The translations under genes and the position numbers were made by a program. Positions 1 to 64,000 of a stretch of 64,000 nucleotides of DNA are shown here, piece by piece. The DNA lies in NCBI GenBank assembly GCA_002733355.1, contig NVVN01000004.1, positions 1 to 64,000 of the forward strand, written 5' to 3'. The stretch is from Sulfurovum sp. (GTDB lineage: Bacteria; Campylobacterota; Campylobacteria; Campylobacterales; Sulfurovaceae). Position 1 is the stretch's first letter; each line of letters starts with the position of its first letter. Under the pieces are notes generated by a model. The model had not been told where the DNA came from and ran no database searches. It saw only the letters and a list, made by a program, of their open reading frames with translations.

Positions 1-462
<462 letters not shown>

Positions 463-655
463 TTATTCTTCTAATAGGTACTACCTTATTAAGTGCACAT
501 GCATATTAATTAAGAGAGAACTTCTTGTAAGATTGTAATTTACACAAAACAACATGAATCAACTCTAAATTGAACGTTTAGACTCTTAACAATACTAAGT
601 TTCTCAAAGCTTAATGCTTAGAGAGCTAATCACACATTGGTGTGCTTATCTCTCT

Positions 656-772
656 TAGTGGTGGGGTTAGAGGGAGGGTCATACCCAGCTCCATTCCGAA
701 CCTGGAAGTCAAGCCTCCCATCGCCGATAATACTGCAGGCTACGTCTGTGGAAATGTAGGTCGCTGCCACTT
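656..772 (+). rRNA. rrf: 5S rRNA
   Basis: About 117 nt with conserved CCATTCCGAAC..GAAGTCAAGC and GTAGGTCGCTGCCA; termini AGTGGTGG/CTGCCACT pair; about 190 nt downstream of 23S. Confidence 0.93.
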
Positions 773-1242
773 TGAGTTATACAACCCATACAATTTATTC
801 CCTTTCTTTATGCAACAATCAATCTATAATCTTGTTACCTTCAATTTAAAAATCTTTCTATCTTATCTCATATTTTTATTTACCATTATCTTTTACTCTT
901 TAACGCTACAGACGTATACGTATACTTTATGGTTAATCTATACTTAGGTTATATTAATATTCTATTGATACTTCTTTACTCTTTGTTAACTCTCATCCTT
1001 TATAATGGTATTAGAAAAGGTGACAGTTTTAGAACGTTGTTTTACTCCTTGTCCAAATTTAGTAAAAAAAACTTCCTTGTTTTTGTTCTGATTTTTCACC
1101 TTTTACAGAAGAGCCTCCCCCCCAATATCCCCCTAGATATTACTTCCTTGTTTTTTGGCTCTTCGATTTTCTTATAATTTTTAAAAACCTACTTAAACTA
1201 ACTTTACGATAAAATACTCCTAATAATCATTTAGGAACAACT

Positions 1243-2631
1243 ATGTCTAATAAAATAGCTTCGGCGCGTATCTCTGAAAAGAGTTCTCAACTGTTACAAA
1301 ATCTTAACAACTCATTGCCTTTTGATAAGGTGCTTTATAGAGAAGACATTGAAGGGTCGCGTGCACATGCGTTTATGCTTTGTGAGCAAGGTATCATAGG
1401 TAAAGACGACTACGCACAGATAGAGTCTGGTCTGGTTGAGATACTTGCAGAGATAGAGTCTGGAGAGTTTTTGCTAGATGGTGATGATGAAGACATTCAT
1501 ATGGCTATAGAAGGTAGATTAACGCAAAAGGTAGGTGATGCAGGTAAACGTCTGCATACTGCTAGAAGTCGTAATGACCAAGTAGCACTTGACTTTAGAC
1601 TCTACGTGCAGAGTAATACCAAAGCCATAGGTGAACTACTTTTAGAAAACATAGAGACACTTGTGACTGTGGCAGAAGAACATAGCGAAACAATGCTTCC
1701 TGGCATGACACACTTGCAACACGCACAGCCTATAAACTTCGGTTACCATATGTTAGCTTATGCGAGTATGTTTAAACGTGACTATGAGCGTTTTATGAGT
1801 TCTTATGAGCGTAATAACTACTCTCCTATAGGTTGTGCGGCATTGGCTGGTACACCACATAACATAAGCCGTCAAATCACTTCTGATAAGTTAGGTTTCA
1901 AAGCACCTACGCTTAACTGTCTAGACACAGTAAGTGACCGTGACTTTGCCTTGGAGATACTTTTTAACATAAGTACAATGATGATGCATATGAGTCGTTT
2001 GAGTGAAGAGCTCATCTTGTGGTCGGCAGCTGAGTTTAAGTGGGTGACACTCAGTGACCGTCATGCTACAGGTAGCTCCATNATGCCACAAAAGAAAAAC
2101 CCTGACATACCTGAATTACTACGTGGTAAAACAGGACGTGTGAATGGTAATCTAGTAGCACTTCTAACAGTGATGAAAGGTTTACCACTTGCCTACAACA
2201 AAGACATGCAAGAGGACAAAGAAGGAGTGTTTGACTCTGTTCGTACTGCGACACTGAGCTTGCAAGTACTAGAAGAGATGATAGCAGACATGACAGTAAA
2301 CAAAGATAAGATGGAAGCCTCATGTATGGTAGGACATTTGTCTGCTACAGACTTGGCTGACTATCTCGTAAAAGAGGCTGGACTTCCGTTTCGTGATGCC
2401 TATCACATTACTGGTGATGTTGTGAACTTAGCAGAAGAAAAAGGACTAGATATCTCTGAACTTAGCTTGGCTGACTTGCAGAGCATAGATGAGCGTATAG
2501 GTGAGGGTGTGGTCGCACTACTAGACAACCGTGCTTCGATGAATGCAAGGGTGTCTGAGGGTGGTACGGCTACTGTTAGGACTTTGGAGCAGGTTGAAGG
2601 GTTGAAGGGTTGGCTCCAATCTCAAAAGTAG
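1243..2631 (+). CDS. argH: argininosuccinate lyase
   Basis: [19 protein letters not shown], [12 protein letters not shown] fumarase/ASL signature, [17 protein letters not shown]. Confidence 0.98.
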
Positions 2632-2638
2632 GTATAAT
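2610..2638 (+). promoter_or_regulatory. putative sigma70 promoter overlapping argH stop (TTGGCT-N17-TATAAT)
   Basis: TTGGCT 2610-2615, TATAAT 2633-2638, then AAGGA RBS and GTG at 2660. Confidence 0.6.
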
Positions 2639-2659
2639 ATCTTAATTAAAGGATTTGTT

Positions 2660-2887
2660 GTGCCGACTTTGTTGAATTGTAATGGGTTTAAATTCTTTTT
2701 TTATGCGAATGAACATGAACCCATACACATCCATGTCATGAATAGTGATGGTTTTGCTAAAATAGAACTTGATGATTTAAGAGTTGTACAAAATTACATG
2801 AAACCAAAAGATTTAAANTTTGCATTNAAGATGACAAAAGAACACAAAGAAGAGTTTGAAAGGATATGGAATGAATGGTTTAATTAA
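2660..2887 (+). CDS. DUF4160-family small protein (putative toxin-antitoxin component)
   Basis: MPT...GFKFFFYANEHEPIHIHV...AKI...WNEWF pattern typical of DUF4160; overlaps next gene. Confidence 0.8.
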   Translation: MPTLLNCNGFKFFFYANEHEPIHIHVMNSDGFAKIELDDLRVVQNYMKPKDLXFAXKMTKEHKEEFERIWNEWFN

Positions 2888-3113
2888 GGGAAATGAAGTA
2901 CATTTTGATGATAAGTATTNACATGTAAAACTTGATGATGAAAGAATCATATCTACACCTATTTCTTGGTATAAGCCTTTAGAAAATGCTACATTGACTC
3001 AACTTAAAAACTATAGGTTTATCTGTATGGGTACTGGGATAGAGTGGGAAGAGTTGGATTATCATTTAAGTATAGAGAGTATGTTGTCTGTGTCTGAAGA
3101 GCAAGTAGCTTAA
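2871..3113 (+). CDS. DUF2442-family protein (partner of DUF4160)
   Basis: V.LDDERIIS.PISWY..L.NAT..QL.NY....GTGIEWEELDYHLSIE pattern; ATG at 2871 after AAGGA. Confidence 0.8.
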   Translation: MNGLIKGNEVHFDDKYXHVKLDDERIISTPISWYKPLENATLTQLKNYRFICMGTGIEWEELDYHLSIESMLSVSEEQVA

Positions 3114-3120
3114 TAATAAC

Positions 3121-3351
3121 GTGAAAAAAATAATTGTCATTCTTTTCTTCATAGTATTATCGGTTACAGTAGTATTTGCTAAGAAAAATGAATCAAAAAA
3201 GCCTACAAAATTCAAATGTGATAAAAGTAAATATTGTAAACACATGAGTTCTTGTGAAGAAGCAAAGTTTTTACTGAATCAGTGTGGAATGAAGAGACTT
3301 GATAGAGATAAAGATGGAGTGCCTTGTGAGAATATTTGTAGTGGTGGGTAA
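3121..3351 (+). CDS. secreted excalibur calcium-binding domain protein
   Basis: Signal peptide, then C..YCKHMSSCEEA...C....LDRDKDGVPCE (DxDxDGxxCE). Confidence 0.85.
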   Translation: MKKIIVILFFIVLSVTVVFAKKNESKKPTKFKCDKSKYCKHMSSCEEAKFLLNQCGMKRLDRDKDGVPCENICSGG

Positions 3352-3374
3352 AAGTAGCTTGTACCCATTATTTA

Positions 3375-3615
3375 CGTGATGCCTACCACATCACAGGGGG
3401 ACGCAGTTAACTTAGCTGAGCAAAAATGTTTAGACATCTCTGAACTTAGCTTGGCTGACTTGCAGAGTATAGATGAGCGTATAGGTGAGGGTGTGGTCGC
3501 ATTGCTTGATAACCGTGCTTCGATGAATGCAAGGGTGTCTGAGGGTGGTACGGCTACTGTTAGGACTTTGGAGCAGGTGGAGAGTTTGAAGGTTTGGCTA
3601 AGCAAACAAAACTAG
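3375..3615 (+). pseudogene. argH: duplicated argH 3' end (copy of 2392-2631, +1 frameshift near its 5' end)
   Basis: Direct alignment to 2392-2631; 3511-3578 is identical to 2527-2594; mostly synonymous differences in the first ~20 codons. Confidence 0.95.
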
Positions 3616-3622
3616 CTATAAT
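3594..3622 (+). promoter_or_regulatory. putative sigma70 promoter in second argH tail (TTGGCT-N17-TATAAT)
   Basis: TTGGCT 3594-3599, TATAAT 3617-3622, then AAGGAG RBS and GTG at 3643. Confidence 0.6.
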
Positions 3623-3642
3623 AAATGAAAAAAGGAGCATAG

Positions 3643-4062
3643 GTGTATTTGAGTCTTAAAGATAAACAATTAATCGTTACTACTTTAAAACAAGAGATAC
3701 CTATGCTTCAAGCACTTTACCTTTTTGGTAGTCAGAAAGATGGGAGCGCAACTGTTTCTAGTGATATTGACATTGCTTACCTTGCGACAAAGCCTTTAGC
3801 CAATGTAGAGCGTTGGGAGCTTTCTCAACAGTTGGCTTCTTTACTTTCGTGTGATATTGACCTTATAGAACTAACTCAAACCAATACTATTTTTAGATAT
3901 GAGATACTCTCGACAGCAGAACGTATATATGGAGAGGGCTATGAGGTAGAAAGTTTTGAGACTTTAGCATATAGTTTTTACCTACGTTTTAAAGAGGAAC
4001 GTAAGCCTATAGTGGATGCTATTATGAAAAACAAATCTGTTTTTGGGAAAATACATGCCTGA
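3643..4062 (+). CDS. mntA: minimal nucleotidyltransferase antitoxin (type VII TA, MntA family)
   Basis: LYLFGS-x10-DID motif (GSQKDGSATVSSDID); overlaps the HEPN gene. Confidence 0.88.
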   Translation: MYLSLKDKQLIVTTLKQEIPMLQALYLFGSQKDGSATVSSDIDIAYLATKPLANVERWELSQQLASLLSCDIDLIELTQTNTIFRYEILSTAERIYGEGYEVESFETLAYSFYLRFKEERKPIVDAIMKNKSVFGKIHA

Positions 4063-4474
4063 TGTGGTGTTAAATAAAATTCAGACTATTGAGAGATGTC
4101 TGAATCGTATACGAGAAGAGTACATAGGGTATGAAGAAAGTTTCGAAGAGAACTTTACAAAGCAAGATTCTGTCATACTGAACTTAGAACGTGCGTCACA
4201 AGCGACGATAGACATCGCAACACATATAGTAAAAACTAGAAGTCTAGGACTACCCAATACTAGCCGTGAACTTTTTGATTTTCTTTTAGATGCTAACATT
4301 ATAAGTAGTGAGACTTGTAAGCAGATGCAAGGGATGGTAGGTTTTAGAAATATAGCTGTGCATGATTATCAGAATTTGAATATTGAGATTGTTGTGGCAA
4401 TTGTGGAGAAACACCTTGGAGATTTTGAAAGGTTTATTCAAGAGATTTTTAGTGGGTATTTGGATGAAAAGTAG
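4055..4474 (+). CDS. hepT: HEPN RNase toxin (DUF86/HepT family)
   Basis: GFRNIAVHDY matches RX4HXY HEPN motif; QDSVILNLERASQATID; coupled to MNT gene. Confidence 0.88.
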   Translation: MPDVVLNKIQTIERCLNRIREEYIGYEESFEENFTKQDSVILNLERASQATIDIATHIVKTRSLGLPNTSRELFDFLLDANIISSETCKQMQGMVGFRNIAVHDYQNLNIEIVVAIVEKHLGDFERFIQEIFSGYLDEK

Positions 4475-4502
4475 CCTGTCCTCTTTTATTTCTTTTTTAT
4501 TG

Positions 4503-4544
4503 TTGGAGCAGATGGAGAGTTTGAAGGTTTGGTTGGGGAAATAA
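4503..4544 (+). repeat. third, short argH 3'-end remnant (LEQMESLKVWLGK*)
   Basis: 4503-4532 matches 3568-3597 at 29 of 30 nt and still ends in frame at a stop codon. Confidence 0.85.
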
Positions 4545-4560
4545 TAATTGAGTAATACTT

Positions 4561-5691
4561 ATGCCAAAAAATGAAAAAAAATTAAATGTATTTGTCGCAT
4601 CACCTTCTGATGTAATGGATGAACGTAACTTAATTAATGAAATATGTATTGAATTAAATAGAGTATGGGGTGACTGGTTAGGATTAAATCTAAATCTTAT
4701 TCGATGGGAAACTAATATNTATCCAGGAGTTTCTGAATATTCTCAAAATGTTATCAATGAGCAAATAAATGATGATTTTGACATATTTATTGCAATGTTT
4801 TGGAATAGATTTGGCACACAAACAAAAAAGTCCAAATCTGGCACCCTAGAAGAGTTGAATTTAGCTTTTAGTAAATTTAAAAATCAAAATGATTCCGTAG
4901 ATATAATGATTTATTTTAAAAAACAACTTTTAGAATATGAAGATAAAGTACAGCAAGAAAAAGTATTGGATTTAAAACATAATCTTTCAAAAGAAGGTAC
5001 TCTATATTGGGAGTTTCAAGAGACAAAAGATTTTGAATCATTAATGAGAATACATTTGAGTATGGTGGCTCAAAAATGGGCAAAAAAATATTTATCTGAT
5101 AATACAAACAAATCATATAAAGATATTTTACTAGATGATTTAAATTTAGAAGACTATTATAGTATTGTCTCATCACGTACAAAAGTTTTGCAAACACTTA
5201 CTTTGAATATAGCAACGATATATAAATTTAATATTGATGGAGCTAAATTATTTAGTAAACAAATAAAAAAACTTCTTAATGAAAAGAATATACTTATAAA
5301 ACAATTTAAGCTTTTACGAGTTACAAAGATATATTTAATGAATATGGAGGATACAGTAAATATTATCGATTCTCAAATTGCACCTATTTCTCATGCAAGG
5401 GGTGTATTGTTTGAGACACTAAGTAAAATTATATCTTTGGAAATAGGTTTGAAATTTAACGAAAGAATTACTACGCTTAAAAGCGTTATCAATAATTTAA
5501 ATAATGTACATATAGATGCAAGTAATAAAATGAAAGACACCATAAATAGTTTGAGTAATAATTCATATTTAAAAAATAATCTAACTAATCAAAAGATGAT
5601 TAGAGTTTTAGAAAAATATAAAAGCGAACTTGATAAATTTATAAATCTTTCAACTCCTTTATTGGAATTACTTAATGAATTGGAAAGCTGA
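4561..5691 (+). CDS. DUF4062-like (TIR/NDT-like fold) N-terminal domain with helical C-terminus; candidate defence protein
   Basis: VFVASPSDV..ER...RWE...PG....Q..IN......DIFI...W.RFGT.T....SGT.EE pattern; very AT-rich. Confidence 0.7.
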   Translation: MPKNEKKLNVFVASPSDVMDERNLINEICIELNRVWGDWLGLNLNLIRWETNXYPGVSEYSQNVINEQINDDFDIFIAMFWNRFGTQTKKSKSGTLEELNLAFSKFKNQNDSVDIMIYFKKQLLEYEDKVQQEKVLDLKHNLSKEGTLYWEFQETKDFESLMRIHLSMVAQKWAKKYLSDNTNKSYKDILLDDLNLEDYYSIVSSRTKVLQTLTLNIATIYKFNIDGAKLFSKQIKKLLNEKNILIKQFKLLRVTKIYLMNMEDTVNIIDSQIAPISHARGVLFETLSKIISLEIGLKFNERITTLKSVINNLNNVHIDASNKMKDTINSLSNNSYLKNNLTNQKMIRVLEKYKSELDKFINLSTPLLELLNELES

Positions 5692-5702
5692 TGTATTTTA
5701 GA

Positions 5703-5736
5703 TTGTTCCAAGGTTATAAAATGTGGGAATGCATAC
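5703..5736 (-). repeat. degenerate palindromic REP-like element (GTATGCATTCCCAC...GGAACAA)
   Basis: Imperfect hairpin TTCC(A)..GTGGGAA with ATGCATAC tail; resembles, from recall, the GTATGCATTCCCACGC..GCGTGGGAAC REP family. Confidence 0.4.
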
Positions 5737-5787
5737 GTCAATTTAAACTTTAAATATAATTTCAATTTTTTTCAATATTCAATATTA

Positions 5788-5813
5788 AAGGTGCGTTGGC
5801 AAACGCACCCTAC
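5788..5813 (-). repeat. GTAG-family REP 1
   Basis: Minus strand GTAG GGTGCGTT TGCC AACGCACC TT: GTAG tetranucleotide plus palindrome. Confidence 0.88.
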
Positions 5814-5854
5814 GGGGTTGGTATTTTTTTCAATTTGTTTTTTTGAATAAGCTT

Positions 5855-5882
5855 GTAGGGTGCTGTTTGCTAGCGCACCTTT
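5855..5882 (+). repeat. GTAG-family REP 2 (degenerate)
   Basis: GTAGGGTGCTGTTTGCTAGCGCACCTTT. Confidence 0.82.
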
Positions 5883-5974
5883 AACTCACAACTACCGATA
5901 GATCTGAACACAAAATAAAAATGACAATGTGCCATATTTTCACTTCTCATTTAAATTCTACGCTACACTTCAAA

Positions 5975-6421
5975 ATGGCAAAATACAAAAGACTCTTTTT
6001 GGCTGAACACAGCTATTACATTACTGTGGCTACACACAAACGACAGCCACTACTTGTAGATAACATTGAACTACTCCGAGAAAGCTTTCGTGAAAGTAAA
6101 CGGTATTTTACTTATAGCATAGATGCCATTGTAGTCATGCCTGACCATATACATATGATAATTACCCCTAAAGATGTGATGGATTACCCTAAAATCATTA
6201 GAGCTATAAAATATAACTTCTCACGACATTTTCATCTAGAAGAAGAACAATCATACAGTAGGTATAAACGAAAAATAAAACCTATTTGGCAGAAGCGATA
6301 CTATGAGCATACGATACGTAATGAGAACGATTATGTACGATGTTTGGAATATATGCAAAATAATCTGCTAAAACATGGCTATGTAGATAATGGCGAAGTA
6401 TGGGAATACATGTCTCTGTAG
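5975..6421 (+). mobile_element. rayT: REP-associated tyrosine transposase (RAYT, Y1 HUH family)
   Basis: YYITV, VVMPDHIHMI (HUH), IWQKRYYEHTIRNE.DY....EY...N...HG (catalytic Tyr); flanked by four GTAG REPs; start taken at ATG 5975. Confidence 0.92.
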
Positions 6422-6511
6422 GGTGCGGTTGCCACAGCACCTTTAAATTCAATATGCAATAGAATCTTTTTTTCATCCAAATATTAAGGTGCGGTGGCAA
6501 CCGCACCCTAC
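6418..6511. repeat. REPIN-like doublet: REP 3 (+, 6418-6444) and REP 4 (-, 6486-6511)
   Basis: GTAGGGTGCGGTTGCCACAGCACCTT ... AAGGTGCGGTGGCAACCGCACCCTAC as an inverted pair; the RAYT stop TAG lies inside the GTAG of REP 3. Confidence 0.88.
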
Positions 6512-6607
6512 GAGATATTACGTTAAGCAACAGTGATATTAAAGACTTCATAAGTATTTATTGATATAGTAATATTATTAGAAAAAATGATGAGAGAGGT
6601 ATGTAGT

Positions 6608-7174
6608 ATGGCAGGTGGAGAAAATAGACGTATAATGGAAATGCAATTTGAGGCNATGAAAGATGAGCATGGAGTTAAAAAAGATGATGATGCTCCTAAA
6701 AAACCTAAACCGAGTAACCATAGAAGTGAAAACAGTCGAAAAATCGCAGCATTGTATGAAGATGCAGCTGAGTATGAAGAAGAGCTAGAGGCTTTTGAAA
6801 AAGAGCTTGAAATCATTAATGAAAATCAACTCTCAGATNNTTTGGATGCCTTGGTTAAAAGTACGCCAGAGTATGATGGCGATTATGCTGTGGAATTAAG
6901 GGCTGTACTAGAAGCTGGTTGGACACAGAAGGTTGATGTAGATAAAACCCATCCCAAAGAAGAGTTAGAACTTATTAAAAAATCAGCATTTAATGATGTA
7001 ATTGAAAAGCTTAATGAAGAAGATGTCAGAGATACCTTGGTGAAAAGATGGGAAATGCTTGTGGCTATAAAAAAAGAGCACGTGGCTGATGAACGTGCAG
7101 AGATGAAGCTACGTGGTATGAAGCCAGACCATATACGTAAAGTATATAGAAACTACCATGGACTTGATGACTAG
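6608..7174 (+). CDS. hypothetical acidic helical protein
   Basis: Long ORF with host-like codon usage and GAGAGG RBS before ATG 6608. Confidence 0.75.
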   Translation: MAGGENRRIMEMQFEXMKDEHGVKKDDDAPKKPKPSNHRSENSRKIAALYEDAAEYEEELEAFEKELEIINENQLSDXLDALVKSTPEYDGDYAVELRAVLEAGWTQKVDVDKTHPKEELELIKKSAFNDVIEKLNEEDVRDTLVKRWEMLVAIKKEHVADERAEMKLRGMKPDHIRKVYRNYHGLDD

Positions 7175-7184
7175 GTATCTCCTA

Positions 7185-8626
7185 CTACGAAGAGCATGAG
7201 AGAGTGAGATTTTTGTACTCTTCTGGTGTGTCACCTGCAAAATGTTCGAACTCTGGAAGTTCGTCAAAAGGGTGTGTGGCTATGTGTAGTAAGGTTTCTA
7301 CCATCGTAAAGTTTCCTTGTCTTGCAAGGAAGGTTGCTTTTTCAAGCATATAGTTTTTTAAAACATACTTTGGGTTGATCTTTAGAAGAGCATCTTGACG
7401 CTGGGTTTGGGTACGCGTTTCCTTTGATAAGCGAGCATCATACAGATTGAGCCATTTGTCTATGGGTACTGGATTCATGGCAAGTTCAAGGAGAGGCATT
7501 CTTTCACCGTCATAACGACTTAGTGTTCGAAAGAAAAGCGTATAGTCCACATAAGCGTCTTGTAGTGTACCTACTAGATTTGAGATAAGTGTCATGTCTT
7601 CATTTAGCTCCAAAGTCAATCCAAGTTTTTGACGCATGACATCTATGTATGCATTAGGATAAATGAAATCTCCATAATCATCAAGTTTTTTTTGCATTTT
7701 CTCTTCGTCGATAAGAGGAGAAAGTGCCTTAGAAAGCATAGTAAGGTTCCAGTAGGAAATGTTGGGCTGTTCACCATAGGCGTATCGTCCAGCTTTATCT
7801 GTTGCATTACATACAAAGCCGTAATCAAAATCATCCAACATAGAAAAAGGACCATAATCTATGGTGAGACCTGCTATAGACATATTGTCAGTATTCATCA
7901 CTCCGTGGCAAAACCCTAGACCTTGCCACTTGGAAATAAGCTGTGCTGTGCGTTCANTANCNNCNNNNAAAANCNCANNNNNNCGNNTCNTCNCNATNNN
8001 GNANNTNNNGGNAANNNCTCANNNANNNNNTANTCGNCAANTGACTTTAGTTTATCAAACTCTTTAAGGTAATAAAAGTATTCGAATGTACCAAAACGCA
8101 CCCATGAGGGTGACATACGCATGACGATTGCTCCACGTTCTATGTTGTTTCGTAATAGTTTTGTTTGTGAACCTATGATGCCAAGAGCACGTGTGCTAGG
8201 AACGCCCAGATGGTGCATGGCTTCGCTCATGAGATACTCTCTTATGGAAGAGGGTAGCGCGGCACGACCATCTGCAGTACGTGAATAAAGTGTTTCACCA
8301 CTCCCTTTAGTCTGTAAGTGCCAGCTATTAATACTTCCTAGATTGTGTGCTCTACCATCTCCTAGACGTGGGGCGTAATGGCTGAACTGATGTCCAGCAT
8401 AGCACATAGAAAAAGGACGCACCCCTTTAGGTAAAAAGGTGCCGTTAAGCAGGTCTATAAAACGAGGGTCATCTCCGCTGTTGTCATCAAGGTCGATGAG
8501 TTTTGCTGTCTTGGGGTTAAAGCTTATCAGGTATGGCTCATCAAGAGGTTCAGGCTCTGTCATATCATAAAATTCGCTATCTAGCGAAAGATATTTGCTT
8601 TGAAATTGTAGGTTATCAAGTGTCAT
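7185..8626 (-). CDS. selO: protein adenylyltransferase SelO (YdiU); reading frame broken in an N-rich stretch
   Basis: YAGHQF, LGDGRA, KGSG.T.YSR..DGRA, REYLMSEAM, GFCHGVMNTDNMSI, DYGPF, C-terminal SCSS; frame change falls in Ns at about 7958-8041. Confidence 0.9.
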
Positions 8627-8772
8627 AGAGATGTTTTACATGTTTTATGCTTAAGTTCAGATAATCATTGACTTCTTCAATGTTTTTTTCTTTAGCAATT
8701 TTTCGTATATATTCTCACCCAAGAGGGTAAACTAAAAGACTCATCTTTATTTTGAAAATGTACCTCATTACG

Positions 8773-9363
8773 TTATAGTACTAAAATTTCTTCCAAACTC
8801 CTATACCCACTTATGTAGACCATTTGTCCATCTTCATTTACTTTGACTATTGAAGGAAATGCGTTGACTCCCATGGATCGGGCTTTGGTAAAATCGTNTT
8901 GCATGAGGANTTCAGCTCGGTCACTTTGGTAAAAGTGGGTGAANGCTTNCTTNTCTTGCCTGATGTANNTNGTCAGNATTTCCAAGGAAGTAATGTCTAC
9001 NCCTTGGGCATAAAAGGCAGACTGGATGTCGCAGAGGTAAGTAAAGGCAGCATCTATTCCCCAGAGTTCACGTACCGTGACAATGGCTTTACAGGAAGGG
9101 TAGGTGTTGTAGTCGAAATGGGCAAGGTTTAGAAGTCTTAGATTAAACGGTTGGCTGGTAGCCTGCTGAACGGCATTCCAGTTTTGTTTGAGGTAGGCTT
9201 TGCTTTCATCATTCCACGGCATTTGTCCTGAAGTACGCAGACCACCTACTACCAAGCCAAATGTATAATGTTCACTATAGTTTACACGGAGCTTTTCTAT
9301 GACAGGGTGAAAACCCCAGCACCATGAGCACATAGGGTCTATAACAAAGATGAGTTGGGACAT
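8773..9363 (-). CDS. DsbA-family thioredoxin-fold protein
   Basis: DPMCSWCWGF (CxxC) and GVNAFPS (cis-Pro loop). Confidence 0.88.
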   Translation of the reverse strand: MSQLIFVIDPMCSWCWGFHPVIEKLRVNYSEHYTFGLVVGGLRTSGQMPWNDESKAYLKQNWNAVQQATSQPFNLRLLNLAHFDYNTYPSCKAIVTVRELWGIDAAFTYLCDIQSAFYAQXVDITSLEXLXXYIRQXKXXFTHFYQSDRAEXLMQXDFTKARSMGVNAFPSIVKVNEDGQMVYISGYRSLEEILVL

Positions 9364-9436
9364 AGCTTACCTTTAAATAATACAAATAGTATAACATATG
9401 AAGTTTGATAGAAGTAGACTTTATATACTATGGGCA

Positions 9437-10531
9437 TTAGAGTTTAGGTTTTATCTTTTTGTAGACCTTTCTAGCGGTAGCTCTNAAAGAAGTAAGTTTT
9501 CCTCCATAGATACTGTAAACATTTGCTGCGTTTGTTTTGTCATGCCAAATTTGCACTTCTCTGGACTTTGTGAAGGCATCTTTGTTGTTGCTAGGCAGCA
9601 CACGTAGTCCTGCAAAAGAGTCGATGATATTTTNNNNNGNNNNNNNNNNNNNNNNNNANNNNTNGNNGTTNNNNNNNANNNNNNTGNNNNNNNNNNNNNN
9701 GNNNTNTNTNTGTTTNAANNNNNGNNNNNNNNNNANNTNNNNANTNCCAATGAGTGTGCCATTGTGGTAAGGGCGTACGAAGATGGCTCTTTTATCTCTT
9801 GCTTCTATATAGTAAATGCGGTCTACTTTTGTGTCTATTAAAATGTGTGAACCAAGGACTAAGTCTATGTCTAGAGTGTTTGGCTTTGTAGTGCATGTGT
9901 TAAGTACTTCATTGACCCAAGGTCCTGCTGCGTTGATGACTACTTTTGAGGTGACTTGCTGTGTCGTACCGTCTTTCTCGTAGCTTACAATACAGTGTGT
10001 TTTAGAGTCTTCTATTTTTTCTACTGTTGCATTAAACTTTGTTATACAACCAGACTGTTCTAATACATGAGTGGTGAGTAGTTTATCATCGGTGACGCCG
10101 TCTTTGTACTCGTAGACTTTAAGAAGGTCTTTTGTCTCAATGTCTAAACTATGCCATTCATTTTTTGGTACAGAGGAGAATTTTTTCCATGAGAACAGAG
10201 CGTAAATACTTAGTCCCATAAAGACCATCCAGGGTTTTCTTTTACTGTGGGTGTAGAGAGGGAGGTAAAAGGATTTGAGTTTTACGAGTTGTGGCAAATG
10301 TTTGACGAGGTAAGCTCTTTCTTCCAGTGACTCTTTCACAAGTCCAAATTCGAAGTTTTCCAAGTAGCGTAAGCCACCATGTATGAGCTTGGATGATTTG
10401 CTTGATGTACCACAAGCTGGCTGGGAAAACTGTTCTAAGACAATACATGTATACCCCTTAGTAGAGAGGAGTTCTGCTACGCCTGCACCCGCAATGCCTG
10501 CTCCGATGATAGTCACGTCGTATGTTTGCAT
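9437..10531 (-). CDS. FAD-dependent oxidoreductase, glycerol-3-phosphate dehydrogenase (GlpD)-like, short form
   Basis: IIGAGIAG, GTSSKSSKLIHGGLRYLE, VINAAGPW, FAGLRVL, GGKLT. Confidence 0.8.
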   Translation of the reverse strand: MQTYDVTIIGAGIAGAGVAELLSTKGYTCIVLEQFSQPACGTSSKSSKLIHGGLRYLENFEFGLVKESLEERAYLVKHLPQLVKLKSFYLPLYTHSKRKPWMVFMGLSIYALFSWKKFSSVPKNEWHSLDIETKDLLKVYEYKDGVTDDKLLTTHVLEQSGCITKFNATVEKIEDSKTHCIVSYEKDGTTQQVTSKVVINAAGPWVNEVLNTCTTKPNTLDIDLVLGSHILIDTKVDRIYYIEARDKRAIFVRPYHNGTLIXXXXXXXXXXXKXXXXXXXXXXXXXXNXXXXXXXXXXXXNIIDSFAGLRVLPSNNKDAFTKSREVQIWHDKTNAANVYSIYGGKLTSXRATARKVYKKIKPKL

Positions 10532-10625
10532 GGTTGTCTTTCTTAGTATGGGTTTGTCTTTGAACTATTATACCCTATGATATAATGATATGAAAATTTT
10601 AAATGAGTGAGGAAACTTAGAAAAT

Positions 10626-11900
10626 ATGTTTATGGATAAAATNAAATCANTGTATATAAAATTAATACCGTCTAAAACTGTGGGCAAGGAAAATAATAAA
10701 AATAAAGTCGGGAAATGGGTTCTGTTTCTTATAATTGCCTTGGATATTTTTGTTTTTAATGTCGTCATTAAAGGCATAGAGTCTCAGACCAATATGTTTG
10801 TGAATGCAAATGTAAAGTACCCTTATGCATGTACATCATTAATACGTATGCATGATGGAAATAATCCCTATACGTATAGATATAAGAAAGGAACATATTA
10901 CACAGACCATAGCGNGATGAATGCCAATAAACATTATAATAATGAACTTGATAAAGTAAGGCAAACATATATAGACAACCGTTGCGTAGAGACATTTAGA
11001 CTTTTTAATCAGGCCAGTGATGATGTTNATGTGAAAAAGAGTATCAAAACCTTGCGTGCATTAAATAAGAGTGAAAATAGAAAACGTTCAGATATACGTA
11101 ATCTTGAAAATCAATACGATACGATGTTGTTTGAGAAGATAGCTGGGCAAGATAAAAGTTTGTCTATACGCAATGAAGACAAAATAGATGCACAAAGCGT
11201 AAAAGAGAAGTACAATGTTCTGCTGAAAGAAAAAAGTGATTTGGAGAGTAGAATCAATACTTTACATGGGACGTTTTCCAACATATCTACTATAGAAATA
11301 TTTTTAAAGTATGTAGAAGAGAATAGAGAAACAATTCTTACTGATTATAAGAAAGAACAATCGTGGGGCACAGCAAAGTCAAGCATCGTCGCTTTTTTAC
11401 TTGCATTACCATTGTTGATTATTTTCTATCTGTTACTTTCTAGAAGTCTGAGAGATAATAATCATATAAAGTATTTGATCTATAAAAACTTGTATGTGGT
11501 GATGTTGATCATTGCTTTAGGGTATCTGTCTGTCATTATATATAGTGTGATGCCCAAAACATTTATCGCTTCGCTTATAGGGTTTTTTGCCCAAATACAG
11601 TTGCCTATTATCGTGTATTATCTGTTGGTGGCGTTAGCAGTGTTTATCTTTAGTTGGATAATTGTAAAAATTTATAAAAGAGGAGAGGGAAAACGACTAC
11701 GACATACAGATGTAACGTATTATAGAAAATCACTTTGTTCTCATTGTGAAGAGTGCGTAAATTACGAGACGATGAACTTTTGTCCCTCTTGTAAATATAC
11801 ACTCAAAAGAGAATGTACAGATTGTGGAAATAAGACTTTAGCGATGTTTAAATATTGTACAACATGTGCCAAGTCAGAGCATGAAACAGATAGAGTATAA
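10626..11900 (+). CDS. membrane protein with extracytoplasmic coiled-coil region and C-terminal double zinc ribbon
   Basis: One N-terminal and three C-terminal hydrophobic segments; CSHC, CPSC, CTDC, CTTC. Confidence 0.75.
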   Translation: MFMDKXKSXYIKLIPSKTVGKENNKNKVGKWVLFLIIALDIFVFNVVIKGIESQTNMFVNANVKYPYACTSLIRMHDGNNPYTYRYKKGTYYTDHSXMNANKHYNNELDKVRQTYIDNRCVETFRLFNQASDDVXVKKSIKTLRALNKSENRKRSDIRNLENQYDTMLFEKIAGQDKSLSIRNEDKIDAQSVKEKYNVLLKEKSDLESRINTLHGTFSNISTIEIFLKYVEENRETILTDYKKEQSWGTAKSSIVAFLLALPLLIIFYLLLSRSLRDNNHIKYLIYKNLYVVMLIIALGYLSVIIYSVMPKTFIASLIGFFAQIQLPIIVYYLLVALAVFIFSWIIVKIYKRGEGKRLRHTDVTYYRKSLCSHCEECVNYETMNFCPSCKYTLKRECTDCGNKTLAMFKYCTTCAKSEHETDRV

Positions 11901-11920
11901 AAAATAAAATAGGAGATAAG

Positions 11921-12385
11921 ATGAATGTATCGGTAGAGTATCTAGGAGACAAGAAATTTAAGGCAAATACACTGAAGTCTTCTTATGTGATAAACTGTAA
12001 AGAGATAACACCTGTGGAGTATTTTGCAACTGCAATCATAGGATGTACGGGTATTGACCTTGTGATGATGGCTGAGAATGATGGTTATGTAGTAAGTANC
12101 TATACAGTAAGTGCAGAGATAGAAAGAACAATGGATGTNCCTATGAAACTTAGTACTATGCACATCATTTATGCGTTTGATGGAGCCTTTGATGCGGTTA
12201 AAGCAAAACGTTACATTCTGGCTTCTTTGGAGAGTTACTGTACAACGGTGAACTCTGTGCGTGATTCTGTGAAAATAACGTATACTATCATACATAACGG
12301 GGTGAATATAGCTNANAATGAGAGTATAGTCTCAGGTGGAGGAACTGTTCTTGAAGATGGGTTTGGTGGCGCGTGTGGCGCATAA
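11921..12385 (+). CDS. OsmC-family protein
   Basis: TPVEYF...IIGCTGID and SLESYCTTVNS conserved Cys pair. Confidence 0.8.
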   Translation: MNVSVEYLGDKKFKANTLKSSYVINCKEITPVEYFATAIIGCTGIDLVMMAENDGYVVSXYTVSAEIERTMDXPMKLSTMHIIYAFDGAFDAVKAKRYILASLESYCTTVNSVRDSVKITYTIIHNGVNIAXNESIVSGGGTVLEDGFGGACGA

Positions 12386-12388
12386 GTG

Positions 12389-12598
12389 CTAGAGTTTTAG
12401 CTGTATTTTTTCTATAAGANTTGTAATGTCCAATGCAGTGAATCTTTGACTCTTAATTTTAGCTGCGGGTGTATCTTTACAAATTTTACATAGGTTAAGG
12501 CATTTTTTTACGATGATAGTATCGTCTGGGAATGCCTTGGTAAGCTTGTTTTGGAGCTTATCTACTTTAGAGAATTTTTTACATATTTTTATCTTCAT
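12389..12598 (-). CDS. small Cys-rich protein (DUF1450-like, thioredoxin-like ferredoxin fold)
   Basis: KIKICK...KCLNLCKICK..PAA pattern. Confidence 0.55.
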   Translation of the reverse strand: MKIKICKKFSKVDKLQNKLTKAFPDDTIIVKKCLNLCKICKDTPAAKIKSQRFTALDITXLIEKIQLKL

Positions 12599-12656
12599 AC
12601 TTTACTATAACATATTTAGATATAATCCCCAAAAATTACCTCTATACGGATACCTC

Positions 12657-14495
12657 ATGATACAACTTACCAACCTCTCTAAAAGCTTCGGTGGACAGAC
12701 ACTTTTTAATGATGTGAACTTTAAAATGCAAGCCCAACAAAAAATAGGTTTTGTGGGGCGTAACGGGTCTGGAAAGTCTACACTTTTTAAAATGATATTA
12801 GGTGAAGAACCTCATGATAGTGGNTCTATAAGCATCCCTAAGAATTATCGTATAGGGACACTGAAACAGCATCTTGTTTTTACAGAGCCTACAGTGCGCG
12901 AAGAGTGTGCTTTGGTATTACCAGAAGATGAACAGTGGAACTTTTATAAGATAGAAAAACTTCTTTTTGGACTTGGGTTTAGCGAGGCTGATTTGGATAA
13001 AGATCCTTTGAGTTTTTCTGGTGGGTATCAAATACGTATAAACTTGGTAAAACTTTTAGCGACCGAGCCAAATATGTTATTGCTTGATGAGCCTACAAAC
13101 TACCTTGACATTATCTCTCTTAGATGGTTAAAAGTCTTTATTCGAGAATTTGATGGTGAGGTGATACTTGTTACACATGATAGAGATTTTATGGACTCAG
13201 TGACAACGCATACAATGGGAGTACAGCGTAAAGGCTTGCACATTGTGAGTGGTGATAGTTATAAGTACTATGGTACGTTGGCACTAGCAGATGAAACTTA
13301 TGAAAAAACCAAAGCAAATCAAGATAAAAAACGTAAAGAACTAGAGGAGTTTGTAGCTCGTAATAAAGCAAGAGCAAGTACGGCAGCACTTGCCCAGTCT
13401 AAGCAAAAAGAGTTAGACAAGATGGATGAAATGGAAGATTTGGCGACAGATACAAATCTTGCTTTTAAATTTAACTATAAAGATACACCTGCAAAGATAC
13501 TTTTTCGTGCTAACGAACTTGGCTTTGGGTATAACCCTAATGAACCATTGTTTCAGAACATTACATTTGCGATGGAAAAAGGNAAGAGAATTGCTATCAT
13601 CGGTAAAAATGGTAAGGGTAAATCAACTTTACTGAACTATATAGCTGGCGAAATGAAAGAGCAACAAGGTAGCTTAGAATATCATCCCTCTACAAGCTTT
13701 GCACACTTTGGGCAAACAAATATTGAGAGGCTAAATACAAAAGTGACTATTGTAGAAGAGATAGCTTCGATGTCTAAGGAAGTGGGCATACCTCAGGCCC
13801 GTAATATCGCAGGGCGTATGATGTTTTCTGGTGAGTTAGGTGACAAGAAGATAGATGTTCTCTCTGGTGGGGAGCGTAGTCGTGTGATGTTAGGAAAAAT
13901 TATAGCAACTCCAGCGAACGTNCTCTTCCTTGATGANCCTACNAACCACTTAGATATGCAGTCTATAGATGCACTTGCAGATGCNATNGATATTTTTGAG
14001 GGTTCACTCATCATGGTTACTCACTCGGAGATGTTGCTGCACCGTTTGGCTGATGCACTCATTATCTTTCATAAGGGTGGGGCGGAGTACTTTGATGGCA
14101 CCTATGCAGACTTTTTAGAGAAGATAGGCTGGGAAGAGGAAGAAGGGAACACAAAACCTAAAAAGAAAAAACCTAAAATAGACTATAAAGAGCGTAAAAA
14201 ACTTCGTAAAGCTGTGACTAAAGAACGAAATGAAGAACGTAAGCCCTACACAAAAGAGATAAAAGAGTGTGAAGAGAAGATAGAGAAACTTGAAATAGAC
14301 ATGGCTGTGAAAAATGAAGCCTTAGAGAAAGCTTCTATTTCTGGAAATAATGATGCCATCATGGAGCATTCTAAAGTAGTGGGATTTGTACAGCAGGAGA
14401 TAGATGCTTTGTTTGAAAGATTAGAGATTGCTACAGAAATAGATGAAGAAATTGTAGCTAAGTATGAGGAAAAGTTAGCAGAAATTGATACGTAG
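12657..14495 (+). CDS. ABC-F family ATPase
   Basis: Two ABC domains (GRNGSGKST, FSGG, LLLDEPTN; GKNGKGKST, LSGGER), no TM segments, C-terminal coiled coil; start at ATG 12657. Confidence 0.92.
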   Translation: MIQLTNLSKSFGGQTLFNDVNFKMQAQQKIGFVGRNGSGKSTLFKMILGEEPHDSXSISIPKNYRIGTLKQHLVFTEPTVREECALVLPEDEQWNFYKIEKLLFGLGFSEADLDKDPLSFSGGYQIRINLVKLLATEPNMLLLDEPTNYLDIISLRWLKVFIREFDGEVILVTHDRDFMDSVTTHTMGVQRKGLHIVSGDSYKYYGTLALADETYEKTKANQDKKRKELEEFVARNKARASTAALAQSKQKELDKMDEMEDLATDTNLAFKFNYKDTPAKILFRANELGFGYNPNEPLFQNITFAMEKXKRIAIIGKNGKGKSTLLNYIAGEMKEQQGSLEYHPSTSFAHFGQTNIERLNTKVTIVEEIASMSKEVGIPQARNIAGRMMFSGELGDKKIDVLSGGERSRVMLGKIIATPANXLFLDXPXNHLDMQSIDALADXXDIFEGSLIMVTHSEMLLHRLADALIIFHKGGAEYFDGTYADFLEKIGWEEEEGNTKPKKKKPKIDYKERKKLRKAVTKERNEERKPYTKEIKECEEKIEKLEIDMAVKNEALEKASISGNNDAIMEHSKVVGFVQQEIDALFERLEIATEIDEEIVAKYEEKLAEIDT

Positions 14496-14520
14496 GTTAC
14501 GTTTGGAAATGTAACCTACG
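14491..14520. terminator. bidirectional hairpin between convergent ABC-F and HIT genes
   Basis: CGTAGGTTAC ... GTAACCTACG perfect 10-bp inverted repeat, extendable. Confidence 0.65.
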
Positions 14521-14527
14521 CATTATT

Positions 14528-14881
14528 TTATAAACTTTTAAGGCTGTCTTCATGGCTGTGGTCCCATGGCAGTTTCCCCCCACCTAATAGATGGAAATGT
14601 AAATGATTGACCTCTTGTCCACCATCATCACCATTATTTGTGATGAGTCTATAGCCTGTTTTATCTACACCGATTTTAGTAGCAACCTCCTGCGTAAATT
14701 CAGTCAATGCTGACATGGTTTCACCACTTACATTTTGAAAACAATCAACATGTTGTTTAGGAATAATGAGCACATGGATAGGTGCTTTAGGATAGAGGTC
14801 ATGAAATGCTAAAAAATGTTCACTTTCATGTACAGTGTTGTTGGATACTTCTTTATTTACAATCTTACAAAATATGCACAT
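14528..14881 (-). CDS. hinT: HIT-family nucleotide-binding protein
   Basis: MCIFCKI start, GQEVNHLHFHLLGG histidine triad; divergent from pheS as in Campylobacter. Confidence 0.92.
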   Translation of the reverse strand: MCIFCKIVNKEVSNNTVHESEHFLAFHDLYPKAPIHVLIIPKQHVDCFQNVSGETMSALTEFTQEVATKIGVDKTGYRLITNNGDDGGQEVNHLHFHLLGGGKLPWDHSHEDSLKSL

Positions 14882-15001
14882 ATTGTAGTCCTTAATAGTT
14901 AATTTATAAGGTAAGTATAACACAGAAAATCACTTCTAAATCACCTTATTAGTAACTTTTGGATAAAATCACGTCAATTATTACAGAACAAATGGAATTA
15001 A

Positions 15002-18324
<3,323 letters not shown>

Positions 18325-18329
18325 ATACT

Positions 18330-19175
18330 ATGAAAATACAATTAGCATCGAGTTATGGATTTTGTTTTGGTGTCAAAAGGGCTATTGATATCGCTGAAGA
18401 CCATAGAGGTTCAGTTACGTATGGACCCTTGATACATAATAAAGATGAAATAGATAGGCTTAAAAAAGGTTTTGATATAAATATCGCTAGAGATTTAAAA
18501 GATATCCATACTGATGATGCGGTTGTAATACGTACACACGGAATCCCTAAAGATGAGCTCGCAACCTTAAAAAAACAAGAATATAAAATTATTGATGCGA
18601 CTTGTCCATATGTGACAACACCTCAAAATATTGTAGAAAAGATGAGTGAAGAAGGATACAGTATTGTTATCTTTGGTGATAAAGATCATCCGGAAATAAA
18701 AGGTGTTGTAAGTTACGCAAAAGAGCCAGAAGATGCATTCATCGTTTTAGAACCAGCAGAACTTGAAGACCTTCCTCTTAAAGGTAAGGTGGCTGTGGTT
18801 TCACAAACAACCAAAAAACCTGAGGATTTTGCAGCAATAGTGGCAGCACTGATGGCAACACGTAAAGAAATAAGGGTTTTCAATACTATCTGTAATGCAA
18901 CTTTTGAAAATCAGGATGCGGCTTCAGAATTGGCAAAAGATGCAGATGTGATGATCGTTATAGGGGGGAAACACTCTTCTAATACAAAACAACTACACAG
19001 TATATCTCAGCGTGACTGTAACGACAGTTATCTGATAGAAAATGAAACAGAACTTGAACCTGAATGGTTCGAAGATAAAATGTTATGTGGTATTTCCGCA
19101 GGTGCTTCTACACCTGATTGGATTGTACAAAATGTGATTGATAAAATTCAAGAGATGAAAAACATAGAAGCATAA
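18330..19175 (+). CDS. ispH: 4-hydroxy-3-methylbut-2-enyl diphosphate reductase
   Basis: [39 protein letters not shown]. Confidence 0.97.
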
Positions 19176-20455
19176 TGAATACATTGACGCTAAAACCTAT
19201 CTCTAAAATAGAGGGAGAGATAAACCTTCCTGGTTCCAAAAGTCTGTCTAATCGGGCACTTTTGCTTTCTGCCTTGGCACAAGGAACAACTACAATTACC
19301 AATCTTTTGAAGAGCGATGATACACGTCATATGCTAAATACGCTGAAGCAACTAGGTATTAAATACACACTTTCTGAAGATAAAACCGAATGTACAGTTG
19401 TGGGTAATGCTGGAGCTATCTCTTGTCTTGAACCACAAGAACTTTTCTTGGGCAATGCAGGTACAGCTATGCGTCCATTATGTGCGGCACTATGTTTAGG
19501 AAAGGGTACGTATGTTTTGACGGGTGAACCCCGTATGAAGGAACGTCCTATCGGACATTTGGTAAACGCTTTACGGCAAGCAGGCGCAAATATTGATTAT
19601 CAAGAAAATGATGGGTATCCTCCTCTTCGAATAAATGCAAATGGACTAGAAGGTGGAGAAGTTAGTATTGATGGTACAATATCAAGTCAGTTCTTAACCG
19701 CATTACTTATGGCTGCACCCTTGTCAAGGCATGATATGAAAATCACTATCATAGGAGAACTTGTTTCTAAACCCTATATAGACATTACCTTACATATGAT
19801 GCAAATATTTGGTGTAGACGTTGTGAATGATGCGTATAAAACGTTTACAGTGAAAAGTGGACAAGTCTATAAATCAGTAGATACATTTATGGTAGAAGGA
19901 GATGCTTCTTCAGCTTCTTATTTTTTAGCGGCTGCTGCTATAAAAGGTGGTACAGTCAAAGTTACAGGCATTGGAAAAAATAGTATACAGGGAGATATAC
20001 GCTTTGTCGATGTTTTAGAACAGATGGGTGCAAAAGTAGAATGGGGTGAAACATATGTGTCTGTCACAAAAAATACCCTACAAGCCATAGATATGGACTT
20101 TAACCATATACCTGATGCTGCGATGACAATAGCTACCACAGCACTTTTTGCAAAGGGAACAACNACCCTACGCAATATCTATAATTGGCGCGTAAAAGAG
20201 ACAGACAGACTCTATGCTATGGCAAAGGAACTTCGTAAAGTGGGTGCGGAAGTAGAGGAGGGTGAAGATTATCTTAAAATAACACCTCCAAAGCAGTTGA
20301 AACACGCAGNGATTGACACTTATGATGACCATAGGATGGCGATGTGCTTCTCTCTTTTAGCACTAGACAAGGCATCTGTGACGATTAATGAGCCAGAATG
20401 TACTGCAAAAACTTTCCCTAATTATTTCGAGGTATTTAAAAGTATTTCTTCTTAA
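19175..20455 (+). CDS. aroA: 3-phosphoshikimate 1-carboxyvinyltransferase (class I type)
   Basis: [43 protein letters not shown]. Confidence 0.97.
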
Positions 20456-20592
20456 TTTGCTTCTATATCGTTACATATTTACTCTATTTATGAAGCTATA
20501 CTGAACATAGTGGAAAGTTCATATTTTCATAAGCCATATTTATGTTTAAAAAGGTATAATAACGCAAAATTTGTGTGCACATAAGGATAGGT

Positions 20593-22248
20593 ATGAAATT
20601 CGAAGATTTCGAAATAGATGAAACAGAAGATTTTGCAGCGATGCTCGAGGAATCGTTCAAAAAATCAGAATCAAAAAGTGATTTAGTTACAGGTACAATC
20701 GTTAAGATAGATGAACAAGACAATTTAGTAGTAGTAGATATCGGTGGTGGTAGAGATGCAAACCTTGACTTAACGGAAATCACAGATGAGGATGGNAATG
20801 TTACTTTCGCCGTGAATGACACTATTAATGTTGTTACTATGGGGAGAGGACGTATCTCTTATAAAGCTGCACTTTCTCGTGTAGCACTTAATGAATTTAT
20901 TGCTGAGTATGATGAAGAGCAAGAGTACATTATCGAAGGTGTTGTCACAAAAACAAATAAAGGTGGGTATGTTGTAGAAGTAGATGGCTTAGAATTCTTT
21001 ATGCCACGAACACTCTCTTACCTTTCTTCAAAAATTGACCCTAAGGGCAAAAAAGTAAAAGCGGTTATCGTTAAAGTTGATAAAGACAAAGGTTCAGTTG
21101 TCGTTTCACGTAAAGAACTGATCGAAAGAGATAAAGCAAAAACTGATGAAATCGTAGGTGCATTACTTGAAAACAAAGAGCCGGTTATAGGCTTGATTAA
21201 AAAAATCACTTCTTATGGTATGTTTGTAGATGTTGGTGGTATGGATGGTCTTGTTCATTATTCCCAAATATCACATAAAGGACCAGTGAATCCTTCAAAA
21301 TATTTTGAAGAAGGTGATGAAGTAAATGTTATTGCTTTGGAGTATGATAAAAAGAAAAGACATCTTTCACTTTCTATAAAAGATGCCAATCCTGATCCTT
21401 GGGCAGATATTGATGCAATTATTGGTGTAGGTGATACAGTAACTGCAACTGTTTCTAACATTGAACCGTATGGTGTATTTGTAGACCTTGGTGAAGATCT
21501 TGAAGCATTCCTTCATGTGTCTGAAATTTCATGGGATAAAAATGTAAAACATCCTAAAGATTATTTAGAAAACAATTCTGAAATCAATGTTGAAGTGATT
21601 GAAGTAGATAAAGAAGGTAGAAGACTTAGAGTAAGTCTTAAAAGTCTTCTTCCCAAACCAATGGATGCATTTACAGCTGAAAACAGAGTAGGTGATATCG
21701 TAACTGGTACTGTAACATCTATTACTGATTTTGGTGCCTTTGTAAAAGTTGGTGTTATTGAAGGGCTTCTTCATAATCAAGAAATTTCTTGGGACAAGTC
21801 AAAGAATGCTAAATCAGAATTGAATGCTGGTGATGAAGTAGAAGTGAAAATTATTAAAATCGATAGAGATGCGGGCAAAGTTTCTTTGAGTAAAAAATCA
21901 CTTGAAGAATCTCCTATAAAAGCATTTGCACAAACACATAAAAATGGTTCAATCGTTACTGGTACCGTTAAAGATACAAAAGACTTTGGTGTGTTTATTT
22001 CACTTGAAAATAATGTTGATGCACTTATAAGAACAGAAGATCTTCATCCATTAAAATTTGATGAGATAGAAAAAGGTCAAGAAATTACTGGTGTAATTAG
22101 TTTTATCGATGTAAACAATGATAGAATTAGAGTTTCTGTAAAAAAACTTGAGCGTCAAGAAGAGAGAGAAGCAATGGAGCAACTTAATCTAGACCAAGAT
22201 GATAGCATGACACTAGGTGATGCTTTTGGTGATAAATTTAAAAAATAA
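20593..22248 (+). CDS. rpsA: 30S ribosomal protein S1
   Basis: Tandem S1 repeats (YGMFVD.GG.DGLVH.S.I, YGVFVD, FGAFV, FGVF). Confidence 0.96.
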   Translation: MKFEDFEIDETEDFAAMLEESFKKSESKSDLVTGTIVKIDEQDNLVVVDIGGGRDANLDLTEITDEDXNVTFAVNDTINVVTMGRGRISYKAALSRVALNEFIAEYDEEQEYIIEGVVTKTNKGGYVVEVDGLEFFMPRTLSYLSSKIDPKGKKVKAVIVKVDKDKGSVVVSRKELIERDKAKTDEIVGALLENKEPVIGLIKKITSYGMFVDVGGMDGLVHYSQISHKGPVNPSKYFEEGDEVNVIALEYDKKKRHLSLSIKDANPDPWADIDAIIGVGDTVTATVSNIEPYGVFVDLGEDLEAFLHVSEISWDKNVKHPKDYLENNSEINVEVIEVDKEGRRLRVSLKSLLPKPMDAFTAENRVGDIVTGTVTSITDFGAFVKVGVIEGLLHNQEISWDKSKNAKSELNAGDEVEVKIIKIDRDAGKVSLSKKSLEESPIKAFAQTHKNGSIVTGTVKDTKDFGVFISLENNVDALIRTEDLHPLKFDEIEKGQEITGVISFIDVNNDRIRVSVKKLERQEEREAMEQLNLDQDDSMTLGDAFGDKFKK

Positions 22249-22269
22249 TCATTTTCAATAATGCTTCTT

Positions 22270-22292
22270 TGGGCTCATTTAATATGAGCTCA
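22270..22292 (+). terminator. hairpin after rpsA
   Basis: TGGGCTCAT-TTAAT-ATGAGCTCA stem-loop followed by a second small hairpin. Confidence 0.45.
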
Positions 22293-22353
22293 GACGACTA
22301 TGTCGTTTCTCTCAAAAATTAAATTACATAAATTTTATATAAAAGGTTATTAG

Positions 22354-23943
22354 ATGTCAAAAAAAACAATTGTTGTTTGTGACCATATTCATCAAGATGG
22401 ATTAGATATTTTAGCGAATGATAATGAAATTATATTTATCAATGCTGCCGATGAGCCAAAAGATAAACTTGTTGCAGAGATTATTCCTTTAGCCGATGTT
22501 GCGATTACTCGGTCTTCAACAGACGTAGATGAAGCATTTTTGGATGCTGCAAAAAATATCACTGCTGTGGTTCGTGCTGGTGTTGGTGTTGATAATGTAG
22601 ATATACCAGGATCCAGTAAACAAGGTATTGTTATCATGAATGTACCTACGGCAAATACAATTGCCGCAGTTGAACTTACGATGACGCATTTACTTTCATG
22701 TGTCAGAAAATTTCCATATGCACATAATAACCTTAAACTTGACCGTGTTTGGAGAAGACAAGATTGGTATGGTACGGAGCTAAAAGACAAAAAACTTGGT
22801 GTCATTGGTTTTGGTAATATTGGTTCACGTGTGGGAAAACGTGCTAAAGCTTTTGAAATGGATGTTATCGCGTATGACCCTTATATAGATCCATGTAAGG
22901 CAACAGATATTGATGTAAGCTACACAAAAAACTTTGAAGATATCTTAGCATGTGATATTATCACAATCCACACACCTAAAAATACAGAAACAATCGGTAT
23001 GATAGGTAAAGATGAGATTGCCAAGATGAAAGATGGTGTGATTCTGATTAACTGCGCGAGAGGTGGACTTTATGATGAAGATGCACTTTTGGAAGGTTTA
23101 AAAAGTGGTAAAATTGCCATGGCAGGGATAGATGTATTTAATAAAGAACCTGCGACAGACCACCCATTTTTAGATCTTGAAAATGTAACTGTGACACCAC
23201 ACTTAGGGGCAAATACTAAAGAGTCACAAAAAAATATAGCCATTCAAGCTGCTGAAAATGCCATTGCTGCAGCTAAAGGTATTTCATACCCTAATGCATT
23301 AAATTTACCTATAAAAGAAAATGAATTACCAAATTTTGTGAGACCATATCTTGAACTCGTACAAAAAATAGGACATCTATCTGCGCAGATAACAAAAAGT
23401 GCAGTAAAGTCTATTAAAGTGATTGCTGAAGGCCCTGTAGCAGACCATATAGAGTCTATGGGTACATTTGCAACGGTTGGCGTGCTTACAGAATCTCTCG
23501 GTGATCAGGTTAATTATGTAAATGCTGAATTTGTAGCTGTTGAGCGTGGTATTGATATCACTAAAGAGGTGAGANCCAACACAAGTGGTTTTGTCAATAG
23601 AATTGCCATTAAACTTACGACTTCTGAAGGTACTATTTTTATTGCAGGGACAGTGTTTGATGATACTGTGCAGAGAATTGTTGAGATTGATGACTATATC
23701 CTAGATGTAGAACCTAAGGGGACTATGATATTTTTTAGAAATACGGATACTCCAGGTGTTATTGGGGATGTGGGTAAGATCATGGCAGACAATCAGTTAA
23801 ATATTTCTGATTTTAGGTTGGGACGTGATAAGAAGCAACAAGCACTCGCAGTTGTACGTATAGATGGACAAGTGACTAAAAGTGTAATCGAGGCATTACA
23901 GTCATTGGAAGCTTGTATCAGCGTAGGGTACGCTACACTTTAA
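22354..23943 (+). CDS. serA: D-3-phosphoglycerate dehydrogenase
   Basis: RAGVGVDN, GFGNIG, INCARGG, TPHLGA, C-terminal ASB and ACT domains. Confidence 0.96.
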   Translation: MSKKTIVVCDHIHQDGLDILANDNEIIFINAADEPKDKLVAEIIPLADVAITRSSTDVDEAFLDAAKNITAVVRAGVGVDNVDIPGSSKQGIVIMNVPTANTIAAVELTMTHLLSCVRKFPYAHNNLKLDRVWRRQDWYGTELKDKKLGVIGFGNIGSRVGKRAKAFEMDVIAYDPYIDPCKATDIDVSYTKNFEDILACDIITIHTPKNTETIGMIGKDEIAKMKDGVILINCARGGLYDEDALLEGLKSGKIAMAGIDVFNKEPATDHPFLDLENVTVTPHLGANTKESQKNIAIQAAENAIAAAKGISYPNALNLPIKENELPNFVRPYLELVQKIGHLSAQITKSAVKSIKVIAEGPVADHIESMGTFATVGVLTESLGDQVNYVNAEFVAVERGIDITKEVRXNTSGFVNRIAIKLTTSEGTIFIAGTVFDDTVQRIVEIDDYILDVEPKGTMIFFRNTDTPGVIGDVGKIMADNQLNISDFRLGRDKKQQALAVVRIDGQVTKSVIEALQSLEACISVGYATL

Positions 23944-23947
23944 TCTC

Positions 23948-23982
23948 TATCACTTTACGTTTTTAAAAAAGGTGAAGTGATA
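23948..23982 (+). terminator. hairpin after serA
   Basis: TATCACTTTA ... TGAAGTGATA inverted repeat. Confidence 0.5.
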
Positions 23983-24046
23983 ATTTACCACCTTTATATC
24001 AAGTATTTGTTATAATTATTAGATTTTATATTTAAGGGGACTAGTA

Positions 24047-24613
24047 ATGGCTACCATAGGAATGGGTGATATCAAAAAAGGTGTGAGACTTGAAGTTACA
24101 GGGAACCCTTATAGAGTAATAGAAGCACATCATGTGAAACCTGGTAAAGGTGCAGCATTTGTTCGCATGAAGATCAAAAATCTTCAAACAGGTAAGGTGA
24201 TTGAAAAGACTGTACACGCGGGCGATAAGTTTGATGTACCTGACCTTGAACAAAAAACAATGCAATTTCTTTATGATGATGGTGAGTCTCTTCAGTTTAT
24301 GGACACTATTACCTTTGACCAAATTGGACTTACCCATGAACAAGTAGGTAAAGAAACTTTTTCATTTATGATAGATGGTATGGAAGCAGAGGTTCTTTTT
24401 CATGCAGGCAAAGCAATTTCAGTGGAGATTCCCCAAACTGTCATACTGAAAATCGTTGAAACACCACCTAATTTTAAAGGTGACTCACAAGGGGGTAAAA
24501 AACCAGCTACACTTGAGAGTGGTGCAGTGGTTCAAGTACCTTTTCACATCTTAGAAGGTGAGATGATTAAAGTTGATACGGTTGACGGTAAATATTTGGA
24601 AAAAGCAAAATAA
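24047..24613 (+). CDS. efp: elongation factor P
   Basis: [27 protein letters not shown]. Confidence 0.97.
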
Positions 24614-24695
24614 ATTGCTTTTTAGAGTTTGTCAAATTTTTTTGACATCATCTTGATATAATGATACAAGTGACGTAAAAGATACTAAAGGTGAA

Positions 24696-26681
24696 ATGTT
24701 GACCCTTAAAAATATACTTGTTAGTGGACATCACTTTTCTGATGATGAATATGAATTGAAATCAATATTTGTACTTATGAACAGTATGCTTGGTTTTACA
24801 CTATTGTTTGTTGGTATTTTGGCACTTTTATTGTTTATAAAAGGAGATTATTATTTTGCTAGTGCAAATTGTATTTATCTCTTAATTGGTGCAATTGGAG
24901 TTTATCTTCTCCGAAGAAATAGAGAAAATTATCATTTCGTTATTCCATTTTTCCCCTTTATAAGTATTATATTGGTTAATGTAGCCATAGTTGAATATCC
25001 AAATGAACATGTGCGTTTTTCATGGTTTCTTGTAATCATTATAGTTTCTTTCTTTTTGGGAGGAAGAAAATTGGGCTTTACCTCATCGGGATTAAGTCTC
25101 ATTTCGATATTTGCATTATACACTATCCTTGATATCAATTTGAGCACCTATACCTTTGTCCTTATGGTAGCTATTTTGACACTTGGATCTTTAGCAGTAA
25201 GTTTGTATGAACGAAGAGAATATGATTTAAAGCAAAAGTTAAGTGATATAAATATTAGCTTGGAAGAAAGGGTTAAAGAGGAAATTCAAAAGCGCCTAAC
25301 TAGTTATCAAAAAAATAATGAAAAATTGCAAAAGAGTGCAAAAAAACTCGAAGAACAAAAAAATGCCTATAAACAGCTTGCACATTATGATACACTTACA
25401 AATTTACCTAACCGTATTTTTTTTAATGATAGACTGGAACACTCTATAGACAAAGCCAAAAGAAATGACAATAAGTTAGCAGTTTTGTTTTTAGATCTTG
25501 ATAACTTTAAAGAAATTAATGATTCTCTTGGGCATCATGTGGGTGATGAAGTATTAAAAATTGTTGCAGGAAGGTTACAACAAAAGATTCGTCAGTCTGA
25601 TACTCTTGCTAGACTGGGAGGCGATGAATTTATTTTGCTTTTGGAGGATATAAATGATGTATACAAAATTGGTGAAATTTCACAATCTTTAATACANAAA
25701 CTAAGTAATGTCATGCATATCAAAGAACATGAATTGTATGTGACAGTGAGTATTGGTGCTAGTATTTACCCTGACGATGGTGAAGATGNAGAGTCTTTAC
25801 TTAAATGTGCAGACTCTGCTATGTATAGTGCAAAAAGAGAAGGGAATAACCTATTTCATTTTTATAAAAAAGAGATGACTGACNAGGCNATGGAACGTGT
25901 NACCTTGGAAACAAGTATGCGTCAGGGACTAGAAAGGAACGAGTTTGTTGTCTATTATCAGCCTATTATAGATGCAAGAACAAATAGCTTGGTGGGAATG
26001 GAAGCATTATTACGGTGGGAACATCCTACACTTGGATTCCTTCCACCAGATAAGTTTATACATATTGCAGAAAGTAGTTCTATCATTATAGCACTAGGGG
26101 AAAAAGTGTTAGATATGGTTGTCGAACAATTACAAAAATGGCATAAACAGGGGTTTGACCCTCATTGTATATCGGTCAATTTATCGGTTAAACAGTTACG
26201 TCATAAGGGTTTGCTATCAAAAATTGAAGAGATTTTAGAAGCTACAAATTTTAGAAAAGATTGGCTACAGCTAGAGATTACGGAAGGGTATGCCATGCAA
26301 CAACTGGACCAGGCTATTATGATACTTCAAAGTCTGAGAGATTTGGGTGTTACCTTGGCTATAGATGATTTTGGAACAGGGTATTCTTCTCTTTCNTANT
26401 TAAAAAGATTACCGATTAANAGNCTTAAAATAGATAAATCNTTCATNGGNGATATACCTGGNAACAAAGANGATGAAGCATTGGTNAGAGCNATAGTTNC
26501 NATGGCACACAGTATGCATCTTGGTATTGTGGCAGAGGGTATTGAAACAAAAGAGCAAGAGAAGTTTTTGTTAGGTGTAGGATGCCATATTATGCAGGGA
26601 TATCTATACCACAAACCAATGGAAGCAGCTACAATGATGAAAATATTTAATAAAAATAATATAAAGATAGAAGATGGATAA
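24696..26681 (+). CDS. membrane-anchored diguanylate cyclase/phosphodiesterase (multi-TM sensor-GGDEF-EAL)
   Basis: About six TM segments, coiled coil, [16 protein letters not shown]-site plus [30 protein letters not shown]. Confidence 0.93.
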
Positions 26682-27687
26682 AGAGTTACATTATTTATTA
26701 AGAGAGCGTAGTGAAATTACAGTGCGTTATGATCCCGATACAGAAGCAATTTGGGTATATTCAAAACCAAATGTTCGGCCTTGTTACAGTATAGAGTTAT
26801 TAAAGGAATNTNNACAATTTCAAAGAGATGTAATTGAGTACTTCAAGCGTGCAGATATGCGACCAAAAACACCCGTAAAATATCTAATAAATGCTTCACA
26901 AACACCTGAGATTTATAATTATGGTGGCGATTTAAATTTATTTTCAAAATTGATAGAAGAAAAAGATGCACTAAAACTATTTGAATATGCAAAGGTATGT
27001 ATAGATATTGTATATTTAAATGCAGTTAATTATAATTTACCTATTACCACTATTTCACTTGTTGAAGGAGTTGCACTAGGTGGTGGGTTTGAAGGGGCTA
27101 TCTCTTATAACGTGTGTATTGCAGAGGAGCAAAGTCGGATGGGTATGCCTGAAATTAGATTTAACCTTATTCCTGGTATGGGGGCATATAGTTTTTTAGC
27201 TAGATCGGTAGGGGTGAGAAAAGCAGAAGAGATTATTTCTAGTGGAAAAATATATGATGCCAAGACGCTCTATGAAATGGGAGTGATAACAGCAGTCGCA
27301 AAAAAAGGTGAAGGCGAAAAAGCTGTCAATAAATATATGAAAAGAAATAGCCGACTTTTCAATGGTATGCAAGCGATACAGGCTTCTAGACACAGATATC
27401 AACGGTTAGATTATGATGAGCTCATCGATATAACTAAAATTTGGGTTGATGCGGCATTAAGGCTGACACAAAAAGATCTTAAAATGATGCAAAAAATAGT
27501 AGATGCACAAAATCAAAAGTCGATAAGTGATATCGATATACTTCGAACAAAACAGGACCGCAGATTTGAACAAGAAGCTGTACAGTTTCCATTAACAGAC
27601 AGTCATGAAAAGGTTATAACTTTTGATAGAAGATCTGGTAGAGATCCTAGAAAAGAATTTACTGAAAATAGTGACAAAGAGAAGTAG
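26674..27687 (+). CDS. rpfF: RpfF-type DSF synthase (crotonase superfamily) with C-terminal extension
   Basis: RPC, YLINAS...YNYGGDL.LF, L.EYA..CID, ALGGGFE (Glu1), MPEIRFNLIPGMGAYSFL.R (Glu2), WVDAAL.L...DL..M: the RpfF pattern rather than a generic enoyl-CoA hydratase. Confidence 0.82.
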   Translation: MDKELHYLLRERSEITVRYDPDTEAIWVYSKPNVRPCYSIELLKEXXQFQRDVIEYFKRADMRPKTPVKYLINASQTPEIYNYGGDLNLFSKLIEEKDALKLFEYAKVCIDIVYLNAVNYNLPITTISLVEGVALGGGFEGAISYNVCIAEEQSRMGMPEIRFNLIPGMGAYSFLARSVGVRKAEEIISSGKIYDAKTLYEMGVITAVAKKGEGEKAVNKYMKRNSRLFNGMQAIQASRHRYQRLDYDELIDITKIWVDAALRLTQKDLKMMQKIVDAQNQKSISDIDILRTKQDRRFEQEAVQFPLTDSHEKVITFDRRSGRDPRKEFTENSDKEK

Positions 27688-27698
27688 CTTTTTATAAG

Positions 27699-29597
27699 CT
27701 ATTCCTTTTTAAATACTTTTTCACAATCTTTAAGTATTTCTCCTGGTATAGTGGCAATCATCATGAACTCTGACATGCTAAGATTAGGATACATGTATGC
27801 GATGTAGTATTTAGGATCAAGAATCTTTGCTTTACCCTTTTCTATAAGAACAGGGTATGGTAACATCGCGGCATTATTTCTTCCAATTCTTTTTGTAAAG
27901 TTTCGGGTGCGTTTACCTAGTGTTATACCTATAAGTGTAGCACCATTTTTCAATGTTTGTGTAAAGATGACTCTTTTGTTATTTTTTATTTTTTCCAGTA
28001 AGTTATCACCTGATGCAACTTCTATCATATCTTCGTAGTATGGCATCCCAATCATGAATTGATAGTTTTCCAAACGTTGATATTTAAGTGTATCTTTGGA
28101 GTTTATTAGTCCTGGGAATACGGTAACAAGTTGTACCAAAATATTTTTTGCTTCTTTTTCATCAAAGTCAGCTTGTAAAAAACCTTTTGCCATATAGAGT
28201 GGATTGGTTATACTGATTTTTTGATCTTTTGTATCTACAAGGACACGTAATGATGCCATAAATCCTCTATCTACTTTGCTTGCCATGTCAATTAAGGCAT
28301 CATTGCTAAAGACTATAGAAATAAGGTCACCTTTTTTGTTGACAGGTGTCGTTGCTACAACTTTGAATCCGGCTGAGTTTAGCTTTTCTTTTATTGTATT
28401 GACATCTAGAAATTCTCCACGAAGATATGCTGAAATCATTCCTTGATTTACCTGACCTACATTGGCATTTTGTTCTGATATTTCTATTTTTACTGGAGTT
28501 ATATATTCTACTGGTTTTGTAGTCTGCTTACTTACATTTGTATGTTGCTCATATTTAAGTGGTAGATGGTTAGTAGTTTTGTGAAGAAGAGGGTTTCCAT
28601 TTGGGATCTCTTTCATACCCAATGCTGTCAATATATCAGGTATTTCTGTGTCAAGTTTTTTCACTAAATGTAAACGTTTTTTATCTGTAATATTGAGAGT
28701 ATCAGACCAATTGTGAAGCCTAGGCATACCAATGACAACTTTATTGCTTCCCTTTTTGATATACATATACATGGTACAAGGAGCAAAAATACCGGCTTCT
28801 GGTCTTGCATCTTGGTTGCTGTCAAACATATTGTATGAAAATTCTAAGTGACAGAGAGAATAGGTCCAAAACGCATCGTAATTAGAAAGTATTTCTTCTG
28901 CGTTGTCTGCTGCTTCCATAAAGTTGTGAAAACCTGCGATGAGATAGCCTTTGTTGATAAACGCAAGCTCAAATGTATTTTGAAATTCATCCAAAAAGTC
29001 ATCTAAGTCATCTGGAGTGCTAAACATATATTCGTAATGAATCATAGTCTTTTCTGGAAGTTTGTTATAGGAGATATATGAAGTTTCCCCAGCTAATTCC
29101 TTATAAACTGTAGTATCAAGAGCTTTAAATGTTGAAGAAAATTTTCTTCGTACCTCTTCGTTTTCTACGCCTAATATGTCTAACATGACTTGTGGTACTA
29201 AGTGCCCCACATGGGTGACATTTTCATCTAATTTTTTATATATTAGCATATTAAATGGTGCAAACCCTGCGATACGAGGATCAATATTTAGTAGAGGCAG
29301 AATGGTTTCATCATGTACTATGGGCATAAAACTAAGTACATCTAAAATGGTTGAGCCATACTTTGCTTCATACTGGTCATTTACTCTTTTATGGGGGTTT
29401 GTTACATTGAAACCAATGCTTTTAAGTTTTTTTTCTACAAGGGTATTATATTTTTTTTCTATCTTGCCATCGATAGTATAAAATACAGCAAGATTTTTAT
29501 TTGTTTGTGATACTTCTAATGGGGATGGTGCAGAAAACAATAGTGTAGGCATAGCAATAGTGAGAGTAAGTAGTATGAGGCTAAATATGTTTTTCAA
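27699..29597 (-). CDS. secreted multi-domain protein with tandem DUF302-like domains
   Basis: Signal peptide; FAPFN and W.YSLCH...FAPCTMY motifs; paralogous to 30463-31482; extra C-terminal domain. Confidence 0.65.
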   Translation of the reverse strand: MKNIFSLILLTLTIAMPTLLFSAPSPLEVSQTNKNLAVFYTIDGKIEKKYNTLVEKKLKSIGFNVTNPHKRVNDQYEAKYGSTILDVLSFMPIVHDETILPLLNIDPRIAGFAPFNMLIYKKLDENVTHVGHLVPQVMLDILGVENEEVRRKFSSTFKALDTTVYKELAGETSYISYNKLPEKTMIHYEYMFSTPDDLDDFLDEFQNTFELAFINKGYLIAGFHNFMEAADNAEEILSNYDAFWTYSLCHLEFSYNMFDSNQDARPEAGIFAPCTMYMYIKKGSNKVVIGMPRLHNWSDTLNITDKKRLHLVKKLDTEIPDILTALGMKEIPNGNPLLHKTTNHLPLKYEQHTNVSKQTTKPVEYITPVKIEISEQNANVGQVNQGMISAYLRGEFLDVNTIKEKLNSAGFKVVATTPVNKKGDLISIVFSNDALIDMASKVDRGFMASLRVLVDTKDQKISITNPLYMAKGFLQADFDEKEAKNILVQLVTVFPGLINSKDTLKYQRLENYQFMIGMPYYEDMIEVASGDNLLEKIKNNKRVIFTQTLKNGATLIGITLGKRTRNFTKRIGRNNAAMLPYPVLIEKGKAKILDPKYYIAYMYPNLSMSEFMMIATIPGEILKDCEKVFKKE

Positions 29598-29683
29598 GAG
29601 TATCCTTTGGATATGATAAACAATATTTTAACACAAAAATAATAAAAATAATAAATTTAAGTTATGATGGAAGGTTAGTGAGG

Positions 29684-29714
29684 GTAAAGCTACCAATAGA
29701 AAAGGTAGCTTTAC
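29684..29714 (-). terminator. hairpin downstream of the repeat-protein gene
   Basis: GTAAAGCTACC ... GGTAGCTTTAC perfect 11-bp stem. Confidence 0.6.
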
Positions 29715-29729
29715 AAGTATAGCGTTGGA

Positions 29730-30248
29730 TTATTTAGCAGCTTTTTTAAGTTCCATATATTCTGCATAATCATCAGCAGAGATAGTTCTTACAGAGTCAT
29801 TGGCATTGTCAGAAACATTTTTAACTGAAGCAGTTGAGTCACTAGAAACAGTTTTTGCTGTAGATGCAGCATTGTCTGTAGTTGTTTTTACTGAAGTTGT
29901 TGAATCATTAGAAACAGTTTTAACAGAATCTTTTGCATCTTTAGATACTGTTGTTGTAGCTGTCGACATAGAATTTGAAGTATTTGTTTCCATTGTTTTG
30001 ATGTCATCAGATACTGCGATAGTTGAATCTTTTGCATCTGCACTCACGTTAGTTATAGTTCTTTCACCACTTTTTGATGTCTCAACTGCACCATCTGTCA
30101 TAGTTGCAACACTGTCTTTAGCATCTTTACTCATACTTGTTGTAGCATCTTTCATGTCTTTGAACATATCTCCAAAGCTAAAGTCTGCTTGTGCGTTTGT
30201 TAGTAGTAATGCAGCTACTGCTACAGAAGTTGTTATGATTTTTTTCAT
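29730..30248 (-). CDS. secreted Ser/Thr/Asp/Lys-rich protein with 11-residue repeats
   Basis: Signal peptide ending AQA; repeats such as KDSVKTVSNDS, TASVKNVSDNA; AAGGGA RBS. Confidence 0.75.
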   Translation of the reverse strand: MKKIITTSVAVAALLLTNAQADFSFGDMFKDMKDATTSMSKDAKDSVATMTDGAVETSKSGERTITNVSADAKDSTIAVSDDIKTMETNTSNSMSTATTTVSKDAKDSVKTVSNDSTTSVKTTTDNAASTAKTVSSDSTASVKNVSDNANDSVRTISADDYAEYMELKKAAK

Positions 30249-30462
30249 GGTAATCCCTTTAATTTTATTTGGAATTATAGTGTAATTATATTAAATATAA
30301 CTTAAACTTAATAATATTTTAGAAAAATAGGTTATTATCTACTTTAATTACACAGTTTNAAAAATATTTTTCTAGGCATGTATGTTAAAATAACTATTTA
30401 NATAGAATCACTTATTAAAAATACATGNTATACTTATNATAATAGTAAAAAGGAAATATAGT

Positions 30463-31482
30463 ATGAAAAAANTATTTGGAACTTGTCTATTAGTTGTGGG
30501 TATGTTAACAGGACTTTGTGCTATTGAGACAAAGGTTAAAGAGACCCCGCAACTAACTATAAAAAAGTCTGTAATTGTTTATACCATAAAAGGCAATGCA
30601 GAAGAAAAGTACAACAACATGATGGATGAACAATTAAAACCGCTTGGTTTTCTTTCTCCTGATCCCCGTAAAGGGGTACATAAAGTGTATGAAAAGAAGT
30701 ATGGTTCTACAACATTCGAGATACTCTCTTTTATGACCATTGTGGATAAAAAATCTATTAAGCCATTGTTAAATATTGATCCTACACTTGCAGGGTTTAA
30801 CCCGTTTAATTTACTTATGTATAAATTTAAAGATAAAAATAAAACGGTTATTTCACATCTTACTTCTGAAGCAGTATTTGATATGTTAGGTACAAGCAAT
30901 AAAGAGGTCATGGATGGATATATAAAAAGTATGGCTAAGCTTGATAATCTGATAGTAACAAACTTTCCAGAGGCAAAGATTTCTTATGGAACCTATAGTG
31001 AGCTTGCAGTAGATACTATGATGAATTTTGAAATTGATTTCCAAAGACCTGAGAAATTGATGGACTATGTAGATGAGATTCAAGAAAAAGTGGAAGAAGC
31101 TTTTGAGGTCAAAGGGTATATTATGGCTGGCTTCTTTAACTTCAAAGAAACGTTTGATGGAAGTAATTTACTTCCACAAATGGACGAATTTTGGACATTT
31201 TCTCTTTGTCATTTTAAGTATTCGTATACGATGTTCGATAATGCAGGAGCAAGACCTGAAAGTGCCGTATTCGCTCCTTGTACAATGTATATGTATATAC
31301 AAAAAGGAAGCAATAAGCTGGTCATTGGTATGCCTAGGCTTCAAAACTGGGTGAGTATGTTTAATATTACAGATAAAACCAGACTTGAATTTAATCAGAA
31401 GTTAGACAAAGAGATACCAGAGATACTTAAAAGTTTAGGTGCAAAAGAAGTTGAATGGACACCTTACAGACCAATAAGATAA
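30463..31482 (+). CDS. secreted tandem DUF302-like domain protein
   Basis: Signal peptide; YGST...LSF, LLNIDP, WTFSLCH, ARPE..VFAPCTMYMYI.KGSNK shared with 27699-29597. Confidence 0.65.
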   Translation: MKKXFGTCLLVVGMLTGLCAIETKVKETPQLTIKKSVIVYTIKGNAEEKYNNMMDEQLKPLGFLSPDPRKGVHKVYEKKYGSTTFEILSFMTIVDKKSIKPLLNIDPTLAGFNPFNLLMYKFKDKNKTVISHLTSEAVFDMLGTSNKEVMDGYIKSMAKLDNLIVTNFPEAKISYGTYSELAVDTMMNFEIDFQRPEKLMDYVDEIQEKVEEAFEVKGYIMAGFFNFKETFDGSNLLPQMDEFWTFSLCHFKYSYTMFDNAGARPESAVFAPCTMYMYIQKGSNKLVIGMPRLQNWVSMFNITDKTRLEFNQKLDKEIPEILKSLGAKEVEWTPYRPIR

Positions 31483-31501
31483 AACATAAAAGGAGTAGTT
31501 T

Positions 31502-32062
31502 ATGGCAAGTGTATTATTACCTATAGCAGAAGGATTTGAAGAGCTTGAAGCAGTAGCATTGATTGATGTGATGCGTCGTGGTGGAATCGAGGTTCGTGTA
31601 GTGTATCTTGAAGATGAAACACATGGCGCGTTGGTCACAGGTGCCAATGGCATTACTGTGCAGGCTGATATGTCTATTAAGAATATTATTTCCGAAGACT
31701 TTGATATGATGGTACTTCCTGGAGGTTGGGATGGCACCTATGCTTTAGCAGAAAATGAAAGAGTTATAGAACTTGTACAAGAGTTTAAAGAAAAGAAAAT
31801 AATAGGTGCGATGTGTGCGGCACCATTTGTGTTGAAAAAAGCAGGAGTTCTAGGTAATGATTATACATGTTACCCCGGAGCCAAGGAGGAGATAGACCAT
31901 CCAGGCTACAGAGCAGATGCAAAAGTAGTGACAGACGGTAATGTCATCACCTCACAAGGACCAGGTACAGCAGTATGTTTTGGTCTAGTTATAGTAGAAC
32001 GTCTGGTAGGAGTGGAATCCATGCAGGCTGTAAAAGATGGGATGCTTTTAGACTATTGTTGA
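31502..32062 (+). CDS. DJ-1/PfpI (YajL/ThiJ-like) family protein
   Basis: GFEELEA, LPGG, AMCAAP nucleophilic Cys, TSQGPGT. Confidence 0.92.
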   Translation: MASVLLPIAEGFEELEAVALIDVMRRGGIEVRVVYLEDETHGALVTGANGITVQADMSIKNIISEDFDMMVLPGGWDGTYALAENERVIELVQEFKEKKIIGAMCAAPFVLKKAGVLGNDYTCYPGAKEEIDHPGYRADAKVVTDGNVITSQGPGTAVCFGLVIVERLVGVESMQAVKDGMLLDYC

Positions 32063-32134
32063 GACTGTTTTACACGCTTAATACACACATCTTAATTATA
32101 CTCTTGGTAGTCGACTTCTTTAAAAGGAGATGCT

Positions 32135-33883
32135 ATGAAAAGTCATTTTACCCATTTTGGAGAATTGTACCGTTTTTTAGAAAGTCAGCCTTCTAAAGAA
32201 GAGTTTTTACACCATCGTACGAAGCATACATATAAAAACTTTTCAAAAGATACATTTCTTACTACAGTCAAATACCTTGCTTTGTCTTTTCACCAAAAAG
32301 GATGGGAAGGTAAACAGATTGCTATAGCTGTTTCACCTTCTCCTTATTGGCTCATGATTGACTATGCACTGATGATAGCTGGTGCTGTTTCTGTTCCTCT
32401 TTTTACAAACATATCTTCTAAAAATTTACATTTTCAAATCTTGGATGCGTCTATTCACACAGCTTTTATAGAAAATAAAGAGCAAGAAGAGATTATCCAT
32501 AAGGCAGAAGAAAGCGTGGAGACTATCTATCTTTTAGAACATGTCTCTGGGCATCATTCTTGTGATGACTATGTTAAAGAGGGAAAAAAGATACACAAAG
32601 AGGACAATGCTTTGTTCGACACACTTATAGCGCGTATAAAAGCTGAAGATTTGGCGACTATTGTTTACACATCTGGTACATCTGGTACTCCTAAAGGGGT
32701 AGAGTTAACACATCAAAATCTTATCTCTCAGATACACGCTACAGCTCAGAATTATCATTTCGATAGACAGACAGATATTGCTTTTTCTTTTTTACCTTTG
32801 GCACATATTTTTGAACGTATGGTCATGCACTTTTATCTTTCACAGGAATTGACAGTTTATTTTGCAGATGATGTGCAAAATGTTGGCGTACTTTTAAAAG
32901 AGGTAAATCCAACAGTGATGACTGTGGTACCAAGACTTTTAGAAAAAGTATTTTTCAAGATGAAACTCAAAGCAATGCAAGGGAGTATCATTAAAAAAGC
33001 CTTGGTCTCTCTAGCCTTTTACAGAGCAACGACGAAAAATCCGTATGCTAAGTTGAATTTTGTAGATAAGATGTTAGATAAGCTGGTATATACAAAACTT
33101 CGTGTGGCTTTAGGCGCAAGAATGCGTATGATGATTTCTGGGGGTGCGGCACTTTCAGATATGTTATATAAATTTTACATGAACATAGGGATTCCCCTCT
33201 ATCAAGGCTATGGACTCACAGAATCCAGCCCAGTCATATGTTCCAACACTCCCCAAGCAAATAAAATAGGCACATGTGGAAAAGCTTTTCCTGGTGTTGA
33301 AGTAAAGATAAGTGAGGAAGGGGAACTGCTTGCACGTGGTGCAAATATCATGCTGGGGTATCATAACAATGAAGTGGTGACAGCTGAAACGATAGACAAC
33401 GAAGGGTGGCTATATACTGGTGATTTAGCAAAGATAGACGATGAAGGGTTTATTACCATAACTGGGCGTAAAAAAGAACTTTTTAAAACATCTACAGGTA
33501 AATATGTCTCTTCTGTGCACATAGAGCAAAAGCTTGTGAGTAATGGGTGGTTTGAACATGCACTTATTGTAGGTAATGCTAGACCTTTTGTTGTGGCACT
33601 TCTTTTTGTTGAGCCTGGTTTTTTAGAACATATGGCTANTAAATTGAATATGTCTCCCAATGAAGCATTAGATTCACTAAAGCTTAGAAAAATGAGTGAA
33701 AAATTTATTAAAGTATTAAATAATAAGTTGAACCATTGGGAGAAGATACGNGCATTTAAACTGCTTGAAAATACACTAAGTATAGAAAATGGTGAACTAA
33801 CACCTTCTATGAAACTGGCAAAAAAACATTTGATGGAACATTATGAGAATGAGATAGAAGAGATGTATAAGGGGCACATATGA
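32135..33883 (+). CDS. fadD: long-chain fatty acid-CoA ligase (AMP-dependent; FadD/RpfB-like activity)
   Basis: YTSGTSGTPKG, FLPLAHIFER, QGYGLTE, GWLYTGD, GRKKE. Confidence 0.88.
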   Translation: MKSHFTHFGELYRFLESQPSKEEFLHHRTKHTYKNFSKDTFLTTVKYLALSFHQKGWEGKQIAIAVSPSPYWLMIDYALMIAGAVSVPLFTNISSKNLHFQILDASIHTAFIENKEQEEIIHKAEESVETIYLLEHVSGHHSCDDYVKEGKKIHKEDNALFDTLIARIKAEDLATIVYTSGTSGTPKGVELTHQNLISQIHATAQNYHFDRQTDIAFSFLPLAHIFERMVMHFYLSQELTVYFADDVQNVGVLLKEVNPTVMTVVPRLLEKVFFKMKLKAMQGSIIKKALVSLAFYRATTKNPYAKLNFVDKMLDKLVYTKLRVALGARMRMMISGGAALSDMLYKFYMNIGIPLYQGYGLTESSPVICSNTPQANKIGTCGKAFPGVEVKISEEGELLARGANIMLGYHNNEVVTAETIDNEGWLYTGDLAKIDDEGFITITGRKKELFKTSTGKYVSSVHIEQKLVSNGWFEHALIVGNARPFVVALLFVEPGFLEHMAXKLNMSPNEALDSLKLRKMSEKFIKVLNNKLNHWEKIXAFKLLENTLSIENGELTPSMKLAKKHLMEHYENEIEEMYKGHI

Positions 33884-35199
33884 AAATGAAATATAAAAAT
33901 AACAGTACAAAAAAAGAACGTATTGCTATAGTATCAGCGTTACGTACACCCATGTCAAAAATGGGTGGGAAGTTTAAGCACATGCAAGCTGATCAGCTCG
34001 GTGCAGTGTTATTTCGTGAATTGATGATGCAGTCTTCTGTAAATGTAGAAGAAGTAGATGAAGTCATCATTGGTAATGTGGCTCAGCCCATTCATGCAGC
34101 TAACATTGCAAGGGTTATAGCCTTGCGTGCAGGATTTCCCGAGAGTACACCTGCTTTGACAGTACATAGAAACTGTGCGTCAGGTATGGAGTCCATTACG
34201 ACTGCAGCATCACGNATNTATGCAGGNGAAGGAAAAATTTATGTTTGTGGTGGGGTGGAATCAATGTCAAATATTCCTTTAGTCTATAGTGAAAAGATGA
34301 CAGGATTGTTTACAAAACTAGCCAGATCAAAAACAGCACTTGATAAAGTACGAACCCTCTTTGGCTTTAGACCAAGTTTTTTAAAACCTATCATAGGACT
34401 TATGTCCGGACTTACTGACCCTGTAAGTGGTTTGATTATGGGGAATACTGCGGAAGTATTGGCACAAGACTTTGGTATAAGCAGAGGGGAACAAGATGCT
34501 TTCTCTTTAGCCTCTCACCAAAAAGCACAAAAAGCAAAAGAATCAGGACGCTTTTCTTTAGAGAGTATGGCTCTTGTGTATGATGTGCATGATGGAGAGT
34601 ACTTAGACTATGACGATGGTATACGCGAGAGTCAAACCATNGAAAAACTTGCTCGTCTACGACCATTTTTTGACCGTAAAAATGGGACAGTTACAGCAGG
34701 GAACTCTTCACAAATTACTGACGCAGCAGCTGGTGTAGTGTTGATGAGTGAGAGTGATGCAAAAGAGCGTGGGTTAGAGCCTTTGGGATATTTACGAGAC
34801 TATGCTTATGAGGGATTAGAGCCTAAACGTATGGGGCTTGGTCCTGTGTTTGCTACACATAAACTTTTTAAACAAACAGGCTTGAATATGGAGGACATGG
34901 AGATAGTCGAAATCAACGAAGCTTTTGCGGCACAAGTCATCGCGTGCGAGAGGGCTTTTGCCTCAGATGCATTTGCTAAAACACATTTCGGAGAAGACAA
35001 AGCAGTAGGTGCCATAAATCCAGAGATACTCAATGTAAATGGTGGAGCCATAGCACTAGGTCACCCAGTAGGGATGACAGGAACGAGACTTGTGTTAACG
35101 GTACTACACGAACTTCGAGAGCGTGGATTACAACGAGGCTTAGCAACTCTGTGTATAGGTGGTGGGCAAGGTGCTGCACTACTACTGGAGGTAGAGTGA
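33880..35199 (+). CDS. fadI: 3-ketoacyl-CoA thiolase (FadI/FadA-like)
   Basis: NCASG, NEAFA, GHPVGMTG, LCIGGGQG. Confidence 0.9.
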   Translation: MKMKYKNNSTKKERIAIVSALRTPMSKMGGKFKHMQADQLGAVLFRELMMQSSVNVEEVDEVIIGNVAQPIHAANIARVIALRAGFPESTPALTVHRNCASGMESITTAASXXYAXEGKIYVCGGVESMSNIPLVYSEKMTGLFTKLARSKTALDKVRTLFGFRPSFLKPIIGLMSGLTDPVSGLIMGNTAEVLAQDFGISRGEQDAFSLASHQKAQKAKESGRFSLESMALVYDVHDGEYLDYDDGIRESQTXEKLARLRPFFDRKNGTVTAGNSSQITDAAAGVVLMSESDAKERGLEPLGYLRDYAYEGLEPKRMGLGPVFATHKLFKQTGLNMEDMEIVEINEAFAAQVIACERAFASDAFAKTHFGEDKAVGAINPEILNVNGGAIALGHPVGMTGTRLVLTVLHELRERGLQRGLATLCIGGGQGAALLLEVE

Positions 35200-37310
35200 T
35201 GAAATATTTTAATTATGAAATAGATGAACTAGGCATTACTACTTTAACATTTGATACACCAAACTCAGCAGTGAATGTACTCTGTTTTGATGCACTGTAT
35301 GAACTAGAACAACTGCTAGTAGAACTAAGAGCAGATAAAAGCATTAAAGCATTGTTTATAGAGAGTGCTAAACGTGGCATTTTTATAGCAGGTGCAGACA
35401 TTAAAGANATAAAAGCATTTAAAGACAGTGNNGANACNGTNAAAAANTTACAACATGGGCAAGAGATATTTAATAACTTAGAGACACTTCCTTTTGCTAC
35501 TGTAGCAGTCATAGATGGTGTATGTCTGGGGGGTGGACTTGAACTTGCGATGGCTTGTACCTATCGCATAGCTACCAATGATGAGCATACACGTATAGGG
35601 CTACCAGAAGTAAGCCTAGGTATCATCCCTGGTCTGGGAGGTACGCAGAGGCTACCACTTTTAGTAGGGTTTACCAAAGCCATAGAACTCATCACCGCTT
35701 CTAAACGGCTCAAAGGTGATAAGGCACTAAAACTTGGGCTTGTAGATGCCTCAGTGCCTTCAGGATATCTAGGCTTTAAAAAAGAGGAGTATGTTAAAGA
35801 GATACTCGCAGGTACATTAGAAAAGACAGTGGCTAAAAGACGAAAAGGTCTTAAATGGTATGAAAACCTTGCACCGGTTAAGTCACTCATAGCGAAGATG
35901 GCACGTAAAGAAGTGTTGAAAAAGACAGGAGGGCATTACCCTGCACCCCTAAGTGCCATAGATGTACTAGAAGAGACAGTAACGCAGTCACTAGAAGATG
36001 GGNTAAAGGTAGAACTTGAAGCTTTTGAGCCGCTTGCGACTAGCGACATCTCTAAAAACCTCATAGAACTTTTCTTTACTTCAGAAGCCTTAAAAAAAGA
36101 GACATTTTCAAAAGGGAAAGCCAAAGACATAGAAAGTACTGCAGTGATAGGTGTAGGTACAATGGGNTCAGGCATTGCTTGGGCTTTAGCACATAAAGAC
36201 ATACCAGTAAGACTAGGTGCACGTAAGATGTCTAGCATTGCAAGAGCGATGGCCAAAATGATGAAAAGTTTTGAGAGCATCAAACGGCGTGGACGCTTGA
36301 CTGAACGTGAAATAGGGCTTAAGATGGATAGGGTAACACATACGACAAGCATGGAAGGCTTGGAGGGTATGGACATTGTGCTTGAAGCCGTGAGTGAAGA
36401 CCCAAATATCAAACAAAAAGTTTTTGCAGACTTGGAGGCAAAGGTCGGTAAAGAGACTATCATCGCTACCAATACATCCTCTATCAACATTACTTCTTTA
36501 GCACAAGATACACAACACCCAGAACGTTTTGTAGGGATGCATTTTTTTAACCCTGTGCAGAAAATGCCACTGGTAGAAATTATCGCTGGGGAGCAGACGA
36601 ATGAAGAGACTGTGGCAAGTGTCGTAAAATTGGCAAAAAGACTGGGTAAAACACCTATAAAAGTAAGTGAATGTGCAGGGTTTTTGGTCAATCGTACTTT
36701 GCTTCCATACTTGAACGAAGCAGCCAAGATGTTCGAAGAGGGTGAAAATGTGGAGCAGATAGACAAAATACTCACAGGTTTTGGTATGCCTATNGGTCCT
36801 TTTACCTTGGCTGATGAGGTAGGCATAGATATTGGCGATAAAGTCTCTAGTATACTTTATGAAGCCTATGGTGAACGTATGAAACCCTCAGTTTTACTAG
36901 CGCAAATGACAGACAAAGAATGGCTAGGTAAAAAAACAGGTACAGGCTTTTACACCCATAAAGGTAAAGCAAAAGCACACAACGACCAGATAGGTGAACT
37001 ACACACCTCAAACTCAACCTTAGAGGATAGTACCATACTAGACAGAGCCATACTCATCATGGTAAACGAAGCTGCACGGTGTTTGGAAGAAGGCGTNGTA
37101 GATAACGCACGATATTTAGACATGGCGATGGTTATGGGTACAGGTTTTCCTGCATTTAGAGGTGGTATCTTACGTTACGCAGATGCTGAGGGTTTAGAGA
37201 ATATTGTGAAAAGATTAAAAGATTTAGAAGTAAAATACGGTGAACGCTTTGCTCCTGCAAATTTACTTGTGGTACTCGCGAGTGAGAATAAGACTTTTTA
37301 TAAAGAGTAA
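35199..37310 (+). CDS. fadJ: multifunctional beta-oxidation enzyme alpha subunit (enoyl-CoA hydratase/3-hydroxyacyl-CoA dehydrogenase)
   Basis: FIAGADI, CLGGGLE, LPEV.LG..PG.GGTQRLP, GVGTMxSG, TNTSS, GMHFFNP, GFLVNR; TGATG overlap with thiolase. Confidence 0.9.
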   Translation: MKYFNYEIDELGITTLTFDTPNSAVNVLCFDALYELEQLLVELRADKSIKALFIESAKRGIFIAGADIKXIKAFKDSXXXXKXLQHGQEIFNNLETLPFATVAVIDGVCLGGGLELAMACTYRIATNDEHTRIGLPEVSLGIIPGLGGTQRLPLLVGFTKAIELITASKRLKGDKALKLGLVDASVPSGYLGFKKEEYVKEILAGTLEKTVAKRRKGLKWYENLAPVKSLIAKMARKEVLKKTGGHYPAPLSAIDVLEETVTQSLEDGXKVELEAFEPLATSDISKNLIELFFTSEALKKETFSKGKAKDIESTAVIGVGTMXSGIAWALAHKDIPVRLGARKMSSIARAMAKMMKSFESIKRRGRLTEREIGLKMDRVTHTTSMEGLEGMDIVLEAVSEDPNIKQKVFADLEAKVGKETIIATNTSSINITSLAQDTQHPERFVGMHFFNPVQKMPLVEIIAGEQTNEETVASVVKLAKRLGKTPIKVSECAGFLVNRTLLPYLNEAAKMFEEGENVEQIDKILTGFGMPXGPFTLADEVGIDIGDKVSSILYEAYGERMKPSVLLAQMTDKEWLGKKTGTGFYTHKGKAKAHNDQIGELHTSNSTLEDSTILDRAILIMVNEAARCLEEGXVDNARYLDMAMVMGTGFPAFRGGILRYADAEGLENIVKRLKDLEVKYGERFAPANLLVVLASENKTFYKE

Positions 37311-37655
37311 CATTACTCATCCCTTAGCATTATTTGCAGGTAGAGGGTATGAGAGCATTGAGTTTTGTAAGATAATTAAACGTACTACACACCTATTGCA
37401 CAGCTACTAAGTTATCTTAAATAGATATACATGCTAGGAGAGTTNTTTTANCTTTCTGTACCTCTGAAAACTTGGTTTGTGGCTCTGAGTGCATTTTTAC
37501 TTGACACTGAGAGCTGGGATGATGTGGTGGGTACTTTCAGGGGTANNTNNANNTGTTTNTTNNNTANNNNTNNNANNNTNNNAANANNNTNNNNNNTNNN
37601 NTTNNNACNNNANNAANTTANNNTTNNNCNNTANNNNNAACNNNTNANNGTATCT

Positions 37656-38546
37656 TTATTCAAAAAAGTCATTGTCAAGTTCTTTTATTTCATAAATAGT
37701 TTTCACTTGAACTCCAACTTTGTATTGATACATTAAATTTACTAGTTGAACCCCATCAATTAAGATTATTGAATGATGTGCTTCTCTTGCTTTTTTAACT
37801 GCAGCATTATCGAAAGTTGATGTTGTAATAAAAACACCTTTACTAGTATCTCCACTCATAGCTCCTATGAAATTTCTTATATCTTTTTCACGAACTTTAT
37901 TTTCATTATAGCGTTTTGCCTGAGTATAAATTTTTTCAAGTCCTAGTTTATCCTCATTGATAATTCCATCAATTCCACCATCACCTGATTTTGGAGTTTC
38001 AATAAAATCTCCGTATCCCATACTTTTAAGAAGAATAAGAATTACTTTTTCAAAATAATAAGGATCAATTTCTTTTAATTTTTCTAATAATTCACTTTTC
38101 ACTTCAGTCTCAATTATTGAAAATCCTGAATCAATCAAGTCTTGAGGGGAAGCATTTTCTACATCGACTGTATCAAGTTCTATGTCATTTTCTTTTTTAC
38201 TTTTAACAGATTCTCTATGATTTTTAAAGTCTTGGTCGTTTTGAAGGTCTATTAACGACAACTTTCCTGTTTTTAAAGTTAGTTTTCCTTTATCTGTAAT
38301 CTGTACTATTCCTCTTGTAGGGTACGAAACAAATTTTGCCATTTTTAGATAAGATTTACCCCAAAGAATTCTATCAATTAAAACATTAGCTCCAGAGCTT
38401 GTCTTTTGATTAAGCAGCTCTTTCGGTAAATCAGAATAATAATTCTGAAGAACCTTAGATGCTAGGTCTCTGCTACTTATTGACTCTATCGTATTTAAAG
38501 TTTCTAATATTGGAATAAATGTTTCATGATATTTTGGTATTTCCAT
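37656..38546 (-). CDS. mrr: Mrr-family type IV restriction endonuclease
   Basis: N-terminal winged helix (IPKY...DRILWGKSYL..A......RG...IT..G); catalytic GDGGIDGII..D.LG...IY.QAKRY; KGVFITTS.F; AT-rich. Confidence 0.92.
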   Translation of the reverse strand: MEIPKYHETFIPILETLNTIESISSRDLASKVLQNYYSDLPKELLNQKTSSGANVLIDRILWGKSYLKMAKFVSYPTRGIVQITDKGKLTLKTGKLSLIDLQNDQDFKNHRESVKSKKENDIELDTVDVENASPQDLIDSGFSIIETEVKSELLEKLKEIDPYYFEKVILILLKSMGYGDFIETPKSGDGGIDGIINEDKLGLEKIYTQAKRYNENKVREKDIRNFIGAMSGDTSKGVFITTSTFDNAAVKKAREAHHSIILIDGVQLVNLMYQYKVGVQVKTIYEIKELDNDFFE

Positions 38547-38784
38547 ATGGTTTCCTCTTCACTGTGACTAACTCTTTATTAGCAGATACATGTCCCATTA
38601 GTATGTTATTCTAGTATTAAAAGTATACAAAAAATATCCGACTATTGCATTAAATCAGCATAGACTAAATTTTATATATCAAAGCAGTTAATTGTAATTA
38701 TTCGTAATCTCCTCCTACATACTCCACACCAACCCCACACCCAAAAAGCTATCATAAAATATAAATATATTTAGGAGGCACAAC

Positions 38785-41136
38785 ATGGGACTTCTACTCT
38801 TACTCATCGTAGCTATAGCATTGGCATATTTTTCTGCTCCACTCTGGGCTTGGTTTGTGGTTTTTGCTCTGTTTTTAGTGGGTTGTGGTGCATCGTGGCT
38901 ATGGTTTGTGCCTCTTGTGGTAGTGGGTGGGGTACTTTTGCATAAGCCCACACGTGTCAAACTCATCACTCAAAACCTCTTTAACCTCATAGAAAAAAAA
39001 GGTCTGCTTCCTAAGATCTCAGAGACTGAGAAAACAGCGCTTAGAGCTGGTGATGTGTGGGTGGAAGGGGAGCTTTTTTCTGGGAAACCTGACTTCAAAA
39101 AAATCTTTGCAAATCCTTATCCTGTACTTAGCAAAGAAGAACAAGCCTTNGTAGACAATGAAGTGAATGTTGTGTGTGCTATGACTTCTGACTGGGAGGT
39201 ATTTGAAAGTAGAGACTTGTCTAAAGAAGTATGGGCATACCTCAAAGAGAAGAAGTTCTTTGGGATGATAATACCTAAAGAGTATGGAGGGTTAGGGTTT
39301 TCTGCGTATGGACATTCTTGTGTCATAGAAAAACTGGCTTCCCACTCTCAGGTACTTGCCATAACNGTGATGGTACCTAATTCACTTGGTCCTGCGGAGT
39401 TACTTTTACATTATGGACTTGATACACAAAAAAAACACTACCTACCTAGACTAGCAGATGGGCGTGATATCCCTTGTTTTGCACTCACTGAACCTGAAGC
39501 AGGTTCAGATGCAGGGGCTATACGGTCTGAAGGAGTGGTATTTAAAGATGAAAATGGCGAAGTAAAGATACGTCTTAACTTTGAAAAACGTTACATCACG
39601 CTCTCTTCCATTGCTACAGTCATAGGACTTGCCTTTGTCCTCAAAGACCCTGAAAAACTTTTATGGAAAGGGGAAGATTGGGGTATTACCTGTGCCTTAG
39701 TAGATGCGAAACTTGAAGGTGTAGACCAAACTCGTAGACACGACCCTCTAGGTGTGCCATTTGTCAATGCACCACTCCTGGGTAAAGATGTCATCATCAG
39801 CATAGACGATGTCATCGGAGGAGAGTCAGGACTTGGGTGTGGATGGCGTATGCTTATGGAGTCGCTTGCTGTAGGACGTGGCATCTCACTTCCTAGTACC
39901 AGTACAGGTGGTTCTAAACTTGCTACTTACGTGGCAGCGACATACTCTGTGGTACGCTACCAGTTTGGGCTTAGCATCGCTAAGTTTGAAGGAGTTGCAG
40001 AAGTGTTGGGTCGTCTGGGTGCAAGTACTTACATGCTTGATGCGGCTAAAACCTTTACGCTTGGGGCTATCAATGCAGGTGAAAAGCCTGCGGTTGCCAA
40101 TGCCATCATGAAGTACCAAAGTACAGAGATGTTTAGAAAAAACGTCATCGATGCGATGGACATACAAGGGGGAGCTGCCATAAGTAGAGGCCCTCGAAAC
40201 TTGTTGGCTCATGCATATTTTGGTGCACCTGTTGCCATCACGGTAGAAGGTGCGAACATTATGACGCGAACGCTCATTATGTTCGGACAGGGGATGATAC
40301 GTTGCCACCCTTATGCCTATGCCGAAATAGAAGCACTAGAAGCTGGAGACGTGAAAGCCTTTGATGATTTACTTTTTTCACACATAGGACATGTCGTACG
40401 TAATAAAGTAAGAGCATTTGTTTTAGGTATGAGTAGAGGTTACGCCCACATTCCTAGTAGTAAAGGGGTAGCAGGCAGATATGAACAAAAGCTAGCATGG
40501 GCTTCTGCAAAGTTTGCTTTTCTTTCAGATGTTGCTTTAGGACTCATGGGGGCAAGCTTGAAACGAAGAGAGTCAGTCTCAGGTCGTTTTGGGGATATAC
40601 TGGCTCAAATGTATTTCATCACGGCGGCACTTAAACGTTATGAGCAAGAGGGTAGTAAAGAGAGTGATGTAGTTTTTTTAGAAGTGGCTGTAGAAGATGC
40701 TTTCGGAAAAATAGACATTGCTTTTAGAGGGATATTGAAAAATCTTATACCAGGAGAAATGGGTTTTCCATTTAGAATACTAGGCTATATGTCACGTATC
40801 AATCCTATGGGTAAAACCATTAAAGATACCTCTTTGCATCAGATAGCAAAAACCTTGACAGAAGATGATACTGTAAGAGAAAGCATATGTCATAACATCT
40901 ATAAAGGGGAGAGGCAGATACAACTGTTAGAAGCAACACACGCGATGCAAGAAGTAAAAGCAATACTGGGTAAAGAAAAAAATGGTGAACGTTTGACAGA
41001 AGGTGAAAAAAGACAGCTAACTTATACTAGAGAGTTACAGCGTGAGATTATCACTGTAGATTCATTTTTACATGATGAGTATTTTTATAAACAGCAGACA
41101 TCTAATCAAACAAATTCTAAAAAGAGTGATACATGA
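38785..41136 (+). CDS. fadE: acyl-CoA dehydrogenase FadE
   Basis: N-terminal TM, ISETE..AL.AG.VW.EGELF.G.PD, VMVPNSLGPAELL, CFALTEPEAGSDA, ITVEGANI.TR. Confidence 0.92.
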   Translation: MGLLLLLIVAIALAYFSAPLWAWFVVFALFLVGCGASWLWFVPLVVVGGVLLHKPTRVKLITQNLFNLIEKKGLLPKISETEKTALRAGDVWVEGELFSGKPDFKKIFANPYPVLSKEEQAXVDNEVNVVCAMTSDWEVFESRDLSKEVWAYLKEKKFFGMIIPKEYGGLGFSAYGHSCVIEKLASHSQVLAIXVMVPNSLGPAELLLHYGLDTQKKHYLPRLADGRDIPCFALTEPEAGSDAGAIRSEGVVFKDENGEVKIRLNFEKRYITLSSIATVIGLAFVLKDPEKLLWKGEDWGITCALVDAKLEGVDQTRRHDPLGVPFVNAPLLGKDVIISIDDVIGGESGLGCGWRMLMESLAVGRGISLPSTSTGGSKLATYVAATYSVVRYQFGLSIAKFEGVAEVLGRLGASTYMLDAAKTFTLGAINAGEKPAVANAIMKYQSTEMFRKNVIDAMDIQGGAAISRGPRNLLAHAYFGAPVAITVEGANIMTRTLIMFGQGMIRCHPYAYAEIEALEAGDVKAFDDLLFSHIGHVVRNKVRAFVLGMSRGYAHIPSSKGVAGRYEQKLAWASAKFAFLSDVALGLMGASLKRRESVSGRFGDILAQMYFITAALKRYEQEGSKESDVVFLEVAVEDAFGKIDIAFRGILKNLIPGEMGFPFRILGYMSRINPMGKTIKDTSLHQIAKTLTEDDTVRESICHNIYKGERQIQLLEATHAMQEVKAILGKEKNGERLTEGEKRQLTYTRELQREIITVDSFLHDEYFYKQQTSNQTNSKKSDT

Positions 41137-43253
41137 AAATAGCTTTTGTCCTGTCGTCATTAGTGATAGGTCTGGTTCGTAAACTCTCAGGTGCGAATAT
41201 CACGATATCTGGGCATGAGCTACCAGAGTCGCCTGTNCTTTTTGTGGCGAATCATTTTACGCGTTTTGAGACTTTTGTGGTACCCCATATGTTGTATGAG
41301 ANGTATAGNCGAACTACNCGGTCATTGGCNGATGANTCACTTTTTGTTGGTTTTTTTGGAAAATACATGCGTTTGTTAGGGATAATTTCTACCAAACATA
41401 AAACACGTGACTGTATTATTGTTGAAGATTTACTTTCTGGAGCTTCAGATTGGGTGATTTATCCTGAAGGGTATATGGTGAAAAATAAACGTATNACNTT
41501 NGATAATGGAGAGTTTTGTACNCATTCACCAGAGTATGAAGGTCCCATACATACTGGTGCAGCAGTCATAGCATTGAAAGCAAAAATCCTTCAAGAAAGG
41601 GCACGTCAAAATCATGATGAAACATTAAAACATTTTTGTGGAAAAATGGATATCGATAGTACAAAACTTGATAAAAAATTATGCATTAAAGTAGTACCTA
41701 TTTCGATTACCTATTATCCAATACGTCCAGGACGCAACAAGTTGTTAAATTGGTTTGATAAAAAGATAAATCAGCGTGTCGTAAAGATATTTGAAGAACT
41801 TGAAATAGAGACTAATTTACTCATGAATGCACATATGAATATACGTTTTGGTAAGCCCATTGCATTGGACAACTATATGGATGAACTTTTAACAAATGAT
41901 AATGATATCTATGATGAGACGAAGGTGAATGCTTTTATAGATGCTAAACGCAAAGTTATCACTAATGATATGATGCAACGTGTTTATTCTCAAATGCAGA
42001 TACACTTTGATCATATGTTTATACTTTCGTTACTTACTATGCCCACAGTGAAAGTGTGCCCATCATATTTAAGAACGCTCATTTATAAAAATGCACGNNC
42101 GCTTCGAGAACTTNCTGATTATAATGTACACAAAGAGNTACAAAAGGAACTCTTTAAACTCATCATTGATGATGAGTATGAACCTTTTGTCTCTGCTATA
42201 GATTTGGCTGTGAGACAAAACATACTCTATAAAGATAGTGACGGCGAATATTTATTTGATAGGAGTCTGCTTGAAAAAGAGTACCCTTTCCATCAAATAA
42301 GAGTTAAAAATACCTTACAAGTTATATTGAATGAGATAAAGTGGCAAGATGCTATTGTACAAATGGCAGAGGCAAATAGTAAATATACAGAAAAAGAGTT
42401 ACGAGAAGATAATTTTAAACATTTATCTCAAAGTGAATGGATTGCTTTTGAAGAAGAATATAGACAATACCTTGGGCATGCACCAGATAAAAATGATAAA
42501 GGTGCTCCCATTATACTATATGATGAAAACAATGATATAGGTCTGGTTTTTTCACATGGATACATGGCAGCACCCAAAGAGATAGAGACTTTAGCTGCAT
42601 ACTTATTTGAAAGAGGTATCAATGTTTATGTTCCAAGGTTAAGTGGGCATGGGACTGATCCGAAAGCTTTGATGCATATCAGTAAAGACGATTGGGAGAC
42701 AGATTTTGAACGTGGATTTACTGCTATGAGACAGGTATGTACAAAGGTGTTTATAGGGGGATTCTCAACAGGAGGACTTTTAGCGCTCATTCATGCTGCC
42801 CAATATAAAGCAGAGGGTGTTATTGTGCTGAATTCTGCTTTACGATTACATGACTTACGGGTAAGTTATGTAGTTCCCACACTACATTTTTTTAATGAGA
42901 TGATATCACATCTCCATGCTAAAGGTATTTTAGAGTGGATAGATAATTCAGAAACGGAACAACCAAAGGTCAATTACCTTAAACATCCTTTGGCATCTGT
43001 TTATCAAATGGAAAAACTAATGTCAAAAGTGAGTAAAACCCTCCCTAAGGTTACTGCCCCCATACTCATCATCCAAGGAGACAATGACCCTGTGGTCAAA
43101 CGTGAAAGTGCGAAGCTTATCTATGATGCCGTAAGTTCAAAGGACAAGAAATTGTTAGTACTACCAAGGGAGCGACATAGCATCTTAGCAGATGAAAAAT
43201 TTGACGAGATTTTTGAAGCTGTGCATGGGTTTATAGTGGCACATACTAGGTAA
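41133..43253 (+). CDS. fusion of PlsC-like acyltransferase and alpha/beta-hydrolase (esterase/lipase)
   Basis: FVANHFTRFE and IYPEG (acyltransferase blocks); SHG, GHGT, GFSTGG nucleophile elbow, QGDND, RH. Confidence 0.8.
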   Translation: MKIAFVLSSLVIGLVRKLSGANITISGHELPESPXLFVANHFTRFETFVVPHMLYEXYXRTXRSLXDXSLFVGFFGKYMRLLGIISTKHKTRDCIIVEDLLSGASDWVIYPEGYMVKNKRXXXDNGEFCXHSPEYEGPIHTGAAVIALKAKILQERARQNHDETLKHFCGKMDIDSTKLDKKLCIKVVPISITYYPIRPGRNKLLNWFDKKINQRVVKIFEELEIETNLLMNAHMNIRFGKPIALDNYMDELLTNDNDIYDETKVNAFIDAKRKVITNDMMQRVYSQMQIHFDHMFILSLLTMPTVKVCPSYLRTLIYKNAXXLRELXDYNVHKEXQKELFKLIIDDEYEPFVSAIDLAVRQNILYKDSDGEYLFDRSLLEKEYPFHQIRVKNTLQVILNEIKWQDAIVQMAEANSKYTEKELREDNFKHLSQSEWIAFEEEYRQYLGHAPDKNDKGAPIILYDENNDIGLVFSHGYMAAPKEIETLAAYLFERGINVYVPRLSGHGTDPKALMHISKDDWETDFERGFTAMRQVCTKVFIGGFSTGGLLALIHAAQYKAEGVIVLNSALRLHDLRVSYVVPTLHFFNEMISHLHAKGILEWIDNSETEQPKVNYLKHPLASVYQMEKLMSKVSKTLPKVTAPILIIQGDNDPVVKRESAKLIYDAVSSKDKKLLVLPRERHSILADEKFDEIFEAVHGFIVAHTR

Positions 43254-43335
43254 GTCTTAGCATCACACACAAGTTCTAAATAAAAACGCTTTTAGCTATA
43301 ATCATCATACAAAGTGCAAAATAGTAAGAGGGTGT

Positions 43336-43830
43336 ATGATGAGCGAGATTGTGATTTATGAAGATGGGGATATAGAGTTGTCTATTTCTTTTGATAACGA
43401 GGAGTTTTGGTTGTCTCAATCTGACCTAGTAAGGTTATTTGAAAAAGACCAATCTGTAATCTCCAGACATATCAATAAAATTTTTAAAGATAAAGAAGTA
43501 GATAGAAAAAGCAATATGCAAAAAATGCATATTGCAAATTCTGATAAACCAGTGAATTTATATAGTCTTGATATGGTTTTAGCAGTAGGCTACAGAACTA
43601 ATTCGGCTAAGGCTATCACGTTTAGACAGTGGGCAACTTCTATACTTAAAGAACACCTTATCCAAGGCTATAGCCTCAACCAAAAACGATTAGCACAAAA
43701 AGGCATGAAAGAGTTTCAAGAAGCCATNGCANTACTNGAGACTACTATAAANCAAGANACTTTGGCATGTGATGAGGCTAAAGGTTTACTAGATGTCATT
43801 GTAGGTTATGGTGAAGTGAAAGNTGCATAG
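43336..43830 (+). pseudogene. rhuM: RhuM-family (RhuM/Fic-type) protein, apparently C-terminally truncated
   Basis: WLSQ..L..LF....S.ISRHI..IF, Y.LD...AVGYR.NS.....FRQWAT..LKE.L..GY..N..RL; ends abruptly before any Fic/DOC domain. Confidence 0.65.
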
Positions 43831-43978
43831 AGCAATGAAAGAAAGATATAGTGACTACTTTTACTCCTTACATGTTAATTTTAACAAAAATTGACATTTT
43901 TTGCGTATACTTTAAGTAATAAAAATCTTATAGAAGTGACTAACGAAATCTATTAGATACTTGATTGGACTAAAATAA

Positions 43979-45784
43979 ATGAATAATGTGAAAGATATAT
44001 TTAATTCTCTTCGTAATGAGTATATGATTATCGGTTTAACGGGAGCGATTGGTAGTGGGNGTACTTCAGGAGCAGAATTTTTATCTCAAGAGAAACTCGA
44101 TAGTGATAAATTAATCAATAGTCTCCAAAATAAAGATGAGTTTTCTACTGATTATCGTAGAAGTAAAATTTTAAAAGATGCTTGCCATAGATATGGATGG
44201 AATCGGTTTTATCATATAAAAGTATCAAATATTTTATTTTTTATTTTAATCACTTCTCTTAGCAAGATTAAAAAAAATAGAGAAAGTATAGTTGATAATA
44301 CGATATTAGATGACATTAAGCTTAGTGATATTTTTAAAGAAAAAAACAAACCTACACCCGATGATGTAAATAGTTTAGTAGATACTTGTGATAAATTATC
44401 TAAGAATATCAAAGAAAAAGTTTATTTGAATAATGATGAAAAGAATACAGACAATAGTTTAAATGTCATAGATGATTTTATCAATAATTATGTTGATAAG
44501 GAAAATGAGAAGTATACTGTATTGTTTCAAAAAATAGGTCAATCTATTCGTGATAATGGAAATATTTTTGAAAGTAGCTCATCTGCTTCTGATATAGTTA
44601 CATTATATAATTTCGATGATAGTATGAAAAATATCCCCGTATTGTTTATTGCAAAAATTATTAGAGAGATTATTAAGTTGTTGGATGAAAGGCAATCAGT
44701 TCAAGATGGTGAGGATAGGAAATTTTATGTTATTGATGCTCTTAGGAACACATATGAAATTGAGTTCTTTAAAAATAGATACAGTTCGTTTTACCTATTA
44801 TCTATATTAGCAAGCCAAAATATTCGTTCTGAAAGATTAAGAAAAGATTTTAAGTTTTCAAAAAAAACATTAGAAGAAGTAAGCTCTTTTGAAAAAAATA
44901 GCAAAGATATTTCTTCCCAAGATATAGATACATGTATTGGAAAAGGTGATATTTTCATTAACAATGATGTGAATGAACCAAGTAAACATTCATTGCATTT
45001 TCAATTATTGAAATATATTTTTTTAATAAAATCCCCTGGTATGTTTACTCCGACAGAAGATGAAAAGTATATGCAGGTTGCATTTACTGCTAGATATAAT
45101 TCAGGTTGTATATCAAGACAAGTAGGGGCAGTTGTTGTTGGTCATGATGGATACATAAGAGGCTTAGGTTGGAATGATGTACCAGAAGGACATATATCAT
45201 GTTTATATAGAACACCTAATGATTTATTAAATAATGCTCAAAATATGATATTTAGCGAATATGAACGTAGTACAGATTTTTTTGATGAAATTAATAAACT
45301 AGAACCCTCTAAGAAAAACTTTCCTTTTTGTTTTAAAGACATACGTANTGGTATTGAAAAAAATATAGAAATAAAGAAACTATCTTCAATAGATGAATTA
45401 AAAAATAATCCAGACCTAATAAAGCAAATTTCAGAGACTATAAAGATAAAAAATCCTACTCGCGAAAGAGCATTACATGCTGAAGAAAATGCATTTTTGC
45501 AAGTCTCTAAATCGGGTGGGCAAAGTGTATCCAATGGTACGCTATTTACAACAGATTCACCTTGTCAATTGTGTGCTAAAAAAGCAATGCAATTAAAGAT
45601 ATCTAGAATAGTTTATATAGATGCATATAGTGATATTTCAACAGACCAAACATTGAAAGCAGGAAAAAAAGAAAAGTACCCCGATATGGAAATGTTTAGT
45701 GGTGCAATAGGTACAGCATATCATAGGCTATATATACCGATTATTGGTTTAAAGGATATGTTTAAAAAAATGAGTGAAGAATAG
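43979..45784 (+). CDS. anti-phage dCTP deaminase (AvcD/Dcd-like; P-loop kinase plus deaminase)
   Basis: IIGLTGAIGSGxT P-loop, IDALRN..E, SGCISRQVGA, GWNDVP, RALHAEENA, TTDSPCQLC; AT-rich. Confidence 0.88.
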   Translation: MNNVKDIFNSLRNEYMIIGLTGAIGSGXTSGAEFLSQEKLDSDKLINSLQNKDEFSTDYRRSKILKDACHRYGWNRFYHIKVSNILFFILITSLSKIKKNRESIVDNTILDDIKLSDIFKEKNKPTPDDVNSLVDTCDKLSKNIKEKVYLNNDEKNTDNSLNVIDDFINNYVDKENEKYTVLFQKIGQSIRDNGNIFESSSSASDIVTLYNFDDSMKNIPVLFIAKIIREIIKLLDERQSVQDGEDRKFYVIDALRNTYEIEFFKNRYSSFYLLSILASQNIRSERLRKDFKFSKKTLEEVSSFEKNSKDISSQDIDTCIGKGDIFINNDVNEPSKHSLHFQLLKYIFLIKSPGMFTPTEDEKYMQVAFTARYNSGCISRQVGAVVVGHDGYIRGLGWNDVPEGHISCLYRTPNDLLNNAQNMIFSEYERSTDFFDEINKLEPSKKNFPFCFKDIRXGIEKNIEIKKLSSIDELKNNPDLIKQISETIKIKNPTRERALHAEENAFLQVSKSGGQSVSNGTLFTTDSPCQLCAKKAMQLKISRIVYIDAYSDISTDQTLKAGKKEKYPDMEMFSGAIGTAYHRLYIPIIGLKDMFKKMSEE

Positions 45785-45835
45785 TTGTAGTATATAGATT
45801 TTTAATACTACAAAATACAATAGCAAGGAACCTAT

Positions 45836-46300
45836 ATGACCCACCCCTGCCACTGCAAGTCAAACAAACCATTCTCCCAATGCTGCGAACCATTCTTGAG
45901 AGTACTAGACGTACCTAGCACAGTAGAGCAGCTGATGCGGTCACGCTACTCGGCATACTGCTTAGGTGATGTGAATTATTTGCAGGCTACTACCCATGAC
46001 CATACTTGGAGTGATGAAGAGCTAAAGTTTATACAAGACTGGGCTGACAATAGTACTTGGCAGCACCTAGATGTAGTACAGAGTAGCGAGGATATGGTGG
46101 AGTTTAAAGCCTATTATGTCTTCGAGGGTAAACAGCATATGCACCATGAAAAGTCTATTTTTTTAAAGGTAAACGATATGTGGAAGTATGTAGATGGTGA
46201 AGTGTATGAGGACAAGGTGGAGTTTTTACGTAACTCTCCATGTGTCTGTGGAAGTGGAGATAAATATAAACGTTGTTGTTTCAAAAAACTTACGAAGTAG
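45836..46300 (+). CDS. YchJ-family protein with SEC-C motifs
   Basis: CHCKS....CC, LMRSRYSAY, VEFKA.Y, HEKS.F....W.YVDG, RNSPCVCGSG.KYKRCC. Confidence 0.9.
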   Translation: MTHPCHCKSNKPFSQCCEPFLRVLDVPSTVEQLMRSRYSAYCLGDVNYLQATTHDHTWSDEELKFIQDWADNSTWQHLDVVQSSEDMVEFKAYYVFEGKQHMHHEKSIFLKVNDMWKYVDGEVYEDKVEFLRNSPCVCGSGDKYKRCCFKKLTK

Positions 46301-46307
46301 TAAGCGT

Positions 46308-47534
46308 CTATTTTTTGTTTTTTTCTGCTATCCACTGAGACATGTACTTTGTACTCATCATGCTGTGGTGTTTGAGCATGGCTCCTGTGAAGTTGTTTAG
46401 GCGGTGTTGGGTTAGGTTATTTTCAACATCACGTATTTTACTTATGAGTGCTTTACCTAAGACTTTGTCATCATAGTGTGTATGTAAAAGTGCTGTGCCA
46501 TGCTCTTGGGCTTTAGTCCATGCTTTTTCGTCTTGGTAGAGTGTGACTGCAGCCGTTACAAATGTCTCTACATCATCTGCGATGGCTCCTCCCCAAGGTT
46601 CATTTTCGATACACATGCCTTCACTGCCTAGTGAGCTTGTGATGCTCGGGGTTTGGGCTTTCATCGCGTCTAGGAGTTTTCCTTTTATGCCTGCCCCAAA
46701 ACGTATGGGTGCTAGGCATATGCGTGCGTTTTGCATGACCTCAAAAGCATCTTCTGCCCAGCCTTTTATGTGAAAACCCGTTTTAGGGTTGTGTAGAGCA
46801 GTAGCTTTAGGGGGAGGATAGGAGCCGTAGATGTGTAGTTGGGCTAGAGGGAGTTGTTTGCGTATGCGAGGCCAGAGTTCTTGTAGGTGTAAGACCACAT
46901 CCCAGTTAGGGGCATGACGAAAGTTACCTATGGTCATAAAGTGTTGACGCTGGGCAAATGTTTTTGTACNCTTTGGTANTTTGGNNAAATCCACCATAAA
47001 AGGTAAGTGCTGNAGTAAAGAAGCATCNATGTTAAATGTANCTTGCAGTAAGTCCATTTCATAAGAAGAGATGATGAGTGAGATGTCNGAGCGTAAAATN
47101 CTTGCTATCTCACGTTTGGCTATGTCTGAATGTAAATCTTCTTTTGTCATGTTACGTTTTGCTTTATGGGCTTGATGTCTGGCGTGACGTAGGCACTGGA
47201 GGTCTTCGGTGTCGAGTATTTTGAGGGCATTGGGACAGTGTTTTTCTACCCTCCATCCAAACTGCTCTTCCATCATAAAACGGTCAAAAAGTACCATGTC
47301 AGGCTCATAGGCTTTTATGTAGGCATCAAAACTGTCACAGTTTAGGGTGATGCTTTTTGTGCTTATGCCTTCCTTTGTTAAGTCTATGGCATGTTCAGAT
47401 GTTTGAGCAGGTGTGGCAAACTCTACTTGCCAACCTTGGGTTTTAAAAAGTCTTAAAATAGACATCATATGAGAGCCTGCAGCAGAAGAGTTGGGTTCAG
47501 GCCATACGTAGCCGATGATGAGTATTTTTTTCAT
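46308..47534 (-). CDS. glycosyltransferase (GT-B fold, family 4-like)
   Basis: WPEPNSSAAG, FDRFMMEEQFGWRV, IGNFRHAPN, APIRFGAGIKGK. Confidence 0.82.
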   Translation of the reverse strand: MKKILIIGYVWPEPNSSAAGSHMMSILRLFKTQGWQVEFATPAQTSEHAIDLTKEGISTKSITLNCDSFDAYIKAYEPDMVLFDRFMMEEQFGWRVEKHCPNALKILDTEDLQCLRHARHQAHKAKRNMTKEDLHSDIAKREIAXILRXDISLIISSYEMDLLQXTFNXDASLXQHLPFMVDXXKXPKXTKTFAQRQHFMTIGNFRHAPNWDVVLHLQELWPRIRKQLPLAQLHIYGSYPPPKATALHNPKTGFHIKGWAEDAFEVMQNARICLAPIRFGAGIKGKLLDAMKAQTPSITSSLGSEGMCIENEPWGGAIADDVETFVTAAVTLYQDEKAWTKAQEHGTALLHTHYDDKVLGKALISKIRDVENNLTQHRLNNFTGAMLKHHSMMSTKYMSQWIAEKNKK

Positions 47535-47623
47535 TCAATTATTTTATCTAAATTTAAAATTATGTAAGTCAATATTTTGTCAAGTTTTGCTATATTAGAA
47601 GTAATATACGCAAAAGGTTATGC

Positions 47624-50600
47624 ATGTCAGAAGAACCCAAAGTAAAACCACAGTTTACCCACCTCCACCTACATACAGAATACTCCATGCTTGACGGTGC
47701 AAACAAGATAAAAGCACTGGCTAAAAAGGTAAAAGAGCAGGGCATGACCTCTGTGGCTATGACGGACCATGGCAATCTTTTTGGGTGTATTGACTTTTAT
47801 AATACTATGCGAAAAGAAGGTATCAAACCTATCATTGGGATGGAAGCCTATGTGCACAACCAAGAAGAGCTAGATGACAAGTCTGTACGTCAGCGTTTTC
47901 ACCTTTGTCTGTATGCGAAAAATGATGTGGGTTATAAAAATCTCATGTATCTTTCTTCTCAGGCATACATAAAAGGTTTTTACTATTACCCCCGAATCAA
48001 TTGGGAACTGCTTAAAAATAATTGTGAGGGGCTTATTTGTTCAAGTGCATGTTTACAAGGTGAGATAAACTGGCAGTTAAATTTGAGTGAACGTAACATC
48101 AAATTTGGTGCAAAAGGTTATGATGAAGCAAAAAAAGTAGCCTTACGTTACCAAGAAGTATTTGGCGATGACTTTTACCTAGAACTTATGCGTCATGGCA
48201 TAGGTGATCAACACCGTATAGACAAGCAAATCATACAGATTAGCCAAGAAACAGGCATCAGGATAGTCGCTACCAACGACACGCACTATACAGAACAAAA
48301 AGACGCAGATGCACATGAGGCATTTATGTGTATTGCGATGAACAAACTTTATGATGACCCCAACCGTATGCGTCACTCAGTGCATGAGTTTTATGTAAAG
48401 TCACCAGAACAGATGGCAGCACTTTTTGCAGACATTCCTGAAGCCATAGAAGCCACCCAAGAGATAGCAGATAAATGTAACTTAGAGATAAAATTGGGCA
48501 ACCCAACACCACCCAACTTTAAGTTTGCCAGAGAACACGCAAAAGAGTCAAATATAACTTTGCCTAACCCAGATGTAGAGTATTCGTTAGAAAATGACAT
48601 CATACTCTTTGTAGAGCAGTCCAAAAGAGGATTAGAAGAGCGTCTTAAAATTGTACCCAGTGAAAAACATGAAGAATACAGAGATAGGTTACAAGTAGAA
48701 ATGGACATCATAAACAATATGAAGTTCCCAGGCTATATGCTCATCGTATGGGACTTCGTGGACGCAGCAAAAAAGATGGATATACCTGTGGGCCCTGGTC
48801 GTGGGTCAGCGGCTGGTTCATTGGTAGCATATTCTTTAGGTATTACAGATATTGACCCTATACCGTATGGATTACTTTTTGAGAGGTTTTTGAACCCTGA
48901 ACGTATCTCTATGCCAGATATTGACATGGACTTCTGTCAAGCACGCCGTCAAGATATACTTGACTATGTGGTAGAAAAATATGGGCGTGTGAATGTAGCT
49001 CAGATTATTACTTTTGGTAAATTACTGGCAAAAGGGGTGATACGGGACGTTGCACGTGTACTAGACATGCCTTACTCAAAAGCAGATGCAATGGCAAAGC
49101 TTATACCTGATGAACTTGGTATAGACCTCAAGGGCTCATATGAAAAAGAGCCGAAGATTAAAGCACTTTTAGAGTCGGATCCACAAGCAAAACGTGTATG
49201 GGAATATGCACTAGCACTTGAGGGACTAAACCGTAATGCGGGTACACACGCAGCAGGTGTGGTGATAAGCAACGAACCGTTATGGCTAAAAACCCCTCTG
49301 TTTAAACCTACAGGACTAGATACGTTGGCAACACAGTACTCTGGTAAGTATGTGGAAGACGTAGACCTTATAAAGTTTGACTTCTTGGGACTTAAGACAC
49401 TCACCGTTATAGATGAAGCACTAAAACTCGTAGAACGTCGTCATGGTAAACGTATCAAATTTGTAGATGAAAACATCGAAGACCCAGAAGTCTATAAATA
49501 TATAAGTAAAGGTGATACGCTTGGACTTTTTCAGATAGAGTCCGCAGGTATGCAAGACTTAGCGAAAAGCTTGAAACCTGATGGCTTTGAAGATATCATT
49601 GCGATGTTAGCACTCTATCGTCCTGGACCTATGGAGTCTGGAATGCTCAATGACTTTGTGGAGCGTAAGCATGGACGTGCAGAGATTACGTATGCATTCC
49701 CAGAACTTGAGCCTATACTAAAACCTACTTATGGAGTTATCGTCTATCAAGAACAGGTTATGCAGATAGTACAGACCATAGGTGGATTTAGNCTTGGTGG
49801 TGCAGACTTGGTGCGTAGAGCCATGGGTAAAAAGATTAAAGCAGAGATGGATAAGCTTCAAGGTGAGTTTGCAGAAGGTGCAGCAAAAAAAGGTTTTGAC
49901 AGACAAAAAGCCTTTGACTTGTTTGACCTCATTGTAAAGTTTGCAGGCTATGGTTTTAACAAATCACACTCTGCTGCGTATGCGATGATAACTTTTTATA
50001 CCTCCTACCTTAAATACTACTATCCTACAGAATTTATGGCGGCTATCTTAACACTCGAAAAGAACAACACAGACAAGGTGGTTAAGTATGTCGATGAGGT
50101 AAAGAAGATGGGCATGAAGCTTTTGCCTCCTGACATCAACAAATCTGGGCTTGTCTTTGAGGCACGTAACATAGACGGCGAAGAAGTGGTTATGTTTGGT
50201 ATGGGTGCCATTAAAGGGGCAGGCGACATTGCTATAAACACTATGCTTGAAGCCAGAGGAGATGTAGAGTTTAAAGATTTTTCTGATTTTGTTTCACGTA
50301 TAGACTCTTCTAAGGTCAATAAAAGGGTCATAGAATCTCTTGTTAAAGCAGGGGGCTTTGATAGCTTTGGTTACAGTAGAAAAGCCATGCTGTCTCAACT
50401 TGAAGAGATTGTAGATATGGCAAAGAAAGCTGGAGAAGCCAAAAAGCAAGCAGTGAATTCTCTTTGGGGTGAAGATGAAGAGTTGACCTCTGTAACCTTA
50501 GAACTTACAGATATGCAAGAGTTTGAAGCTATGGAAATATTGGAGATGGAAAAAGAATCTTTAGGCTTTTATGTGTCTGGACACCCTTTAGACAAATACC

Positions 50601-51193
50601 GTGAAGCACTAGATGGCATCAGCTACACTTTAAGCTCAGAGATAGACGACTTAGCCGATGGCTCACAAGCTATGTTTATAGGTAAAATAGAAAACATCAC
50701 TGAGAAAATTTCTAAGAAGGGCAACAAGTTTGGTATTGCTAATATCATGGATTTACACGGGAACATAGAGCTTATGCTTTTTGAAAACCGTCTCAAAGAA
50801 CTTGAAGAAGACTTTGACCTCACTAAACCCATAGCCTTTAAAGTAAAAATCACTAAAGATCGTGACTTTACACGTATGAACATCCTTAAAATCTCCAACA
50901 TAAAAGATGCTAAAAAGACTAAAGTAAAAGTAGAAAAAGAGGTGAAACATGTACCAGAGCCAGACCTTCCACCACTCATACTGTCTTTAAATCTCATGCC
51001 AGATTCAAAGACAGTAGAAGATCTAATGTGTTTAGTAGAACGCTACCCTGGGAAACGACCTTTGGAGCTACACATTAAGTCCAAATTGGCAGATGTTATT
51101 ATAGAAAGTAAATTGAAAGTAAGTGAATTGATTCTTGAAGAAGCAAAAGAACTAGGGGTATATTTAGAAGAGAGTTTATCTGTAGGAGAGTAG
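47624..51193 (+). CDS. dnaE: DNA polymerase III alpha subunit
   Basis: HLHLHTEYSMLDG PHP domain, GRGSAAGS, PDIDMDF, HAAGVV, KFDFLGL, GFNKSH; no intein-sized insert. Confidence 0.98.
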   Translation: MSEEPKVKPQFTHLHLHTEYSMLDGANKIKALAKKVKEQGMTSVAMTDHGNLFGCIDFYNTMRKEGIKPIIGMEAYVHNQEELDDKSVRQRFHLCLYAKNDVGYKNLMYLSSQAYIKGFYYYPRINWELLKNNCEGLICSSACLQGEINWQLNLSERNIKFGAKGYDEAKKVALRYQEVFGDDFYLELMRHGIGDQHRIDKQIIQISQETGIRIVATNDTHYTEQKDADAHEAFMCIAMNKLYDDPNRMRHSVHEFYVKSPEQMAALFADIPEAIEATQEIADKCNLEIKLGNPTPPNFKFAREHAKESNITLPNPDVEYSLENDIILFVEQSKRGLEERLKIVPSEKHEEYRDRLQVEMDIINNMKFPGYMLIVWDFVDAAKKMDIPVGPGRGSAAGSLVAYSLGITDIDPIPYGLLFERFLNPERISMPDIDMDFCQARRQDILDYVVEKYGRVNVAQIITFGKLLAKGVIRDVARVLDMPYSKADAMAKLIPDELGIDLKGSYEKEPKIKALLESDPQAKRVWEYALALEGLNRNAGTHAAGVVISNEPLWLKTPLFKPTGLDTLATQYSGKYVEDVDLIKFDFLGLKTLTVIDEALKLVERRHGKRIKFVDENIEDPEVYKYISKGDTLGLFQIESAGMQDLAKSLKPDGFEDIIAMLALYRPGPMESGMLNDFVERKHGRAEITYAFPELEPILKPTYGVIVYQEQVMQIVQTIGGFXLGGADLVRRAMGKKIKAEMDKLQGEFAEGAAKKGFDRQKAFDLFDLIVKFAGYGFNKSHSAAYAMITFYTSYLKYYYPTEFMAAILTLEKNNTDKVVKYVDEVKKMGMKLLPPDINKSGLVFEARNIDGEEVVMFGMGAIKGAGDIAINTMLEARGDVEFKDFSDFVSRIDSSKVNKRVIESLVKAGGFDSFGYSRKAMLSQLEEIVDMAKKAGEAKKQAVNSLWGEDEELTSVTLELTDMQEFEAMEILEMEKESLGFYVSGHPLDKYREALDGISYTLSSEIDDLADGSQAMFIGKIENITEKISKKGNKFGIANIMDLHGNIELMLFENRLKELEEDFDLTKPIAFKVKITKDRDFTRMNILKISNIKDAKKTKVKVEKEVKHVPEPDLPPLILSLNLMPDSKTVEDLMCLVERYPGKRPLELHIKSKLADVIIESKLKVSELILEEAKELGVYLEESLSVGE

Positions 51194-51265
51194 AGACAAT
51201 ACACCTAAATTACACATAAGAAGAATATAATCATTCTATAATTTTGTCTTTAATTTGGAGGTCAA

Positions 51266-51913
51266 GTGGTGCAAAAATTTATTTTTATTTTTATTATGGT
51301 TAGTTCAGTAATATTTGCAGAAAATGTAGTAAGTCTTTATGGCGGGTATCAAGTAGCAGCAGATAGTAAAGTAAAAGGTGTAGATCAAAATGGTAATGCA
51401 TTTAATTTTACTGCACAATGGGAAGGAAAGTCTTTTACTCCTCCACTTTATTATGGTTTACGTTTTACACATTGGTATGAAAATGACTGGGGCGTGTCAT
51501 TAGACTTTTCACATGCAAAAGTATATGCTGATACTAGTACATTACAAAAATCAGGTTTTGAAATCTTAGAATTTACAGATGGTCTAAATATTTTGACCAT
51601 AAATGCATTAAAACGTTATCCTTCTATATCACATGACTGGGTTTTATATTGGGGAGTTGGAGTAGGAGTAAGTATTCCTCACGTGGAAGTGAAAACTACC
51701 TCGAATGTACTAAGAACATTTGAATATCAAGTTGCTGGATTTGCATTTCAAGGACAAGTAGGTATCGCATACCCCATAGTAGATGCATGGTCTCTTTTTA
51801 CCGAACTTAAAATTAATCATACCATCAACGATGTAGATCTATATGGGGGTGGTAATCTTCAAACCAACATTACAACAAGTGCTGTAAATTTTGGTGTAAA
51901 TTACAGTTTTTAA
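51266..51913 (+). CDS. lpxQ: outer-membrane beta-barrel, lipid A oxidase LpxQ-like
   Basis: Signal peptide; WEGKSF..P.YYG.R, H.KVYAD, EFTDGLN..T.N, IPHVEV, terminal Phe; matches the LpxQ pattern as recalled. Confidence 0.62.
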   Translation: MVQKFIFIFIMVSSVIFAENVVSLYGGYQVAADSKVKGVDQNGNAFNFTAQWEGKSFTPPLYYGLRFTHWYENDWGVSLDFSHAKVYADTSTLQKSGFEILEFTDGLNILTINALKRYPSISHDWVLYWGVGVGVSIPHVEVKTTSNVLRTFEYQVAGFAFQGQVGIAYPIVDAWSLFTELKINHTINDVDLYGGGNLQTNITTSAVNFGVNYSF

Positions 51914-52041
51914 AGTTTTAGTAGCGTAATGTTCAAGTTAAAGAAAATCATTTAATCTTAATTTAAAGTAAGAACTATTATAATTCATAGTTATTAAAAT
52001 GATATACTTGTTTTAATTAAATTGATTAAAAAGGAAAAAAT

Positions 52042-52650
52042 ATGAAATTTATTAGAGGCTTATTTACNTTTGTTGGTGCTGTGGTAGTACTTGGTTNTAT
52101 TTTTGCATTTTTCAAATATGATTTAGGTACGAGAATAGCACAAGTCAATAAACTTGATTCTAAAGCAATACCTGAATATATGAAAATGTTTGATGCAGTA
52201 TTGACTACGGGTGACCCTGCTAAAGGTATGGTGCGAAGAGTGAAGATGGTGATACCTGAAGGTATGACAAAAGCAGAAGCTTTTGAAAATGCACTTGAGA
52301 TTATGGATGAAGTTGGTGAAGAGTATGGTTTAGCGATGGTAGACGCTAAGACTATGCCTAGAGATGGTAAAACTTTTTCTAATGGAGGACTGCTTACACA
52401 TATTCGTGCATATTGTTCTCCTCATATTGCAAATAAGTTTTTAAGCCATTCACCTCACTTTATAGGATTTATGCCTTGTCGTATAGGAATAGTAGAAGAA
52501 CCTAATGGCGATATCTATTTTTATACTATGAGTATGGAACTTATGATTAATGGTGGGCATGCATTACCTAAGGAGTTGGCTGAGCTTGCAAGCGAAGTAA
52601 GAACTGGTATGTATACTATGTTAGATAGAGCTGCAACAGGCGACGAATAG
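52042..52650 (+). CDS. DUF302-domain protein
   Basis: N-terminal TM; YCSP..A......FMPCRI.IVE. Confidence 0.72.
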   Translation: MKFIRGLFXFVGAVVVLGXIFAFFKYDLGTRIAQVNKLDSKAIPEYMKMFDAVLTTGDPAKGMVRRVKMVIPEGMTKAEAFENALEIMDEVGEEYGLAMVDAKTMPRDGKTFSNGGLLTHIRAYCSPHIANKFLSHSPHFIGFMPCRIGIVEEPNGDIYFYTMSMELMINGGHALPKELAELASEVRTGMYTMLDRAATGDE

Positions 52651-52673
52651 GTTTTTCTGGATTTAAAACATGT

Positions 52674-52698
52674 TTCTCTGTCCTTTGGAGACAGAGAA
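52674..52698. terminator. hairpin between convergent genes
   Basis: TTCTCTGTC-N7-GACAGAGAA. Confidence 0.55.
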
Positions 52699-52801
52699 TC
52701 TGATTTTGGAAGTGACGAATAGTATATGAATTGAGTATTATAAAGTAAGTACTAAATGTTTTCAAGGAAAGTAAGCTTCCAAAATCCACATTTTAAAGTG
52801 T

Positions 52802-52999
52802 TTAGTTCTCTTCAGTTGCACCCCCTTGTGTATTGATTTCTTCTGCTGAAGTATTTGAGTCTTCTTCCGCCATTCTGCTATATTGAGCATCTAATGCTAT
52901 TTGTGTTACGGTAAATCCTCTTGTTATTTGTGTATTATTTGCATGTATTGCCAGTGACGTAAATGTTATGATGGCTATACAGCTCATTATTTGTTTCAT
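52802..52999 (-). CDS. small secreted hypothetical protein
   Basis: Signal-peptide-like N-terminus and AAGGGA RBS. Confidence 0.5.
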   Translation of the reverse strand: MKQIMSCIAIITFTSLAIHANNTQITRGFTVTQIALDAQYSRMAEEDSNTSAEEINTQGGATEEN

Positions 53000-53214
53000 T
53001 CTTTCCCTTAATTTATTTTAAGTTTAGATTTTTTATAGTCAAATTATAATGCAAGATTATTACCACAGTATTACTTTTGGATGTTGTAGATTGTATTTGT
53101 GTAAGATAGAAACAAGTAACGCATATAACATTTTGATAACAGAGTGTTTAAATCCTCTAAAACAAAAAAAGTGTTACAATCTCAACACAAAAAATATAAA
53201 TCTAAGGAACAAAC

Positions 53215-55395
53215 ATGTCAAAATTACCAAAGATCATCTGGTCAAAAATTGATGAAGCACCAGCACTTGCTACGTATTCATTGCTACCAATCGTAAATGC
53301 ATTTACTCAAGCAGCAGGCGTTGAGGTTGTTGAAAAAGATATATCGTTAGCAGGTAGAGTTCTTGCTAGTCAAGGTCTTGCAACTGATGAGCTTACTAAG
53401 CTTGGAGATGTTGTTTTAGAAGAAGATGGAAACATTATTAAACTTCCAAACATTTCAGCATCTGCTGGTCAACTTAAAGATTGTATTGCAGAACTTCAAG
53501 GTCAAGGTTATGATATCCCTGATTATCCTGAAAACCCTGCCAATGCAGCGGAAAAAGATACACAAGCTAAATATAGTGTTTGTCTAGGTTCTGCTGTTAA
53601 CCCTGTTCTTCGTGAAGGTAACTCAGATAGGAGAGCAGCTGTAGCTGTTAAAAACTTTGCACAAAAGAATCCACATAAACTTAGAGCATTCTCCGACAAC
53701 TGTAAAGCTTATGTTGCACACATGGAAGGCAATGGGGATTTCTTTTCACATGAAAAATCTGTGACTTTAGAGAAAGATCAGAAAGTAACAATTGCATTAA
53801 ATGGCAAAGAATTGACTACTATTGATTGTGTTGCATCAGAAGTACTTGATGGTACATTTATGTCAATTTCTGCATTAAAAGCATTCCTTAAAAAGACAAT
53901 TGCAGATGCAAAGACAAATGATGTTTTATGGTCACTACACCTTAAAGCTACCATGATGAAAATCTCTGACCCTATTATGTTTGGTCATGCTTTCACCGTA
54001 TTCTTTGAAGGTGTATTCGCTAAACATGCAGACACATTTGCAGAGCTTAATGTTAATCCTAATATGGGTATGTCTGACTTAGAAGCTAAAATCGCAGGTC
54101 ACGCAAAAGAAGCTGAAATTAAAGCTGACTTCCTTGCAGTACTTGAGTCTGACGCTCCAAAACTAGCTATGGTAGATTCAGATAAAGGAACCACACACTT
54201 TAATGCATCTAACGATGTTATCATTGATGCTTCTATGCCTGTAGTCGTTCGTGAAGGTGGTAAACAATGGGACAGAACAGGAGCGGCAGTTGAATGTGTA
54301 GCTGTTATACCTGACTCTACTTACGCGATGTTCCATGCAGAGATGGTTGCTGACTGTGTGAAAAATGGTCAATATGATGTTTCAACTATGGGTTCAATGG
54401 CAAATGTTGGTCTTATGGCTCAAAAAGCAGAAGAGTACGGTTCTCACCCAACAACGTTTGAACTTACTGAAGCTGGTACAGTAACAGTAACTGGTGCAGA
54501 TGGTGAACTTATGAGCTTTGAATGTGAAGCTGGCGATATCTGGAGACTCTCTCGTACAAAAGATGTTGCAATTAAAGACTGGGTTAGACTTGCCGTTGAA
54601 AGATCAAGAATTGAAGGTGTTCCAACAATTTTCTGGTTAGATGAAAACAGAGCACATGATGCAGAGCTTATCAAAAAAGTAAATGTGTATCTTAAAGACC
54701 ATGATACTTCAGGACTTGACATTTCAACTATGAAAGTAACAGATGCGACAAGAGCTACCAATGCTATTATCAGAACTGGTAAAAATGCTATTGCTGTAAC
54801 AGGAAATGTTCTTAGGGATCACCTTACAGATATGTACCCAATCTTAGAGCTTGGAACATCTGCTAAAATGCTTTCTATTGTACCTCTTCTAGCTGGTGGT
54901 GGATTGTATGAAACTGGTGCTGGTGGTTCTGCTCCTAAGCACGTAGACCAATTCTTAGCAGAAGGTCATTTAAGATGGGATTCTCTTGGTGAGTTCTTGG
55001 CATTGGCTGAGTCACTAAGATTCATCGGTCAAAAACATAATGATGCAAAACTTCAAGCACTTACCGTTGCTCTTGATGTAGCAAACAATGCGTACCTTGA
55101 CAATAACAAAGAGCCAGGGCGAAAAGTAGGACAACCAGATAATAAAGCGTCTCACTTCTTCTTGGCACAATTCTGGGCTGATGCACTTGCAAATGGAGCT
55201 GATGCTGATTTNGCTTCTAAATTTGCGCCTGTAGCACAAGCACTTAAAGACAATGAAAACAAAATCATTGAAGAGCTTTTAGCTGTTGAAGGTAAAGCTC
55301 AAGATGTTGGTGGTTACTTCCATCCAAATGATGAGTTAGCTTCTAAGGCAATGAGACCATCAGCTACACTTAACGCGATTATTGACGCTATTTAA
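53215..55395 (+). CDS. icd: monomeric NADP-dependent isocitrate dehydrogenase
   Basis: DEAPALAT, IIKLPNISAS, SAVNPVLREGNSDRR, HLKATMMK.SDP, YETGAGGSAPKH, LRWDSLGE. Confidence 0.96.
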   Translation: MSKLPKIIWSKIDEAPALATYSLLPIVNAFTQAAGVEVVEKDISLAGRVLASQGLATDELTKLGDVVLEEDGNIIKLPNISASAGQLKDCIAELQGQGYDIPDYPENPANAAEKDTQAKYSVCLGSAVNPVLREGNSDRRAAVAVKNFAQKNPHKLRAFSDNCKAYVAHMEGNGDFFSHEKSVTLEKDQKVTIALNGKELTTIDCVASEVLDGTFMSISALKAFLKKTIADAKTNDVLWSLHLKATMMKISDPIMFGHAFTVFFEGVFAKHADTFAELNVNPNMGMSDLEAKIAGHAKEAEIKADFLAVLESDAPKLAMVDSDKGTTHFNASNDVIIDASMPVVVREGGKQWDRTGAAVECVAVIPDSTYAMFHAEMVADCVKNGQYDVSTMGSMANVGLMAQKAEEYGSHPTTFELTEAGTVTVTGADGELMSFECEAGDIWRLSRTKDVAIKDWVRLAVERSRIEGVPTIFWLDENRAHDAELIKKVNVYLKDHDTSGLDISTMKVTDATRATNAIIRTGKNAIAVTGNVLRDHLTDMYPILELGTSAKMLSIVPLLAGGGLYETGAGGSAPKHVDQFLAEGHLRWDSLGEFLALAESLRFIGQKHNDAKLQALTVALDVANNAYLDNNKEPGRKVGQPDNKASHFFLAQFWADALANGADADXASKFAPVAQALKDNENKIIEELLAVEGKAQDVGGYFHPNDELASKAMRPSATLNAIIDAI

Positions 55396-55454
55396 ATAAA
55401 ANCTTTATACCNNNAGAGGACTANATCAATAATAGTCTAAGTAATNTTGATTNC

Positions 55455-55479
55455 TGTGNAGGGATGGTATCCCTTCACA
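55455..55479 (+). terminator. hairpin after icd
   Basis: TGTGnAGGGAT-GGT-ATCCCTTCACA. Confidence 0.55.
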
Positions 55480-55571
55480 AGTATTCTTCAGGTAAAAATC
55501 ATCTTTTTAAAATCTTATAAGAATGTTATTCTTGGATTTTAAAGTGATAATAATGAATGAGAGGAGTGTGT

Positions 55572-56510
55572 ATGGTACTAGATCCAGTCGTAATGTTTTT
55601 TATAGCAGGTTTCACCATTAGTTTAATGAGGGTAGATTTTAAACTGCCTTCAGCTATTTATGAATTTTTAAGTATTATGTTGCTGATTACCATTGGTTTA
55701 AAAGGAGGGATAGAACTTTCTAAACAACATGTTGGTGACCTTGTTGGTGATGTTGGTCTTGTACTCCTGATGGGGGTACTTATTCCCCTTATTGCTTACC
55801 CTATACTCTATTTAGTTGGTAGGTTTAAGAGAGTCGATGCTGCATCTATTGCCGCACATTATGGTTCAGTCTCCGTGGGGACTTATGCTGTGGGTGTAGC
55901 TTTTTTAGAAACACATCATGTTACCTATGAATCACATATGCCTTTGTATCTTGTTGTTTTGGAAATACCTGCTATTGTTGTAGGTATCATTTTAGCAAAA
56001 GGTATCACAAAAGAGACGAATTGGGCAGAAATGGCTCAGGAGTCCTTTTTGGCAAAAAGTATCGTATTGTTATTTGTTGGACTTTTCATAGGGTGGGCAG
56101 CAGGTGAGAAGATACACGCTACATTAGATCCTTTCTTTTTTGCACCATTCAAAGGTATATTGGCACTTTTCTTACTTGAGATGGGTATTGTGGCTGCCAG
56201 TCAAGTAGGATTATTAAAGAAATACGGGTTATTTTTAGTTGCATTTGGTATTATATTCCCTGTCATAGCTGCAGCAGTAGGGCTAGAATTTGCACATGTT
56301 ATGGGTCTCTCTTTAGGCGGAGCATTGCTTCTTATGATACTTGCCGCATCTGCCTCTTACATCGCAGTACCAGCGGCAGTTAGGATTGCACTACCTGAAG
56401 CGAACCCAGGACTTTCACTCACAGCATCTTTGGGGATTACCTTCCCATTCAACGTCATTGTAGGAGTACCACTCTATTATAAGATGGCAGAAATGTATCT
56501 AGGAGGATAA
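55572..56510 (+). CDS. sbtA: sodium-dependent bicarbonate transporter family permease (SbtA-like)
   Basis: IGLKGG, AAHYGSVS, FLLEMG, ASASYIAVPAA, SLGITFPFN; about ten TM segments. Confidence 0.88.
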   Translation: MVLDPVVMFFIAGFTISLMRVDFKLPSAIYEFLSIMLLITIGLKGGIELSKQHVGDLVGDVGLVLLMGVLIPLIAYPILYLVGRFKRVDAASIAAHYGSVSVGTYAVGVAFLETHHVTYESHMPLYLVVLEIPAIVVGIILAKGITKETNWAEMAQESFLAKSIVLLFVGLFIGWAAGEKIHATLDPFFFAPFKGILALFLLEMGIVAASQVGLLKKYGLFLVAFGIIFPVIAAAVGLEFAHVMGLSLGGALLLMILAASASYIAVPAAVRIALPEANPGLSLTASLGITFPFNVIVGVPLYYKMAEMYLGG

Positions 56511-56512
56511 AC

Positions 56513-56821
56513 ATGGTAACTATTACAAAAATGATGATGACCATCATCACAGAGCAAAACTTAGAAAAAGCGATTATACACGATTTAGAAGATTTAGGCG
56601 TGAAGGGCTATACCATTATCGAAGCCAAAGGAAAGGGTGGAAGTGGCATAAAAAGTGGTGCATGGATGAATGATAGCAACATACAAATTGAGCTTATCCT
56701 CGATAATGCATTGGCTACAAAAATATATAATTTTATTTCCGATACAAAGAAATATGACAATTACAGTATGATGGTTTATCTTTCAGAAGTTAATGTACTC
56801 AAGAGACATGAAGAAAATTGA
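56513..56821 (+). CDS. sbtB: PII-like regulator (SbtB-like)
   Basis: IITE..LE..I..DL..LG.KGYTI....GKG, SNIQIE; directly downstream of the sbtA-like gene. Confidence 0.78.
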   Translation: MVTITKMMMTIITEQNLEKAIIHDLEDLGVKGYTIIEAKGKGGSGIKSGAWMNDSNIQIELILDNALATKIYNFISDTKKYDNYSMMVYLSEVNVLKRHEEN

Positions 56822-58453
56822 TTATATTTGATACTTGTTCTCTATCATCTCTACAAATAAGGTTGCACTCTCTTCGTACATATCAAAAATCTTATTTACA
56901 CCTGATAAAATAAGTTTTCTGTTATCTTCTTTTGAATCAGAGAGTGCTATTATCTCCCCTACAAAACCATTTGCCCTGAGCGTAATACTTGTATAAACAT
57001 TGAGAGATTCATCTCTTAGTGCACAAATGACTATCTCTCGTTCTAACATGACGGCATAACTTTTGTGTATATCTATCAAGTATACTTGCGTAAAACCATC
57101 TAATTTTGCTTGAGAAATGATAGACTCATCCAATTCATAAATACTCACATCTATACCTTCTTTTTGAAGAATTTTTGCTAAAGTAATGCTCTTATGTGTG
57201 TAACCAAATAATGCAATACCCTTATATTCTTCCTTACAAAGTTTAAGTAGGTAATGTACAGCTCTATTATTGGCTACTTCATAAGGTTCTATNNTNCCAT
57301 CCACNTTTGNAGCTTCNNATTGNGGTTTTAGTTGTNCATGATTGATACGTGAGAATACTACTGNATTTANAGAAATACTTTTAGCATTGAGAATAAAGTA
57401 AATATTATCTATATCTGAACTTGTGAGCGTGAGCATTGCTACAATATTGTCTTTTTGGTAGAGTGCTTTAATGATTTTTGCACTTGAGCTATCAGCCCGA
57501 ATTACTTTATAACCATCCTGTAGTGCCGTCGTTGCCTTTGCCTCATCATTTTCTATAATGACAGGCTCATACACTTTATGAATCTTGAGCTTTTTGGCAA
57601 TAGTTTCACCCAAATGTCCATATCCATTGATAATAATGACATTCTGCATCTTATTCACATGTTTGATACTGTCTTGATTACGTAATTCATCAAATTTTTC
57701 AGAAAATGCAGAAACCATTACAGATGTAACAAAGGAAATCATCGCTATACCAAATACAATACCAAACATGGAAACAATTTTTCCCATCTCTGTAACAGGT
57801 GAAATATCTCCATATCCAACCGTTGATATGGTGACGAGTGCCCAATATATTGCATCTAGATATGAGTGTAAAGCTTCATTGACACCAAACTCCAATAGAT
57901 AAAAGATAGATCCAAATGTAAATGTAATACCAAAAAGAAGATAACCCAAAAAAATGAATTCAAAACGTTTTTTAAGTAATGCATCAAAGAGACTAGATGC
58001 TCCATGCATGTAATGGTAAAGCTTCAATAGTCGGATAATTCTGAATTTGGGGAAAATAGCAACTAAATCTATCAATGCGGGAATAGAAATCATATAACGT
58101 AACTTTTCTTTTACTATATTCCAGTACCCTCTTGCATTGTTACCTTCCTTGTGACTTGCTATTATCTCCTTATGGATATCATGGCTTATCCATAAGCGCA
58201 ATAGATACTCCAAAGCAAAAATTCCTGTAACGAAATAAAGGTCAAACTCAACAAGCCATTCAGGGATTTTTCCTGTTTTACTCATGATTAAAATAGAGAT
58301 AGAAATCACAATCAATGCTATCATAAAAGCATCAAAATATCTTTTAGATGGGTAGCTTACATCTTCAAGTAAAGCACGAAAAAAAGATTTTGTTTTTTGA
58401 TATTTGTCAGAGTTATCTATAAAAGTAGAGAGTTTCAGTATGAAATTATGCAT
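56822..58453 (-). CDS. potassium channel (6TM) with tandem RCK/TrkA-N domains
   Basis: TISTVGYGD selectivity filter, R..RLLK S4-like segment, GYGHLG NAD-binding motif; start at ATG 58453 after AGGAG. Confidence 0.88.
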   Translation of the reverse strand: MHNFILKLSTFIDNSDKYQKTKSFFRALLEDVSYPSKRYFDAFMIALIVISISILIMSKTGKIPEWLVEFDLYFVTGIFALEYLLRLWISHDIHKEIIASHKEGNNARGYWNIVKEKLRYMISIPALIDLVAIFPKFRIIRLLKLYHYMHGASSLFDALLKKRFEFIFLGYLLFGITFTFGSIFYLLEFGVNEALHSYLDAIYWALVTISTVGYGDISPVTEMGKIVSMFGIVFGIAMISFVTSVMVSAFSEKFDELRNQDSIKHVNKMQNVIIINGYGHLGETIAKKLKIHKVYEPVIIENDEAKATTALQDGYKVIRADSSSAKIIKALYQKDNIVAMLTLTSSDIDNIYFILNAKSISXNXVVFSRINHXQLKXQXEAXXVDXXIEPYEVANNRAVHYLLKLCKEEYKGIALFGYTHKSITLAKILQKEGIDVSIYELDESIISQAKLDGFTQVYLIDIHKSYAVMLEREIVICALRDESLNVYTSITLRANGFVGEIIALSDSKEDNRKLILSGVNKIFDMYEESATLFVEMIENKYQI

Positions 58454-58520
58454 AAAACTCCTTTTTTTTCTTAGAGTGTTGCACAACACAATACTCTTAT
58501 ATATCGATGATATTTAAAGT

Positions 58521-59951
58521 TTAACCGAGTCTCTGCCTTAACAATTCATTCACCTTTCCAGGGTTAGCAGAACCTTTACTCGCTTTCATTGTTTGCCCTA
58601 CAAAAAATCCAAAGAGCTTATCTTTACCAGCTTTATACTGCTCTACTTTGTCTTGATTGGCTGCGAGTATCTCTTCGATAATAGCTAAAATTGCTCCATC
58701 ATCACTTACCTGTGCAAGTCCTAGTTCATCAATAAGTACTTCTATATCACGACTTTCATTTTGCATCATGTGGTCAAGTATCTCTTTGGCACCTTTTCCT
58801 GAGATAGTATCATCAGAAATTTTGGCTACAAGTGCGCCGAGTGTCGTCGCATCAATAGGGGAATTTTCTATACTTAATCCGGCTTTATTCAAACGACCAA
58901 GTAATTCAGAAGTGAGCCATGTTACTGCAGTTTTTACCACAGCACCTTGTGCTAACATTTCTTCAAAGTAATATGCCATTTCTTTATCTGAAGTAATTAC
59001 ATGTGCATCATCAGATTTAATACCCAGTTCCGTAACGTAGCGCTTTACTTTTGCATCGGGGAGTTCTGGCATAATTTTTGCTTCATCTATCATTTCCTGA
59101 GTGACTACAAGTGGACGTAAGTCAGGATCAGGGAAGTAACGGTAATCTGCTGCTTCCTCTTTACCTCTCATGGATTTAGTCACACCTTCATCAACATTCC
59201 AAAGTCTAGTCTCTTGGTTTATCTCTTCTTCATATACACCATCTTCATAGGCTTCTGTTTGACGCTGTACTTCATACGCTATTGCTGCTGAAACAAACTT
59301 AAAAGAATTAATATTTTTTATCTCTACGCGTGTACCAAAAGCTTCTTGTCCTTTAGGTCTTATGGAAACATTCACATCACATCTAAATGAGCCCTCTTGC
59401 ATGTTTGCATCTGAGATATCCAAATAACGTACTGTAGAGTGAAGCTTTTTCAAAAATGCCACAGCTTCTTCAGAGCTTCTCATGTCGGGGTCTGACACTA
59501 TCTCAAGTAGTGGTGTCCCCGAACGGTTTAAGTCCACTTTTGAGTGGTCTCCCTCATGNATATTTTTACCTGCATCTGCTTCCAAGTGNGCCTGTGTCAT
59601 CCCTATACGCTTTGTACTNCCATCNTTTAAGTCTATAAACACTTCACCTTTTTGTACAATAGCCTTAGTAAATTGCGTGATTTGATATGCCGAAGGACTG
59701 TCTGGGTAAAAGTATGATTTTCTATCAAAGTTTGAACTATGATTTACATTTGCATTAATCGCATAGCCAAGTCTCATCGCTTTTATGGCTGCTTCTTTAT
59801 TGACTACAGGCAAAGCACCAGGAAGTGCCATACAAGTGGGACAAGTATTGGCATTTTGATGTTCTGCAAAAGAGGTAGGNCAAGAACAAAAAAGTTTGGT
59901 TTTTGTGTTAAGTTGTACGTGAACTTCAAGACCGATAACGGTTTCAAACAT
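58521..59951 (-). CDS. gatB: Asp-tRNA(Asn)/Glu-tRNA(Gln) amidotransferase subunit B
   Basis: [48 protein letters not shown]. Confidence 0.97.
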
Positions 59952-59990
59952 AAGGTATTTCCTTCATATATTATTGAAGATATTATAGCG

Positions 59991-60737
59991 TTATTGTCTT
60001 ATAATACGAATATCACCAAAGAAAATCAAATCCTTTAAAACAACGCTGTCTACGATACCATCTTGGTCTATTTTAATAAGAAGTTCACCTTTTTCACTGT
60101 TATAAAGTTTACGATGCATCACCACTTTACAGTACCAATCACCTTTGTTACTTTTATCTTTATCTAAAAGATTTTTTATAGCTTTCAAATTTTCATGTGT
60201 TGGTATTACTATATCGACACGTCCATTTTTACGGTCTGCCCCTACGGCCTTAAACTTATACTCTTTACTTTTGTATTTATGCTTTATATGTTTAGGGAGG
60301 TTCAGTAGAAGTGTTATCATATCATTTCTACTATAGTAGTTCAATATGCGCTTTTCTTCTATTATTTCCTTACCATTTTCCCATTTCTTATACGTTCTAG
60401 TCACTGTTTTCTTTTTGTGATTTATACGGTAGATTGTAGTACTTGTATACTGTTCATAAGATTTAATCACCTGATACATGTCTGACACAAAAAGAGAATT
60501 TTTGATATGCCCTTTAGAGATATGCCGTTCTTTTAAATTACCCGTGACTATTTTTGCTATCTTACCTACAACATCAACAGTGCTTTCAAATATATATGAT
60601 TTTTCTTTGGTGATTAATGTAGAATGCGATTTAGCAACTTCACCTACAATACCATACTCAACAGAAAAATCTACTTCGATATTTTTTGCATCAGCCATAA
60701 AAAATAAGGCGATTAAAAAAATACCGATACGAAACAT
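59991..60737 (-). CDS. secreted DUF3108-like protein
   Basis: Signal peptide; basic and beta-rich; GADRKNG and LIFFGD motifs. Confidence 0.55.
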   Translation of the reverse strand: MFRIGIFLIALFFMADAKNIEVDFSVEYGIVGEVAKSHSTLITKEKSYIFESTVDVVGKIAKIVTGNLKERHISKGHIKNSLFVSDMYQVIKSYEQYTSTTIYRINHKKKTVTRTYKKWENGKEIIEEKRILNYYSRNDMITLLLNLPKHIKHKYKSKEYKFKAVGADRKNGRVDIVIPTHENLKAIKNLLDKDKSNKGDWYCKVVMHRKLYNSEKGELLIKIDQDGIVDSVVLKDLIFFGDIRIIRQ

Positions 60738-61015
60738 TATAAATCAGTTTTTTCTTTTTTAGTGAGAAGTTTTTCTAAAAGTCTTGTCTGTTTTTGAAGT
60801 TCTGAATATTTCTCTTTAGTAGTTATAAAGAGCTCGAGTAAAAGTATCGCAATCATACCAGGCATCACACCTATAAATATGGATATAAAGGCGATTAAAA
60901 AAGAGTCTTCATAAAAAGAGAGGAAAGAAGAAAAAGCACCTATAAATATGGATGCCCAAGAGACACCCAAAAGGAAATTGACTACAAAACCTAAATATCT
61001 ATCTTCAAGTCTCAT
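60737..61015 (-). CDS. small two-TM membrane protein
   Basis: Two hydrophobic helices followed by ELQKQTRLLE; co-oriented with atpB. Confidence 0.7.
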   Translation of the reverse strand: MRLEDRYLGFVVNFLLGVSWASIFIGAFSSFLSFYEDSFLIAFISIFIGVMPGMIAILLLELFITTKEKYSELQKQTRLLEKLLTKKEKTDL

Positions 61016-61031
61016 AGTCTTAAAAAAGATG

Positions 61032-61730
61032 TTAGTGATCTTCTTCTAAAGCTATGGCACCTGCAAGGTAAACATAGGTAAGAATCATAAATACAAACGT
61101 TTGCAAAAACGCCATAAATGTAAGAAGTATCAATGGTGTAATTGGAATGATCCATGGTACCAACATTAAAAGAACCCATAAGAACAAGTCGTCCCCTTTT
61201 ATGTTACCAAAAAGACGGAAGGAGAGAGAAACGATACGAGAAAGATGAGAAACAAACTCAATTGGGTACATTAAAAGTGACATTGCAAACTTAGCAACAG
61301 GATGCATTTCTCCAAGGTGTACAAAGCTTTTAACGTAAGTAAATACACCTTGTGCCTTAATACCTTCATAATTGTAATATACAAAAACAACAAGTGCCAA
61401 TACAAGTGTTACATTAATATTTGATGTTGGAGACTCAAATCCTGGAATAATACCGATAAGGTTGTTGACAAGAACAAAAAATCCGATAGTTGCCACCAAA
61501 GGAAGATACTTACGTGCATGCTCCTCACCGATAACATCTTTACCCATAGCAATCACACCACCAAGAAATGCCTCAACAACATTTTGTGTACCAGTTGGTA
61601 CAGCTCTAAGACTCTTCGTAGCGATTTTTGCGATAAATACTATGATTATCGCGGTTAAAATCAAATGTGACACAAATAACATTTGTCCATGTCCAAAAAT
61701 AGCACCCAGATAAGTAAATATACCTTCCAT
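61032..61730 (-). CDS. atpB: F0F1 ATP synthase subunit a
   Basis: PTSNIN, SRIVSLSFRLFGN (essential Arg), LQTFVF..LT.VY; stand-alone atpB as in Campylobacterota. Confidence 0.96.
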   Translation of the reverse strand: MEGIFTYLGAIFGHGQMLFVSHLILTAIIIVFIAKIATKSLRAVPTGTQNVVEAFLGGVIAMGKDVIGEEHARKYLPLVATIGFFVLVNNLIGIIPGFESPTSNINVTLVLALVVFVYYNYEGIKAQGVFTYVKSFVHLGEMHPVAKFAMSLLMYPIEFVSHLSRIVSLSFRLFGNIKGDDLFLWVLLMLVPWIIPITPLILLTFMAFLQTFVFMILTYVYLAGAIALEEDH

Positions 61731-61797
61731 AAAACATCCTCTAATAAATTAATAATTGCTGGAGTATATCTATTTTGCACTTAATTTTGACTAATTC

Positions 61798-62550
61798 TTA
61801 TGCCAACTTTTCCTGTCCCAGCCTATAAAGTGCAAAATCGTATTTAATCGGATCACTTATATCAAAAGTTGCCAATGTTTTCGTCAATTCTATGCTTGCT
61901 TTCATATCATATGTTTTTCGTTTTAGCAAACCTAAACGTCTAGCTACCTGGAAAGTGTGTGTATCCAAAGGCATCAGTAAATCTTTGGTATTTATCTTCG
62001 TCCATAAGCCTAAATCTATAGCATCTTTACGTACCATCCAACGCAAGTACATCATATAGCGTTTATATGTTCCTGCCATATTGACTTTTTTCGGTACTGA
62101 ACCTGTAAGAAAACGATACCCTCTACTTGAAAAAGGATATACTTTTTCCACTGTTTCTATAAAATGCCACAAGCCATCTAAAATATTTTCTTCTTTTTTA
62201 TAACCTTCATAGAAAATGTTTTCTATACTATCCATTTCTTTGAGTCGTTTAAGTGCTATAAAGATACCNGNAACATCTTCTGCATTTTGAAATCTATAGT
62301 AGTGGGAAGAGAGTGATTTTTTAATGTCATCGTCTGAAACCTCAAGTAAAGAAAAATCTAAACTTTGTAAAAACTTTACAATAAGCCCTGCATTTCCATA
62401 GGAAAATAGTGCACAGATGAGAGCAATGGTCTCATCATTATATTGTGAAGCTATAAGTAAGGGGTCTGGCTTGTCTAAGGAGATTTCGAGGCTATTGTTC
62501 CTGTTGATTACTTCTTGATCAAGGAGTATTTTTACTTTTTTAAGTGTCAT
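61798..62550 (-). CDS. TIGR02757 (DUF2400) family protein
   Basis: ALFSYGN, YYRFQ, KR..MYLRWMVR.D..DLGLW, PLDTH, DPIKYDFAL. Confidence 0.88.
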   Translation of the reverse strand: MTLKKVKILLDQEVINRNNSLEISLDKPDPLLIASQYNDETIALICALFSYGNAGLIVKFLQSLDFSLLEVSDDDIKKSLSSHYYRFQNAEDVXGIFIALKRLKEMDSIENIFYEGYKKEENILDGLWHFIETVEKVYPFSSRGYRFLTGSVPKKVNMAGTYKRYMMYLRWMVRKDAIDLGLWTKINTKDLLMPLDTHTFQVARRLGLLKRKTYDMKASIELTKTLATFDISDPIKYDFALYRLGQEKLA

Positions 62551-63273
62551 CTAAAACGTAAAGTGTTCTCCAAGATAATACTTTCGAACATTTTCATCAT
62601 TGGCTATCTCATCACTCGTACCTGTAGCCAGCATTTCTCCTGATTTCATCACATATGCTCGGTCACAAATCCCTAAGGTTTCACGTACATTATGGTCGGT
62701 AATAAGAATGCCCATGTCGAGTTCTACAAGTTGTTTAATGATGTTTTGTATGTCAATCACTGCGATGGGATCAACTCCGGCAAACGGTTCATCAAGCAGC
62801 AAAAATTTTGGTTCACCCACCAAAGCTCTAGCTATCTCCACTCTTCTTCGTTCTCCTCCACTTAGACGTATCCCTAAACGTGCACGTATTGGTTCAATGT
62901 TAAAAATCTCTAGTAGTTTTTCTATACGTGGAGTTACTGTCTCTTTTGGTAAATTAAGTGCTTCTGCTGCAATAAGTAGATTTTCTTCTACACTCAAGTC
63001 CTTAAAGATACTCGACTCTTGTGGCAAATACCCTATTCCCATCTGTGCTCGGGCACTTAATGGCAAGTTAGTCACATCTTCACCATCTAAAAAAACTTGA
63101 CCTTCTGTTGCATTTGTAAGTCCACACACCATATAAAAAGAAGTGGTTTTACCTGCACCATTTGGTCCAAGAAGCCCNACAATCTCTTTGCTTTTTACAC
63201 GCAAAGANATATCATGTACNATCTTAGTCTTTTTGATAGTTTTGGCAAGACCTTTAGCTTCAAGTGTGTGCAT
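62551..63273 (-). CDS. lptB: LPS export ABC transporter ATP-binding protein
   Basis: GPNGAGKTT.FYM, YLPQE.SIF, LSGGERRRVEIAR, LDEPFAGVDP, ITDHNVRETL. Confidence 0.95.
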   Translation of the reverse strand: MHTLEAKGLAKTIKKTKXVHDXSLRVKSKEIXGLLGPNGAGKTTSFYMVCGLTNATEGQVFLDGEDVTNLPLSARAQMGIGYLPQESSIFKDLSVEENLLIAAEALNLPKETVTPRIEKLLEIFNIEPIRARLGIRLSGGERRRVEIARALVGEPKFLLLDEPFAGVDPIAVIDIQNIIKQLVELDMGILITDHNVRETLGICDRAYVMKSGEMLATGTSDEIANDENVRKYYLGEHFTF

Positions 63274-63692
63274 TATGCNTTTATCCTATANGTTCTACTN
63301 GTNTTATTNGATGTNATATCTACAGTGACAACATTATAGCCAACGCTCTCTAAAAAGGCTTTAAGTGCATCANNNCCCCATTCTATNACATGCCATCCTG
63401 ACTTTTCAAATTCTTCAAAAAGACCCATTTGCATAAATTCTTCATGCTCTAATCTATAGAGGTCATAATGATAAAGATTAAAACCATCTTCAGAACTATA
63501 ACACTGTTGCAGTGAAAAAGTAGGAGAAGTTACTTCAGCAGTAATACCACTAGCCTTTGCGATGGCCTGTGTCAATGTAGTTTTCCCAGCTGCCAGGTCA
63601 CCTCGAAGAAATACTATGGCATCCAAAACTAAAGTATCTTTCAGATAGTCTACAACTTTTGATAATTCATCTAAGTTAGCAGTAATTTCCAT
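63273..63692 (-). CDS. tsaE: tRNA threonylcarbamoyladenosine biosynthesis ATPase
   Basis: L.GDLAAGKTT, VTSPTF, HYDLYRL, IEW. Confidence 0.93.
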   Translation of the reverse strand: MEITANLDELSKVVDYLKDTLVLDAIVFLRGDLAAGKTTLTQAIAKASGITAEVTSPTFSLQQCYSSEDGFNLYHYDLYRLEHEEFMQMGLFEEFEKSGWHXIEWXXDALKAFLESVGYNVVTVDXTXNXXSRXYRIXA

Positions 63693-63697
63693 GAATC

Positions 63698-64000
63698 TTA
63701 CGCTAACTTCTGACTTACATCAGCCATCAGATTTAAATGTTCTCTTGTTCTTCCTGAGTCAAGTTGTGCTCGTATCATTTCTATGGCTTCTTGTATGTCT
63801 CTTACATTTCCATCAACAAAGAGTGCAAAAGCAGCATTGAGTACTACTATGTCTCGTTTAGCCCCTACTTCTTCGCCAGAGTAAATATCTCTAGTGATTT
63901 GTGCATTAAATGTGGCATCTCCACCAAGTATAGCCTCTTTTGGAGCCAATTTAAATCCGAAAGTCTCAGGGTTTATCTCACCTTCTGAAATACGATTATT
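63698..64000 (-). CDS. trpD: anthranilate phosphoribosyltransferase, 3' portion (5' part outside window)
   Basis: INPETFG, AILGGD...NA, DIVVLNAAFAL. Confidence 0.85.
   Translation of the reverse strand, partial: NNRISEGEINPETFGFKLAPKEAILGGDATFNAQITRDIYSGEEVGAKRDIVVLNAAFALFVDGNVRDIQEAIEMIRAQLDSGRTREHLNLMADVSQKLA

Follow-up and report, generated by a model that had tools for sequence, protein, structure and literature searches.

The interval downstream of argH in Sulfurovum is probably a recombinase-free hotspot for toxin-antitoxin and defence genes, and the two extra argH ends that it holds in the genome analyzed here probably arose as long target duplications from two successive insertions. 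We analyzed a stretch of 64,000 nt (the window), which lies on contig C11 (172 kb) of a 1.94-Mb metagenome bin with 22 contigs and 3% contamination.

Three argH ends and their cargo

The left core flank of the hotspot is argH itself (argininosuccinate lyase; 1243..2631, + strand), an intact open frame of 462 aa with Pfam matches to Lyase_1 (E 9.7e-67) and ASL_C2 (E 1.2e-23), a GC content of 42.8% and 78-95% amino-acid identity to same-genus matches. To its left lies the end of an rRNA operon (1..772, + strand), in which Rfam recognized the 23S 3' end (1-464; LSU_rRNA_bacteria, 524.9 bits) and the 5S gene (657-772; 5S_rRNA, 70 bits). In relatives, many contigs begin just upstream of argH, with the gene 200-500 nt from the contig start. 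The right core flank is the convergent SelO gene (7185..8626, - strand; Pfam E 3.3e-48 and 1.4e-57), whose sole reading-frame interruption is a masked N. Beside it, orf195 (6587..7174, + strand) encodes an acidic protein that matched no Pfam family; the gene is conserved at this position in many relatives, with 43-91% identity to homologues in L041, L046, L049, L073, L075, L082 and others.

Between these flanks the end of argH occurs three times in direct order with different cargo directly behind each copy, as the original prediction had stated. The first copy (2389..2639, + strand; blastn and repeat search) comprises the last 243 nt of the intact gene and 8 nt beyond its stop, including a TATAAT box. 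The second (3372..3623, + strand; blastn, repeat search and alignment) is a displaced tail of 251 nt that retains this -10 box, and the third (4503..4544, + strand; repeat search and genome search) is a 42-nt remnant behind HepT. A search of the whole 1.94-Mb genome revealed no further argH tail copy. Copies 1 and 2 are 86.2% identical over 254 nt in a gapped blastn alignment and 89% identical over 203 nt without gaps (2413-2615 against 3397-3599); a further match covers 169 nt at 93.5%, and alignment confirmed an identical core of 68 nt (2527-2594 = 3511-3578). The remnant is 86% identical to 3568-3609, and its best 30 nt (96.7%) reach E = 2e-8 against the whole genome. It is matched by the tails of 46 of 85 query sequences.

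Copy 2 had been taken for a foreign, formerly functional argH allele, and this was borne out in part. It still matches ASL_C2 (E 4.8e-6), and its codons differ from those of the resident tail mostly synonymously (17 synonymous against 6 non-synonymous differences), as in a second allele. A 1-nt insertion near 3396 shifts its frame, but a contig from the independent public run X6 does not have this extra nucleotide. The copy is built of three parts, however. Its 5' 58 nt and its last ~37 nt have diverged from copy 1 to the degree expected of another allele, whereas the middle 148 nt are 95.9% identical to the resident tail, which is their nearest relative (none of 162 other alleles exceeds 91.2%). 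This makes copy 2 a mosaic and not simply foreign, which fits recombination inside the tails. When the 20 closest relatives were used to ask which copy is native, the 5' part of copy 2 was nearer than that of copy 1 in only 5. The argH alleles of the genus are themselves mosaic, and none is nearer than about 90% to that of the window in any segment.

The cargo behind the intact gene consists of DUF4160 (2660-2887; Pfam E 3.9e-17), DUF2442 (2856-3113; E 2.5e-13) and a small secreted Excalibur-domain protein (3121-3351; E 6.1e-10), all on the + strand; the GC content of this segment (2660..3351) is 30.6% compared with 42.8% for argH. Copy 2 is followed by a toxin-antitoxin pair (3643..4474, + strand), in which the gene for an MntA-type nucleotidyltransferase (3643-4062; Polbeta E 5.1e-16) overlaps that for HepT (4043-4474; HepT-like E 1.9e-30). 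The translations contain GSX10DXD and Rx4H, which we take to be the motifs of this family. Behind the remnant lies a 376-aa gene with 25.2% GC (4561..5691, + strand). The PADLOC profile of the candidate defence family PDC-S60 (906 positions) recognizes its N-terminal 180 residues at positions 5-185 (E 1.5e-44); the score of the gene product against DUF4062 was 21.6 bits, under the Pfam cut-off of 24.7. The inserts between the tails measure 0.7-0.9 kb.

Both long tails end in a promoter-like site, TTGGCT-17-TATAAT, with 10 of 12 consensus matches (+ strand). One lies across the argH stop codon (2610..2638) and would, judged by its sequence, drive the first cargo; the other lies ahead of MntA (3594..3622). 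A weaker site in copy 3 (4521-4548, + strand) has 9 of 12 matches. When we scanned 2300-7300, two of the four top-scoring sites (10 of 12) were those at the two tail ends. TAG+(G/C)TATAATA also follows the argH stop in relatives with + strand cargo, and the same promoter-like motif precedes their MntA. We propose that a gene behind a tail stays expressed because the tail ends in a promoter straddling the stop codon.

The only mobility gene in the interval is a RAYT, a Y1 transposase-like gene (5921-6421, + strand; Y1_Tnp E 1.2e-12) within a region (5785..6511) where an inverted-repeat search revealed REP hairpins at 5785-5813, 5865-5884, 6418-6449 and 6480-6511. Five species loci and 13 metagenome contigs have a RAYT homologue behind argH; the gene is a frequent resident of the interval and is not linked to the tails. 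As predicted, no integrase or attC-like element is present at the array. Contig C11 carries no integrase (PF00589), and all six hits in the genome are on other contigs; serine recombinases (PF00239) had no match in the genome. A scan of the neighbours of argH in 82 species loci (456 ORFs in 208 clusters, 133 representatives scanned) revealed no integrase, resolvase or transposase except Y1_Tnp.

The site behind argH in other Sulfurovum genomes

The empty site is seen in 5 species loci (L033, L035, L058, L063 and L066), where argH lies 19-68 nt from SelO, and in 19 more of the 74 informative loci the gap ranges up to 4734 nt. Other occupants in relatives are FRG, ApeA, AbiJ-like, SIR2-STAND, GIY-YIG and MntA-HepT genes. 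Most cargo at the site is defence-like and was assigned to PDC-S15 (FRG), PDC-S14, ApeA, AbiJ-like PDC-S32, ThsA-like SIR2, PDC-S31, CapP-like and PDC-S60 families. The cargo behind argH thus varies among relatives. Extra tails are uncommon: they occur in 5 of the 74 informative species loci, four times behind MntA-HepT and once behind an FRG gene. Despite the very diverse cargo we count three independent duplication events at argH among 74 + 64 informative loci. Either cargo is mostly exchanged without a tail being left behind, or tails soon disappear.

Downstream of argH, MntA-HepT cassettes with 65-86% amino-acid identity to that of the window occur at 5 species loci and on 15 metagenome contigs. 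The tails do mark off cargo that was acquired separately. A pre-insertion state, with the order argH, MntA-HepT, remnant and no cargo 1, exists in G018, G077 and G116 as well as on contigs L120, L121 and L169. This agrees with the claim that the newest cassette adjoins argH, as does the stronger erosion of the outer remnant. The remnants behind HepT, including those of G116, G112, G018 and G077, align as about 150, 100, 100 and 42 nt, and by this alignment appear to be one remnant eroded to different lengths. The gene behind it differs in all five genomes (PDC-S60-like, 181-aa ORF, AbiJ-like, beta-helix protein and SIR2-STAND). In G041 an FRG gene is followed by a remnant of ~60 nt plus TTATAAT and then by DUF7946/7947, which is the third, independent event. 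In a phylogeny of 73 loci built from the argH body, with the tail excluded, carriers are scattered: the 6 carriers need 6 changes, at least 5 of them by well-supported branches, and shuffled carrier labels gave a mean of 5.8 changes. On two contigs, L119 and L130, DUF4160-DUF2442 separates argH from MntA, but the Excalibur gene and the middle tail are missing, a gap of 504 nt compared with the window (3114-3617). Here either a later deletion took place or the DUF4160-DUF2442 pair entered by another route. Because the middle tail is missing from these contigs, a rule of one tail per cassette fails in places.

The same anatomy was found at other genes. In the same genome (G000:C3) a ParE-like toxin-antitoxin pair is bracketed by a 226-nt duplicate (87%) of the head of an oxidoreductase gene, with 20 synonymous against 8 non-synonymous codon differences between the copies, and the site is empty in 14 of 29 relatives' loci. 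Since this is the mirror structure at another gene's head, the process is not specific to argH. In a relative (L237) cargo lies between two MntA-HepT copies. Members of the same MntA-HepT subfamily also reside between nadA and nadC (L232), behind a tRNA U5-methyltransferase gene (L231) and at other sites; at L232 and L234 no target duplication of at least 25 nt was found. At argH the duplication boundaries vary by event (-241, about -150 and about -60 nt). With such boundaries, and with the same anatomy at another gene head and inside an MntA-HepT cassette, the idea of the argH tail as a dedicated attachment site had to be dropped.

Origin of the array

That the array is an assembly chimera joining the argH loci of different strains is hardly credible. 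The genome is indeed a metagenome bin, public contigs break at the repeats and none covers the whole array. However, the joint between the Excalibur gene and argH-tail position -241 cannot arise by mixing two ordinary argH loci, and contigs from two studies (X1 and X6) run across it. In run X1 a 901-nt contig equal to 2565-3465 has a depth of 37.2, beside an MntA-HepT contig at 32.7; in run X3 cargo 1 and MntA-HepT are likewise concordant (about 10 and 11.7). Moreover, independent assemblies of other species show argH, cargo and remnant on contigs of 123 kb and 465 kb. We consider the observation of argH tails with cargo real.

Under the reading that we prefer, the MntA-HepT cassette would have arrived first, its tail being now the 42-nt remnant, and DUF4160-DUF2442-Excalibur would have inserted later between argH and MntA-HepT, displacing the 251-nt tail. 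The tail copies may serve as portable homology arms that carry a promoter, and tail-cargo-tail units could be stacked, with entry most likely after DNA uptake. Since such a unit has homology on both sides, host homologous recombination could move it into any argH-bearing related genome, whatever lies downstream. The agent was presumably RecA-type recombination. A given event may have been a double crossover by a unit with repeat arms, the integration of a circle through one crossover, or the copying of donor DNA into a break. ComEC and DprA are encoded in the genome; these families also match most control genomes and so discriminate little.

The original prediction was more specific: each cassette is a circle of one argH tail plus cargo that enters by single (Campbell-type) crossover, building an integron-like stockpile. 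Taken literally, this model would also let a cassette leave again by tail-tail recombination. The lack of an integrase and the newest cassette beside argH agree with it, tail-cargo-tail has the topology of a single crossover, and both flanks of the two copies differ, as in donor/recipient hybrids. The same life cycle was put forward for restriction-modification units by Furuta et al. (2010, PMC2853133), who note that experimental evidence for release and re-entry is lacking. Nevertheless, most turnover is tail-less and L119 and L130 lack the middle tail. A single crossover also predicts one switch point; that the two copies are mutually nearest across a 148-nt block in the middle would require repair of a long heteroduplex. 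Searches of phage and plasmid records revealed no tail-plus-cargo unit, and circle joints are identical to those of the integrated array, hence indistinguishable in public contigs. We therefore regard strictly circle-by-circle growth as possible but doubtful.

It is unlikely that the tails are attL/attR-type scars of site-specific elements which targeted the argH 3' end, brought a substitute for it, and whose integrase was later lost or acts in trans. A functional gene end beside the cargo and a displaced end on the far side are as in icd and fda systems, other contigs of the genome encode six tyrosine recombinases that could conceivably act in trans, and the remnant begins at the argH position equivalent to 2584, inside the 68-nt core. 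Erosion of a longer remnant accounts for that short start as well, and the neighbour scan and contig C11 yielded no integrase. The inserts are small, and the differing boundaries do not suit a fixed crossover. Furthermore, there is no common target sequence, because the same anatomy occurs at a gene head and inside a toxin-antitoxin cassette. Duplication in place, by replication slippage or unequal sister exchange independent of cargo entry and with later diversification by allelic recombination, is very unlikely. It would accommodate the mosaic alleles of the genus and the variants that the middle 148 nt of both copies share and that are missing from the 162 other alleles. Yet every duplication found brackets foreign, AT-rich cargo exactly, the synonymous bias (17/23 at argH and 20/28 at the other gene) is unlike that of a dead copy decaying in place, and in other genomes, too, each copy's end goes together with its own cargo.

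Comparison with known systems

Insertion with long target duplication, known from the restriction-modification genes of Helicobacter and Campylobacter, is the closest phenomenon on record. Nobusato and colleagues reportedly described such insertion of restriction-modification gene units in 2000 (Gene 259:99). Furuta, Abe and Kobayashi (2010, NAR 38:2428; PMC2853133) describe inserts that lack mobility genes and lie between repeats of 45-420 bp; most come from naturally competent species, Helicobacter and Campylobacter among them. They hypothesize that a unit inserts, is amplified through its repeats and is then released. Judged by that description, both are small selfish or defence units without a mobility gene, set in direct repeats of tens to hundreds of bases that are single copy in empty-site genomes and often lie at a gene end. 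At argH, in contrast, the cargo is made up of toxin-antitoxin pairs and of defence candidates encoded by single genes. One gene end has received two nested insertions, a promoter lies within the duplicated piece, and the remnant-bearing cassette occurs in several species with differing neighbours. The 86% identical argH copies are allele-like with synonymous bias, while most published restriction-modification pairs in that account are 90-100% identical. Enzyme-free gene gain with a leftover gene end is thus already known; here it is stacked, at a site variable across the genus.

Johnson et al. (2023; PMC10250203) describe cDHS1/2 of Pseudomonas aeruginosa as core defence hotspots (median 26 kb) without marks of mobile elements, and propose transfer by homologous recombination via conserved flanks. 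The argH interval likewise lies between two core genes, with changing defence systems and no obvious mobile element. It spans 0-5 kb, and some of its boundaries keep a duplicated gene end that records arrival order, whereas the account of cDHS1/2 considered here describes no duplicated flank.

The array also resembles integrons in its promoter-proximal stacking of small cassettes, including toxin-antitoxin genes. Integrons stack such cassettes at one site by means of the IntI integrase and attC/attI. The argH array has no IntI, attC or attI; its repeats are housekeeping-gene pieces of variable length, and every unit comes with a promoter. A protein gene also receives a new 3' end from phage 21 and e14, which integrate in icd, and from ICESt1 and its decayed CIME relatives, which integrate in fda; all of these need a tyrosine integrase and a crossover core that is fixed. 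As in these elements, most differences in the new gene end are synonymous, the old end is pushed to the far side and tandem accretion is possible; in contrast to them, the array has no integrase and its boundaries vary. MntA-HepT belongs to the type VII toxin-antitoxin family. With a nucleotidyltransferase gene overlapping a HepT (HEPN) gene, the pair is like known members and its proteins are ordinary; it is unusual only in its setting behind gene ends.

The argH gene end and its downstream copies

The window begins with the end of an rRNA operon (23S to 464, 5S at 657-772), and downstream of it lies an intact argH gene (1243-2631). As the original prediction had stated, the end of argH recurs twice behind the intact gene in the same orientation. 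The argH end itself (2389-2639; copy 1) is followed by a displaced tail at 3372-3623 (copy 2), which is 86% identical to it over 254 nt (89% over 203 ungapped nt, 93.5% over 169 nt), and by a remnant at 4503-4544 (copy 3), which is 86% identical to 3568-3609. The predicted 68-nt core, 2527-2594 and 3511-3578, is indeed identical in the alignment of copies 1 and 2, and the best 30 nt of copy 3 reached an E-value of 2e-8 in a search of the whole genome. A DNA search found no further argH tail copy in the 1.94-Mb genome; the repeat is unique and not dispersed. Two details are new compared to the earlier description: the duplication extends 8 nt beyond the argH stop codon and includes a TATAAT box, and copy 2 carries a 1-nt insertion near position 3396 that breaks its frame.

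The copies bracket inserts of 732 nt and about 880 nt. A Pfam scan recovered the cargo genes under the names they had been given, namely DUF4160, DUF2442 and a small Excalibur protein (cargo 1, 2660-3351), MntA-HepT (cargo 2, 3643-4474) and a gene for a 376-aa protein (cargo 3, 4561-5691). The 376-aa protein matched DUF4062 below threshold and the PADLOC candidate defence family PDC-S60 with an E-value of 1.5e-44. The two genes of cargo 2 are adjacent, overlap by 20 nt and gave Polbeta/NTP_transf_2 and HepT-like matches above the cut-offs; this pair of a nucleotidyltransferase and a HepT/HEPN gene is a predicted MntA-HepT toxin-antitoxin. GC content is 30.6% in cargo 1, 25.2% in cargo 3 and 42.8% in argH. 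To the right of cargo 3 we found a RAYT gene between REP hairpins (5785-6511; Y1_Tnp E-value 1.2e-12, hairpin pairs on both sides of the gene), a conserved acidic ORF and a convergent SelO gene. Masked N at 7950-8060 and scattered single N interrupt SelO and several cargo ORFs.

Copies 1 and 2 each end in a TTGGCT-17-TATAAT site (2610-2638 and 3594-3622, respectively), whose -35 box falls within the Trp-Leu codons of argH. They are two of the four top promoter-like sites (10/12) in a scan of 2300-7300, and copy 3 ends in a weaker promoter-like site. Since the total of promoter-like sites in 2300-7300 is not above chance, the argument for promoters rests on position and conservation. In relatives with plus strand cargo, mostly MntA, the motif TAG plus (G/C)TATAATA is found behind argH, and it is absent from empty sites; in its loose form the pattern matched 23 of 163 loci. 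We infer that the tail-end sites function as promoters, so that the duplicated piece would carry a predicted promoter with it.

Reality of the array and divergence of its copies

An array of this kind might be a chimera of the assembly. The N-free part of the window (2922-4718) was compared with public sequencing runs, which consist of assembled contigs broken at repeats, and no public contig spans the whole array. Its joints are nevertheless found in parts. In run X1, a 901-nt contig (2565-3465) leads from the interior of copy 1 through cargo 1 into copy 2 at a depth of 37.2, beside an MntA-HepT contig at 32.7, and the middle unitig has a depth of 48.1, which fits a sequence present twice in part. 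Run X3, from another study, gave depths of about 10 and 11.7 for cargo 1 and MntA-HepT. A contig of run X6, from a third study, crosses the joint between Excalibur and the displaced tail, a joint that is impossible to obtain by mixing two plain argH loci. A chimeric origin is thus very improbable. The X6 contig lacks the 1-nt insertion at 3396, hence an in-frame displaced tail occurs in nature. In X3 the stretch 3222-3401 is uncovered, and run X7 contains odd joints with skips of 157 nt and 249 nt and sides of 32-33 nt.

Copies 1 and 2 had been thought to differ mainly at synonymous positions, as alleles would, and this was borne out by 17 synonymous and 6 non-synonymous codon differences. With this bias, most of the divergence must have arisen in working genes of different lineages; decay in place is disfavoured, because a dead copy beside a live one should gain far more non-synonymous change. 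Copies that stem from different alleles speak for recombination between strains.

The alignment further revealed a mosaic. Over the first 58 nt the copies differ like alleles and each has closer relatives elsewhere (88-91%). The middle 148 nt are 95.9% identical, and here the copies are mutually nearest when compared to 162 other alleles (at most 91.2%). The last ~37 nt and the leader match the cargo that comes next: copy 2 ends like the tails found before MntA, and copy 1 ends like L119, a relative's locus with DUF4160. In the live argH, the last 37 nt are linked to the DUF4160 cargo and atypical for the clade, while the end of copy 2 is typical, being nearer in 19 of the 20 relatives closest in the argH body. 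Over the first 58 nt, copy 2 is the nearer copy in 5 of these 20. The closest available allele to the window's argH is no nearer than about 90%.

Several routes could lead to such a mosaic. A donor tail-cargo-tail with near-identical tails could have entered by two crossovers, one within the resident tail and the other within the second tail of the donor. Alternatively, a circle could have entered by a single crossover, as originally proposed for successive units of argH tail and cargo, followed by long-heteroduplex repair, or donor DNA could have been copied at a break with subsequent conversion. From the alignments it can be said that the copies record recombination between homologous tails of different strains. 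They do not record a fixed site-specific core: relative to argH the boundaries are at -241, about -150 and about -60 nt, and further genes are affected too. The original interpretation is partly supported, in that the argH site is integrase-free, ordered and recombination-based; the part that made the argH tail a specific attachment site did not stand, given the variable boundaries and the other genes hit.

The absence of an integrase was confirmed on two levels. On C11, the 172-kb contig of the window, PF00589 had no match, and the six tyrosine recombinase genes of the genome are all located on other contigs. For the relatives, 456 ORFs within 7 kb behind argH in 82 species loci were grouped into 208 clusters, of which 133 representatives were scanned and 75 singletons shorter than 90 aa were set aside; among the 133 there was no integrase, resolvase or transposase other than Y1_Tnp (RAYT). 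Likewise, a Pfam scan of all ORFs in 2660-5691 found no mobility gene in or beside the bracketed inserts. An inverted-repeat search of 1-12000 gave no local attC-like arm pair in 2392-4560, and the sole local hairpins listed were the REP pairs at 5785-6511.

We rejected the RAYT as the mover of the units, because its gene at 5921 lies outside both bracketed units and Y1 enzymes are not known to make long duplications. A RAYT with REP hairpins occurs behind argH in five species loci and 13 metagenome contigs at 45-81% identity (L052, L053, L055, L062, L068, L115, L117, L125, L127-L129, L137, L142, L146, L151, L160, L168, L172). A phage or plasmid carrier was rejected as well, as no unit of tail and cargo was found on phage or plasmid records. 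Searches of viral contigs with the tail protein and HepT gave no tail-bearing relative and just two HepT matches at 33% identity, tail 1 plus cargo 1 DNA had no match in phage records, and tail 2 plus MntA-HepT matched on plasmids only distant DUF86 genes of the Bacillus group and the intact argH of a 395-kb Sulfurovum mangrovi replicon. ComEC and DprA are present in the genome; both families also match most control genomes and hence carry no weight.

The site behind argH in relatives and the MntA-HepT cassette

DNA behind argH was taken from all genomes of the genus with a match, which gave the argH stop in 82 loci and at least 1 kb of downstream sequence in 74. An empty site, with SelO 19-68 nt after argH, was found in five of these 74 informative species loci. 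SelO follows at a distance of 448-4734 nt in 19 more, and other genes follow in the remainder. Judged by their family matches, the genes directly behind argH are largely defence-like and include FRG proteins (PDC-S15), GIY-YIG/DUF4357 (PDC-S14), ApeA, an AbiJ-like protein, a SIR2-STAND protein, DUF2971 (PDC-S31), a CapP-like peptidase, a PIN_8 protein and a RelA/SpoT-domain protein. The annotated record of Sulfurovum mangrovi has hypothetical genes and a DUF262 gene at this position. In L058, L063, L075, L091 and L097, argH is split over two to four frames, by frameshifts or by consensus errors of the assembly.

Gene content behind argH is thus variable. Extra tails are present but uncommon: a DNA search with all tails found them in five of the 74 species loci besides the window. 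In four of these (in genomes G018, G077, G116 and G112) the tail lies behind MntA-HepT. The fifth, in G041, has an FRG gene, then an argH remnant of ~60 nt with TTATAAT and then a DUF7946/7947 gene. Among 80 metagenome contigs, 64 were informative and five of the 64 carry an extra tail, in each case behind MntA; one of these contigs and the G018 locus are the same DNA. Three independent duplication events are visible at argH, few relative to the variety of cargo.

MntA-HepT itself was found behind argH in five species loci, as a fragment in a sixth and in 15 of the 80 metagenome contigs, and other loci have the order argH-MntA-HepT without cargo 1. The remnants behind HepT align with each other and measure ~100 nt in three genomes and 42 nt in the window; the alignment suggests a single original of ~150 nt that was eroded to differing lengths. 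Downstream of the remnant, five different genes were found in five genomes. In a tree built from the argH body of 73 loci, without the last 260 nt, six changes are required to place the six carriers, at least five of them by well-supported branches, and shuffled carrier labels need 5.8 changes on average, so that the real labels need no fewer. Because the tree was made by a quick method and recombination among argH alleles is possible, it shows the scatter of the carriers and not a count of events. Cassette and remnant appear in unrelated argH lineages and before different neighbours, which we take as signs that the two move together.

The same MntA-HepT subfamily occurs at other sites: it separates nadA from nadC in one case, follows a tRNA methyltransferase gene in another and is also present in a Nitratifractor genome. 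At these sites the TATAAT leader is the same and a long duplication is absent. The nadA-nadC case (L232:1562-4251) has the TATAAT leader and no target duplication. A nested arrangement was found in L237 (2480-5610), from another Sulfurovum genome, where a scrap of a HepT end is followed by a 31-nt argH remnant, the predicted promoter and MntA-HepT, then by a SEC-C-motif gene and lastly by a second MntA-HepT with an internal deletion. Repeats of 117 nt (95%) and 133 nt (91%) are common to the two MntA-HepT copies, and therefore the cassette itself can be the duplicated target. No argH was found in the assembly of this locus, which is 85% complete. Loci L119 and L130 carry DUF4160-DUF2442 between argH and MntA, without the Excalibur gene and without the middle tail. 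Both miss exactly the stretch corresponding to window 3114-3617 and retain a degenerate copy of TAG plus leader behind the DUF2442 stop. This state reflects either a later deletion or an entry of DUF4160-DUF2442 with a very short duplication only.

Duplications at other genes and comparison with known systems

Comparison of the genome with itself revealed a mirror case on another contig, just behind glyS (G000:C3:5853-7089, L197). Here glyS is followed by a 98-aa head fragment of an FAD oxidoreductase, a small ORF, an antitoxin-sized ORF, a ParE-like toxin gene and the intact oxidoreductase gene, whose first 226 nt are 87% identical to the head fragment. Of the codon differences between these heads, 20 are synonymous and 8 non-synonymous. 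In relatives, glyS abuts the oxidoreductase gene in 14 of 29 loci (the empty site), seven loci have other fillings, and glyS is out of reach in eight. A long duplication around cargo is consequently not specific to argH.

We regard the array as a variant of insertion with long target duplication, on which Nobusato et al. reportedly worked in 2000; it lies outside the published class, because its cargo is not restriction-modification. According to Furuta et al. (2010; PMC2853133), restriction-modification units of Helicobacter pylori showed this type of insertion, and later cases came from Campylobacter, Neisseria, Haemophilus and others, with repeats of 45-420 bp, without mobility genes and mostly in naturally competent species. 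The same authors offer insertion, amplification via the repeats and release as a hypothesis, which they call untested. The direct repeats of the array, 251 and 42 nt, both exceed the 30 bp of that definition, a single tail beside SelO in five species loci represents the empty site, there is no mobility gene, the inserts stay below 20 kb and the genome holds the repeat nowhere else. In contrast, the published screen operationally asks for an insert with both R and M genes (PMC2853133), and the cargo found here is DUF4160/DUF2442/Excalibur and MntA-HepT. With the array, the range of insertion with long target duplication grows beyond restriction-modification to include toxin-antitoxin and other defence genes, and beyond the host-associated Helicobacter and Campylobacter to include free-living Sulfurovum of marine and subsurface metagenomes.

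The array is not an integron, since no IntI-type tyrosine recombinase lies by it (no PF00589 on C11, none in the 133 representatives), and the term integron-like would describe an analogy only. Site-specific integrative elements at gene 3' ends (phage 21/e14-icd, CIME) also supply a replacement gene end, but they use an integrase, which is absent here, and a common crossover core, whereas the boundaries in our data vary and the targets include a gene head and a toxin-antitoxin cassette. The core defence hotspots of Pseudomonas resemble the argH site in having no mobile-element marks, and how such integrase-free hotspots get filled is an open question according to Johnson et al. (2023; PMC10250203). 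A literature search of partial coverage found no publication on the argH locus or on Sulfurovum toxin-antitoxin cassettes with such duplications, and none on Sulfurovum defence hotspots or toxin-antitoxin cassettes with target duplication that names the argH locus.

The scars at argH give the order of arrival in a defence hotspot, and its noteworthy features are the stacked units, their toxin-antitoxin and defence cargo, copies that differ like alleles, the promoter predicted in the duplicated piece and the hint at portable arms. The scars lead to a testable proposal, in which duplicated gene ends serve as portable homology arms. A unit of gene end with promoter, cargo and gene end would be homologous on either side to one and the same position in a housekeeping gene. 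Once such DNA is taken up, ordinary RecA recombination could place it in any related genome, whatever lies downstream, and units would be stackable in order of arrival. That displaced gene ends are working parts of a recombinase-free cassette system, and that toxin-antitoxin and defence genes thereby have a general way to pass between Campylobacterota species, is a tentative idea that we consider rather doubtful. If true, portable gene-end cassettes would explain how integrase-free defence hotspots are built.

Further repeats were seen in the source genome. A 114-nt pair of 90% identity (G000:C9:30128-33582, L195; repeats at 31783-31896 and 33437-33550) was rejected as a target duplication. 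It fits the variable and template repeats of a diversity-generating retroelement, whose target gene encodes KAP NTPase and FGE-sulfatase domains and precedes bAvd and a reverse transcriptase. An AraC-family gene and a glyoxalase gene (G000:C2:54799-56787, L196) are surrounded by a 99-nt repeat (82%) taken from an ogt-type methyltransferase gene end, which may be a further long target duplication. Another region (G000:C1:8178-13749, L198) holds a tyrosine recombinase gene (8178-8780) next to an RHH/ParE pair and another gene of the SelO family, and an 82-nt piece of this SelO gene is repeated 3 kb away. Beyond the window, its own contig carries a 791-nt direct repeat of 98.5% identity with copies 6 kb apart (G000:C11:96660-97449 and 102681-103471).
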